Positions 1 to 64,000 of a stretch of DNA of 64,000 nucleotides are shown here, one piece after another (positions within the stretch are counted from its first letter, which is position 1; each line of letters starts with the position of its first letter). A model generated the notes under the pieces. It had not been told where the DNA came from. It was given only the letters and a program-made list of their open reading frames with translations, and did not search any database. The stretch spans positions 5,456,001 to 5,520,000 of the forward strand of contig NC_043010.1 of NCBI RefSeq assembly GCF_006345805.1, in the 5' to 3' direction. A program made the translations under genes and the position numbers. Source of the stretch: Octopus sinensis. Its lineage: Eukaryota.

Positions 1-110
1 CAAACCTATGATGAAAAGCACTCCAATCTTGACCACTTCTTCTTTCTGTATATCAGGAAATACATTATATATATGTATATATATATATGTAAAATAAAAT
101 ACAAAATGGG

Positions 111-166
<56 letters not shown>

Positions 167-204
167 TTATGTATATGACTGCTGAAATCTACAAGTTTTT
201 CATT

Positions 205-340
205 CTCACTCAGTTTATTTTCTCTCATTCTTTTCTGTTGAAGAGCATAGACTGAATATGTAAAAGACCTTTTCATTTTTCCTGAACATCAAAATATTGC
301 ACTTGCTTGTTGTTCATACACCTGCCTTCGTCTTTACTCA
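205..340 (+). mobile_element. Decayed family-a Penelope-like remnant; a 3'-only piece also lies at about 712-790
   Basis: ttttctgttgaagagcatagactgaatatgtaaaagacc followed by the cacctgccttcgtcttt tail. Confidence 0.5.
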
Positions 341-645
341 AACACACCATCCTCAAACACCATATATATATCATCATCCTCATCATCATCATCATCGTTT
401 AATGTCCGTTCTCCATGCTAGCATAGTTTGGACGGTTCAACCGGGGTCTGGGAAGCCAGAAGGCTGCACCAGGCTCCAGTTTTATCTGGCAATGTTTCTA
501 CAGCTGGATGCCCTTCCTAACACCAACCACTTCGTGAGTGTAGTGGGTGCTTTTTACGTGCCACCTGCAAAGGTGCCAGGCAAGGCTGGCAACGGCCACA
601 GTCGGATTGGTGCTTTTTACGTGCCACTGGCACGGAAGCCAGTCG

Positions 646-685
<40 letters not shown>

Positions 686-1848
686 ATATATATACACTCA
701 CACACACCATTCCCACTAATGCATCTGCTTGTTGTTCCCTCACCTGTCTTCGTCTTTTGTTTTTTGTAAATTTTAGCTATTTATATTTATATGTACATCA
801 TCATCATCATCATTTAACATCTGTTGTCCATGCTGGCATGAGTTGGACGGTTTGTCTGGACTGGCACACTGGAAGGCTGCACCAGACCCCAGTCTGATTT
901 GGTATGGTTTTCTACAACAACCACTCCAAGAGTTTAGTGGGTGCTTTTACGTGCCATTGGCACGGGTGCCATTTATGTGATACTGGTATCTGCCATGACT
1001 GTGATTTTGCTTGGCTTGATGGGTCTTCTTCTCAAACATGACATAATGCCAAAGGTCTTGGTCATTGCTTCTGTGAGGCTTGACACTCAGAAAGAACTTG
1101 GTCACCTTGTCTCCATTAGGCCCAAGACTCAAAGGAACCCAGTCACCTCACCTCTGTGAGTACCACTCAAAAGGAACTCAGCCACTACATACATACATAT
1201 ATACATACATACATACACACACACACATACATACATACATACATACATACATACATACACACATACACACATACATACATACATACATACATACATACAT
1301 ACATACATACATACATACATACACACACACACATACATACATATGCACTCACATACACACACACACATACACTAGGGGCAATTTGCTTGACTAAACCCTT
1401 CAAGGTGGAACTTCAACATGGCTGCAGTCCAATGACTGAAACAGATAAATAAAAGAACATATTAATTCATTAAGCCAAACAGTATTGGCTCTCAGTCTTG
1501 ATTACATATTTTTACCATTTAGTCAGGGAAGGAATGGCAGTACCCACAACCCTTTATTTAGGTCTTCTGAGTTCTGCAACAATAAATGAAAAAGTTATCT
1601 TTAAATAAATCTGAATACTTCAATAAACCCCCCACTAAAGGCACCCAGGGACCACAGTAAACTATATCTATGATCCTAATTTCTCATTATCAGAGTCAAA
1701 GAGCACAGAGACAAGCCAAAACAAATTACACTCTGTAACAAAATTTTTATTTTTTCTTGTCTTTGGTCAATAAGTGTTATTTCCTATTTACTTCTATCTA
1801 GAAATCAAAGGAAATCACTACTATTCCCTTCAAACTTTGCTTTTATGA

Positions 1849-2375
1849 CCTGGACATCAATGTTTAGAAAGTGACCTATTTTCCATTACATTTTCCAACC
1901 TGGACATCAATGTTTAGAAAGTGACCTATTTTCCATTACATTTTCCAACCTGGACATCAATGTTTAGAAAGTGACCTATTTTCCATTACATTTTCCAACC
2001 TGGACATCAATGTTTAGAAAGTGACCTATTTTCCATTACATTTTCCAACCTGGACATCAATGTTTAGAAAGTGACCTATTTTCCATTACATTTCGTGACC
2101 TGGACATCAATGTTTAGAAAGTGACCTATTTTCCATTACATTTCGTGACCTGGACATCAATGTTTAGAAAGTGACCTATTTTCCATTACATTTTCCAACC
2201 TGGACATCAATGTTTAGAAAGTGACCTATTTTCCATTACATTTCGTGACCTGGACATCAATGTTTAGAAAGTGACCTATTTTCCATTACATTTCGTGACC
2301 TGGACATCAATGTTTAGAAAGTGACCTATTTTCCATTACATTTGTTTAGAAAGTGACCTATTTTCCATTACATTT
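1849..2375. repeat. 50-bp minisatellite, 10 full units plus a partial unit
   Basis: Unit cctggacatcaatgtttagaaagtgacctattttccattacattt(tccaa/cgtga) at exact 50-bp period from 1851 to 2301. Confidence 0.95.
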
Positions 2376-3878
2376 CAGACAGATTCAGCACTGAATAGCA
2401 GAAGCAGAAATATCATTATAGCAAATATTTTGCCCAATACTACAGATTTGCTTGTCCGTTGCTTGACCTTACTCATTTGAGCATGTCCCTTAGTGGCTGA
2501 CAATATGTGCATCTCTGATCATGAACAGCAGTAGTGGAGGAACATCATAGCCATGTGTTGAAAGGGACTCTTTGAGGTTTGAATAAATATAGCAAAAACA
2601 AAGTTTGAAGGAAATACTAACCATTTTTCATACTTTCTAGGGGTAAGCAAATGGGAAATAACATTTGCTACCCAAGGACAAAAATCTTGTAACCCAGTGT
2701 TATTTGCCTCAGAAATGTTACAAGGTTTTATATAAGTGTGACCTTTTCCTATGAAAGCTAAGATTGGGTGTCATACTCCCAGTGGTTCTACAGTGTACCA
2801 GACACTAGCCCAGAATTTCTAAGTCCCTGTGCTATTGCTTCATAGATGTTGTTGACTCTATGCTGGATTCCTCTGTCCTCGTGACATACATTGTTTCAAG
2901 CCTGCTGTGTTTTTAGTAACCCTCCTTACCAGTCTAGCATGGCGGGGGCGCCAGTTAAGTCTGAACCAAGCATGCAACAAGTAGTACTGAATTACATTTT
3001 ACCGAAAGAGCTAACAGAGCGACCTCTCTCTTTCTCTCTATCTGTCTCTCTGACTGTCTGTCTGTCTGTCTCTCTCTCTCTCTGTCTTTCTTTGTTTCTC
3101 AAATGCACACACATACGTGCACACACACACACAAACACTAACACACATACACACATGCACACAGACACACATAAGTACTTATACATGCATGAATACATGC
3201 ATACATACACATACACATGCAAACACTAACACACATACACACATAAATACTTATACATGCATGAATACATGCATACATACACATACACACACAAACACTA
3301 ACACACATACACACATGCACACACACACACACACATATATATAAGTACTCATGCATGCACACACAAACATATGTTTATAGATGTAAATGTATGTACACAT
3401 ATATACACACATGTATATAAGAAAAATAAATTAAAAAGTCCCATAAATATAAATATCTATTTAATATAGACATGACCTAAATACTATTTATAATCTAAAT
3501 TCAGTCAGAACCCATTCTCAGAGTATATATATATATCGCATAATGATAGACGTAAGTAAAAGAAAATCTCGAGTAATTAATCTGATAATTTTCTAAATTT
3601 AACCATTTTGATTACAAATCTGTCCAAGACAGCCTCAAGTTCTATGGTACAAAATGCAAGCTTTGAAAAATAGCATTTTCGTTTTATCACTTGCTAAACA
3701 GCTCTGTTCAGTATTAATGAAGCCTGGACAATAAATAGAAGCGCTAGCAGATGGGATAAACAACACTACACATCACTTTCATTTGCAATTCATACTTGTA
3801 GTTTATTTTCTAGATGATGATGATGATATGATGATGATGATGATGATAATAATGATGATAATAATGATGATAATAATA

Positions 3879-3920
<42 letters not shown>

Positions 3921-3921
<1 letters not shown>

Positions 3922-4107
3922 CACCAGGACTTACAAACACATATAACATACAGGAAATTGCACTACTGGGCACTGCACACATCCTACGCAGAACACTTTC
4001 CATACAATAACCATCAGAGCATCACAACGAATCACAGCACATTCCCAAGGCACACAGAGCTGCGCTCGGTAGTGAAGTGAAAGCACGCTATAAAAATAAA
4101 ACTACTG
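3921..4107 (+). mobile_element. 3' end of an R4/Dong-like LINE
   Basis: IQEIALLGTAHILRRTLSIQ* plus 3' UTR, with (AAT)n on both sides. Confidence 0.8.
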
Positions 4108-4707
4108 AATAATAATAATAATAATAATGATAATAATAATAATAATAATAAGTATCAGACAGTGGCTCTCATGGCTTCTGATCTTAACTGATTGGAAGTG
4201 TTATCATGTACATTGTTTTGTCTTGGTATAAAAGATGGACTACAGCAAATATTCTGCTCAATACCACAGATTTGCTTGTCAGTTGTTTGACCTTAACCAG
4301 TTGAGCATGTCCCTTAGTGGCTGACGATATGTGCATCTCTGATCACAAGCAGAAGTAGTGGGGGAGCATCATAGCCATGTGTTGAGAGGGATTCTTTAGG
4401 GTTTGAATAATTCACTTTTGGAAATATGGGTGTTTCATTCAACATCCTTAAACAATCCTTATTCAGGGACCTTTTGCGTAGGATGGGTTACTCGACCTCA
4501 AGAAAATTCTAACTGGGCCTCACCTGCAAGGTCATGCACTGTTTATCTTGATATGAGATCACCATGTCGCACACATATGGTTGTGATGCATGTGCCTAGT
4601 GTACCCTTTTCAGACGGGTAGTCATGATGGGTATACTGGGCTTCGTATATTTTACCCCAGTGTCACTTTGATGGCATGCACTGCTCTCTCACTCAATTAT
4701 AATAATG

Positions 4708-4744
<37 letters not shown>

Positions 4745-4761
4745 TAATAATAATAATAATC

Positions 4762-4796
<35 letters not shown>

Positions 4797-4928
4797 GATT
4801 TTATACATTCAAATTTAAATGATATTTGTCATCATCACTGTCTATAGTCATCAACATCAATATTGTCATTGTTTTTATGTCATACATATATAAATACATA
4901 CATACTTAAATATATATATGTTCGGTGG

Positions 4929-5012
<84 letters not shown>

Positions 5013-5604
5013 TAATAATAATGATAATGATAATAATGATAACGATGATAATGATAATAATAATGTAAAAAAGGCATTAGAGGAGCGATGTATACCTTGC
5101 ATGCAGATAAATTTTCCATAAATTATAGTGTGGTTTACAATGTGTTGCTTACCTATGCTTTTTAATTGGACTGAACTTTTTTTAAGTATCACCATTATGG
5201 GTATGTGTACCCTGGTGAAATTAAGAAATCAACTCGTAAATGAATGAAAGCCTTGAATCCATCAGTGTACACACACACATACACATGCATACACACACAG
5301 GGTTGCATGTCTATGTATGTATTTATGTATGAATGTATGCACATGTGTCTATGGGCCTAGGTACACCATGATCTATAATCACATGCAGACAAGGGTCAGT
5401 TCATATGTAAAAGAAAGTGAACCAGATAATATGACCACTTGCTTATCAGGAAATTTGTAAGTTTGATTAAAAAAAATTTTTTTTTTTAAGTATCACCATT
5501 ATAAGTATTTATGCTCAACTGAAATTAAGAAATTAAGTCAAAAATAAATGAAACCCTTCAATCCATCACTGTACACAAACACGCAAGCACACAAACACAC
5601 AAAC

Positions 5605-5639
<35 letters not shown>

Positions 5640-6271
5640 CACATAGAGTCACATATCTATGTATATATTTGTTTATGTATGTATGCACACATGTCTACAC
5701 ACATAGGTACACCATGATCTATACATACACAAATGAGGGTCGATTCATATCAAAAAGGAAGTGAACAAAATAACCACTTGCTTATTGGGAAATTTGTACT
5801 TTCAATTAAAAAAATTCTTTTTGTTTTTCTTTAAAGATAATCAAAACAAATGTTCATCATTTCAAGTTACTCACCCAATGAGAATTTCTGCCAAATGGGG
5901 TGAAAATTCGTTCAGCGATTTTCCAGTAATTTTGCAAACACACAGACAAACAGGCAAAGACGAGTGATTACAATACCCTGCATTTGCTTACGTGCACAAG
6001 GTAATAATAATAATAATCCTTTCTACTATAGGTATAAGGCCGAAAATGTAAGGGGAGGGGTTAATCAATTACGTCAGTCCCAGTGCATAACTGGTATTTA
6101 TTTCCTTAACCCCAAAAGGATGAAAGCAAAGTCGACCACAGCAGAATTTGAGCTCAGAATGTAAAGAAAGATGAAACACCACTAAACATTTTGCCCATGA
6201 TGATGATGATGATGATGAGGATGATGATGATGATGATGAGGAGGAGGAGGATGAGGATGATGATGATGATG

Positions 6272-6788
6272 AAACCGCATGGCATATTACCAGTCAATGT
6301 ACGCCACTAACCCAGAAAGAATATGAGATATCATGACAATATAGCAAGGATTGTCCATTGGACACTTTGCAACAAGTATAGACTTGACAGAGCAAAAAAG
6401 TGATATGAACATAAACCCGAAAGCATCATCGAAAATGATAATGCAAAGATCCTATGGGATTTTATGATTCAGTGTGACCATGACATAGAGAATAGGGAGC
6501 CAGACATAGTGTTAATTGAGAAAGAAAGCAAACGATGCTGGATCATAGATATAGCATGCCACGCTGACAATAAGGTATGCGATAAGGAAGAAAGAAAAGT
6601 CGATAGATATAATAGGTTAGCTTGGAAAGTTAAGCATTTATGGTCAATGAAAAAGGTGGTAGTAGTACCAATAAGTGTTGGAGTCCTGGAAACAGGGAGT
6701 AAAAGTCTTGAGAAGTACACGTAACAAATAGGGGCTGCAATAAGTACATGTAACAAATAGGGGCTGCAGAAAGCAGCACTGCTTGGAA
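6272..6788 (+). mobile_element. R4/Dong-like RLE fragment
   Basis: ILWDFMIQCDHDIENREPDIVLIEKESKRCWIIDIAC...VVVVPISVGVL (ORF 6464..6724); preceded by (GAT)n. Confidence 0.85.
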
Positions 6789-7445
6789 GGTATGTTGATT
6801 AGTGGTTAAGATCTTATACTCGTGATTGTGAGATTATGGTTTCGATACCCAGACCAGGCAGAACATTGCATTCTTGAGCAAAACACTTCATTTCACATTG
6901 CTCTGTAGTCACTTCAACATTTACCGTGTGGCACACAGGATACCTGTACAGGTAATGTCGATTTGAGGAAGATGTGAGTTCATGTACAACACAAACGTTT
7001 GATCACTGTTAATAAATCATCTGTAAGAAATTTCATAATCGTCTTTCACAGAATGAAGAGATGTCCAAGTAGAAGACACCTGGCTAAGGACATCGTTTTA
7101 GTTGTTTGACTCCAGGTCAGCCCTGGATTAAGAAGATCTATGTCCAAAGACAAACTAACCATGACCCTTTCATACTTTTCTTGAGGAATATGCCTCTAGA
7201 AATACATTAGTTGATGTACCTTCCGTTTTCAAGACAGTAGGATGAATATAGTTTAAGAGAAATTAAGCTGCTATTTCTAGCAGGTCAAGCAACCACATTG
7301 AAGCTACATTGAAAGTTGTCATCTCCACATCTCCACATCTCCAGCATCAGAGGGAGTGTTTAATGGTCATTGGTCATTGATATATGTTTATAGAGAGGTA
7401 TGTACATATAAGCATACTTAGATATAGGCATATCACACACCTGAA

Positions 7446-7509
<64 letters not shown>

Positions 7510-7687
7510 TACACATACATAAGAAGTTCACAAACATACCTTCTCAAAGCACACACACTCATCATTGTATGTATGTACATACATGAAGAAAAGGCATTCT
7601 CTCTCTTCCTCTCTCTCCCTTATTATCTTTCATGTGTACACTCACAGCTGAAGAAAAACATTCACTGCTTACATCTCTCTCTCTCTT

Positions 7688-7729
<42 letters not shown>

Positions 7730-7780
7730 TCTCTCTCTTCCTATTTCACTGCCCCATGCATTACTTATTTTCTGTTTTAT

Positions 7781-7848
<68 letters not shown>

Positions 7849-7968
7849 TCACACTACTTACGCAAAATATTCATGCAACACACACACACAATATATATCT
7901 GGTGGAAATGGCATTATAAATTACTAATGAGTTACTCACTTACACTCTGGCCACATTCAAACAAAACG

Positions 7969-8008
<40 letters not shown>

Positions 8009-9984
8009 GTGTGCGTGTGTATGTATATTCTAAACTATCCAAATGCTACCTAAACAAGTATATATATCAAAGAACGAGTCAAATGGGATATGGTAATTCT
8101 CTATTTATTTAGACTTCATTAACATGTATGTTAGGGACTCTCCTACATCAGAGGGAGCACCTAGTTTAACCTATATTTTAATTCAGGAGGGAAAACATTA
8201 CAAATAATTGTCCCTATTATAGGTTTAATGAATAATAATAATATCAAGAATAATGGGACCAACTGTTATTATTGTTAGCGGCTCAGGCGTGAATGTCTGG
8301 TTAAGAATTTCACTTCACAATCCTATGGTTTCGAGTTCGGTCCCCTTGTATGGCACTTCGGTATGCCACTTTAGACCCTGGATAAACTAAAGTTTTGTGC
8401 ATGGATTTGGTTGAGGGAAACTGAAAGAAGCCTGGCATGTGTGTGGTGGGGAGTAGGAAGTTCCTGGTTTTGGTTAAAAGAAAATACAGGAGGCTCAGTT
8501 AATTATGATTTTATTCAACAAATTCCCTTCTCAGATTCACACACATAATGTAGCAATCTTTCAGTATATATGTATACAAGTATGTGCTTTGACTACAGCA
8601 TTAGAGCAATTTAGCTTTTATTTCTAGCAATGTAGGTTGTTTCTAAAGCCATAGTCTCATTTAGTGACTGTTATAATGTTCCTTTTTGGTGAAATATTGC
8701 AAAATGTTGTCTACTTTAATCTTCTGTATACACATTAGTGATTTGCTAAATCATCTATAGATTGCCTATGATGAAAACATATATACTGGTAGAGAATTAA
8801 GCAGTCCTTCAGTTTTTCTAAACCTGTAAAAGAACTTGGAAGGTTGGGCCTCCAACCAGGCCTTCTGTGATATACTTAAAGCCAGGTACTTTTCAGCACC
8901 CCCTCATGTGTGTGCATATGTGTGTGTTTGTGTGTGTGTGTGTGTGTGCTTGTGTCTCCTTGTCTTGACATCATGTAATTGCTGTAAATAAATGTCTATT
9001 ATTGAGGAAATATTACCTTATTAGAGACAATAAAATAAGTGTCAATTAAGAACTGAACTTTAATGTAATCAACTTAACTTCTTCCCTCAAAATTGCTCAC
9101 CTTGTACCAAACATTAGAAAGAATTACAAAGAAAATATTACTCCAAAAGGCAGTGGATTCACAGAATTATTTACACACTTCACAAAAGATCAAAAAATAT
9201 TTAGCTATAATATTTTATGTTCTGATTTCAAATCGCCCCAAGGTCAACTTTGTCGTTCTTCCTTCTGTAGTCAGTATAATAAAGTACCATTGATGTTATT
9301 ACGGTCAATTAACCCCTTGCATCCCTGATTACCAGTCTTGTGAAACAATTATCACGGGTGGTGGATTAATGGAATTGGTTGAGCATCAGACAAAATGCCT
9401 GATGAAATGTGTTCCAGCTCTTTACATTCTGGGTTCAAAACCTGCCAAAGTCAACTTTATTTTTCATCCTTTCGGAGTTGATAAAATAAAGTACCAGTCA
9501 AATCCTGTATTTAATGTCAGCGATTAATCCCCTCCCATCAAATCTGTTGGCCTTGTTTCATAAGGCAAAATAATTATAAAAGTTGCTGGATTGGCAAGCA
9601 TTTAGAATTTGAGACAAAAAGGCATTGGTAATATTTTGGGGGCCTTATAAAGGCAGTGAGCTGGCAGAATCATTATCACACCAGACAAAATGCATTTTGT
9701 GTCTTTACATTCTGAGTTCAGATTCCACTGAGGTTGACAACCTTTCATCCCTTTTGGAGTCAATAATATAAGTGCCAGCTGAACACTGAGGTCGATATAA
9801 TTGGCTTGTCCCTTCCCCAGAATTACTACCCCTACAAATTTTACTGTTGTTGTTGTTTTTCTGGTTGTTTTACATGAAATGGCAGTAAGCCAGTCTTCAT
9901 GGCCAAGGAGGGGAACATTAAATTAACTCCAATGCATATTATTACATCTCCACTTTCCTCTCAGTTGTTTGATGATACTAAGTA

Positions 9985-10015
<31 letters not shown>

Positions 10016-10038
10016 TGTTTGTGTGTGTGTGTATAATG

Positions 10039-10076
<38 letters not shown>

Positions 10077-11210
10077 GCATATGTGCATGCATGCATGTAA
10101 CATATATAAAGTTGTGCACACATACACACATACATATATATCATGAATATATAATATAAATGTGTGTGTGTTGTGTGTATATGTGTGCACACAGATTTCT
10201 CTCTCTCTCTCCTACTCTCTCATTGTCTCTCTTTTTCTCAGCAACCACCATCCCCATTCCAACAATAACACACATTCATTTGTTTGCAATTTTTTTCTTT
10301 TACACAGTTGACGCAATTTAGCTAATTTGTTTGCATTTGATTCCATTCTTTACTAATATACATTTTATCAATTTACATTTTTATTCTATATATATATATA
10401 TATATTGTCACACATGATCAATAGAGGAGTGGTAAAGGCAAAACACTATTTAGTTTAGCTAACAATTAATTATATTGTTCCAGTCTCCAATCCCATCAGT
10501 AATTGATAGACTCTACTTGAGTGGGGAGGAAGAATTTCAGTGAATTGCAGAAGATTCTGTTATTCATGTGATCTATTTCAGGGCGTGGCAGTTCACAGTC
10601 ACAGGTTATAAGATAGGTCAAGTGAAATGTGTCTCGTTTTTTTTTCTCCCTAGAAGGATGGGGTGCAGCTCTGAAGTTTTGGGAAACAAAAACTCCTTGT
10701 TAGTTTGTAGCATATGACTGATTATTGCTTACCCTCTTTTCTAACCTGAGTGGGATAATGTCCCCATGATTACTGTCATGAGGCTCATCCCTTCAATGCA
10801 CACACACACACACACACACACATTTATATATATGTATGTGTGTATGTGCATGTGTATGTATGCATGTGTGTGTGTGTGTCTGTGTGTCCCAACACTACTC
10901 AACAACTGGGGCTGGTTTGTTTATGTCTCTGTAACTAAATGGTTCTGCAAAAGAGGAATATATATATATATATATATATATAAATTTAAAATTAGGGTGA
11001 GAAATTAGATATTAATTTAATTAACATCGATTTCACACCAGTGGTCTAGCATATAAAAAAACTGAAGGTTCAGTAAAATTGTATTATATATATATTAGAG
11101 GGAAACCACTTGAGAACATTTCTTAGTGGTAAGACCATAGTGGATCTATTTCTAGCATAAAGATGTCCTCATAGTAGTTTCCCTCTAATATGTATATATA
11201 TATATATATT

Positions 11211-11885
11211 CTTTTACTCTTTTACTTGTTTCAGTCATTTCACTGCAGCCATACTGGAGCAATGCCTTTAGTTGAACAAATCGAACCCAGGACTTATTCT
11301 TTGTAAACCTAGTACTTATTCTAATGCTCTCTTTTGCTGAACCACTAAGTTATGGGGATGTAAACACACCAACATCGGTTATCAAGCGATGGTGGAGGAC
11401 AAACACAAACACCCAAATATATGCATATATATATATATCACGTGATCACGTGACCGACCAGACCATCAGATGTTGTTACACATCGCTGGTCACAATGCGT
11501 TCGCATTGTTTTAGCCTTCGAATGACACCACCCCGCTGGCTAAGCGAGCAGGCCAACAGAAGAAAGAGTGGGAAAAAGAGTGGTGAAAGAGTACAGCAGG
11601 GATCACCATCCCCTGCCAGAGCCTCGTGGAGCTTTTAGGTGTTTTCGTTCAATAAACACTCACAACGCCCGGTCTGGGAATCGAAACCATGATCCTGCGA
11701 CCATGAGTCCGCTGCCCTAACCACTAGGCCATTGCGCCTCCACATATATATATATATATATACAATGGGCTTCTTTCAATTTCCATCTACCAAATCCACT
11801 CACAAGGCTTTGGTCAGCCTGAGGCTACAGCAGAAGACACTTGCCCATGGTGCCACACAGTGGTAATGAACCCAGAACCATGGTC
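11211..11885 (-). mobile_element. SINE family A split by a family C SINE (11439-11743, minus strand)
   Basis: The A 3' half (11211-11438) and 5' half (11755-11885) flank a tRNA-derived element inserted in the central (TA)n. Confidence 0.85.
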
Positions 11886-12002
11886 TGGCTATGACATTCT
11901 CAAAGGGTCTTATTCATACCATTCATATTCTTAGCATATCTTTTCAAGCTGTCCTCAATATAGCTCTGTTAAGCTAATGTTTCTAATTCTCTGTGCGTGT
12001 AT

Positions 12003-12427
12003 TACTCTTTTACTCTTTTACTCTTTTACTTGTTTCAGTCATTTGACTGCGGCCATGCTGGAGCACTGCCTTTAGTCGAGCAAATCGACCCCAGGACTTA
12101 TTCTTTGTAAGCCCAGTACTTATTCTATCGGTCTCTTTTGCCGAACCGCTAAGTGACGGGGACGTAAACACACCAGCATCGGTTGTCAAGCAATGCTAGG
12201 GGGACAAACACAGACACACAAACATATACACACACATACATACATATATATATATACATATATACGACAGGCTTCTTTCAGTTTCCGTCTACCAAATCCA
12301 CTCACAAGGCTTTGGTCAGCCCGAGGCTATAGTAGAAGACACTTGCCCAAGGTGCCATGCAGTGGGACTGAACCCGGAACCATGTGGTTGATTAGCAAGC
12401 TACTTACCACACAGCCACTCCTGTGCC
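12003..12427 (-). mobile_element. SINE family A, full length
   Basis: Reverse complement of the family A consensus. Confidence 0.92.
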
Positions 12428-12537
12428 TATATGTATATTTTGTATATGTGTTTTTATACACATATCTATTATTAATGTCAATGAATTAATACAACAAACT
12501 CTACTGATGTAGATCACAATTTCTGTTAATACTTATT

Positions 12538-12832
12538 TTGTGTGTGTGTGTGTGTGTGTGTTTCTGTGTGTGTGTTTCTGTGTGTGTTTCTGTGTGTGTC
12601 TGTGTCTGTGTGTCTGTGTCTGTGTGTGTATGTGTGTTTCTGTGTGTGTGTGTGTGTGTCTGTGTGTGTGTTTCTGTGTGTGTGTGTGTGCATGTGTGTT
12701 TCTGTGTGTGTGTGTGTGTGTCTGTGTGTGTGTGTTTGTGTGTGTGCGTGTGTGTGTGTTTGTGTGTATGTGTGTGTGTGTGTGTGTGTTTCTCTGTGTG
12801 TGTGTGTGTGTGTGTCTGTGTGTGTGTGTGTG
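12538..12832. repeat. Compound (GT)n microsatellite; many other (AT)n, (CA)n, (TACA)n, (AAT)n, (GAT)n, (AG)n and (AGAT)n tracts occur across the window
   Basis: Read directly, e.g. 1187-1370, 3825-3920, 4930-5063, 27370-27640, 55325-55390, 57470-57750. Confidence 0.97.
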
Positions 12833-13609
12833 GTTTCTATGAATTTGGAATTTGAATATGCAATTAGTTTAGAGAATCAATATCAATTACACAATTTAAT
12901 TAATCTAATGAAACATTTCTTTTATTCTGATATGCTCACATCTCTGAGAGGTTTTGAGTAAGGTAAGCGGAATTTGGGAAAACCAAATAATATTTCAGTC
13001 AATGTTCAGAACAAATACAATTTTCTTCTATAGAATTTTAAATTAGATCAGTATTTATGGATCTCTGAATCAGTAAGGAGTAAACAACCCCAGAAGTTCT
13101 ACAGCTGAGCCAATAGGGTGCTGGACAGCTAATGAAGGGTCAGTGAATTGAATTCCTGTGATCGGCACCATGCTTTATTATTGGTTAAAATCCTTCTAAT
13201 TCTCAATGGTTTAATTTATTTAATTATAATAAGACAGAGTAAAACTTACTTTGCAAAGCTTCCTGGCAGTTCTGAATTAAAAATGATTTAGACAAAAGTG
13301 TCTGAGACAACAAAGGGATTTCCATGTGATCATTCAATCAGCTAGAAATAGCAGCCAAATCTTCAATTAACACTCCGAACGAAAATGGAAGGACATATAT
13401 AAAATAATTTAGTCCAAGATATCCCCCAAGAAGATGAGATGATCATGGTTAGAATTATTTTGATTGTGATTGACAATTTGTTTAATGAAGGCTAACCTGG
13501 AGCTAAACAACAATAGATTGCTTATTGAATTAACTTTCCTTGCTTTGTGTCTGATGGTGTCGTCGTCGTCGTCGTCGTCGTCGTCGTCCGTGTCGTTCGT
13601 CTTCGTTTC

Positions 13610-14564
13610 TTTTTTTCGCTTCTTCTTCTTCCTTCTTCTTCTTCTTCTTCTTCTTCTTCTTCTTCTTCTTCTTCTTCTTCTTCTTCTTTATTTTTTCTTC
13701 TTCTTCTTCTTCTTTCTTCTTTTCTTCTTCTTCTTCTTCTTCTTCTTTCTTCTTCTTCTTCTCTTCTTCTTCTTCTTCTTTCTTCTTCTTCTTCTTCTTC
13801 TTCTTCTTCGTCTTCTTCTTCTTCTTCTTCGTCTTCTCTTCTATTCTTCTTCTTATCTTCTTTTCTTTTTCTTCTTCTTTTCTTCTTCTTCTCTTCTTCT
13901 TCTTCTTTTTCTTTCTTCTTATTCTTCTTCTTTTCTTCTTCTTCTTCTTCTTCTTCTTCTTCTTCTTCTTCTTTCTTCTTTTCTTCTTCTTCTTCTTCTT
14001 CTTCTTCTTTTCTTCTTCTCTTCTTCTTCTTCTTTTTCTTCTTCTTCTTCTTTTCTTCTTCTTCTTCTTCTTCTCTTCTTCTTCTTCTCTTCTTCTTCTT
14101 CTTCTTCTTCTTCTTTCTTCTTCTCTTCTTCTTCTTATTCTTCTTCTTCTTCTTTCTTCTTCTTTTCTTCTATTTCTTCTTCTTCTTCTTCTTCTTCTGC
14201 TTTTCTCTTCTTCTTCTTCTTCTTCTTTTCTTCTTCTTCTTCTCTTCTTCTTCTCTTCTTCTCTTCTTCTTCTTTTCTTCTTCTTCTTCCTTTCTTCTTC
14301 TTCTTCTTCTCTCTTCTTCTTCTTCTTCTTCTTCTTCTTCTTCTTCTTCTTCTTCTTCTTCTCTCTTCTTTTCTTCTTCTTCTTCTTCTTCTTCTTCTTC
14401 TTCTTTCTTCTTATTCTTCTTCTTCTTCTTCTTTTCTTCTTTTCTTCTTCTTTTCTTCTTCTTCTTCTCTTCTTATTCTTCTTCTTCTTCTTTCTTCTTC
14501 TTCTTCTTTCTTCTTCTTCTTCTTCTTCTTCTTCTTCTTTCTTCTTCTTCTTCTTCTTCTTCTT

Positions 14565-14611
<47 letters not shown>

Positions 14612-15150
14612 TTTTCTTCTTCTTCTTTCTTCTTCTTCTTCTTCTTCTTCTTCTTCTCTTCTTCTTCTTTCTTCTTCTTCTTCTTCTTCTTTCTCTTCCT
14701 TCTCTTCTTCTTCTTCTTCTTCTTTTTTCTTCTTCTTCTTCTTCTTTCTTCTTCTTCTTATTCCTCTTCTTCTTCTTTTCTTCTTCTTCTTCTTCTTCTT
14801 CTTCTTTTCTTCTTCTTCTTCTTCTTCTTCTTCTTCTTCTTTCTTCTTCTTCTTCTTTCTTCTTCTTCTTCGTCTTCTTCTTCTTTTCTTCTTCTTCTTC
14901 TTCTTCTCTTCTCTTCTTCTTCTTCTTCTCTTCTCTTCTTCTTCTTCTTCTCTTCTTCTTCTCTTCTTTTCTTCTTCTTTTCTTCTTCTTCTTCTTCTTC
15001 TTCTTCTTCTTCTTCTTCTTCTCTTCGTTTCTTCTTTTTCTTCTATCTTCTTCTTCTTCTTCTTCTTCTTCTCTTCTGTTCTTCTTCTTTCTTCTTTCTT
15101 ATTCTTCTTCTTCTTCTTCTTTCTCCCTCCTCTTCCGCTCTTCTTCTTTC
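13610..15150. repeat. About 1.55-kb degenerate (TTC)n.(GAA)n tract, preceded by (GTC)n at 13558-13600
   Basis: Read directly; the plus strand is almost entirely pyrimidines. Confidence 0.98.
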
Positions 15151-16489
15151 TTTTCTTCCAATCAGGACTCACGCCATTAGCCACAAAGAATAATCACTAA
15201 TTCGAGCCTACTCTAAGCTACTAAGAATGCATGTGGCAACTTGAAGATCCACCCACCACACGTGAGAGACTGGCAGTTGCACAGGTATGGAAGCTACTTT
15301 GTTATCCTCATTCTGTAAACAGTGGCTTTTAACGAGTGGAGAGCTGAACCATCTTGATGTACAAAGGATTCACAATCTAGACTAGGGTCTGAGAGTTTAG
15401 CACACCATAGTGGGTTATACCATGGTTCCTATGCTTTGTGGCAGAAGTAGGAAGAAAGAGTGAGAGAAAGTTGTGGTGAAAGAGTACAGCGGAGTTCACT
15501 ACCCGCCTCGTGGAGCTTAGGTGTTTTTGCTCAATAAACACTCACAATGCCTGGTCTGGGAATCGAAACTGTGTTCTTACAACCGTGAGTCCACTGCCCT
15601 AACCACTGGATCATTGCACCTCCACTCTGATGGTGTTGACATTGATAGCCTCAGTTCAGCCCTGACCAAGGAGACTTACAATGGAACAACATCCTAACTG
15701 TGATCATCCTGTCTTTTTAAGTACATCTAGGATTTTTTTTTAATATCAAGGTGCAATTTTGAGGGATATTTGGCTACTTTTTCTAACAGGTTGGGTGACC
15801 ATGTAGACGAATCACCATGGTGCATGGTATCTAGTATTAGAAAGATGTGTAGTCTGGTGACTGAGACTGGCTGGATTAGTCAATAGAATTTCTTTTGTTT
15901 GTATCTTATTACCAATATCACTAAATCTCTCTCTTGCTCACACTTACTATCAAACTTCTTACACCAGTGTTGCCCATGATTAGTAATTACATCTAGGGAT
16001 ATAAAGACATCCTTAAATTCTTTGCTGGCAGTAACAGCATAATAGTATTGATGATAGAATACAAAATGCAAATATTAGGATCAGTTTTTGAGTTGCATAA
16101 CTTTGATCCTTGTGAAACATAAACTGCATTTGAAATATAATTACAGAAAACAGTTTGATTTTCAGGGATGATTCTAGATATTAAAGACCATACTAAGAAT
16201 AGTCAATTGTTGAAAAAATATACCAACATTTGTTAGAAGCCATAGAGATGGAATAGTTATCACTCTTAATTTATAAGGTTCGTTGTTGACAGAAAATACA
16301 ATTAGAGAATTTATCTTCATCATCGGCTTTTTGAATTGATGTTCACTTGTATGAATCAGATAAATTTTGTTGTGGCAGATTTCCTATGGTTTAATGATCT
16401 TCCTTTTTCTTTCTACTCAATAAAATTGCAACTTAGTCTGAGTTACACATTTTATTTTTGTATGTTTTACAATAATACAATATTATATA

Positions 16490-18510
16490 GAATAGATCCT
16501 GCTTTATAAATCCACTGATAATAAATCCACCCACTTAATGTATCCAAAATGGTGTGGGACGGAATTTTTACACAACAAAATCTATCGTTTAATAAATCCA
16601 AACCATTGCTTAGTAAATCCAATTGTCGCTGCTTCTTCCTAAAGTGTCAACAAGTGGCAGCGAATAAATGAAGTGCTTTTTTTTTTAACTCTTAAATACT
16701 GACAGGTAGGCTCCAGCAGCTACAGCCAGCCAGCTGTCTGTCACATGGTATACTCCATCATTAAAAAATAGATCAATAAATATGTAATAGTTGGTGGTGG
16801 CTGCTGGAGCCTACCACACAATCTTATCATTCAAGTAAAAAAAGTAGGCTCTGGGACACCTCTTGTCAAAATTATGTGCCCTTCTCCTTCATTGGATGAT
16901 GAAGTGTACCATGTGACAGCTGGTTGGTTGTGGCTGCTGGAGCCTATCTGTCAGTATTTAAGGGCAAAAAAAAATACACATCATTCGTGCAGAGAGGCAG
17001 ACACACACACAAATTGTTCAAAATGTTCAAAAGGGAAAGAGAGAGCAGGACAGGTCCGTGACAGAAAACATTAAATCATTAAAACATTACAAAGCTCTCG
17101 AGAAAACAACTCAGTGGGAAGCAGCACAGAGTTTGGGAATCCAGAATTTGCTAAGAATGAGGATGACCTTCGTGTCAAAGAACACAATGGCTGTTCATCA
17201 AAGAGAAAGCGCCAATGAGAGGGAAAGGACCAACAGATAGACAATGTTCTCTATGATTGGTTTCAATTTATTCGCTCAAAAAATGACCCCATCAATGGCC
17301 TGATCCTGATGCACAAAGCCAATACGATTGCTCAAGATGCTGAACATGATTTTGAGGCATCTGAAGGTTGGTTTTTATAGTTTTAGTGTTGGCAAAAAAG
17401 ACATGGAATATGGAATCCCTTTTTACTGTTCTAAAAGGTAAGCTTTGTAGTTCACTAGTTAACATTTCTCTTTAGAGAAACTAAACATTTCATACTTTGC
17501 AGGTGACGCAACTGAAGCTGATGTCAATGGAGTGCATCAATTTTGTGAGGCATCGATGCAGTTTTTGCTGAAATCGTACCAGCCACAGGACATCTACAAC
17601 ACTGATGAAACTGAGATCTACTTTCGTGAATTACCAGGGAATGCACATGTCAGCGAGAGTCGCAAGAAAACTGTGAGAAGCTTTAAAACAGCAAAGAACC
17701 CATGTGACCTTGATGGTGGCCTGCAACAGGAATGGAGACAAAGAAGACTTGCTCTTAATCAGAAAGGCTGGTTCACCAAGATGCTTCAAAAATGTCAAAA
17801 CACCTCCAATTCAGTACAATTTTTCAACCTACGCTTCGATGACAGAAAAAATCTATGGAAGATGGCTCAAATCTTGGAATCATCGTTAGCAGGAATCTGG
17901 AAGACAAGTGGTGGTCCTACTTGACAATTGCTCTCCTCATGTAGTCATCAATGATCTCAAGAATATCACTTTAAAATTTCTTCCCCGCAAAACGTCAGTG
18001 CTGCAGCCCTGTGACATGGGGATAATTAAGACCTTGAAAGCCTACTTCAAACATGAAATGCATGAGATCATTGATGTTATTATGGAAGACACTGAAACAT
18101 GACATTTTTGCCAAAGAAGTTGCCAAGCAGATCACCATTTTGGATGCCATGTACATGCTAAGCATAGCTTGTTAGAAGATTTCTAGCCAGACAATCAAAT
18201 ATTGTTGGCCCAAAGTTGGTTTTGTTTCAGCTGAGGAATCAAATGAAGCCGCAGACATTAATGAAGATTTGTTCCTGCATTTACTGCCGACTGGATTGAC
18301 CAAAAAGCAATTTGAGAACTGGTTGTCCGTAGATGATGGTGCTGTTGTTGATGTTGCTCCAGAGATCATCACTAAAGGAGAAAAACTAGAGGAGATCATT
18401 CATGACATTCGGCAATCTGAGAAGGAAACTGAAGGAGATGAAGATGGCGATTGCAACATTGATGTTGATGAAAAGGTTCCAGAGCCTCCAACACCAGCTG
18501 AAATGAGACA
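16490..18510 (+). mobile_element. Decayed pogo/Tigger-like DNA transposon (CENP-B-type HTH plus DDE_1 transposase pseudogene)
   Basis: Motifs WQKRHGI, YQPQDIYNTDETEIYFRELP and VVLLDNCSPH...FLPRKTSVLQPCDMGIIKTLK across frameshifted ORFs 17532-18102. Repeated ataaatcc motifs lie near the approximate left end. Confidence 0.85.
16688..16964. mobile_element. piggyBac-like MITE nested in the pogo relic
   Basis: Inverted repeats of about 70 bp (16691-16760 versus 16895-16962); ttaa-ctctt...aaggg ends, right TSD decayed. Confidence 0.55.
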
Positions 18511-18514
18511 CTCT

Positions 18515-18736
18515 TTACTCTTTTACTCTTTTACTCTTTTACTTGTTTCAGTCATTTGACTGCGGCCATGCTGGAGCACCGCCTTTTAGTCGAGCAACTC
18601 GACCCCGGGACTTATTCTTTTGTAAGCCCAGTACTTATTCTATCGGTCTCTTTTGCCGAACCGTTAAGTTTCGGGGATGTAAACACACCAGCATCGGTTG
18701 TGAAGCAATGCTAGGGGGACAAACACACACACACAA

Positions 18737-18767
<31 letters not shown>

Positions 18768-18936
18768 CATATATACGACAGGCTTCTTTCAGTTTCCGTC
18801 TACCAAATCCACTCACAAGGCATTGGTCGGCCCGGGGCTATAGCAGAAGACACTTGCCCAAGATGCCACGTAGTGGGACTGAACCCGGAACCATGTGGTT
18901 GGTTAGCAAGCTACTTACCACACAGCCACTCCTGCA
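18515..18936 (-). mobile_element. SINE family A, full length
   Basis: Same family as 19687, opposite strand. Confidence 0.92.
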
Positions 18937-19686
18937 CACTGTCTCACTCGATTACAAAATGGCCTTGAAAGTTTTAATTTCAGTGACATGAATCTTTTTA
19001 GAACTCTAAAGGGAAAAAAAAAATAATAAATGCAGAGTTGCAAACAATGTGTTCTACTTTGTTTATCCTGGTGTTTTAGAGTAATTTGGCTATAGTTTGT
19101 AAATTTGAGGGTAATCTGGTTATAGTTTCTTGCAGGTTGAGCAACCATGTAAAAACCTATTGTTCGCTTGGTATCTATGCATTTGTGGGCGTGTCTGTGT
19201 ATGCTTGTGTGTACATGCATGAGTCTGTGTTTGTTGTATGCATGCATGTGTGTGGTTCTGTGTGCACCTGTGTATGACTCTGCACATATATATGAGAGTT
19301 TATGCGGTGGAGAAATGCATGTGCATGCGTCAGGTGGTTCTGTGCATATGTGCGTATATAAACGTTGCTATGTGCAATTGAGTGCTTGTATGAGTAGAGA
19401 TAGAAGCATGTCATGCTGCTGCACAATATGAGTAAACATCTTTGTATACCAAACCATTAACAACATTGATATTTACAGAGATTTAAAGACAAAATCTGAT
19501 ACTAAAAACAGTTATGTTAAAGCTGAATAAACAAAACTTATGCAGAAGAAACTACGTTTTGGCAAATTAGCAATAATAAGCTGGCAAATCTAAATTTTTT
19601 TCTTAAGATATTTCCTTTCTTTCTCTAAAATCATTTCCATACACATCCATAGCTTCTTCATGGTTTTTAGAAATAGCAACGAAATA

Positions 19687-20098
19687 GGCGCAGGAGTGAC
19701 TGAGTGGTAAGTAGCTTGTTTACCAACCACATGGTTCCGGGTTCAGTCCTACTGCGTGGCACCTTGGGTAAGTGTCTTCTGCTATAGCCTCGGGCCGACC
19801 AAAGCCTTGTGAGTGGATTTGGTAGACGGAAACTGAAAGAAGCCCGTCGTATATATGTATATATAATATATGTATGTGTGTGTGTTTGTGTGTCTGTGTT
19901 TGTCCCCCTAGCATTGCTTGACAACCGATGCTGGTGTGTCTATGTCCCCGTTACTTAGCGGTTCGGCAAAAGAGACTGATAGAATAAGTACTGGGCTTAC
20001 AAAGAATAAGTCCCGGGGTCGAGTTGCTCGATTAAAGGCGGTGCTCCAGCATGGCCACAGTCAAATGACTGAAACAAGTAAAAGAGTAAAAGAGAGTA
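19687..20098 (+). mobile_element. tRNA-derived SINE, family A (reference copy)
   Basis: A-box tggctgtgtgg-like, B-box ggttcagtcc, accttgggcaagtgtctt core, central (TA)/(TG)n and (AAGAGTA)n tail. Confidence 0.92.
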
Positions 20099-20304
20099 AA
20101 TGAGTAAATCTTTAAAAAAGTGAAGTATGCATCATACTTTACTTTATGCACCATGGCTGAAAAAGAAAAACAAAAAAAACAAAAAACAGAGAAAACAGAC
20201 TGGGTGTATATAGCTGGAATGCCTTTGATCATAAATCTGTTCAGTCAGGACAAACTCGGGGTTTAACAATAATAATGGCAACAACCACAACTACCAGTTG
20301 ACAG

Positions 20305-21830
20305 CAGCATGTTAGATAAACTAAAGCAATTATGGATATGAAAGCAGAGAAAGCTGCTGGTCCATCAGAAATTACTGTTGAGGTGCTTAAAATATCTGGT
20401 GGAGTCACCCAGTATAGTAAATCAGGTTATACAGGAAAGTGTCATGCCCAACAACTAGTACAGCAGTACTGTAGTCAACCATTACAAGGGTAAAGTAATT
20501 ACAGGGGTACCAAATTGTTGAACAAGGTCATTAAAGTTATGGAGAGTGTTATAGTCTAATTAATTAGGAACAGAATGAAACCAGATGAGATACCAAATAA
20601 TTTCATACCAAGAAGTACTATTGATGCCCTGTTTCTAGCAAGAGGTATTTAGCTCAAAGCAAGACACTGTACTTGTCATTTGTTGACCTGGCCTCTATTG
20701 ACCAGGCCTCTTACTCTGTGATTTGCTAGTCCCCAAGGAAGTTAGGAGTGGATGAATGGCTTGTGAAAGCCATACAATCAATGTGCAGGGGTGTTGTTAG
20801 TAAGGGGAGAGTTGGTAGTGAGTACAGCAACGAATTTTGGTGTACAGGTAGGAGTTCACCAGGGCTTGGTTCTCAGTCCTCTCATGATAGTCCTCCAAGA
20901 TATAAATGAGGAACTTAAGACTGGTTGCTTTTGTGCCTTTGGAAACTATTATATGCTGATGATCTTATTCTCATAACAAAATCTGTTGTAAAATTAGAAA
21001 ATAAATTGCAGGTGTGGAAACAAAACCTAGAATTAAAGGGCCTAAAAGTCAAGTTAACAAAGACCAAAATTCTAGTTTGCCAGAAAACAGCCAAAACTCT
21101 ACTCTCTTCAGGAAAATGGCCCTAATTAATCAGTAGAAATTCCATGCAGTGTACTCAGTGCAAGTTATGGATGCAGAAAATGTGCAGTGAAATTACAGAA
21201 AGTAGACTTTATATGCAGCAGTGGTGCAGGAGCAATAAGCACTATGATTAAATAGGAAATAGATTTTCTTGAATGCCCATCAGGCTCCCTAGGGGTAGCA
21301 GATAGTTTCCATTACTTGGTTGAACTAATTGGCAGTGGAAGAGGATATAACGGAAGTATAGCTGTTAGAATAAGAACAGAATGGAGAAAGCAAAAGAATA
21401 GGAGTAAGAAAAGCCTTTCTTCTAGAAAGTCTGGTTGTATGATGCTTGTGTATGAATAAATGGTAATGACACATGATTGTGAGGCACAATATCAGTATGC
21501 AAGTATGACAAAAATTGTGAATGTACAAAGAGAAAAGTTGGGCATAAAAGAAATCAGATGTAGTGTGCAAGGATAAGAATGGTTGAATAAAGAGGTGCCA
21601 ATCACTAAATATGGATGGAACTTATGAAAGGGGGAGACCCAGGAAGACATAGGACAAAATAGTAAAGGCTGATCTCAAGATACTGAGCCTCATAGATAAG
21701 ATGACAAACAACCAAGATGATTTGGAGTTTGTTGTTCTTGAGAAGCCCTGTTTGACTTGACAAAAGTGAGGTCTTAAGGGAATTATGCTGAAGTCTATAC
21801 ACTCACTGGGCCCAATCCTTGCACCCAATC
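20305..21830 (+). mobile_element. Decayed RTE-clade LINE (RT region to C-terminus)
   Basis: KAAGPSEITVEVLKISG, GVQVGVHQGLVLSP, LLYADDLILI...WKQNLELKGLKV, with many frameshifts. Confidence 0.85.
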
Positions 21831-21906
21831 TATTCCCTTCACTCATCTAATGACTATTTTTTTGCTGTTATAATCATATGAGAATAAAATATACATAAAA
21901 TATATA

Positions 21907-22301
21907 GGCGCAGGAGTGGCTGTGTGGTAAGTAGCTTGCTAACCAACCACATGGTTCCGGGTTCAGTCCCACTGCGTGGCATCTTGGGCAAGTGTCTTCT
22001 TCTATAGCCCCGGGCCGACCAATGCCTTGTGAGTGGATTTGGTAGACGGAAACTGAAAGAAGCCTGTCGTATATATGTATATATATGTATATATGTGTGT
22101 TTGTGTGTGTGTTTGTCCCTCTAGCATTGCTTGACAACCGATGCTGGTGTGTTTACGTCCCCGTCACTTAGCGGTTCGGTAAAAGAGACCGATAGAATAA
22201 GTACTGGGCTTACAAAGAATAAGTCCCAGGGTCGATTTGCTCGACTAAAGGCGGTGCTCCAGCATGGCTGCAGTCAAATGACTGAAACAAGTAAAAGAGT
22301 A
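21907..22301 (+). mobile_element. SINE family A, full length
   Basis: Same family as 19687. Confidence 0.92.
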
Positions 22302-22593
22302 TATATTTCATACCATTTTGTGCTACCATTTACCTCCCTGTTGCTTAGAAACACATCTTTTAAAACTCCACCCCTCATTCTCAATATCAGCCCTTCCTAC
22401 TTTATTTCATACCAATTATCCCTTTCTGTCTTTCCCTCTCCATCTTAGGACTGTTACTGCATTATCTTTAACATCCTCTCCTATTATGCTACCATTCTCA
22501 TCATCCAGTAATATCTATCATCAACAGCCTATACCAACTTTTGTATCCCACACATTATAGCCATCCCTTTGTACCTCTAATATCTATCTCTGT

Positions 22594-22982
22594 GTGGAGG
22601 CGCAATGGCCCAGTGGTTAGGGCAGCGGACTCGCGGTCATAGGATCGCAGTTTCGATTCCCAGACCGGGCGTTGTGAGTGTTTATTGAGCGAAAACACCT
22701 AAAGCTCCACGAGGCTCCGGCAGGGGAGATGGTGGTGATCCCTGCGGTACTCTTTCGCCACAACTTTCTCTCGCTCTTACTTCCTGTTTCTGTTGTACCT
22801 GTATTTCAAAGGGCCGGCCTTGTCACTCTCTGTGTCATGCTGAATATCCCCGAGAACTACGTTAAGGGTACACGTGCCTGTGGAGTGCTCAGCCACTTAC
22901 ACGTTAATTTCACGAGTAGGCTGTTCCGTTGATTCGGATCAACTGGAACCCTCGTCGTCGGAACCGACAGAGTGCTTCCATC
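22594..22982 (+). mobile_element. tRNA-derived SINE, family C, with 12-bp TSD; partial minus-strand copy at 15470-15625
   Basis: Head ggaggcgcaatggcccagtggttagg...ttcgattccc; TSD atctatctctgt at 22582-22593 and 22983-22994. Confidence 0.9.
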
Positions 22983-23649
22983 ATCTATCTCTGTCATTGT
23001 ACATATCTTTCCTTTGCACCTCCACCCTCCTACCTCATGCACCATCCCCATATTTTTCAGTTTTCCCTCAGGTTTAATATGCTACTTCTTACCTCCCTTC
23101 CTGCACTACCACTTCTCACTTCTTCTCTTCTGAGCTACTCCTATTATTTCACCTTCTCCCTACCCCCATACTGCTACTTACCATCAAACACACCTCCACC
23201 CTTATTTCAATCACTTTCACATTCATCTCTAACTATCTTTCACTCTCTCTTCATACACTAATAAACTTTTCAATTAATAAACTGTCACTAAATTCCAGTA
23301 CATAATTAAAATGCATTAAATCTTGATGGAACAAACTTGCATACATATGTAGATTCAGCTAAAAAGATCACAGGGAGCAGCATATTTAGAATAAAAAGCA
23401 GTAAAGCATAGATTTAACAAATAGTTTATAATTTAATTTTGCTCAAAATTTCTCTTAATATTATAATACATTACTATATTACAAAAACGCATACCTAAAT
23501 ATTTCAATGAAATATATAATTATGTGAACTGATATTTTATGCCATTGAAACAGCTGTTGTGCACAATTGAATTATGACCTAAGGAGACCTGTAGAGTCAA
23601 GTACATCAACATCAAAATAAATGTCAAAGGGAAATAGTAGTTGTGATAC

Positions 23650-24035
23650 CTGTGCTGGTGGCACGAAAAAAGCACCATCCAAACGTGGCTGATGCCAGCG
23701 CCGCCTTGACTGGCTTCTGTGCTGGTGACACGTAAAAAGCACCAACCGATCGTGGCCACTGCCAGCACCCCCTGGCACGTAAAAAGCACCAATCCAATCA
23801 TGGCCACTGCCAGCTCCCCCCTTGGCACCTGTGCTGGTGGCACGTAAAAGTACCCACTACACTCATGGAGTGGTTGGCATTATGAAAGGCATCCAGCTGT
23901 AGAAACACTGCCAGATCAGACTGGAGCCTGGTGCAGCCTTCTGGCTTCCCAGATCCCCGGTCGAACCGTCCAACCCATGCTAGCATGGAAAACGGATGTT
24001 GAAAGATGATAATGATGATGATGATGACGATGATG
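23650..24035 (+). mobile_element. (GAT)n-tailed repeat, family D, probably the 3' end of an RTE-type LINE or SINE; copies at 376-645(-), 803-1165(-), 35826-36030(+), 44340-44645(-)
   Basis: Internal sub-repeats tggcacgtaaaaagcacc, conserved ggaagggcatccagctgtagaaac, ending gttaaacgatgatgat. Confidence 0.75.
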
Positions 24036-24285
24036 AATTTAATGTGAAATTGCTGCTTTTCCATTTTTTACTCTCTCTCTCTCTTCTCAATTTCTTTCTC
24101 TGTATGTGTGTGTATTCATGTCTTTGTGATTGTGTGTGTGTGTGTGTGTGTGCATGTGTATGTGTGTATGTGTGTGTGTGTGCATAAAGAGAGAGAGACA
24201 GACAGAAACAAATGTATGCACACCTATACAATAGTATCTGCACAAAATGTTTACAGTATCTTATTAATTAAGTAATTCTAATTAA

Positions 24286-24505
24286 CCCTTTTGTTACTGT
24301 ATTTATTTTGAGATGCTCTGTGTTTCTTTCAGTTACTTTAAATATAACAAAGAATTTCGTAAAATAACTTAGTTATCATTAAGCTAGTGTTAGGAACATA
24401 AATTGTGACTAAGGTTTGGTGGAAGATTTTAATTGAAAACTTATGAAAACAAGACATTTGTACTCAGAGCCAAAGGCGGTTTTGGCAGGGTTGGTAATGA
24501 AAGGG
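24286..24505. mobile_element. piggyBac-like MITE
   Basis: TTAA|CCCTTTTGTTAC...GTAATGAAAGGG|TTAA. Confidence 0.8.
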
Positions 24506-25012
24506 TTAAATACATATATATAATATATTGCAATATATTTTATTGTTTTCATTTACATAATATTTACAAAATGATTTTTTCTCAAGTTCTTTACATTAAT
24601 GTCAACATTTGTGTTATTACAATATGTGGTACTCCACATTAGTGTATAGTCTGTACTCTTTGCTGTACTTCTAGATCAAGTACCAATATATTGGCTATTA
24701 CAGTTTTGCAGTTGCTGTCTGCTTTTCTCACAATATTCTTATGATTCTTAAGTGCTTGATGCCTTTATTAAGGCTACATTTGAAGTTGATGCTGTTACCG
24801 CTGTTGTTATTATTACTGGTCAGTCCCAGGTTATTCTTGATTAAGCTATTTTCCATTCATGACCATCCCAGGAGAATCTACCATTACATCATCCGATGTT
24901 TCCTTCCTCCTTTCTTTTAGGATTAGTGCAGCATGATTTGAAGTAGACTTGGCTACTCTACTGGCAATTTGAGCAACCACTTAGATGATTTCTCTGTAGC
25001 TCAATATTGATG

Positions 25013-25146
25013 CTTGCCTACCAACCACATGGTTCCAGGTTCAGTCCCACTGCGTGGCACCTTGGGCAAGTGTCTTCTACTATAGCCTCGGGCCGACTAA
25101 AGCCTTGTGAGTGAATTTGGTAGACAGAAACTGAAAGAAGCCCGTC

Positions 25147-25197
<51 letters not shown>

Positions 25198-25574
25198 TAT
25201 ATATATGCATATGTGTGAGGGCGCGTGGCTTAGTGGTTAGGGCATTCGGCTCATGATCGTAAGGTTGTGAGTTCGATTCCCGGCGACGCGTTGTGTCCTT
25301 GAGCAAGACACTTTATTTCACGTTGCTCCAGTCCACTCAGCTGGCAAAAATGAGTTGTACTTGTATTTCAAAGGGTCAGCCTTGTCACTCTCTGTGTCAC
25401 GCTGATTATCCCCGAGAACTACGTTAAGGGTACACGTGTCTGTGGAATGCTCAGCCATTTGCACGTTAATTTCACGAGCAAGCTGTTCCGTTGATCGTAT
25501 CAGCTGGGACCCTCGTCGTCGTAACCGACGGAGTCTTTGATATGCATATATATATATATATGCATATATATATG

Positions 25575-25647
<73 letters not shown>

Positions 25648-26022
25648 TATATATATGCATATGTGTGAGGGCGCGTGGCTTAGTGGTTAGGGCATTCGGC
25701 TCATGATCGTAAGGTTGTGAGTTCGATTCCCGGCGACGCGTTGTGTCCTTGAGCAAGACACTTTATTTCACGTTGCTCCAGTCCACTCAGCTGGCAAAAA
25801 TGAGTTGTACTTGTATTTCAAAGGGTCAGCCTTGTCACTCTCTGTGTCACGCTGATTATCCCCGAGAACTACGTTAAGGGTACACGTGTCTGTGGAATGC
25901 TCAGCCATTTGCACGTTAATTTCACGAGCAAGCTGTTCCGTTGATCGTATCAGCTGGGACCCTCGTCGTCGTAACCGACGGAGTCTTTGATATGCATATA
26001 TATATATATATGCATATATATA

Positions 26023-26069
<47 letters not shown>

Positions 26070-26305
26070 GTGTGTGTGTGTGTATGTTTGTGTGTCTGTA
26101 TTTGTCTCCCCAACATCGTTTCACAACCGATGCTGGTGTGTTTACGTCCTTGTCACCTAGCGGTTTGGCAAAGAGACCGATAAAATAAGTACTGGGCTTA
26201 CAAAGAATAAGCCCCGGGGTCGATTTGCTCGACTAAAGGCTGTGCTCCAGCATGGCCACAATCAAATGACTGAAACAAGTAAAAGAATAAAGAAAGAATA
26301 AAGAA
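25013..26305 (+). mobile_element. SINE family A split by two tandem family B SINEs (about 25214-25525 and 25664-25990)
   Basis: A 5' half at 25013-25147 and A 3' half at 26075-26305; the B copies repeat with a 450-bp period. Confidence 0.88.
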
Positions 26306-27580
26306 TTGTTCTTTAAATATTCAAAGTTTGAAATTGAATATATTCCTGTTGTAATTAATTACATATGATTTCATACATATAGATATTGTAAATCAGCTAT
26401 CAGGAGACTTCGTTGTCTTCAACCATTCTTGAAGTAGAATATTTCCCTGATGTGTGATAAACTCTATGGATGTGAGGGTATCATTTTCTAATGTATATTT
26501 CACTATGTTATACAAACATTTTACTGTTTTGCTATTTTTCAAAAAATATTTTCATTTCTAGATGATGCAGTTTCTGATTAGCTCTAGACTCATTATTATT
26601 TATTATCATTGCCACAAAAAAAAAAAAAAAGAAAAATTAGGTCAAAGAAGACTAAATCTTTGGAATCAATTGTTTTACATTTTTACATGACAATAACTTC
26701 TGTGGGTTTTCTTCAAGAACCCCACAGTTTTGTTGTGTTTATTATTTTTTTTATTTGTAAATTAGCATCATAGAGTTGAAACCTGGAGTCTCCATTGGAG
26801 TCTCCATTGTCATACCAGACACATGAAAATTGTTCAAGAGAGGTGCTAACAGTAAGTGCCTGAACCATAACACATGAAATTGATATTACATACCTGAAAT
26901 CCTTCATTAAATAATAAAAATGGTTTCAAATTTTGCCACAAGTCCAGCAATTTCGGAGGAGGGGGTAAGTTGATTACATCGAACCAATATTCAACTGGTA
27001 CTTATTTTATTGACCTCAAAAGCATGAAAGGCAAAGTCAACCTTGGCAGAACTTAGACACAAGAGCTTAAGGATGAATGAAATGCCACTAAGTGTTTTGC
27101 CCAGATTGCTAACAATCCTGCCAGCATGCCACCTTCTTAATAATAATAATAATAATAATATTGATTTTAAATTTTGGTTCAAGGCCTGCAAGTTCAGAGG
27201 AGGAGTTAAATTGATCACATTGACCTCAGTGTTTAAGTGGTACTTATTTTATTGACCTTTTATTGACCAAAGGTGACCTTGGGCAGAATTTGAACTCAGA
27301 ACACAAAGACAGACGAAATCCTGCTAAACATTTTGCCCGGCATACTAACAGTTCTACCAGCTCACGACCTTTATAATAATAATAATAGTAATAATAGTAA
27401 TAATAATAATAATAATAAAAATAATAATAATGATGATGATAATAATAATAATAATAATAATAGTAATAGACGCCACCCCACTGGCCTACCAATGTATACT
27501 ATGAGTTTCTTTGCCCTAGGAGCCGGGAAGACACTCGGCAAGAAATGGAAGCAAATTTGAAAGGAGAAGAAAAAATGATG

Positions 27581-27623
<43 letters not shown>

Positions 27624-27990
27624 TATTAATAATATGATAGTAATAATACTTATGATAAAAATAATATATTGAAGACTTATTTTCTAAAATATCATTTCTT
27701 CAGAATATGAATAACAGAAAAAATTCTAAATTTCTTCTACATTTTTTTTTGTCATGAAGGGCACACTCAATAGTTCTAGAATCACTGAATAATGACCCAA
27801 AGAATTCAAGGATTATGAATAAAAGAATTTATGCAGACGATCTTTATGAAATTATAGTTATTATCTAAAAACTTTAAAATACACACACACATATTTCAAT
27901 GATTGATTAAAAAAATTTTTTTGTTGTTTTTTTTTCTGAAGTTTTTTTATAAAAAATGTTATTTTCAAAATGCAAGTTAAAAAAATAAGA

Positions 27991-28025
<35 letters not shown>

Positions 28026-28037
28026 CAAAATGTTGTA

Positions 28038-28288
28038 TTATGGCACATTTGGAATTGCTGGTAAAGGTTTGTTTGTGGAAGAAAAGCTATTTTTCAATGG
28101 TAGCTGTTGAAATGTACTGTCTGGTGAAAACGATTTTAATTTCGTATTTTCATCAGTGTTAGTATCTACATTATTGTCTGGTAATTTAGGGCGTGGCACG
28201 GTCCCTGTATTATTATTCCTTGGAAGGGTACTGTCTGGTTTTGGTGTTTCTTCTTCTGGGTGAGTTTCTTGTCTCCTAAGGTAAGGAT
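28038..28288 (-). CDS. Terminal coding exon: DPYLRRQETHPEEETPKP...NKPLPAIPNVP*
   Basis: Lies in ORF 28038..28328(-). Strong acceptor tattttctgtttcttattctgcag ends 28289. Phase 1 matches the upstream exon (G|AT = Asp). Stop TAA at 28040-28038. Confidence 0.72.
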
Positions 28289-29143
28289 CTGCAGAATAAG
28301 AAACAGAAAATAGAATTAAGAAAAACACTTGAAATGTGAAACTTGCAAGAAAATAATGATTTTAGATAGTTTTTTACGGACCTAAGCAATTAGTCTAAAA
28401 GCTCTCTCTTCCACCTATTCTGTCCTCACTTTTCTCATTCCTTTGTAGAATTTTCTCAAAGAAAATTTACAACACAGGTGCAGGAGTGGCTGTGTGGTAA
28501 GTAGCTTTCTTATCAACCACATGGTTCCGGGTTCAGTCCTACTTCGTGGCACCTTGGACAAGTGTCTTCTACTATAGCCTTGGGCCGACCAAAGCCTTGT
28601 GAGTGGATTTGGTAGACGGAAACTGAAAGAAGCCCGTCGCATAAATGTATATATATATGTGTGTGTGTGTTTGTCCCCCCAACATCGCTTGATAACCGAT
28701 GCTGGTGTGTTTACATCCCCGTAACTTAGCAATAGAAACAGATAGAATAAGTACTAGGCTTATTTAGTATCCTCACTTTGTACCTCATTTTTGTCAGCTG
28801 AGTGGACTGGAGCAACGTGAAATGAAGTGCTTTGCTCAAGAACACAACGCGTTGCCTGGTCCAGGAATCGAAACCACAATCTTACGATCATGATGCTGAC
28901 TCCCTAACCACTAAGCCACGCACCTCCACCATATATATATGTGTGTGTGTGTGTGTATACACACACACAACACACACACACACACACACATGCACACACA
29001 CACAACACACATATATACATAAATATATCCATTGCTGTCAAAGTAGCATCCTACAGATTTTGTCATTCATGGCTGTCTTGAACCATGGAATTTATATAGA
29101 AAAACTGATATATTCTGCAAATGAATAATTTCTAACTACATAC

Positions 29144-29329
29144 CTGGTAATTCCTCATAATGTGTCGTGTATCCTTCACTGTATCCACGGCCACTGTCTG
29201 CATAGGATATCGTCGATAAATCACTATAGCAATAGGGTGACGTAAACTTTGTTTCTTTGTCTCCAGCAGTATCAGGGCTTGTGGTGGTTCTTTGAATGGT
29301 TATTTTAGGCTGAAAAGACAATGGAACAG
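29144..29329 (-). CDS. Internal exon (186 nt, phase 1-1): TVPLSFQPKITIQRTTTSPDTAGDKETKFTSPYCYSDLSTISYADSGRGYSEGYTTHYEELP
   Basis: Lies in ORF 29136..29339(-). Acceptor cttattttccactattgtttatag ends 29330 (alternative ttttcag ends 29310, phase 0). Donor G|gtatgt at 29143. Non-repetitive, protein-like sequence that splices in frame to the terminal exon. Confidence 0.7.
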
Positions 29330-29873
29330 CTATAAACAATAGTGGAAAATAAGATGATACTGAAATGTTGTATTATACTTTATTATAATATAACTAGCAG
29401 TATCGCACTATAAACAATAGTGGAAAATAAGATGATACTGAAATGTTGTATTATACTTTATTATAATATAACTAGCAGTATCGCACTATAAACAATAGTG
29501 GAAAATAAGATGATACTGAATGTTGTATTATACTTTATTATAATATAACTAGCAGTATCGCACTATAAACAATAGTGGAAAATAAGATGATACTGAAATG
29601 TTGTATTATACTTTATTATAATATAACTAGCAGTATCGCACTATAAACAATAGTGGAAAATAAGATGATACTGAAATGTTGTATTATACTTTATTATAAT
29701 ATAACTAGCAGTATCGCACTATAAACAATAGTGGAAAATAAGATGATACTGAAATGTTGTATTATACTTTATTATAATATAACTAGCAGTATCGCACTAT
29801 AAACAATAGTGGAAAATAAGATGATACTGAAATGTTGTATTATACTTTATTATAATATAACTAGCAGTATCGC
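29330..29873. repeat. 78-bp tandem array, 7 units
   Basis: Units start at 29330, 29408, 29486, 29563 (after a 1-bp deletion), 29641, 29719 and 29797. Each unit is 64 bp of intron plus the 13-bp Helitron terminus ctagcagtatcgc and a linking a; the last unit runs into the Helitron. Confidence 0.97.
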
Positions 29874-30257
29874 CCGGCGTTGCTCGGGTTTGTAAGGGAA
29901 ATAACTATATAAGCATTTTTAGAGAGTTATAGCCAAAAAATAACAAAAAAATGCATTAAAAATGGAAAAAAATGATGGTAATTTTTTTTTAAATCGTTGA
30001 CTCATCGTAGACATTTTTAGAGAGTTCCTTCCCTTATATAATAGCGGAAAAAATGCATTAAAATGCGAAAAAATGATGGTAAATTTTTTTTTAAATTGTA
30101 GACTCATCGTAGACGCGCGCTAATACCCAGAAGGGCTCGATATGAATCACGACTATAAGATACCCGCTTTTGGTTAAACTGCACTGCAAAATGTGGGGGT
30201 AGTTAGGAATCTAAATCATAGGAGACAGACACACAACTTCACTTTTATATATAAAGA
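29861..30257 (-). mobile_element. Non-autonomous Helitron
   Basis: Minus strand: A|TCTTTATATATAAAAG...CCCGAGCAACGCCGGG hairpin...CTAG|T, inserted between A and T with no TSD. Confidence 0.85.
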
Positions 30258-30274
30258 TTATAATATAATATCTA

Positions 30275-30491
30275 AGGCGGCGAGCTGGCAGAAACGTTAG
30301 CATGCCAGGCAAAATGCTTAGCAGTATTTCGTCAGTCATTACGTTCTGAGTTCAAATTCAGCCGAGGTAAGCTTTGCCTTTAATCCTTTCAGGGTCGATA
30401 AATTAAGTACCAGTTGCGTACTGGGATCGATCTAACCAACTGACCCCCTCCCCTAAAATTTAGGGCCTTGTGCTTAGAGTAGAAACGATTA
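30275..30491 (+). mobile_element. tRNA-derived SINE, family F; relatives at 6014-6200(-), 9357-9585(+), 9647-9830(+), 26925-27135(-), 27165-27372(-), 59593-59790(-), 60960-61155(-)
   Basis: Head ggcggcgagctggcag, B-box gagttcaaattc and core ctttgcctttaatcctttcagggtcgataaattaagtaccag. I recall this core as Meta-domain-like; not verified. Confidence 0.8.
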
Positions 30492-30593
30492 TAATATAGT
30501 ATCTATAATACTATATTTTACATTCAGTTTCTCTTAGATTTTACATTCCACTTCTTTTCATTGCTTTCCATAGTTATTATATCATATTCTATA

Positions 30594-30934
30594 TCTTTAT
30601 ATATAAAAGAGAGGTTGTGTGCTGTCTGTCTCCTACGATTTAGATTCCTAACTACTCCCACATTTTGCGGTGCAGTTTAACCAAAAGCGGGTATCTTATA
30701 GTCGTGATTCATATTGAGCCCTTCTGCGTATTTTTAATGCATTTTTTTGCTATTGTATAAGGGAAGTAACTCTCTAAAAATGTATTATTAATCTCAGAAC
30801 GTAAAAAGCTACAGTAACACCCCCCCCCCTTTGTGGTTAGCCATATTGAGATGGCTATTATACTTTACATCTCTAAAAATGCTTATATAGTTATTTCCCT
30901 TACAAACCCAAGCAACGCCAGGCGATACTTCTAG
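30594..30934 (+). mobile_element. Non-autonomous Helitron, same family, internally deleted
   Basis: a|tctttatatataaaag...cccaagcaacgccaggcgatacttctag|t. Confidence 0.85.
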
Positions 30935-31599
30935 TCTATTATATAATATGTATTTCATATCATATTATGTCATATTATTAATTTCTGGTTCATTTGATTA
31001 TTTATTCAGTTCTTGCATAAAATGTGTAATTTTTATTCAGTGTACATCAGATTTTGCCTCTCCAGTATTGGTTCCTCAGTTGCTCTTCTTCCCCTCCTCA
31101 TCATTCCCCTCACAATTTTCCTCCACTTCTAACTTCACCTTTTCCTCTACCTTCTTCTCGTCCTCCTATGCTTCTCTTCATTCACTTCTTTCACTACCTC
31201 CTTAACAACAACAACAAGAAAAACAACAGCCTGTTTTTGAGCTAGTTAATTTTCTGCCATTAAAAGTTTAGGTGTTTTAGTCATGATCATTCCAAACTGT
31301 GGGTGACAGGATACGAATTGTTGACCTTTACATAGGCTATCTGGTATCTCATCAACTCAGCCTTCCAAACTCTCTACAGTCTATCCATAATCTATAATCT
31401 ATAATATTGTTCTGCTTGTCGCAACATGTGTTCTTGTGTTATGCTTTTAGCGAGCTTAAAACAATTTCAAAGACACAATGAAAATCTTTAACGTAACAAT
31501 TTAAGTTCAAATGTTAAACCTTTGACAACGTTAAATTAAGAATGAAGCTGAAGAATGACTCAAATTCTTTTTAACAATGAAACAAGTGTCATGCTTTAA

Positions 31600-31922
31600 T
31601 CCTTTTGTTACTAGATTTCAGATGAAATACACCGCCTTTATTACTATTAATTTCGAAAATAATGAAGAATTTAGTAAAATAAATTTGTCAATTCTTCTTT
31701 TGCTGGTGTCTCAAATTTAGAGCTGAAACTGGCTCTGGTTCTGAGTACAAATGTCTTGTTTTCATAAGTTTTGTATTAAAATCTTTCACCAAACCTTAGT
31801 CACAATTAATGTTCCTAACACTAGATTAATAATAACTAAGTTATTTTACTAAATTCTTTGTTATATTTAAAGTAATTGAAAGAAACACAGAGCATCTCAA
31901 AATAAATACAGTAACGAAAGGG
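31600..31922. mobile_element. piggyBac-like MITE, same family in the opposite orientation
   Basis: TTAA|TCCTTTTGTTAC...GTAACGAAAGGG|TTAA; about 190 bp are reverse-complementary to 24286-24470. Confidence 0.8.
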
Positions 31923-31956
31923 TTAAGATAGTGTTTGGAACTTAAATTAACGTCTA

Positions 31957-32361
31957 GGCGCAGAAGTGGCTGTGTGGTAAGTAGCTTGCTAACCAACCAC
32001 ATGGTTCCGGGTTTAGTCCCACTGCGTGGCATCTTGGGCAAGTGTCTTCTACTATAGCCCCGGGCCGACCAATGCCTTGTGAGTGGATTTGGTAGATGGA
32101 AACTGAAAGAAGCCCGTCGTATATATGTATATATATATATATATGCGTGTGTGTGTTTGTGTGTCTGTGCTTGACAACCGATGCTGGTGTGTTTACGTCC
32201 CCGTCACTTAGCGGTTCGGCAAAAGAGAACCGATAGAATAAGTACTGGGCTTACAAAAGAATAAGTCCCGGGGTCGATTTGCTCGACTAAAGGCGGTGCT
32301 CCAGCATGGCCGCAGTCAAATGACTGAAACAAGTAAAAGAGTAAAAGAGTAAAGAGAGTAA
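31957..32361 (+). mobile_element. SINE family A, full length
   Basis: Same family as 19687. Confidence 0.92.
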
Positions 32362-32484
32362 TGTAATTTTGATGGAAGGTTTTACTTTGTTTTTATACAT
32401 ATCACTTTCAACAGGAAATTTGTATTATAGAACCAGGAGAAGTTTTGTGAACGTTGGTGTCTAAAGAGTTATATAATCTTGACT

Positions 32485-32898
32485 TTACTCTCTTTTACTC
32501 TTTTACTTGTTTCAGTCATTTGACTGCGGCCATGCTGGAGCACTGCCTTTAGTCGAGCAAATCGACCCCGGGAATTATTCTTTGTAAGTCCAGTACTTAT
32601 TCTATCGGTCTCTTTTGCCGAACCGCTAAGTGACGGGGACGTAAACACACCAGCATCTGTTGTCAAGCAATGCTAGAGGGACAAACACAGACACACAAAT
32701 ACATACACGCATACATATATACATATACATATGTACGACAGGCTTCTTTCAGTTTCCGTCTACCAAATCCACTCACAAGGCATTGGTCGGGCCGGGACTA
32801 TAGCAGAAGACACTTGCCCAAGATGCCACGCAGTGGGACTGAACCCGGAACCATGTGGTTGGTTAGCAAGCTACTTACCACACAGCCACTCCTGCGCC
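32485..32898 (-). mobile_element. SINE family A, full length, inverted relative to the 31957 copy
   Basis: Same family, opposite strand. Confidence 0.92.
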
Positions 32899-33067
32899 TA
32901 TGGAACAAAATTTTTTAAAAATTGAAATCTTTAACATAATGAAACAATGTTAAAAAAGTTTCTAAATGCATGCATCAGAATAGAAACAAGGAAACTGATA
33001 AAATGTGGAACTTTCATTGTCCCACTGTTATATATAAATGAGTGCATCTTCAATTTGGTTTCTGTGT

Positions 33068-33372
33068 CTAGTTAGTTAGTTAGTTAATTTGGCTCAAAAG
33101 CAAATAGCAAGGCCATGTAGGGGGACATGGAGTTAAGTACAGGGTGGTGTTCATGTAAAGAGTTCAGGCCACTTGAGGTCCAGGGAGGCTTTGAACAAAG
33201 CGGTCGTCGGATCTTCACCATCTCGTCTGGCAGCTTGTTCCACGGATCCACAACCCGGACGGAGAAAGCTCCTCTCCTTCGATTGAGATGAAATCGTCGC
33301 AGGTAGAGCTTTTCGGAATGACCCCGCAGCCGACGCTCTGGAGCAGGAGTGAAGAACAGCTCTTTCGAGAGG
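33068..33372 (-). mobile_element. 3' end of a CR1-like LINE with an (AACT)n tail
   Basis: Minus-strand RLRGHSEKLYLRRFHLNRRRGAFSVRVVDPWNKLPDE matches the CR1-clade RGHxxKL...FSxRVVxxWNxLP motif. Confidence 0.8.
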
Positions 33373-33864
33373 TTATACTTTCCGCTATCCTCACCTATCT
33401 TTTATTTTTTATCTTTTAGTTGTTTCAATCATTAAACTGGGGTCATTTCGGGGTATGAACCAACCCCAGTACATCTTTTTCCTTTTTAAAGCTTGATACT
33501 TATTTTATCAGTCTCTTTTTGTCAAACCACTGTACAAGGATGTAATGACACAAGCACCAGTTGTCAAGCAGTGATTGGGGACAAACACACACACACACAT
33601 GATAGGCTCCTTTTGGTTTCCATCTACCAAATTCACACATGAGTTTTTGGTCGGCCCAAGGCTATAGTAGAAGACACTCGCCCAAGGTGCCACACTGTGG
33701 GACTGAACCTGAAACCATGTGGTTGGGAAGCAAAATTCGTACCACACAGCCATGTCTGCACCTGGTCATAAATATTGAGTAATGACCCAAAAATCATGAT
33801 TGCAAATACAAACAGCTGAAATTGGGTTCCTCTGAAAGATCTCTAAAGTAACACTATTTGACAG

Positions 33865-34010
33865 GGTTCCCAGCATTGAGAGGTCACAACTCTGGTACTA
33901 CAGACATGTTATTAGAATGTCACTATAAAGGATTACAAGGTGGACTCTTCAAGCAGAATCAACCAGCAGGAGACCTAATGGTAGATGTAAAACGAAGTGG
34001 TTGGATAATA
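33865..34010 (+). mobile_element. Short RTE-like LINE C-terminal fragment
   Basis: IERSQLWYYRHVIRM resembles the RTE QLRWFGHVxRM motif. Confidence 0.5.
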
Positions 34011-34188
34011 ATCATAGGCTCAGGCATGGTCGTGTGGTAAGAAGCTTGTTGTTTTCCAATCATATGGTTCTGGGTTCAATCCCACTGTGTGGCACCTTGA
34101 GTAAGTGTCTTCTACTACGGTTTCAGGCCAACAAAAACCTTGTGAGTGGATTTGGCAGATGGAAACTGAAAGAAGCCCATCGTATATA

Positions 34189-35062
34189 CATGGTGTGATG
34201 GGTAAATTGTTGCCATTTTATATTTTTTTAATTTTGTGCATGCACATTGATTGTTTTTGACTTTGTCAACTACAGAGTATTGTAGGGTCAGTTGGGCACC
34301 ATCTGTAAGAAAACAGCACCACGACACAATTTACTCTGCTGGAAATTTAGAAATGACTTGCTGTACTGCTTGGCATTCACACTGGAAGCTCCAACACAAA
34401 CATTTCAGAATGTTTGGATGTCAATCTGAGGACAGGTACCAAGAGTGATAAAAATCAAACATCTAGTCAACATCATGGTGTTTGGAGTGATCACGAGTGA
34501 TGGTGACATTATGCCTCTATTCATCTTTCCACATGGCTTCACACTCAACACAGAGACCTACATTCAGTGCCTGGAGGAGGTAATGCTGCCCTGAATCAAG
34601 AGAATGGCTGTTGGAAGACCTTGTATTTGGCAACAGGGCTCTGCACTATGCCACGCAAGCAGGAGAACCTAGTCATGGCTGTCAGACAATTTCTATGACC
34701 ACATCGTCCCTAACATCTGGCCATCTAACTCCCCAAACTGCAACCCCCTTGGTTATTATGTGTAGGGTGCAGTTGAGTGAAAGATCAATAAAACTCCTTG
34801 TAACACCATAGATGAACTGAAGGCAAGGATTATGGCTGTATTCACCAACCTTAACAAGGGGACTGTCCAGAAGAGATGCAGGAGATTCTGAAGTCATCTG
34901 GGGGCCATGGTTGAAGCCAATGGCGATTTTATGGAATAAATTTACTCCGTAGTATTTCAAAATATTTTTATGCAATTTTGGTAAAAATGTCTGTTAAAAT
35001 AAGATGTCAGTGTTATTTTCCTTTCTGTGTAATTTAGATGACAGTTTATTAACTGCACCCTG
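34189..35062 (+). mobile_element. Internally deleted maT-type (DD37D) Tc1/mariner element
   Basis: IMVFGVITSDG...WQQGSALCH...WPSNSPNCNPLGYY, with 37 residues between the second and third catalytic positions (both now Gly) and in-frame stops. TA flanks and ca(t/g)ggtg termini. Confidence 0.8.
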
Positions 35063-35297
35063 TATGTATGTGTGTGTGTGTCTTTGTGTCTGTATTTGTC
35101 CCCACACCATCGCTTGACAACCGATGTTGGTGTGTTTACATCCCTGTAAATTAGCAGTTTGGCAAAAAAGACTGATAGAATAAGTACCAGGCTTACAAAG
35201 AATAAGTCTCGGCTAAAAGGTGGTGTTCCAGCATGGCCACAGTCAAATGACTGAAACACTGTAAAAGAATATTAGAAATAGTCTCTATTGCTCATAC

Positions 35298-35396
35298 TTT
35301 GGAATCTAGCTGAAGAATGTGAAGTCAGCTGTTTCCACCCCAGGGAGGAGGTGCCTGAGCACTGATCCATGGTGCCTCTACATATCAATAATAGCC
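35298..35396 (-). CDS. Internal exon (99 nt, phase 1-1) of an unidentified minus-strand gene: (x)YYLICRGTMDQCSGTSSLGWKQLTSHSSARFQ
   Basis: Minus-strand acceptor tattttccttttag ending 35397 and donor gtatgag starting 35297. Only one frame is open, and its phase-1 end joins in frame to the 29329 exon. A weaker alternative AG ends at 35378. Confidence 0.55.
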
Positions 35397-36049
35397 TAAA
35401 AGGAAAATATATATTACCATTAGATTCAATTAAATATAATTTGTATGAATAAGTGTTATGCTTTTGTAAGTGTTTTTATCTACCCATGTAGTTGTGAGCA
35501 GGCACAAACACAACGTTTGACTTAATGGAACATGCAGAATGTAACAGCTTTCACACATTAACCACGTTCAATATTTAAGTTTAGCTATTATGCAGTGTCA
35601 CACTTAATGGGTAAGTTTCTCAAAATCTGCCCATCATTTGCAGAATACTTTTGATAACACCAGAGGTTATGGCTTCTCCTTCATTTTCTTACTCTGAGTT
35701 CTATGATTTTGGAACATCCAATTCTATTTCTATGTCAAATTCCATTTTCTCTCTCTCTCTCTGTCTTTTAATTCTAAATTTATTTATAAATGAATAAATA
35801 ATTAACAAATATGCTTTGGTGTTCGCCTGGCACCTGTGCGGGTGGCATGTAAAAAGCACCCACTACACTCACGGAGTGGTTGGTGTTAGAAAGGGCATTC
35901 AGCTGTAGAAACATTGCCAGATAAGACTGGAGCCTGGTGCAGCCTTCTGGCTTCCCAGATCCCTGGTCGAACCGTCCAACCCATGCTAGCATGGAGAACG
36001 GACGTTAAACGATGATGATGATGATGATGTCATCCAGTTAATGGAAGCA

Positions 36050-37110
36050 GTCAAGTTCTTCAATGGAACTATCTGGGCATTTGAAGGTATCTATTTCATT
36101 GAGCGTTCATACTGTTAATTGCCCCTGTCTGTAAATACGACAAAGACTTTGTTGTCTTTCTTTGTTGGTCTGCCTGTGATCCCATTACCACACTTGTGCA
36201 CCCAGTGTTTACAATAGAAACTCGCTATGAAATTCCTACTGACTCCTTTTCAAAATGTAGAGGATGGTAACATCCTTAATTGTAAAAGAGTCTTGGTTTT
36301 TTTGTTTTTTGGTTTTTTTTTTTACTAACTAAACGTTTTGTCTTAGCTTGGTTTACTTTAAGGCTTTTTGAATTGAGGTTTTGCTTCCACATGTAAAACT
36401 TCTTTCTGGAGATTCAGTTATAAGAACTAGGTCATTGGCAAACAAAAGTTCTCACAGATTACTGGTCTTAAAGTCCTCCAGTATGGCCTATGACAAGCTG
36501 ATAAACACGAAGGAGACAAGAAACAAGGTCTAATGAACACCTATTTACAAGCTAAATTCCTCACTCATCTCATTGTTATCTTTCACACAGCTGACACTAT
36601 CTCTGCATATCTTGTATGGTTTTCAAGATATTCAGTTATGTGTAATTTTCTTAGTAAATTCTCTAAGACAATGAATGTAAGGTGCAGTAGGTCTCTCTTA
36701 GTTCTCCTGTAGCTGTCTCAAGAGAAAGAAGGTACCAGTGGTTTCCCATTCCTGGCACAAACCTGAAGTGTACCACATCGGATTTAATTTTCTTCCTAAT
36801 TAGTTATGCTCCCATTTTGTTACTCTCTTAAATTGCTTTATTAGCGTAATACTTATTAGGTGCTTATTATTAGGATAACAGTTTCCTTTGCCCCTGCAGC
36901 AATTGATAACAATATTGTTACACCTGTCATTAACAATGACACCTCCCTGTTCTGCCTGATTATGTATGTCATTAGTGCATGCTTTAATATTTCTAGTATC
37001 TCAGAGACTCTCTGTGATTGTCCAGCAGTTTGGGCCCTCTGTTAAATCTTGTATTTTGTTCTTTTATTGACCTCTTGCAGCAGCCTTGAAAATCTTTTTC
37101 CCCAATTCAT
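36050..37110 (-). mobile_element. Decayed RTE-clade LINE RT fragment
   Basis: Minus-strand translation gives GVIVNDRCNNIVINCCRGKG, RFVPGMG, LRQLQE and ELLFANDLVLITES. Confidence 0.75.
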
Positions 37111-37454
37111 TATAAAGATGTTTGCACTTAGATAAATTTTTATGTTTCTATTTTGTTAACTTCATAGTATGAGAAAATAATCAAGAATGATTAAACCATA
37201 TGATTATTGAAATCCTTTGATTGGTTGATCATGTATGCAGTGGACAGTTTTAGATTTCAAGGAAGGGGTTTGGTGTCAAAAGATTATTGGTGTATTTTAA
37301 TAATGCAGTTAATTAGAGGAACTCAAACAGAATAATGGACAATTCCATGGTTGGTTAAGCCACTGTGATACTACTGGAAATGTTGCTTTTTAATGATACA
37401 CAAGAACAACACCCTTTGATTGTGAGAAGACTTGGTTTTCAGTAAAAGATATGC

Positions 37455-37834
37455 TCAGGAGTGGCTGTGTGGTAAGTAGCTTGCTAATCAACCACATGGT
37501 TCCGGGTTCAGTCCCACTGCGTGGCATCTTGGGCAAGTGTCTTCTGCTACAGGCCCGGGCCGACCAATGCCTTGTGAGTGGATTTGGTAGACGGAAACTG
37601 AAAGAAGCCTGTCGTATATATGTATATATGTGTATGTGTTTGTCCCCCTAGCATTGCTTGACAACCGATGCTGGTGTGTTTACGTCCCCGTAACTTAGCG
37701 GTTTGGCAAAAGAGACCGATAGAATACGTACTGGGCTTACAAAGAATAAGTCCCGGGGTCGATTTGCTCGACTAAAGGCGGTGCTCCAGCATGGCCGCAG
37801 TCAAATGACTGAAACAAGTAAAAAAGTAAAAGAG
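37455..37834 (+). mobile_element. SINE family A
   Basis: Same family as 19687. Confidence 0.9.
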
Positions 37835-38712
37835 TCATAAATTTCACAAAATATTCTATTATTTACTTTTTATTTTAACTATTTACTGAATGGAGACTGG
37901 GGTCAGGGTTAATTGCCACTTTTAGACACGCATTGCAATTCCTGCAATGGAATATGAGTTGTCAGTCAGCTGGTTAGCAACTTTGAGTTTTTCGTTATTA
38001 AGTGCTCAATCAGAAGGTGAAGGACAACACCTTTTGTCACACGTTTGTTTGATCAGGGCTAACCTGAAGCAAAAGAAGTTTTCCTGCAATCTAAATATTT
38101 TAAACAATAAATGGATGACAAGGCTCTGAGGCTCCCAGATAAGATATTCAATTAAGCTGAATCTAAACATTTCTAAACATTTCTCATACCAATTCTAAAT
38201 CAATAATACACTCTGAGATTCCTCACCACTAAAAATAAAATCAGTTCTAATTTAGAATAAATAAAATCTATTATTTTATAATGATGCTAACAAAAATCTA
38301 ATTACTGACTTGCTTTTGCTATGTTTTTTGTTTCTTTTCTTTTATCTCTTTTACAGTGAAGAAATGCATTCTGCCTTTTTTGAAATTTCATAGAAAAAAT
38401 GTTTGATGTATTTATTCTCTGTTAAAATCAAGAGGATTCAATTTTAGCACTATCATTTGAATGTATGCACCTTCTTGATACAGCGCAATTTAATCATATA
38501 TAAGTATTCCACATGACCCAAAAAGGGTATTTATTGCATTAGAGACACATTATTTAGGAATTTACACAAAAATTATTATCTGTATTTGGCATGTTGGTTT
38601 CTATAGAATATCATTTATCATGAGAATATTCTTTTCATAGTTACTTTTGCTAGATAAGAATGAATGTATATATGTGTGTAGATATATATATATATATATA
38701 TATTTATTTGTA

Positions 38713-38778
<66 letters not shown>

Positions 38779-39729
38779 ATATATATATACTGAAATAAAA
38801 ATATTTAAACAAACTGCCTTTCTATTAAATTTTTCTGACAATGTTTGCTTCTTGCCAATATCTTTTTACACAAGTCTAGACTTGGAAATGATTTAAAATA
38901 AACTAAAATACAACACAACATTGAATGTAAAGAGATCACCAGTATAATGCTTTCAAACTGTAGAGGCAGAGCTGAGTTAGTAAGAAAACACAATGGTTTT
39001 GTGAATGTTTGGAATTATTCTTCGAAATAAATCAAATTCTAAAGTTTCTATGTTATGCTATTAAGTATGTGTATTTGTGGATATGTCTGTGTATACAGGA
39101 GGCTACCAGTGTTTATGCCTGTCTATGTTTGTGGATTTTTATATGGAACTATACATCTACATATTCCTGCATATATATGCATATGGAGGCATCACTATCT
39201 AAATGAATATGGATGTGAATATAAGTGAATATGAGTGCTTACATAATTAAGTATATAATTATATACTTAAAAATCAATTTTACTGATATAGTGTTTTTTT
39301 TATATGCTAGCCACAGATACAATCACTTTCATAATTATATCCTTAATTTATAAGTATAAATAATTTTGAGTTCTCTAGTTATTATATTATGCTGTGATAC
39401 TATATATTAACCCATATGATTTCTGACATTAACCACATGGCTGAAATGGGTGATTAGTTGTAATGTAAATGTGGGAAATTCATGTATATATTGGTATTTG
39501 TTTGCAGAAATTTATCAGTATGTATATGTATTTTCCACTCATACATTGTCGGTATATCTCTACTGAGGAGTGTAATATAATCTTAATTACAAAGCATGAA
39601 ATCTTAAGATACAGGATTATCCAAAATTTGCAAATCTTCTTGCTCAGTAACTCGCATTCAGCCTTGGATTGTAAATAGAGAGCAAATTTAGAGTGGATTG
39701 CAGACATTTGACATCTACTTCTAGCATAT

Positions 39730-39950
39730 AGGCGTTGACAGTCCAGCACCCACTTCACCATGATAGATCGCTAGGTGCTACACATTCTTTATTTTCTCTC
39801 CTTGTTTCTTTCTGTGTTCCTGTCTGTGGAAGAGCGTAGGCTCGAAACGTTAAAGACTTTTTCACTTCCCAAGCATTATACTAATACATCTGTTTGTTGT
39901 CTACACCACCTGTTTTCGCCTTTTGTTATTTTTCTGTGAATTCTCCCCCT
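39730..39950 (+). mobile_element. Penelope-like remnant, family a (hammerhead motif 39819-39856, core CUGUGGA)
   Basis: Shares gaagagcgtaggctcgaaacgttaaagac and the downstream ctaatac...ccacctg...cttttg tail with the 43694 copy; helix I is decayed. Confidence 0.65.
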
Positions 39951-39976
39951 ACATATATATATATGTGTATGTGTAT

Positions 39977-40018
<42 letters not shown>

Positions 40019-40269
40019 GAAGTAAAAAACAGGATTAAAAGATCCTGGCAAATATCAATAAAGCACTAAGAATTAAAGGAATTTGCTTATTTAACAACTA
40101 GACACCAGTAAATGTAAGTAGAACACAGATCCCAGGTACATCTTCATGCAAACAGGTAAATCCAAATATTCTTTGACTGAATTTCAAGAAGTTCAGAGTA
40201 TTTGACGACAAAAGAGATGACTAGAGAAAATCACCTCTTTATTGTAGATATCTGACAACTGTTTCTATT

Positions 40270-40312
<43 letters not shown>

Positions 40313-40882
40313 CAAAACGCCCCACCCCCGTCCAATGGACGGTGCTGAGTCAAACATTTAAACCAAATTTTCTCAAAACAACTTGTCCGACCGTCCCATA
40401 GGCCTCCCCTTTGAGAAACACTGATTTAACCTAAATTTGAGACACCAGCAAAAGAAGAAATAAAGATAGACTTTTTTTCTATTCCAAAGAAAAACGATTT
40501 TATTCATGCAAATATGCAACCGAAGAGTTTAAAGTACCAGTAATGATAAGGCTGTTGACTGGGAAAATGCAAACATAGTTTAAACAGTAAGCTTGGCAGG
40601 AAAGAAAAGTGCCTTTAAGCAATACAAAAACAACAAAAAATGGAAAGTGCAGTTATGTACAGGTTGACGGAAGAAAAGCAGAACAAAAACAGCTTTATCA
40701 ATCGCATTCTCGCCTGGAATCGATTTTTGTAATTTTTTGAAGACTTATACATGCCCTAATACCACCAGTATCTACATATCAAATTTGAGCGCAATCAGAT
40801 GGAGGATGCCCGAGATCCTAGAAGACACACACACAGACAGACAGAACGGATTTTATATAATAGATATAATATATATATATAT

Positions 40883-40922
<40 letters not shown>

Positions 40923-40929
40923 ATATATA

Positions 40930-40982
<53 letters not shown>

Positions 40983-41203
40983 ATATATACACTAAATAAT
41001 TAGGGTTCAGCAAAGATTTGCTTTACCACATACCGAAGTTTAGAAATAGCACCCAAAAAACGTTAGCTATTTCTTCTACTTTAAAAAGGGACTCCCAGAA
41101 AAACCAAAATATTGAAAACAATCCACACAGGCAGAGAGGAAGAAGTAACGAAAATCAATCAATATCTGGTCTCTTAATTAATTAATTTTACCCTTTGTTA
41201 TTA

Positions 41204-41234
<31 letters not shown>

Positions 41235-41292
41235 ATATCATGGAATAATTACCATGAAGCATTGTGTAGAATATATTGTATTAAAATATGGT

Positions 41293-41619
41293 GGGTAAGG
41301 CCAAAACAATGCGAAGTAAATGCAAGGTAAATCACAAGAAAACAAATATGTGAATTAATATAGACTTACCTTGTATTCAATATTTTGGGGTTATGACCCC
41401 ATTTTCAGGAAATTGATGAATGTAGCCAATCTGCATGTGTGTGAGAGCGTGGGTGGACTCCACGTGCTCACACACATGCAGATTGGCAACATTCATCAAT
41501 TTCTTGAAAATGGGGTCATAACCCCAAAATATTGAATACAAGGTAAGTCTACATTAATTCACATATTTGTTTTTTTGTGATTTACCTAGCATTTACTTCA
41601 CATTGTTTTGCCCTTACTC
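41293..41619. mobile_element. Foldback MITE with near-complete palindrome
   Basis: Arms of about 155 bp around a short spacer; atggt direct repeat at 41288-41292 and 41620-41624. Confidence 0.75.
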
Positions 41620-42415
41620 ATGGTCTTTTAATACAATATATTGAAAGAGCAGAAGAAGTAAAAGGTGTATGTACGTGTATATAAAATGAATGTCTGTGTG
41701 TGTTTGCATGTGTGTGTATGTGTATGTGAGGGAGAGAGAGAGTGAATGTGTATGCTGTCGTGTATGTGTTTTTTGCATGCATGTGTAAATGGCAATCGCT
41801 CTCTCTTTCTCTCTCTCTCCCTCTCTCACTCACACACACATACATTATCTTTCATATACACATACATAAATACAAATGTATACATCTTCTGAATGGTGAG
41901 GAATCCTACATTGGGAGTGGTAACGACTAGGGTAGGGTAACTCACTGCTTATTGTGATCATTCGTCTTTTGGTTTCCTGTAGCTTTGCTCTCTTTTACAA
42001 ACCCAGTGAACATATATTTCCTATTTCAAAGAAATTCAAACAATAGATATAAGACCCAAATTAAAAAGATTCTCAGCAATTCAACTTCTCTGGTTGACAT
42101 TAAGATGCCCACCCCCAACAGGGGCCTTGACTCTCACATTTTAGAGCTCCATGAGCTTCATTTTTCAGGAGTAAAATCTTTTTAACAGGTTCAATTAGAC
42201 TGAAATTTTGGAATATGCGCATAAAAATCAGTAGTATGGGATACATGTGGCACGATTAAAATTTTTTTTAGGGTGTGTAAAGAGTGAAATAACCCTCATC
42301 AGCAATTTTGATAAAATTCGAAACATAGATATTCCAGTTCATTACAGAAAATATAACAGAAAAGTCTAATTCTTCAATTGCATGTAACATGGGCAACACC
42401 GGGTATCTCTGCTAG

Positions 42416-42461
<46 letters not shown>

Positions 42462-42609
42462 TATATATTATATATAGAGGGCATTATACATACATGCCAG
42501 AGGGCATTATACATACATGCCACCGCTAAGAGGGACATTAGTCATTTCTACCAAAAATATTACTAATCCCACCGAATGCAATTTTTCAAAGTAAGACATT
42601 TAAAAATAT

Positions 42610-42657
42610 AGACCTGTATCACAGTGATTTCATACTTACGTAATCATCAGCAGGCCT
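42610..42657 (-). ncRNA. Inverted copy of hammerhead family c
   Basis: Reverse complement of 43084-43131 with one change (helix II UUAC/GUAU, giving a U-U mismatch at its base). Confidence 0.8.
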
Positions 42658-43083
42658 GAATGTATCATAAATAAACGACCCTGCCCCGCTTAAGCCGATC
42701 AGCTAACTGATCAACATCAACGAAGCACATGGGTGAGTTTACATATATTACATCCTGTAAATGGCATACTTTTACGAATTGCATAATGCCCTCTATATAT
42801 AAATTAATATGTTCAATAAGAAATAATTATTTTCGAAATTTATTCTCTTATGAGGTTTTCACACTATCTACCTGACAATTTCTTGTTAATTTTCCTTATT
42901 AAGTAGTTGTCCTTAATTGCTAAATTTTTATTCCGAAAAAACTTTTCCTTTCCCGAAATGCAATTCGTAAAAGTATGCCATTTACAGGATGTAATATATG
43001 TAAACTCACCCATGTGCTTCGTTGATGTTGATCAGTTAGCTGATCGGCTTAAGCGGGGCAGGGTCGTTTATTATGATACATTC

Positions 43084-43131
43084 AGGCCTGCTGATGAATA
43101 CGTAAGTATGAAATCACTGTGATACAGGTCT
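43084..43131 (+). ncRNA. Type I hammerhead ribozyme, canonical core (family c)
   Basis: AGGCCUG-CUGAUGA-AUAC(GUAA)GUAU-GAAA-UCAC(U)GUGAU-A/CAGGUCU: 7-bp helix I, GNRA-capped helix II, near-palindromic helix III. Predicted cut AUA after 43124. Confidence 0.88.
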
Positions 43132-43405
43132 ATATTTTTTAAATGTCTTACTTTGAAAAATTGCATTCGGTGGGATTAGTAATATTTTTGGTAGAAATGA
43201 CTAATTGTCCCTCTTAGCGTGTGGCATGTATGTATAATGCCCTCTGGCATGTATGTATAATGCCCTCTATATATAAATTAATATGTCAATAAGAAATAAT
43301 TATTTTCGAAATTTATTCTCTTATGAGGTTTTCACGCTATCTACCTGACATTTCTTGTTAAGTTTTCCTTATTAAGTAGTTGTCCTTAATTGCTAATATA
43401 TATAC

Positions 43406-43437
<32 letters not shown>

Positions 43438-43693
43438 TATCACACACACACACACACCCTTATACATACTAATACATACACCAACCCTATACATACACAC
43501 ATCCAGACCCCTCCCACGCACTTTTAGCTGGTCCCTCAACCCTTTTATCAACCCTATTATCTCCCCTTATTTCGCTCTCGCGTCTCATGTTTGATCTTTG
43601 ACCTCTGGCCGAAATCAGATCGCCATGTTGATTCGTTAGCTACTGCACGCATTTTTTTTCTCTCCTTCTTTCTGTGTTTTTTCTCTCTCTGTA

Positions 43694-43731
43694 TCTTTCT
43701 GTTGAAGAGCGTAGGCTCGAAACGTTAAAGA
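43694..43731 (+). ncRNA. Minimal hammerhead variant (family a, CUGUUGA core) in a Penelope-like remnant spanning about 43500-43828
   Basis: UCUUU-CUGUUGA-A-GAGC(GUAG)GCUC-GAAACGU-U/AAAGA: 5-bp helix I and palindromic helix III. Confidence 0.65.
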
Positions 43732-44640
43732 CTTGTTTTATTTATATTTCCTGAGCGCATACTAATACAATTGTTCGTTTGTTTTCCACCTGCCTTCGTC
43801 TTTTGTTTTTTCATAAGCTTCCCGTTATATATATATATATATATACATATGTATATATATATATGTATATATATATAATATATATATTATATAGTATAAT
43901 ATATAGATGCATGTATGTATATACATATTGTTAGCTTTTTTAACGTGTGTTCTATAATAAAGATGTAAATTTTTCAATACATATCTTTTGTTATAGGCTC
44001 TGGTTGGGTGTAAAGTTAGGGAATTTCCAGAGAAACACCAAACCTAAAAACTGGGCTGTCGACACTGTTTGGTTCTAACCCAAAGCTGGAATTCCTCAGG
44101 TATAAGCCAAAAAACAACGTCTGGAAGGTGTACAATGTGACAGCAAGTCTGAAGAAGTGCCTCTTTAACTTCTAAAACTGCAAATATTACGTAAATTTTC
44201 ATTTTGAATTTTTGTGTAAATTGGTTTTGCAAATAAAGTTGGTACAGAAACAATTCTAGCAAATCATTAATGATGTGTCAAAGAATTTTCTTTCTTTTCT
44301 CCTTATCATTTGGATTATTAACTCTTTCATTTTATATATATCATCATCATCATCATCATCATCGTTTAGCATCTGCTTTCCATGCTACTATGGGTTGGAC
44401 GGTTCAACTGGGGTCTGGGAAGCCAGAAGGCTGCACCAGGCCCAGTTTGATCTGGCAATGTTTCTACGGCTGGATGCCCTTCCTAACGCCAATCACTCCA
44501 TGAGTGTAGTGGGTGCTTTTTACGTGCCACCGGCACAGGTGCCAGACGAGTCTGGCAAACGGCCACGATCAGATGGTGCTTTTTATGTGCCACCGACACG
44601 GGGGCCAGGCGAGGCTGGCAACGGCCACAAATGGATGGTG

Positions 44641-44677
<37 letters not shown>

Positions 44678-45745
44678 ATCATAAACTTGCTTCACCTAAT
44701 TTAAGCAAGTAAGCTAGTTTGTTGAAATGTTATAGCTGTTTTTTAATATGGTGCATAATGTTGTGTGTATATTATACATTCATAAGTGGATACATGTTTA
44801 GCCCTTCTGGGATTTAGCATGAACACAATATTATAAATGCCTCACTGAGCTATATACAATATACAACTATAAACAAATCTATTAAGCTCACTATAGAAAT
44901 ATAAAAATATGTATGATTCCTACTGAAAAGAGGGAGATCTATATAATGCTAAAGAAATGAGTTATCCAAAAATATACTGGTCCAGTGGGCACACTATGGT
45001 TAAAAGCTACATTCCAAATATGCTGTGTGGTTTTATGTATCTTGAATTACATGTATTGTGTAATAAGTTAGTAGAATATACATAAAGTGTATTCTGTTGA
45101 TCTAATACTGAACGAATTGCAGTTTTACAGGCCATAAAAAGGTGTGATAATGGCTGCAATTAAAGCATCAGAGATATGTCTGTTTTCTCAAACAAGTATC
45201 CCTAAGGAAAAAGAGAATATTAGTTTCAATCTTATCAAGAATTTTCTGTAAGAACGGCAAAGAAGCTATTCCAAGAACTAGTCCATGTCATTCCCAACAG
45301 GATCAAGCTGTTGGTTTATACAGAATAGTTTTATTGGTGATCAGATCGTTGCCACACTATCTGACTTTATAGACACAGCTTTAATTTCTTTGGATGTGTT
45401 TCTAACAATGGGAAAGCAAGGAATCGTTCGCAAATGAAAACCTGAGATAGTTGTGGTGGAAAGATTAAGGCAAAGAGAAGGTACTAAAAAAAAAAAAAAA
45501 TGACAGGGATATTGCTGCTGTTTGTATTTCGGTGTATGGTTTTAAATGGTTGAATAGAGTGGAAGTGGATAAGATATTATTTCGATGAAAATTTTTTTTT
45601 GTTTATAAATAATAATGTTAAAAAGAATAAAGAAAGAATTTAGCTCTTTCAGTTTGCAAATAATATTCATTAGATCATCACCATCGCTATCACACCATCA
45701 CCACCACCAGCACCACCACCACCAGCACCCCCACCACCACCACCG

Positions 45746-45783
<38 letters not shown>

Positions 45784-46937
45784 GTTGTTGGTGTGGTTGT
45801 CGCTGTCATCATCACTGATGCAAGAGTGATTAGAAAAAAGACAAGTAAACCCTCGTGGGAATAAAATAATATTCTTCTTATTTACTACCTTAATATTTAC
45901 TTCTCCAGCCTGCATTATTAAGAATTCTTAATAAACTTTTCCTTAAGTTCTGCTAAAATGTGAATACATACACACACACATGCACACCCTCATATATACA
46001 TGTATGTGTATGTATATATATATTTATATATATTTATTTATATGTATGTATATACATGCATAAGTGCAGGCATGGCTGTGGGGTGAGACTTGTGCTTCCC
46101 TTCCCAACCACATAGTTCCAAGTTCAATCCCACCACATGGAACCTTGGGCATGTGACTTCTACTATAGCCTTGTGGATGGATTTGGTAGGCAGAGACTGA
46201 AGGATGCCTCTCAGGTGTGTGTCAGTATGTGTCTGTGTGCTTGTGTATGTGTGTGTGTGTGTGTGTGTGTTTGTCCCATACAACTACTTCACAATTGTTG
46301 TTGGTGTGTTTACATCCCTATAACTTAACAGTCCAGCAAAAGAGACTGTTAAAATAAGTACCAGGCTTTTAAAACAAGTAAGTGCTGGGGCCAATTCGTT
46401 CAACAAAATATTCTTCAAAGTAGTGCCCCAACATGGCCGCAGTTTTATGACTGGAACAAGTAAAAGATAAAAAGATAACATTAGTATTCTGTGTCATGAT
46501 TTTTATATGTGTGTGCACATAATTGTATTCTGTTTATATTTGTATGTGTATCTGTGTCTGCATTTGTGCATGTGTGTGAGTGTATGTGTGTATGTGTGTG
46601 TGTGTGTGCAAAAGTAGTAATAGCATGGAAAATGATGGTGATGATGATATATGAGGGGGTGTACACAAACGTATACACCCACACACACATGCGCACATTA
46701 ACCTTTGCTCTTCGATGACCATATTTCTGGTGAAATGTACTACTTATACAATCCTAATCTCAAACTTAATGAGGAGGTTGTTTTTATAACAGAGAATACT
46801 GCATTATTTACCTCAAGAGAAACTCACATAAGGGCTCATGGTACATAACAAGCACTCAAAATTATATCATTGACAGACAAGAATCATCTGCTGTGGCTGC
46901 TGGAACTACCAGTGCCTGAATACACACTGAAATTCTA

Positions 46938-47477
46938 CTGGGTTGTCCAGAAAGTTCGTGCCGATTTTTGAAGGAAAGAAAAAGGTCAATAAATACTTGC
47001 CATTACATTTTTAATCAACCAAATATGAACAATTTTGTTGTACAATGCGTCTCCATCTTTAGAATTGAGGGGGTTTTCCTGGCAAAGAATTCATCAAGGT
47101 ATCTTTTTACATCATCCAAGGAATTGAAATTTTTACCATTAAGACTATTCTGCAGAGACCTGAATAAGTGGAAATCCGAAGGAGCAATATCTGGTGAATA
47201 TGGAGGGTGGGGTAACACATCCCAGCCGAGCTGCAGCAATTTTTGTCTGGTTGCCAAAGCATCAAGTGCCGAAAATGAACTTTCTTATCTTCCATTTTAA
47301 AGGGTTACAGAATTAACACAGGTTATAGGAACATAAACCTTCTTCCACGAAAAGATAGCTTAAACTGTGCTCTAAATGGAGGTGTAATAAAATCCTATTT
47401 TATGGACTCAACCATGTTCTAAAATAAGTTGAAATGTAAGCTACTATAAATCGACACGAACTTTCCGGACAACCCAA
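46938..47477 (-). mobile_element. Internally deleted mariner element
   Basis: ORF 47015..47257(-) contains HPPYSPDIAPSDFHLFRSLQNSL. 30-bp TIRs (c/t)tgggttgtcc(a/g)gaaagttcgtg(c/t)cgattt and a TA TSD. Confidence 0.92.
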
Positions 47478-47783
47478 TACATATTGTTGATAGAATAATT
47501 CAGCTGTTATTGCACTGTTGGACATCTGTCACTGAGGAATCCATTGTAGGGGGAAATCCCATGATCTGGTGGTTAAGGCAGCCATAGCAGACAATTCCTA
47601 TCTGTCAATGATATAATGATGAGTGCGTTTATGTACCACAAGTACTTACGAGAGCTTCTCTCTAGTTTTCTGTGTTCTAACACAACCTCCATATTAAATT
47701 TGATATCAAGATTACCTTTTCACATTAATACCACTTCTGTCACAATTATACACTACCTACATATTTCATTTAAATTTAATCAT

Positions 47784-48307
47784 GTGCTGGTGCGTGGCTT
47801 AGTGGCTAGGGTCTCAGCACCATGATCGTAAGATTGTGGTTTCAATTCTTTGACCATGCGATGCGTTGTGTTCTTGAGCAAAACACTTCATTTCACATTG
47901 CTCCATTCCACTCAGCTGGCAAAAATGAGTAATGCTGCAATGGACTGGCGTCCCATCCAGCTGGAGAACACATATGCCACTGAAACTGGGAAACTGGGCC
48001 CGTGAGCCTGGCTAGGCTTTAAAAGGGCACATTTATTATTAAGTGGAGGTGCGTGGCTTAGTGGTTAGGGTTTTAGCATCATGATCGCAAGATTGTGGTT
48101 TCGATTCCTGGACCGGGTGACGCATTGTGTTCTTGAGCAAAACACTTCATTTCATGTTCCTCCAGTTCACTCAGCTGGCAAAAATGAGTAACGCTGCGAT
48201 GGACTGGCATCCCATCCAGCTGTGAGGAACACATACGCTATAGAAACCGGGAAACCATGCCCATGAGCCTGGCTAGGCTTTAAAAGGGTGCATTTATTTT
48301 TTTTTTA
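47784..48307 (+). mobile_element. Tandem pair of family B SINEs inside one 13-bp TSD; other B-type copies at 28780-28930(-) and 6790-7030(+)
   Basis: Heads ggtgcgtggcttagtgg at about 47789 and 48047; taaatttaatcat at 47771-47783 and 48308-48320. Confidence 0.85.
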
Positions 48308-48874
48308 TAAATTTAATCATAATGAAGAATTTGAAAGAATTTATTTAAATAACTAAACTTTTCATAATTAACCTGGTGTTTGAATTATAATTGAATTAAA
48401 CATTCATATATAAAATTATGATGGAAGGTTTTAATTTAAATTAAAAAAAAAAGCAAGCAGTTCTGTATCAAAGAACCAAATGTAGACTCAGGCACATTGG
48501 AATCAAAATGGTTAAAGTTGGAATAGGAGTGGGGCATTGTGTTTTTTCCTCACACAAAATTAGTTTAAAATGACATGGTTGTGAGTAAGAGGTTACCTAA
48601 AAGGGCGTGTGTATGGGGTCAAAATGTGGGACTACTAACTAAACAGTCAAGAGTTCAAATCCACCTACGATGATATGTTGTATCAACCCACGTTATCAAA
48701 TTACATTAATTAACTTGATTTGAAAAATAATTCATGTATAGTTGACAGCAACCAATAGGGAATTCAGCCCCTAACAATCCCTTTAATGTACACGCATACA
48801 AACATATACACACACACACACTCCTCTTTTATATGGTCAGGACATGCGTGTGTGTTTAAGATTGTGTTGAATCA

Positions 48875-48927
<53 letters not shown>

Positions 48928-48974
48928 ATATACATACATAAATGCATACACACACACATACTCATATATTTGGC

Positions 48975-49150
48975 AAATCAAAAATTAAAAACAACAAAAG
49001 TCAGGAGGACAGACACATTGACTGTATTAGGTTGACATTCAGTATAAAATATAAAAAAATGTTTCAGTATCAAATGTTTCAAGTATGACTTTTCATAAGA
49101 AAGAGGAGAGAGAAACAGTCCAGAAAGAAGGAAAAAGTTCAAGAAAAGTA
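48975..49150 (-). mobile_element. Diverged Penelope-like remnant with a decayed hammerhead (49104-49070)
   Basis: UCUUU-CUUAUGA-A-AAGU(CAU)ACUU-GAAACAU; the downstream tail resembles family a. Confidence 0.45.
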
Positions 49151-49224
49151 TGTGTGTGGTTACACACACACACACACACATATGTATATATATGTATATA
49201 TATATATATGTGTATATATATATA

Positions 49225-49273
<49 letters not shown>

Positions 49274-49386
49274 GTAAAATTAATCAGCCGAAATTGCAAG
49301 GATGATCCGGTTCTTGACTGAAGATTAAAGGCTTGTGTGTTTTTTGTATCATCTATTTGGATGTTTTGCGTTCTTGTCCTATTTTG

Positions 49387-49426
<40 letters not shown>

Positions 49427-49609
49427 TAAATAATTTTTTTAATTTCGACTTTAATTTAAATATTTAAATTTTAAATTTTATATTTTACATATTTTTTATT
49501 AATTAATTTTATTTCTAAGTATTGGTTTATGATTTTCACTGTTTGATTTGCCTAATAGTGGTTTTATCTCTAATTTAATATAATATATATATATACATAC
49601 ATACATATA

Positions 49610-49660
<51 letters not shown>

Positions 49661-49680
49661 TATACACACATACATACATA

Positions 49681-49893
49681 CAGAGTGGCCGAAAAGTAGG
49701 TTTACAGTTATCACATAGGCATTTTAAATTTCTTTTAAAACATTTTATTACATTTAAATTTCTCTCTTACAATTAACTAAATTAGCATAGAATAATGGTT
49801 TCATATTCTTTTATAATTAAGATCTAAACTGTTGATACATGAAAAGGAAAGAGATTAGTTGAATAACTGTAAACCTACTTTTGGGCCACCCTG
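49681..49893. mobile_element. Tc1/mariner-type MITE
   Basis: TIRs cagagtggccgaaaagtaggtttacagtt and aactgtaaacctacttttgggccaccctg, with TA on both sides. Confidence 0.85.
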
Positions 49894-50801
49894 TATGTGT
49901 GTGTGTGTGTATATGTTTTTGTGTGTGTGTGTGATAGATAAAAAGATATACAGATAGACAGATCGATGTGTAGGTGTTTGTGTTTGTGTACATCATGATA
50001 CATATTGCGATCTTGACATATGATTTAATCTTAGACATGAACTATGAATCATAGATATGCATAGTCAGGAAAACTATAATCCTAGATTATCTGGAAAAAT
50101 TTAATCCTTGATAATGCAGGCTTTATAATCTGCATCATCAAGGATTACAATTTTCTGAGATAGAGATCATTTGAAAAATTATATTTCTACATCCATGTTG
50201 TCAGAAAAATTATTAAACTTAATTACAGTCTTAAATAAACTGAGTCTGGTAAATTATAATCCTAAATATACCTGTTCTGTAGAAAGTTATAATCCTTGTA
50301 ATCCTAGTAACATATTGCAATCTTAGATACATATTATAATCCTAGATATATATAGTCTAGAATATTATAATCTTTAATGATATAGGTTATAATTCTAGAT
50401 ACAGATTCCTTAGGAAATTGTAACTCCAGATAAATACTGAAATTCAGGATCACATTATGGTCCTAGTCTAGAAAAACATGATCCTAGATACACATTGAAA
50501 AATTGTATTCCTAGATGTTGTTGTGCCTAATCATAGATTTTTATAGTCTGAAAAATTGTCACGGCAGTGCCCCACTCTGTACATTTAACAATCCTTAGAC
50601 ATGGATTGTCCGGAAAATTGTCATCCTAGATAGAATGTGTAATCTTACATAATTTTCCATAATCCAAGGTGCACAGTCTGGAAAATTATAGTCTAAGATA
50701 CATGTTATGAAGAAAATTGTAATCTTTGGTTATACATATTGAAATACTAGACATATATTGAAATCCCAAGTCTGATTATAATCCTAGTTACACATACTTA
50801 T

Positions 50802-50874
<73 letters not shown>

Positions 50875-50877
<3 letters not shown>

Positions 50878-51070
50878 TCCTGCACGCATTTTTTTTCTCT
50901 CCTTGTTTCTCTCCATGTTCATTTCTGTGTATCTTTCTGTTAAAGAGCGTAGGCTCGAAACGTAAAAGACCTGTTTTATTTATATTCCTGAATGCCATAC
51001 TAATACAATTGTTTGTTTGTACTCCACCTGCCTTCGTCTTTTGTTTATTTTCGTAAAGCTTCCCGTTTTC
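50875..51070 (+). mobile_element. Penelope-like remnant, family a (hammerhead motif 50932-50969, core decayed to CUGUUAA)
   Basis: High similarity to 43640-43828 over about 190 bp. Confidence 0.65.
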
Positions 51071-51078
51071 ATTCATCA

Positions 51079-51120
<42 letters not shown>

Positions 51121-51198
51121 TATACACTGAATTATAATTATAATCCTCTGTACACATTGAACTATATTTATAATCCAATACTACAAGGTGCTAAAAGT

Positions 51199-52465
51199 GG
51201 ATCTTGGTAGTTTTTATCACTGTTTACAATTTTGTTCCAGTTGTTTTCAAATTTGTTATATGGATTATGCTTTGTATACTAATTATGATAATGAAATACA
51301 TTTTCCCTATAAATCCATAACTAAAAAGTTATAGACGCAGGAGTGGCTGCGTAGTAAGTAGCTTGTTTACCAACCACATAGTTCCGGGTTCATTCCCACT
51401 GTGTGGGACCTTGGGCAAGTGCCTTCTACAATAGCCTCAGGCTGACCAATGCCTTGTGAGTGGATTTGCTAGACGGAAACTGAAAGAAGCCCGTCGTATA
51501 TATGTATGCATGTGTGTGTGTCTGTGTCTGTGTTTGTCCCCCCAACATTACTTGACAACCAATGGTGGTGTGTTTGCGTCCCTGTAACTTAGCAGTTCAG
51601 CAAAAGTGACCGATAGAATAAGTAATAGGCTTACAATGAATAAGTCCTAGGGTCGATTTGCTCGACTAAAGGGGGTACTCCAGCATGGCTGCAGTCAAAT
51701 GACTGAAACAAGTAAAAGAGTAGCCTTTAAAATTTGCAAAATTTGGGTATTTTAACCAATCAGAAGTATTTTACACATCACCGTGGCGAAAAACTTTGTT
51801 TCTATAGTAATCAAAGATGCTGCGTATGTGCACAAGGAAGAGTAAGATAATCTTCTACTATAATAATACTCTTGTATGTTTTCTCCGTTTTAACATATGA
51901 ATGGGAAAGGAAGCAGTGATAGATGAATAAGGAAGGAAGGGGTAATAGCAAACTGGTAGTAGGAGCATTTCAACTCTGTGTTAGTATATGTGTGTGTATG
52001 TAAAAGGAAGGTATGTGACTCTGTGTGTGTGTGTGTTGCAAAGTTTCATTCTTGAATTTTTGTAACTAATAAGTGCCTGTTTTAAACAAAGCTTTCACTG
52101 TTATTTCTAGCAACTCCTGTTGGTTTGTTTGTTCATAGCTTTTAAATATTTAATTTGCTCACGAATGTTTTATTGTTAACTTCATTCATGTATATTTTAA
52201 TGTTTTGACTGTTATTTCTAGCAATGTTTTGACATAGCGATCCCCCCCACCCCTGGTGATGGAAGGGGCAGTAAATGCGTTGTTTTCTGATTGGTTGAAA
52301 ATTCTGAAAATTAATAAACTTTGAACACCTATAACACTTTTGCAAAATTTTTTCTGGAATAAATGAATAACAAATTCGCATTCAGCATCAAAAATTACAA
52401 CTATATGATACATTAGAAAAATTTTTAAAGATAATTGTAAACAGTGATAAAAACTACAAAGATCC
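51199..52465. mobile_element. Non-autonomous DNA transposon with 33-bp TIRs and an 8-bp TSD-like flank; contains a SINE
   Basis: ggatcttggtagtttttatcactgtttacaatt and aattgtaaacagtgataaaaactacaaagatcc; flanks ctaaaagt and ctaaaggt (7/8 match). Confidence 0.7.
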
Positions 52466-53471
52466 CTAAAGGTTCCTGGTTCTGGGTAAAAGAAAATACA
52501 GGAGGATGACTAGGGTGACTTTTATTCACCATATTCTCCTCTCAGATTCACACCCTTATTGAAGTGGTCCTTCAGTTTTCCTAAGCCCTGTAAAAGAACT
52601 TAGAAGGTTGGGCTTCCATCCAAGCCTTTCACCATACCTTTAAAGCCATGACTTTTTCAGCACTCCCTCATGTGCACATTAAACAACTGAAACCCATAAT
52701 GAGTCAGAGTGTAATATTAATTATTTACTATCTGAAGGATTGTATTATTACATATAGAGAGTCTGAAAAAATTGTAATCCTACACATAAACAATTACTCT
52801 TTACTCTTTTACTCTTTTACTTGTTTCAGTCATTTGACTGTGGCCATGCTGGAGCACCGCCTTTAGTCGAGCAAATCGACCCCAGGACTTATTCTTTGTA
52901 AGCCCAGTACTTATTCTATCGGTCTCTTTTGCCAAACCGCTAATTGACGGGGACGTAAACACACCAGCATCAGTTGTCAAGCAATGCTAGGGGGACAAAC
53001 ACAGACACACAAATAATCCTATACCTAGGATTATAATTTCTCATTTTCTCATTTTACTTGTTTCAGTCATTTTGACTGCGGCCATGCTGGAGCACCGCCT
53101 TTAATCGAGCAACTCGACCCCAGGACTTATTCTTTGTAAGTCCAGTACTTATTCTATCAGTCTCTTTTGCCGAACCGCTAATTGACTGCAAAAAATTATA
53201 ATCCTAGGTATAGATTGCCTGAAATGTTGAAATCTTAATCCTAATGCTATATTGTAATCTTAGAGATTCTCTGCCAGAAGAATTGTAATCTGAGACATAT
53301 ATTGTCCACCCAGATAAACTTTGTCTGGAAAAAGATGTAAAAAATGTTATAACCACTACTGAAATACCTTTGATTATAAGTCTGTTTAACTACAGCAACA
53401 GTAAGAACTTCTCATAAATAAATATAATAATTGAATATAGATTATATAAATATAAGAGCCCAAATATTTGA

Positions 53472-53908
53472 GGCACTGGAGTGGCTGTGTGGTAAGTAGC
53501 TTGTTTACCAACCAAATGGTTCCGGGTTCAGTCCCACTACTTGGCACCTTGGGCAAGTGTCTTCTACTATAGCCTCGGGCCGACCAAAGCTTGTGAGTAG
53601 ATTTGGTAGACGGAAACTGAAAGAAGCCCGTCGTATATATGTATATATATATATATATGTATATGTGTATGTGTGTGCGTGTATGTTTGTGTGACTGTGT
53701 TTGTGCCCCTAGCATTGCTTGACAACCGATGCTGGTGTGTTTACGTCCCCGTCACTTAGCGGTTCGGCAAAAGAGACCGATAGAATAAGTACTGGGCTTA
53801 CAAAAAGAATAAGCCCCGGGGTCGAGTTGCTCGACTAAAGGCGGTGCTCCAGCATGGCCACAGTCAAATGACTGAAACAAGTAAAAGAGTAAAAGAGTAA
53901 AAGAGTAT
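53472..53908 (+). mobile_element. SINE family A; minus-strand 3' halves also at 52797-53012 and 53050-53185
   Basis: Same family as 19687. Confidence 0.9.
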
Positions 53909-54286
53909 ATGACTATATTTTTTTTAATGACATGATAAATTCTTTCGCTGTACAAAACAAATATAGATGTCTACAATTATTATGAAATGATTGAAATAAC
54001 AATAGATAAAACACGATATAAATCAATCGTAATCTATTGGGGATCGACCAGAATCTATTAATAACAGCAACACAAACGACCTCTGGATGTTTTTAGTTGA
54101 CCTGCTGTTCTATAAATTAATCTAATGTTAATATAGAATACAAATTAACTCATTCTTAATATAGATTATGAATTTTTCTCCCCTTTGAATTGCATTTGTT
54201 TATGTACTATTTCAGTTAGTAATAATATAAGCATACACAACTGTATAGCTACATATATATATATACGTGTGTGTGCATATAATATA

Positions 54287-54685
54287 TCTTTATATATAAA
54301 AGTGAGGTTGTGTGCTGTCTGTCTCCTACGATTTAGATTCCTAACTACTCTCACATTTTGCGGTGCAGTGTAACCAAAACTGGGTATCTTATAGTCGTGA
54401 TTCATATCGAGCCCTTCTGGGTATTAGCGCGCATCTACGATGAGTCTACGATTTTAAAAACAATTTACCCTCATTTTTTTCCCATTTTTAATGCATTTTT
54501 CTTGCTATTATATAAGGGAAGTAACTCTCTAAAAATGTATTATTAAATCTCAGAACGTAAAAAGCAACAGTAACACCCCCTTTTGTGGTTAGCCATATTG
54601 AGATGGCTATTATACTTTACATCACTAAAACTGCTTATATAGTTATTTCCCTTACAAACCCGAGCAACGCTGGTCGATACTGCTA

Positions 54686-54686
<1 letters not shown>
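54287..54686 (+). mobile_element. Non-autonomous Helitron, same family
   Basis: a|tctttatatataaaag...cccgagcaacgctggtcgatactgctag|t. Confidence 0.85.
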
Positions 54687-54736
<50 letters not shown>

Positions 54737-54768
54737 ATATATATACATACATATATATATATACACAC

Positions 54769-54805
<37 letters not shown>

Positions 54806-54829
54806 TATATATAATATATATATATTATG

Positions 54830-55253
54830 TGAAATAGAAAGATGAATAATCTTGTAGCAGATTAATCAAAAGTTTAACCGATACCTTGGTAGCAAAAATC
54901 ACAGCAGAAGACAGCACGGTTGGAGGTACAACCATATGGTGTTGCAACCGTGCGTTGGTGCGGATAATTGAAATTAAAATATTATTGGTGAATTGAAGAA
55001 ATGGAGCTGAACGAAGATTGAACAGAAATCGTTTTATTTCATTCTACACGTGTTTCGAAAGGCACAATTTACCAAAATCCGATTGAATAATGAGACCATA
55101 TGTGTCTTTCTCTTCAGGAAGAATAGGAAATCCGTTGGAAAAACAAAAACAGAACAGAGGCGGAGCAAAACAAATCGAAACACGTGTAGAATGAAATAAA
55201 ACGATTTCTGTTCAATCTTCGTTCAGCTCCATTTCTTCAATTCACCAATAATA
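54830..55253 (-). mobile_element. Penelope-like remnant with a perfect 79-bp inverted repeat
   Basis: 54980-55058 is the exact reverse complement of 55175-55253. Hammerhead d overlaps the left arm. The left boundary is approximate. Confidence 0.65.
55040..55126 (-). ncRNA. Type I hammerhead ribozyme with long helix II insertion (family d)
   Basis: Minus strand: UUC-CUGAAGA-GAAAGACAC...(36 nt)...GUGCCUUUC-GAAAC-ACGU-GUA/GAAUG. Helix III is the perfect palindrome ACACGUGU. Predicted cut between 55045 and 55044. Confidence 0.75.
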
Positions 55254-55275
55254 TATATATATATATGTATATATA

Positions 55276-55325
<50 letters not shown>

Positions 55326-55326
55326 T

Positions 55327-55390
<64 letters not shown>

Positions 55391-55534
55391 ATTTAGATAT
55401 ATATCTATAGGTGTAAAAAGGTTGAATGTAGATTTATCCTTTAATTTAGACGTTTCCAGAAAAGATTTCTAATGCTGATTCTTCATATTTTGCCGGTAGT
55501 TTACAGCATAAATTTGCGAAAATATGAAAGTAAT

Positions 55535-55727
55535 ACTTGTATATGGTGTGTGGTGAATTTATGGAAAGAAGTTCCACAAGACTCATCAATTTGGTTAAAA
55601 ATGGAGAAGACAAACTGTTAAAAGATATAAGAGAATTCTCTTATATATTTGTCTTCTCCATTTTTAACTAAATTGATGGTTTTTATGGAGTCTCTTTCCA
55701 TAAATTCGACACACATCATATACAAGT
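55535..55727. repeat. Loop-less imperfect palindrome of about 190 bp
   Basis: Centred on tataagagaattctcttata; the arms pair out to acttgtatat and atatacaagt. Confidence 0.85.
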
Positions 55728-55850
55728 GTGTGTGTGTATATATATATATATGTATATAGTTAATCCAAACATGAAAACACAAAGAGAAAACACGTGAGGA
55801 TGTGGAACAAGTATAGTATTATTGGATGCTAAGGAAAGGAAGGAAAGAAG

Positions 55851-55891
55851 GGGGATTTAACGTTTCGAGCAGAGCTCTTCGTCAGAAACAT
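55851..55891 (-). ncRNA. Minimal hammerhead motif (family b) in a Penelope-like remnant spanning about 55765-55945
   Basis: GUUU-CUGACGA-A-GAGC(UCU)GCUC-GAAACGU-U/AAAU. Palindromic AACGUU helix III; helix I is only 4 bp. Confidence 0.7.
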
Positions 55892-55942
55892 AGGAAAAGG
55901 AAAGATCCAATGAAGGGAAGACGGAGGAAAAAAATTGCCAAC

Positions 55943-55986
<44 letters not shown>

Positions 55987-55994
55987 TAATTTAG

Positions 55995-56398
55995 GAGTGG
56001 CTGTGTAGTAAGTAGCTTGCTTACCAACCACATGGTTCTGGGTTCAGTCCCATTGCATGGCACCTAGGGCAAGTGTCTTCTACTATGGCCTCGAGGCGAC
56101 CAAAGCCTTGTGAGTGGATTTGGTAGACCGAAACTGAAAGAAGACCTTCGTATATATGTATATATATGTGTGTGTGTGTTTGTGTGTCTGTGTTTGTCCT
56201 CCCAACATTGCTTGAAAACCGATGCTGGTGTGTTTACGTCCCCGTAACTTAGAGGTTCGGCAAAAGAGACTGTTAGAATAAGTACTAGGCTTACAAAGAA
56301 TAAGTCCTGGGGTCGATTTGCTCGATTAAAGGCGGTGCCCCAGGATGGCCACAGTCAAATGACTGAAACAAGTAAAAGAGTAGAAGAATAAAAGAGTA
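55995..56398 (+). mobile_element. SINE family A; minus-strand partial at 56472-56630. Further copies at 28477-28760(+), 33405-33750(-), 46068-46475(+), 51334-51722(+)
   Basis: Same family as 19687. Confidence 0.88.
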
Positions 56399-56433
56399 TA
56401 TATATATATATACTCTTTTACTCAGTTTCCGTC

Positions 56434-56472
<39 letters not shown>

Positions 56473-57500
56473 CTCTTTTACTCTTTTACTCTTTTACTTG
56501 TTTCAGTCATGTGGCTGTGGCCATCCTGGAGCACCGCCTTTAGTCAAGCAAATCGACCCCAGGACTTATTCTTTGTAAGCCTAGTACTTATTCTATCGGT
56601 CTCTTTTGCAGAACCGCTAAGTTACGGGGACATATATATATATATATATATATGTATATTTATATATGTATGTATATATGTTGGATTTCTGAACAATTCT
56701 TTCTATTTGCCAATACACACCAGCGAGATCTAACAGCCACGGAGCTGTGAAGTGAAATTCTGCACCTCACAGAGAAGCTTTAGGAAAGAAGCCTTGTTAT
56801 ATAGGAGAAAAAAAACAAACACACTCAATATCAACACTGGAGGCAGGGAGAGTAATGAGTAATACTTCAGTTGTTGGTTTATGTTTAAAGGTAGAGGAGT
56901 TTATGAGATTTGTAATGATTCATAAAATCTCATTGATCATAGGAAGAAATATATTTGTTTGCAAGTAGAGTAAATAGCTCTGTATTTCTTTTTTTGCTTT
57001 CATTTTTACAATCATTTTCTAGCCTCACACAAAAATGAAATCTCTAGAAACGAAAAGAATTTATGTGAAGTTAGACATCAGTTGTTTTACAGTTAGAATG
57101 TTAGAATTTATGCATTTCTTTTATCGCTAGACATGTAAGAAATATCATGGGATTTGCTTGCAGACACACAAACTCTGCTTATAGAAAGGAGACTTTAAAT
57201 ACATCCATGAACCGTAGTTCTGTATAGTTCTCTCTTGATGCAGGGCATTAATTCAACTGTGGCTATTAGGTACCTTTGATAGACATACTATCTAGCTATC
57301 TATTTATTTGTTTAGTTGTTTATTTTTGCTTTTATTTGTTTATTTATTTGTTTGTTTATTTTTTCTTTTATTTGTTTTATTTATTTATGCCAATATGGTA
57401 ATGACTCTAAACTTAGAAAGTACACGTTTCTGTTGTTGGTATTCACAAATAGATAATTAATAATAATGTTGATGGTGATGATGATAATAATAATAATAAT

Positions 57501-57553
<53 letters not shown>

Positions 57554-57584
57554 TAAAAATAACAACATCAACAACAAGAACAAG

Positions 57585-57669
<85 letters not shown>

Positions 57670-57751
57670 TTAATGGTGATGCTGAGGAGAATGATGATGA
57701 TGATGAGGATTACAACTATGATGATGATGATGATGATGATGATGATAATAA

Positions 57752-58470
57752 GGACCAATTCTATGATGTGCAAAATTGACAATGCTGCCAATAGTGAGAA
57801 ATGCAGAATGTGTGGTGAGAGGGGTAAAATGGTATGGCACAGCGTTAATGAATGCTCGAAATTGGCAAAATGTGAATATAAATGATGCCATGACAATGTG
57901 GCAAGAATGATCCATTGGGAGCTCTGTGGAAATCCCAGCCTACAAATAGCAAAGACGTGGTATGAGAAAACCCCAGAAGGAGTCACCAAAAAGGAGGATT
58001 GCAAAATACTGTGGGGTGTAATGATCCAGTGCGATCACCTGACCAGACATAAGAAACTAGACATTATTGTAGTAAAAAAAAAAAAGAGAAGAACGTGTAT
58101 GATAATCGATATTGCATGCCCCAGTGACAACAGGATCAATGTGAAAGAGGAAATAAAAATAAACAACTATGATGATTTAAAGTGGAAATAAGAAGGTTGT
58201 GGTCAATGAAGAGAGTAGACGTGATACCAATAGTAATTGGTGCATTTGGATGTATCAGCACTCAACTACCAACATGGCTGAGAAAGATTGGTGCAAGTGT
58301 GTAGGTAGAACCCCTACAAAAATCAGTATTGCTTGGAACTGCAAGAATTTTTTGCAGGGTTCTTGAAGCATGACCAGTAAACAAGTGTCACCTTAGTATG
58401 CAGGCTGTGGACAGCTGACACTTTCTATTATACCCAGCAAAATAAGCTGTAGAGATTTCATATTATGCTG
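57752..58470 (+). mobile_element. 5'-truncated R4/Dong-like non-LTR retrotransposon (CCHC knuckle plus restriction-like endonuclease)
   Basis: CRMCGERGKMVWHSVNEC, ILWGVMIQCDH...KLDIIVV...IIDIACP...VIPIVIGAFG...LLGTARIF; embedded between (GAT/AAT)n and (AAT)n. Confidence 0.88.
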
Positions 58471-58493
58471 ATCATGATAATAATAATATTAAT

Positions 58494-58557
<64 letters not shown>

Positions 58558-58558
<1 letters not shown>

Positions 58559-59110
58559 CCTGATGCAGTACCAGGCAGTGGCTCTCATGGCTTCTGATCT
58601 TAACTGATTGGAAGTGTTATCATGTACATTGTTTTGTCTTGGTATAAAAGATGGGCTACAGCAAATATTCTGCTCAATACCACAGATTTGCTTGTCAGTT
58701 GTTTGACCTTAACCAGTTGACCATGTCCCTTAGTGGCTGATGATATGTGCATCTCTGATCACGAGTAGAAGTAGTGGGGGAGCATCATAGCCATGTGTTG
58801 AGAGGGATTCTTTGGGGTTTGAATAATTCACCTCTGGATACTTGGGTGTTTCATTCAACATCCTTAAACAACCCTTACTCAGGGACCTTTTGAGCAGGAT
58901 GGGTTACTCGACCAGAAGAAAATTCTAACTGGGCCCCACCTACAAGGTCATGTGCTGTTTATCTTGATATGAGATCATCATGTCGCACACATATGGTTGT
59001 GATGCATGTGCCTGGTGTACCCTTATCAGACGGGTAGTCATGATGGGTATACTGGGCTTTGTATATTTTACCCCAGTGTCACTTTCATGGCATGCACTGC
59101 TCTCTCACTC
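58558..59110 (+). mobile_element. Unclassified ~550-bp interspersed repeat (family E); other copies at 4151-4694, 59934-60472, 61301-61840 and partial 2417-2587
   Basis: Five mutually similar copies. The four long ones are bracketed by (AAT)n; no tRNA head or ORF recognised; strand is inferred. Confidence 0.8.
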
Positions 59111-59139
59111 AATAATAATAATAATAATGATAATAATGA

Positions 59140-59170
<31 letters not shown>

Positions 59171-59843
59171 AAACCCTACACACTATCCAAGAAATAGCCC
59201 TGCTAGGAACTGCTTACATCCTAAGCAAGACACTATCAATTCAATAATACAACACAAACAAAACAATTCAGAAACACAAGACATGCTCTATATATCAAAT
59301 ATCCAATAAAATAAACAACCACTGCAGGCTGGAAAAACCTGATGCATTACACACACAACTCACAATACAAGGCATTGATAGAACAAAAGACTGCACCGGA
59401 CCCCATAACAAAAGAAACTGATGCAATACAATATCGGAAAAAGTTTGCACTACCCCAGTGCACAATGCTGGACACACACCAGTAACAAGAAGGTGTTGCA
59501 GGTGATGCAGTAGAAATTTGCTTAAAACTACCAAACATTGAACTATAATAATAACAATGAGGATAATAATGATAATTACAATAACAGCAATAATAATGGT
59601 TTCAAATTTTGTCACAAGGGCAGCAGTTTTTTTTGGGGGGGGAGGCGGAATGAGTCGATGTAATTGACACTGACAGGAAGAAAGACAAAGTCAACATTGG
59701 CAGGATTTGAACTCAGAACATAGCAACGAGCAGAATACTGTTAAGCACTTTGCCCGGCATGGTAACGATTCAGCCCGCTCACCACCTTGATGATGATGAT
59801 GATGATGATGATGATGACAACGATGACGATGATGATGATAATG

Positions 59844-59878
<35 letters not shown>

Positions 59879-59891
59879 GATGATGATGATG

Positions 59892-59931
<40 letters not shown>

Positions 59932-60504
59932 ATGCCCTGATGCAGTATCAGGCAGTGTCTCTCATGGCTTCTGATCTTAACTGATTGTACATTGTTTTGT
60001 CTTGGTATAAAAGATGGGCTACAGCAAATATTCTGCTCAATATAACAGATTTGCTTGTCAGTTGTTTGAACTTAACCAGTTGTGCATGTCCCTTAGAGGC
60101 TGACAATATGTGCATCTCTGATCACGAGCAGAAGTAGTGGGGGAGCATCACAGCCATGTGTTGAAAGGGATTCTTTAAGGTTTGAATAATTCACCTCTGG
60201 AAACATGGGTGTTTCATTCAACATCCTTAAACAACCCTTATTCAGGGACCTTTTGAGTAGGATGGGCTACTCAACCAGAAGAAAATTCTAACTAGGCCCC
60301 ACCTGCAAGGTCATGTGCTGTTATCTTGATATGAGATCACCATGTCACGCACATATGGTTGTGATGCATGTGCCTAGAGTACCCTTATCAGATGGATGGT
60401 CATGATGGGCATACGGGGCTTCGTATATTTTACCCCAGTGTCACTTTGATGGCATGCACTGCTCTCTCACTCAATAATAATAATAATAATAATGATAATA
60501 ATGA

Positions 60505-60535
<31 letters not shown>

Positions 60536-61154
60536 AAACCCTACACACTATCCAAGAAATAGCCCTGCTAGGAACTGCTTACATCCTAAGCAAGACACTA
60601 TCAATTCAATAATACAACACAAACAAAACAATTCAGAAACACAAGACATGCTCTATATATCAAATATCCAATAAAATAAACAACCACTGCAGGCTGGAAA
60701 AACCTGATGCATTACACACACAACTCACAATACAAGGCATTGATAGAACAAAAGACTGCACCGGACCCCATAACAAAAGAAACTGATGCAATACAATATC
60801 GGAAAAAGTTTGCACTACCCCAAGTGCACAATGCTGGACACACACCAGTAACAAGAAGGTGTTGCAGGTGATGCAGTAGAAATTTGCTTAAAACTACCAA
60901 ACATTGAACTATAATAATAACAATGAGGATAATAATGATAATTACAATAACAGCAATAATAATGGTTTCAAATTTTGTCACAAGGGCAGCAGTTTTTTTT
61001 GGGGGGGGGAGGCGGAATGAGTCGATGTAATTGACACTGACAGGAAGAAAGACAAAGTCAACATTGGCAGGATTTGAACTCAGAACATAGCAACGAGCAG
61101 AATACTGTTAAGCACTTTGCCCGGCATGGTAACGATTCAGCCCGCTCACCACCT

Positions 61155-61185
<31 letters not shown>

Positions 61186-61210
61186 AACGATGACGATGAT
61201 GATGATAATG

Positions 61211-61245
<35 letters not shown>

Positions 61246-61258
61246 GATGATGATGATG

Positions 61259-61298
<40 letters not shown>

Positions 61299-61840
61299 AT
61301 GCCCTGATGCAGTATCAGGCAGTGTCTCTCATGGCTTCTGATCTTAACTGATTGTACATTGTTTTGTCTTGGTATAAAAGATGGGCTACAGCAAATATTC
61401 TGCTCAATATAACAGATTTGCTTGTCAGTTGTTTGACCTTAACCAGTTGAGCATGTCCCTTAGTGGCTGACGATATGTGCATCTCTGATCACGAGCAGAA
61501 GTAGTGGGGGAGCATCACAGCCATGTGTTGAAAGGGATTCTTTAAGGTTTGAATAATTCACCTCTGGAAACATGGGTGTTTCATTCAACATCCTTAAACA
61601 ACCCTTATTCAGGGACCTTTTGAGTAGGATGGGCTACTCAACCAGAAGAAAATTCTAACTAGGCCCCACCTGCAAGGTCATGTGCTGTTTATCTTGATAT
61701 GAGATCACCATGTCACGCACATATGGTTGTGATGCATGTGCCTAGAGTACCCTTATCAGATGGATGGTCATGATGGGCATACGGGGCTTCGTATATTTTA
61801 CCCCAGTGTCACTTTGATGGCATGCACTGCTCTCTCACTC
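59111..61840. repeat. Tandem segmental duplication, two units of about 1.365 kb (59111-60472 and 60473-61840)
   Basis: Constant offset of 1365-1367; each unit is Dong 3' end, SINE F, microsatellite and family E. Confidence 0.92.
59171..59545 (+). mobile_element. 3' end of an R4/Dong-like LINE; duplicated at 60536-60910
   Basis: TIQEIALLGTAYILSKTLSIQ* plus a long 3' UTR ending in (ATA)n. Confidence 0.8.
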
Positions 61841-62099
61841 AATAATAATAATAATAACAATAATAATAATAACAATAATAATAATAATGATAATAATAAT
61901 AATGATAATAACAATAATGATAATAATAAGAACAACGACAACAACAATAACAGAGATAGTAATTTTGCCGATATTAATGCTACTATATGTTGTAGTTGTA
62001 ATGATAATGATGGTGGTGTTGATGGTAGTGGTAATTGCTATAATAACAGTGAAAGTATGTCAGGTCACTTTCAGTGCTACTGATAACATGTAATTCTAT

Positions 62100-64000
62100 A
62101 CAACTTGTCACACAGTCTGGTAACCCTACCAAGCACTTGCCTGGTAGGAAGAGTAATTAGGGAATGAAAAATCAGTTGTTAATTGATAATCTAATTATCA
62201 GAAACTGCAAGAGAAGACACACAAACCTGAGTATGGCATGGATTGACTATCATAAAGAATATGATATGATATGATATCACACTCCTGGATAACAAGAACC
62301 ATGGAAATGTATGGAATAGCATAAAACATGAGAAGCCTTATATGGAACAGTATGAAATGTTGGAGAACTGAAATGTCAGCAAGGAATTAGGTATCAGGAG
62401 AGGTGAAAATCAAGAGAGGAATCTTCCAGGGAGACAGTGTGTCCCCACTGATCTTTGTGATCTTTGCTTGCAGACACACAAACTCTGCTTATAGAAAGGA
62501 GACTTTAAATACATCCAAGAACCATAGTTCTGTATAGTTTTCTCTTGATGCAGGGCATTAATTCAACTGTGGCTATTAGGTACCTTTGATAGACATACTA
62601 TCTAGCTATCTATCCATTTGTTTATTTGTTTACTTTTTTCTTTTATTTGTTTATTTATTTGTTTGTTTATTTTTCTTTTATTTGTTTTATTTATTTATGC
62701 CAATATGGTAATGACTCTAAACTTAGAAAGTACACGTTTCTGTTGTTGGTATTCATAAATAGATAATTAATAATAATGATGATGGTGATGATGATAATAA
62801 TAATAATAATAATAATTATAATAATAATTATAATAATAATTATAATAATAATTATAATTCATTAAGGTTCGGATAATTCACCTCTGGAAATGATCCTCTT
62901 GAGTGAAATAGTATTGAAGACAAAGTTGGGGTTTGATCTGAAAGAAGTAAGGGAAATCTGAACCACTTCCTATCTATGGATGACTTGAAGTTGTTTACAA
63001 AAAGTGAGGCAGAACTGGACAACCTAGTCCTGTCTGTGTGGATTTTCTCAAATGATATCAAAATGGAGTTTGGACTCTCGAAATGTGCAACAATGGTGAT
63101 GAGACAAGAAAAGCTTGTCAGGACAGAAGGCATATATATGCCAAGTGGTGATGAAGGCAATTGAACCTGAATTCGGTTATAAATACCTGGGAATACTCAA
63201 AACAGATGGAATTAAACACAACGATATGGAAGGAAAGACAAAGAAAAAGTACCTGCAGTGAGTGAGAAAAATATTGACTTAAAAGCTGAATGCCAGATAT
63301 GTAATTTCGGCAATAAACTCTCACACAGTCACAGAAGTTTGGTATGGCACTGGAATCCTGAAGTGGACAGAAAAGAAAAAGGAGATGGACAAGAAAACAA
63401 GCAAGATCCTAACGATGCAGGAAGCTCATCATCCACATTCGCACACGGATCGTCTGTCCATGAAGAGAGCAAAGGGACACCTGTAAGTGTGGAAGACTGT
63501 GTACGTATTGAGCTCAGGAGCATAATGAGATACCTATCTCAAAGTAAGGAAACTTGCTAGTGTCAGTTAGCAATGGGAGAGTATTGAAAGTAGAGAAAAA
63601 AGGGAAATCAAAGGAAGAAGTACATGAAGAAATATTACACAACAAGGAACTACACAATTAATTTCCTGTAGCCACACCTGAAGTTGCTGGAAAACAGGAG
63701 AAACTGGCTGAAGAAAAGAACACTAAAAAAGAAACTGGCAGCACTGTACTGGAAGTGCAAGACCAAGCTTTGACCAAGAATTGGAGGGTCAACCTTAGAA
63801 ATGAGCAAGTGTCTCTGCTGTGCCTCGTTTGTAATAGAATGAACAAAACCATTGGTCATATCATCAATGAATGCCCTAGACTTACCCAAAACTATGACAA
63901 GTTGTGGTTACATGATGAGGTAGTGAAAGTGCTACACTAGAAACTGTGTGAAAAGTGGGGGATAGAAAGAGGCAAAATGTGGTATGAGCACAAACCGCAG
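62100..64000 (+). mobile_element. Decayed R4/Dong-like LINE (RT to zinc knuckle), interrupted at 62463-62890 and running off the window
   Basis: [47 protein letters not shown] and CLVCNRMNKTIGHIINECP. Confidence 0.9.

What the first reader, a model, noticed from the sequence alone, without database searches (positions are those of the whole stretch)
29330..29873. Seven-fold multiplication of a host 3' splice site fused to a Helitron terminus
Seen: the 78-bp unit runs from the AG of the predicted acceptor (29331-29330, minus strand) through 64 bp of intron into the last 13 nt of the adjacent Helitron. On the sense strand each unit ends in cttattttccactattgtttatag, so six decoy acceptors lie upstream of the real one. 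Using a decoy in phase 1 reads ATG-CGA-TAC-TGC-TAG, an immediate stop. Inference: the array may come from rolling-circle read-through or slippage at the Helitron 3' end. It could act as a copy-number-variable rheostat producing truncated or NMD-targeted transcripts, or shift usage to the alternative AG at 29310.
Basis: partly seen in the sequence, partly recalled or inferred. Interest (0 to 1): 0.7.

Follow-up and report, generated by a model that had tools for sequence, protein, structure and literature searches.

The report
Intronic minisatellite at a Helitron end
A 77-bp piece spanning the tip of a Helitron transposon and the adjoining intron has been copied seven times in a row just upstream of a protocadherin exon in an octopod genome; it looks like an ordinary young minisatellite, and the splice site it was said to multiply is not the one the gene's relative uses.

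Summary
The array is real: 29330-29873, 78 bp x 7.0, with units identical except for one 1-bp deletion. Each unit is 64 bp of host intron, the last 13 nt of the neighbouring Helitron, and 1 junction base.

The Helitron call holds. Three copies in the window begin at A|TC and end at CTAG|T, with a hairpin 12 nt from the 3' end.

The exon is also real. It is the penultimate coding exon of a protocadherin: 76% identical to an Argonauta hians protocadherin over the 138 C-terminal residues, with dN/dS 0.05.

From a phase-0 donor, the TAG gives a frameshift and a stop.

So the array lies at -21 to -564 of the true 3' splice site. It multiplies a cryptic TAG and likely branch-point sequence. It does not multiply the acceptor, whose native context stays intact.

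Most likely this is a neutral, recently expanded intronic minisatellite. It probably began as a non-homologous duplication broken at the base of the Helitron hairpin and then grew by slippage or unequal exchange. Neither a rolling-circle origin nor a splicing "rheostat" has support here, and the latter could not be tested.

The parts
29330..29873 (-). 78-bp minisatellite, 7 units (29330-29407, 29408-29485, 29486-29562 [77 bp], 29563-29640, 29641-29718, 29719-29796, 29797-29873 [lacks the junction base])
   Evidence: TRF score 1081, 99% matches. Unit listing. No other copy of the 64-bp part in the window.
29861..30257 (-). Non-autonomous Helitron-like element, copy A (397 bp). Its last 13 nt (29861-29873) are the Helitron-derived part of every array unit.
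   Evidence: Alignment of three copies (A1). 5' TC, 3' CTAG, flanked by A and T. Exact ends.
29873..29888 (-). Subterminal hairpin CCCGAGCAACGCCGGG of Helitron copy A. The array boundary (29873/29874) lies 1 nt inside its 3' arm.
   Evidence: DNA fold ((((.((...)))))), -4.5 kcal/mol. The energy is not exceptional against shuffles (z -0.14).
29330..29332 (-). It is the proximal member of the seven repeated TAG motifs.
   Evidence: Not conserved in L001. Frameshift and stop from a phase-0 donor. Rough PWM 2.0 bits against 4.1 for the CAG at 29310.
29310..29329 (-). True 3' splice site: pyrimidine tract ctgttccattgtcttttc plus the AG at 29311-29310. It lies outside the array.
   Evidence: Conserved with the Argonauta exon 2 acceptor gtttttccag|CCTAAAATAA. 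Fits the annotated protein junction.
29144..29309 (-). Penultimate coding exon of a protocadherin gene (166 nt, PKITIQ...EELP+G), with donor CCAG|gtatgt
   Evidence: phmmer E 9e-51 to GAB1604432.1. tblastn. 16 synonymous against 4 non-synonymous differences, dN/dS 0.046.
28038..28288 (-). Last coding exon (acceptor ctgcag|AT, phase 1, ends ...KPLPAIPNVP + TAA)
   Evidence: Sequence. Phase matches the upstream donor. Aligned to the C-terminus of P0001.
30594..30934 (+). Helitron-like copy C (341 bp, internal deletion), inverted relative to copy A. Together they form a quasi-palindrome 29861-30934 around a SINE-like repeat.
   Evidence: Inverted arms 95% and 92% complementary. The repeat between them has 5 diverged copies in the window.
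54287..54686 (+). Helitron-like copy B (400 bp), used to define the family's ends. Its 3' flank is (TA)n.

Best explanation
This is a young intronic minisatellite with no dedicated function. I infer this order of events.

1. A 397-bp non-autonomous Helitron inserted, in the gene's orientation, 84 nt upstream of the penultimate coding exon of a protocadherin gene.
2. Much later, a 77-bp segment was duplicated in tandem. It runs from the base of the Helitron's 3' hairpin (29873), through the terminal CTAG and 64 bp of intron, to a TAG 20 nt upstream of the true acceptor (29330).
3. The junction carries one extra base. This is either a 1-nt filler, as in end-joining or template-switch repair, or a C>T change at the CpG that the junction created.
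4. The two-copy allele then grew to seven by replication slippage or unequal sister-chromatid exchange between identical units. That is why all six junctions are the same.

Two local features probably favoured these events. Each unit folds into a hairpin that pairs the Helitron tip GATACTG with host CAGTATC. The array also abuts the outer edge of an inverted pair of Helitron copies.

A tandem duplication leaves one intact copy next to the exon, so the native branch-point zone, pyrimidine tract and CAG acceptor (positions -1 to -98) are unchanged. The six extra units add weak TAG and branch-point look-alikes at least 98 nt upstream. I expect these to be silent or used only rarely. Any use would give a premature stop.

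Shown: the anatomy, the gene, the acceptor position and the Helitron ends. Inferred: the order of events, the mechanism and neutrality.
For: - Array anatomy, near-identity of units and identical junctions.
- The 64-bp part is single-copy in the window, so it is host flank and not part of the mobile element.
- Helitron ends are defined by three copies. These copies differ by 5-18% while the array units show no substitutions, so the array is far younger than the insertion. With the octopus calibration of JC 0.09 = 25 My for the Helitron burst (PMC13282606), about 2 substitutions per My are expected over 544 bp. That suggests roughly under 1.5 My, or ongoing homogenisation. This estimate is rough.
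- The breakpoint lies at the hairpin base.
- Unit hairpin: z -2.3 for one unit, -3.96 for two.
- Inverted Helitron pair.
- The window holds another young minisatellite (50 bp x 9.9, 97%), so such arrays are common here.
- The true acceptor lies outside the array and is conserved. By a rough PWM the decoys (1.0 bit) are weaker than the true site (4.1 bits).
- In the best-studied minisatellite that repeats a splice site (F7 IVS7), the pseudo-sites stay silent (PMC1557585).
Against: - No RNA data, no second individual and no orthologous locus from a close relative could be obtained. Neutrality, youth and copy-number variation are therefore all inferred.
- The true acceptor is itself only moderate by my rough PWM (4.1 bits against 8.8 for the last exon's acceptor). 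The proximal TAG lies only 20 nt upstream of it, so some competition cannot be excluded.
- A breakpoint exactly at a hairpin base and another exactly after an AG may hint at something less random than generic slippage.
- The acceptor assignment rests on a predicted gene model from another genus. That gene may be a paralogue, not the orthologue.
Confidence: 0.72

Rival explanations
1. Splicing modulator. The extra units act as decoy branch points and cryptic TAG acceptors, or as a structured spacer. Copy number would then tune how much productive mRNA carrying the conserved cytoplasmic tail is made, with decoy use giving transcripts that carry a premature stop codon (PTC).
For: - Each unit has yUnAy-like motifs (CTTAT, TTTAT), a modest pyrimidine run and a TAG.
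- Decoy use gives stops in all three phases.
- The PTC would lie more than 55 nt upstream of the last exon junction. NMD sensitivity then follows from the general rule (my knowledge).
- Human intronic tandem repeats are widely associated with splicing variation (PMC10078293; TERT VNTR6-1, PMC11830802).
Against: - The real acceptor and its immediate context are outside the array or unchanged by it.
- The decoys score lower (1.0 against 4.1 bits) and are followed by T.
- The F7 pseudo-sites are silent.
- No expression data are available.
- A very young array is more likely a transient neutral or slightly deleterious variant.
Confidence: 0.12
2. Helitron-enzyme origin. Nicking or abortive processing of the 3' terminus by a RepHel transposase (read-through, re-initiation or rolling-circle slippage) generated the array, which would make Helitron ends hot spots for minisatellite birth.
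For: - The array includes the Helitron terminus, and one breakpoint is at the terminal hairpin.
- Helitron-type elements are known to carry or form tandem arrays (PMC7492417).
- Some Helitron families are reported as recently active in Octopus vulgaris (PMC13282606).
- Copy A also has an internal ~100-bp tandem duplication.
Against: - The cleavage site CTAG|T (29861/29860) lies inside the unit, not at its boundary.
- No 5' TC end is present in the unit, so this is not a concatemer of a circle.
- Copy A is 5-18% diverged from its relatives and was probably immobile long before the array arose.
- Copies B and C have no such array.
- A non-Helitron minisatellite of similar youth lies in the same window.
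Confidence: 0.08
3. The 78-bp repeat is part of a dispersed satellite-like or composite mobile element (a read-through Helitron derivative carrying its own array), not a local duplication of unique flank.
For: Tandem-repeat-carrying Helentron and MITE elements are common in molluscs.
Against: - No second copy of the 64-bp part exists in 64 kb, although three Helitron copies are there.
- Homology among the three copies stops exactly at CTAG.
- The array ends flush with unique sequence 20 nt from a conserved acceptor.
Confidence: 0.05
4. Assembly artefact: the copy number, or the whole array, is mis-assembled.
For: Perfectly identical units are hard to count from short reads. The single 1-bp homopolymer difference in unit 3 could be a read error.
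Against: - At 544 bp the array is within a single long read.
- There are no Ns.
- The junctions are consistent.
- A second, comparable array in the window shows unit variants arranged in an orderly way.
Confidence: 0.03

Closest known systems
Human F7 intron 7 37-bp VNTR (Borensztajn et al. 2006, PMC1557585)
   Same: A minisatellite placed at an exon/intron border, so that each unit repeats a splice-site-like sequence. It is copy-number variable, and its pseudo-sites normally stay silent.
   Different: In F7 the first unit spans the authentic 5' splice site, so the true site really is repeated. Here the array stops 20 nt short of the authentic 3' splice site and repeats only a cryptic TAG and branch-point-like sequence. 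No transposon is involved in F7. Polymorphism was not tested here.
Intronic VNTRs associated with splicing (spl-TRs, PMC10078293; TERT VNTR6-1, PMC11830802)
   Same: Tandem repeats tens of bp long inside introns near exons. Repeat length can correlate with isoform ratios.
   Different: Those cases rest on population and RNA data, and none is available here. Their mechanisms are not decoy acceptors (for example G-quadruplexes in TERT, per its authors).
Tandem-repeat-carrying Helentron/Helitron non-autonomous elements of molluscs and Drosophila (Cg_HINE, DINE-1; PMC7492417)
   Same: A mollusc genome, a rolling-circle-type non-autonomous element, and tandem repeats physically linked to it.
   Different: In those elements the array is internal to the element and travels with it to many loci. 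Here 64 of the 78 bp are unique host intron and the array lies outside the element except for 13 nt. The family here has canonical Helitron ends (TC...CTAG, A|T target), not Helentron ends.
Tandem arrays of whole Helitrons with 3'-truncated inner copies (bat and plant centromeric Helitrons, as cited in PMC7492417)
   Same: Head-to-tail repetition that involves Helitron termini.
   Different: Those arrays repeat the element itself, 5' end included. Here only the last 13 nt are repeated, together with flank.
Generic minisatellite birth by tandem duplication followed by unequal exchange or slippage
   Same: Arbitrary breakpoints, one junction type shared by all units, near-identical units, and hairpin-forming units.
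   Different: Nothing essential differs. The particular features are that the segment straddles a TE/host junction and lies 21 nt from an acceptor.

Membership tests
Canonical Helitron (non-autonomous) | 5' end TC and 3' end CTRR | tested here: met
   All three copies begin TCTTTATATATAAAAG and end ...CT(G/T)CTAG.
Canonical Helitron (non-autonomous) | Short GC-rich hairpin about 10-12 nt upstream of the 3' end | tested here: met
   CCCGAGCAACGCCGGG lies 12 nt from the end in copy A, with a 6-bp stem and one bulge. It is degraded in copies B and C. The fold energy is not exceptional (z -0.14).
Canonical Helitron (non-autonomous) | Insertion between host A and T | tested here: met
   All three copies are flanked A|TC...CTAG|T.
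Canonical Helitron (non-autonomous) | No target-site duplication | tested here: inconclusive
   Copy C has none. Copy B has 4 bp inside a (TA)n run. Copy A is flanked by an 11-bp direct repeat TTATAATATAA (29850-29860 and 30258-30268). Matches of 11 bp or more occur at 0.4% of all positions 398 bp apart and at 4% of those with AT-rich flanks.
Canonical Helitron (non-autonomous) | An autonomous partner encoding Rep/helicase with matching ends | not testable with these tools
   No RepHel ORF in the window (ORF lists). The genome is not available. Collection scans found nothing.
Minisatellite / VNTR | Head-to-tail units of about 10-100 bp | tested here: met
   78 bp x 7.0.
Minisatellite / VNTR | Copy number varies among individuals | not testable with these tools
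   Only one sequence of the locus is available.
Authentic 3' splice site (claimed for the TAG at 29330) | Conserved position, and a reading frame compatible with the upstream exon | tested here: not met
   Homology with the Argonauta gene starts only at 29319. From a phase-0 donor the site gives LFHCLFSLK*. The CAG at 29310 meets both criteria.
Authentic 3' splice site (claimed for the TAG at 29330) | Observed exon junction in RNA | not testable with these tools
   No transcript data.
Protocadherin gene (host) | Sequence homology of the encoded tail to an annotated protocadherin, under purifying selection | tested here: met
   E 9e-51, 76% identity over 138 aa to 'protocadherin beta-13-like [Argonauta hians]'. 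dN/dS 0.046 in exon 2.
Protocadherin gene (host) | Cadherin-repeat ectodomain exon | tested here: not met
   It is not in the window (tblastn). It must lie more than 34.7 kb upstream, outside the window, so the full gene could not be verified. Pfam finds no domain in the tail itself.

The most novel reading that the evidence does not exclude
Helitron 3' ends, with their hairpin and nick site, may be preferred birthplaces of minisatellites in octopod genomes, especially in inverted pairs. This one, lying 21 nt from the acceptor of a conserved protocadherin tail exon, could then be a copy-number-variable set of decoy branch points and TAGs. It would tune how much full-length protocadherin is made compared with PTC-bearing transcripts in a gene family tied to neural wiring.
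Probability: 0.06. Interest if true: 0.55.

Novelty: new member of a known kind. Interest (0 to 1): 0.2.

Why it matters
As it stands the finding matters little. It is one more intronic minisatellite in a repeat-rich cephalopod genome, though a tidy example of a tandem repeat seeded across a transposon/host junction.

It could matter in two cases. First, if the array length varies among animals and changes splicing of the conserved protocadherin cytoplasmic exons. Second, if a genome-wide survey showed that Helitron ends systematically seed such arrays, which would link rolling-circle elements to tandem-repeat birth outside the element.

The practical result of this check is the corrected local gene model: exon 29144-29309, acceptor at 29310, last exon 28038-28288. 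It also shows that the splice site was not multiplied.

Tried and rejected
- Two word-index protein searches with the exon peptides returned nothing. The index evidently lacks these eukaryotic proteins, because the full HMMER search then found the Argonauta protein. I had briefly read the empty results as doubt about the exon and dropped that reading.
- Pfam on the tail: no family.
- Rfam and tRNA scans of 26000-33000: nothing.
- Looking for more copies of the Helitron family or the same locus elsewhere:
  - exact-pattern scans of metagenome and prokaryote-genome collections found nothing;
  - the Argonauta loci L001 and L003 and the Logan contig L002 do not contain the family or the unit;
  - P0002 is not on record.
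- SINE or retroposon in the opposite orientation, suggested by the flanking direct repeat of copy A. I rejected this as the main reading. There is no consistent TSD in B or C, the ends are constant, and all four Helitron end features are present.
- Terminal inverted repeats: none seen by eye in the aligned ends.
- Rolling-circle concatemer: rejected because the unit lacks the 5' end and its boundaries miss the cleavage site.

Full report
**1. The observation**

Tandem Repeats Finder reports a single strong array at 29330-29873: period 78, 7.0 copies, 99% matches, score 1081. Splitting it at the recurring CTATAAACAATAGTGG gives units starting at 29330, 29408, 29486, 29563, 29641, 29719 and 29797. 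They are identical except that unit 3 has AA where the others have AAA.

On the minus strand each unit reads T-GCGATACTGCTAG-TTATATT...CTTATTTTCCACTATTGTTTATAG. That is one junction base, 13 nt identical to the end of the element next door, and 64 nt that occur nowhere else in the window. The last point holds even in a word-7 BLAST.

**2. The Helitron**

The 28-mer CCCGAGCAACGCCGGGCGATACTGCTAG has two further diverged matches in the window, and a self-BLAST finds two more copies of the whole element.

Aligning the three copies with their flanks (A1; exact ends) shows homology that begins at A|TCTTTATATATAAAAG and ends at ...CGATACTGCTAG|T. The copies are:
- A: 29861-30257, minus strand, 397 bp.
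- B: 54287-54686, plus strand, 400 bp.
- C: 30594-30934, plus strand, 341 bp.

The family therefore has 5' TC, 3' CTAG, a GC-rich hairpin 12 nt from the 3' end and an A|T target in all three copies. This is the canonical Helitron signature in a non-autonomous element.

Caveats:
- The hairpin's folding energy is not exceptional (z -0.14).
- The hairpin is decayed in B and C.
- Copy A is flanked by an 11-bp direct repeat that looks like a target-site duplication. A window-wide null gives 0.4% for all positions and 4% for AT-rich flanks. B and C show no consistent duplication. I leave this unexplained.

Helitrons are an annotated, partly recent component of octopus genomes (PMC13282606).

**3. 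The gene**

The minus-strand frame through 29144-29309 is open and ends at a canonical donor, CCAG|gtatgt. About 850 bp downstream there is a strong acceptor...ttcttattctgcag|AT, followed by an 82-codon open frame and TAA. The phases match: 1 nt left over plus 2 nt supplied.

Two word-index searches found nothing. An exhaustive phmmer search with the spliced 138-residue peptide hit an 892-residue protein at E 9e-51 and 76% identity, covering query 1-138 and protein 763-892. That protein is GAB1604432.1, 'protocadherin beta-13-like [Argonauta hians]'.

Its gene (locus L001) has three exons:
- one 2.3-kb exon for residues 1-762, ending in phase 0;
- after a 17-kb intron, a 166-nt exon;
- a last exon.

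The window holds only the two small exons. No cadherin-repeat exon lies in the 34.7 kb upstream that the window covers.

Between the window and Argonauta, exon 2 shows 16 synonymous against 4 non-synonymous differences (dS 0.70, dN/dS 0.046). It is a functional coding exon. The octopus protocadherin expansion (168 multi-exonic genes) is described in PMC6339937, citing Albertin et al. 2015.

The source species was not identified. An octopod is inferred from the best hit and from my recollection of the octopus SINE.

**4. Which acceptor**

DNA similarity between the window and L001 is confined to 29319-29136 (88%). In the pairwise alignment the conserved block starts at tgtcttttcag|CCTAAAATAA against gtttttccag|CCTAAAATAA, and is lost upstream of it.

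The Argonauta protein reads ...TLKEGR|PKINIQ... The window would give ...|PKITIQ... from the CAG at 29312-29310.

The TAG at 29332-29330 would add xVPLSFQ only if the upstream exon ended in phase 1. With the phase-0 end seen in the homologue it gives LFHCLFSLK-stop.

A rough consensus PWM, using my own textbook-style frequencies, ranks the sites as follows:

| Site | Score (bits) |
|---|---|
| Last exon's acceptor | 8.8 |
| CAG at 29310 | 4.1 |
| TAG at 29330 | 2.0 |
| Six upstream copies of the TAG | 1.0 each |

The array occupies -21 to -564 relative to the exon.

The proximal unit contains the likely branch-point zone: TTTAT with its A at 29333 (-23), and CTTAT with its A at 29350 (-40). 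These assignments are by eye. Because a tandem duplication keeps one intact copy next to the exon, the native -1 to -98 context is unchanged.

**5. What any decoy use would do**

Reading from a unit's TAG gives the following:
- phase 0: CDTASYIIIKYNTTFQYHLIFHYCL-stop;
- phase 1: RYC-stop;
- phase 2: a stop as well.

The premise that these sites compete with an identical real site does not hold.

**6. Origin**

The duplicated segment runs from 29873, one nucleotide inside the 3' arm of the Helitron hairpin, to 29330. The Helitron cleavage site (29861/29860) is internal to the unit and no 5' end is present. The geometry is therefore not that of rolling-circle concatemers or read-through products.

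All six junctions carry the same extra base (T on the minus strand). The Helitron has G at that position and the downstream flank has C. This fits a single founding non-homologous duplication with a 1-nt filler. Alternatively, a 78-bp duplication created a junction CpG that later mutated C>T. Either would have been followed by expansion between identical units.

Features that could favour stalling and slippage:
- Each unit folds as single-stranded DNA into a hairpin pairing the Helitron tip GATACTG with host CAGTATC. The energy is -7.1 kcal/mol, z -2.3, with 3 of 200 shuffles as good. For two units z is -3.96.
- The array abuts the outer edge of a quasi-palindrome formed by Helitron copies A and C, which lie head-to-head around a SINE-like repeat. 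The arms are 95% and 92% complementary.

Age: the Helitron copies differ by 5-18% while the units show no substitutions. With the published octopus calibration (JC 0.09 = about 25 My), about 2 substitutions per My are expected over 544 bp. The expansion is therefore probably younger than about 1.5 My, or the units are being homogenised. This is a rough inference that borrows another species' rate.

Base rate: the same 64-kb window contains another young minisatellite, unrelated to Helitrons, at 1848-2343 (50 bp x 9.9, 97%), and a 450-bp x 2.1 repeat. Young tandem arrays are common in this sequence.

**7. Comparison with known cases**

- The nearest documented analogue of a splice site repeated by a minisatellite is the 37-bp VNTR in human F7 intron 7. 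Its first unit spans the authentic donor, and its pseudo-sites stay silent (PMC1557585).
- Intronic tandem repeats associated with splicing are catalogued in humans (PMC10078293; TERT VNTR6-1, PMC11830802).
- Mollusc and Drosophila Helentron/Helitron derivatives carry internal arrays that move with the element, and whole Helitrons can form tandem arrays (PMC7492417).

The present array differs from the Helitron cases in being 82% unique host intron and lying outside the element. It differs from F7 in not including the authentic site.

**8. Verdict**

The repeat, the Helitron and the exon are real. The multiplied 'host 3' splice site' is not the gene's acceptor.

The best-supported reading is a neutral, recently expanded intronic minisatellite seeded across a Helitron/host junction (confidence about 0.7). 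A role in tuning splicing (about 0.1) and a Helitron-enzyme origin (under 0.1) remain possible but have no positive evidence here.

What could not be done:
- transcript evidence;
- population or sister-species alleles;
- a genome-wide survey of this Helitron family. The collection scans and the other cephalopod loci gave nothing usable.

Noticed in passing
window 29850-29860 and 30258-30268: An 11-bp direct repeat TTATAATATAA flanks Helitron copy A exactly, like a target-site duplication, which canonical Helitrons do not make. Copies B and C lack a consistent one. It may be chance in AT-only sequence (4% under an AT-rich null) or an insertion into a pre-existing short tandem.
   Followed up: partly
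window 29861-30934: Helitron copies A (-) and C (+) lie head-to-head around a SINE-like repeat (about 30274-30490, with 5 diverged copies elsewhere in the window). Together they form a ~1.07-kb quasi-palindrome with arms 92-95% complementary. The 78-bp array abuts its left edge, and short tandem repeats (periods 15 and 10, 30941-30978) abut its right edge.
   Followed up: partly
window 29914-30114: Helitron copy A carries an internal tandem duplication of about 100 bp (29914-30012 and 30012-30114, 82% identical). Copies B and C have a different ~95-bp segment in its place, which suggests a subfamily difference.
   Followed up: no
window 1848-2343: A second young minisatellite: 50 bp x 9.9 copies, 97% matches, with two unit variants (..ttccaa.. 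and ..tcgtga..) in blocks. It is not next to a copy of this Helitron family.
   Followed up: partly
window 25148-26069: A 450-bp unit repeated 2.1 times at 98% identity, made of a (TA)n/(CA)n microsatellite plus a SINE-like element. This is a recent local tandem duplication.
   Followed up: no
window 29265-29273 and each array unit: The 9-mer AGCAGTATC (minus strand GATACTGCT) occurs both in the Helitron 3' tip and inside exon 2, where it encodes PDTAG and is conserved in Argonauta. It looks like coincidence, but it places direct repeats between the array and the exon.
   Followed up: no
window 13619-15158: A 1.5-kb (CTT)n microsatellite of about 520 copies. Many further (TA)n, (AC)n and (ATA)n tracts make the window very rich in low-complexity sequence.
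   Followed up: no
window 17463-18556 (+), 47018-47284 (-), 6404-6721 (+), 33087-33401 (-): Degenerate open frames that look, by eye, like pogo/Tigger-type DDE transposase, mariner transposase and reverse-transcriptase C-terminal remnants. They were not tested against any library.
   Followed up: no
window 29310-64000 (minus-strand upstream of exon 2): No cadherin-repeat exon is present in 34.7 kb upstream of the two tail exons, whereas the corresponding Argonauta intron is 17 kb. Either the intron is very long, or these tail exons are used differently from the Argonauta model.
   Followed up: partly
tools (vs 21): The word-index protein search missed a protein (P0001) that shares a 36-residue exact stretch, among others, with the query, while the exhaustive search found it. 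Empty results from the index are not evidence of absence for eukaryotic proteins.
   Followed up: yes
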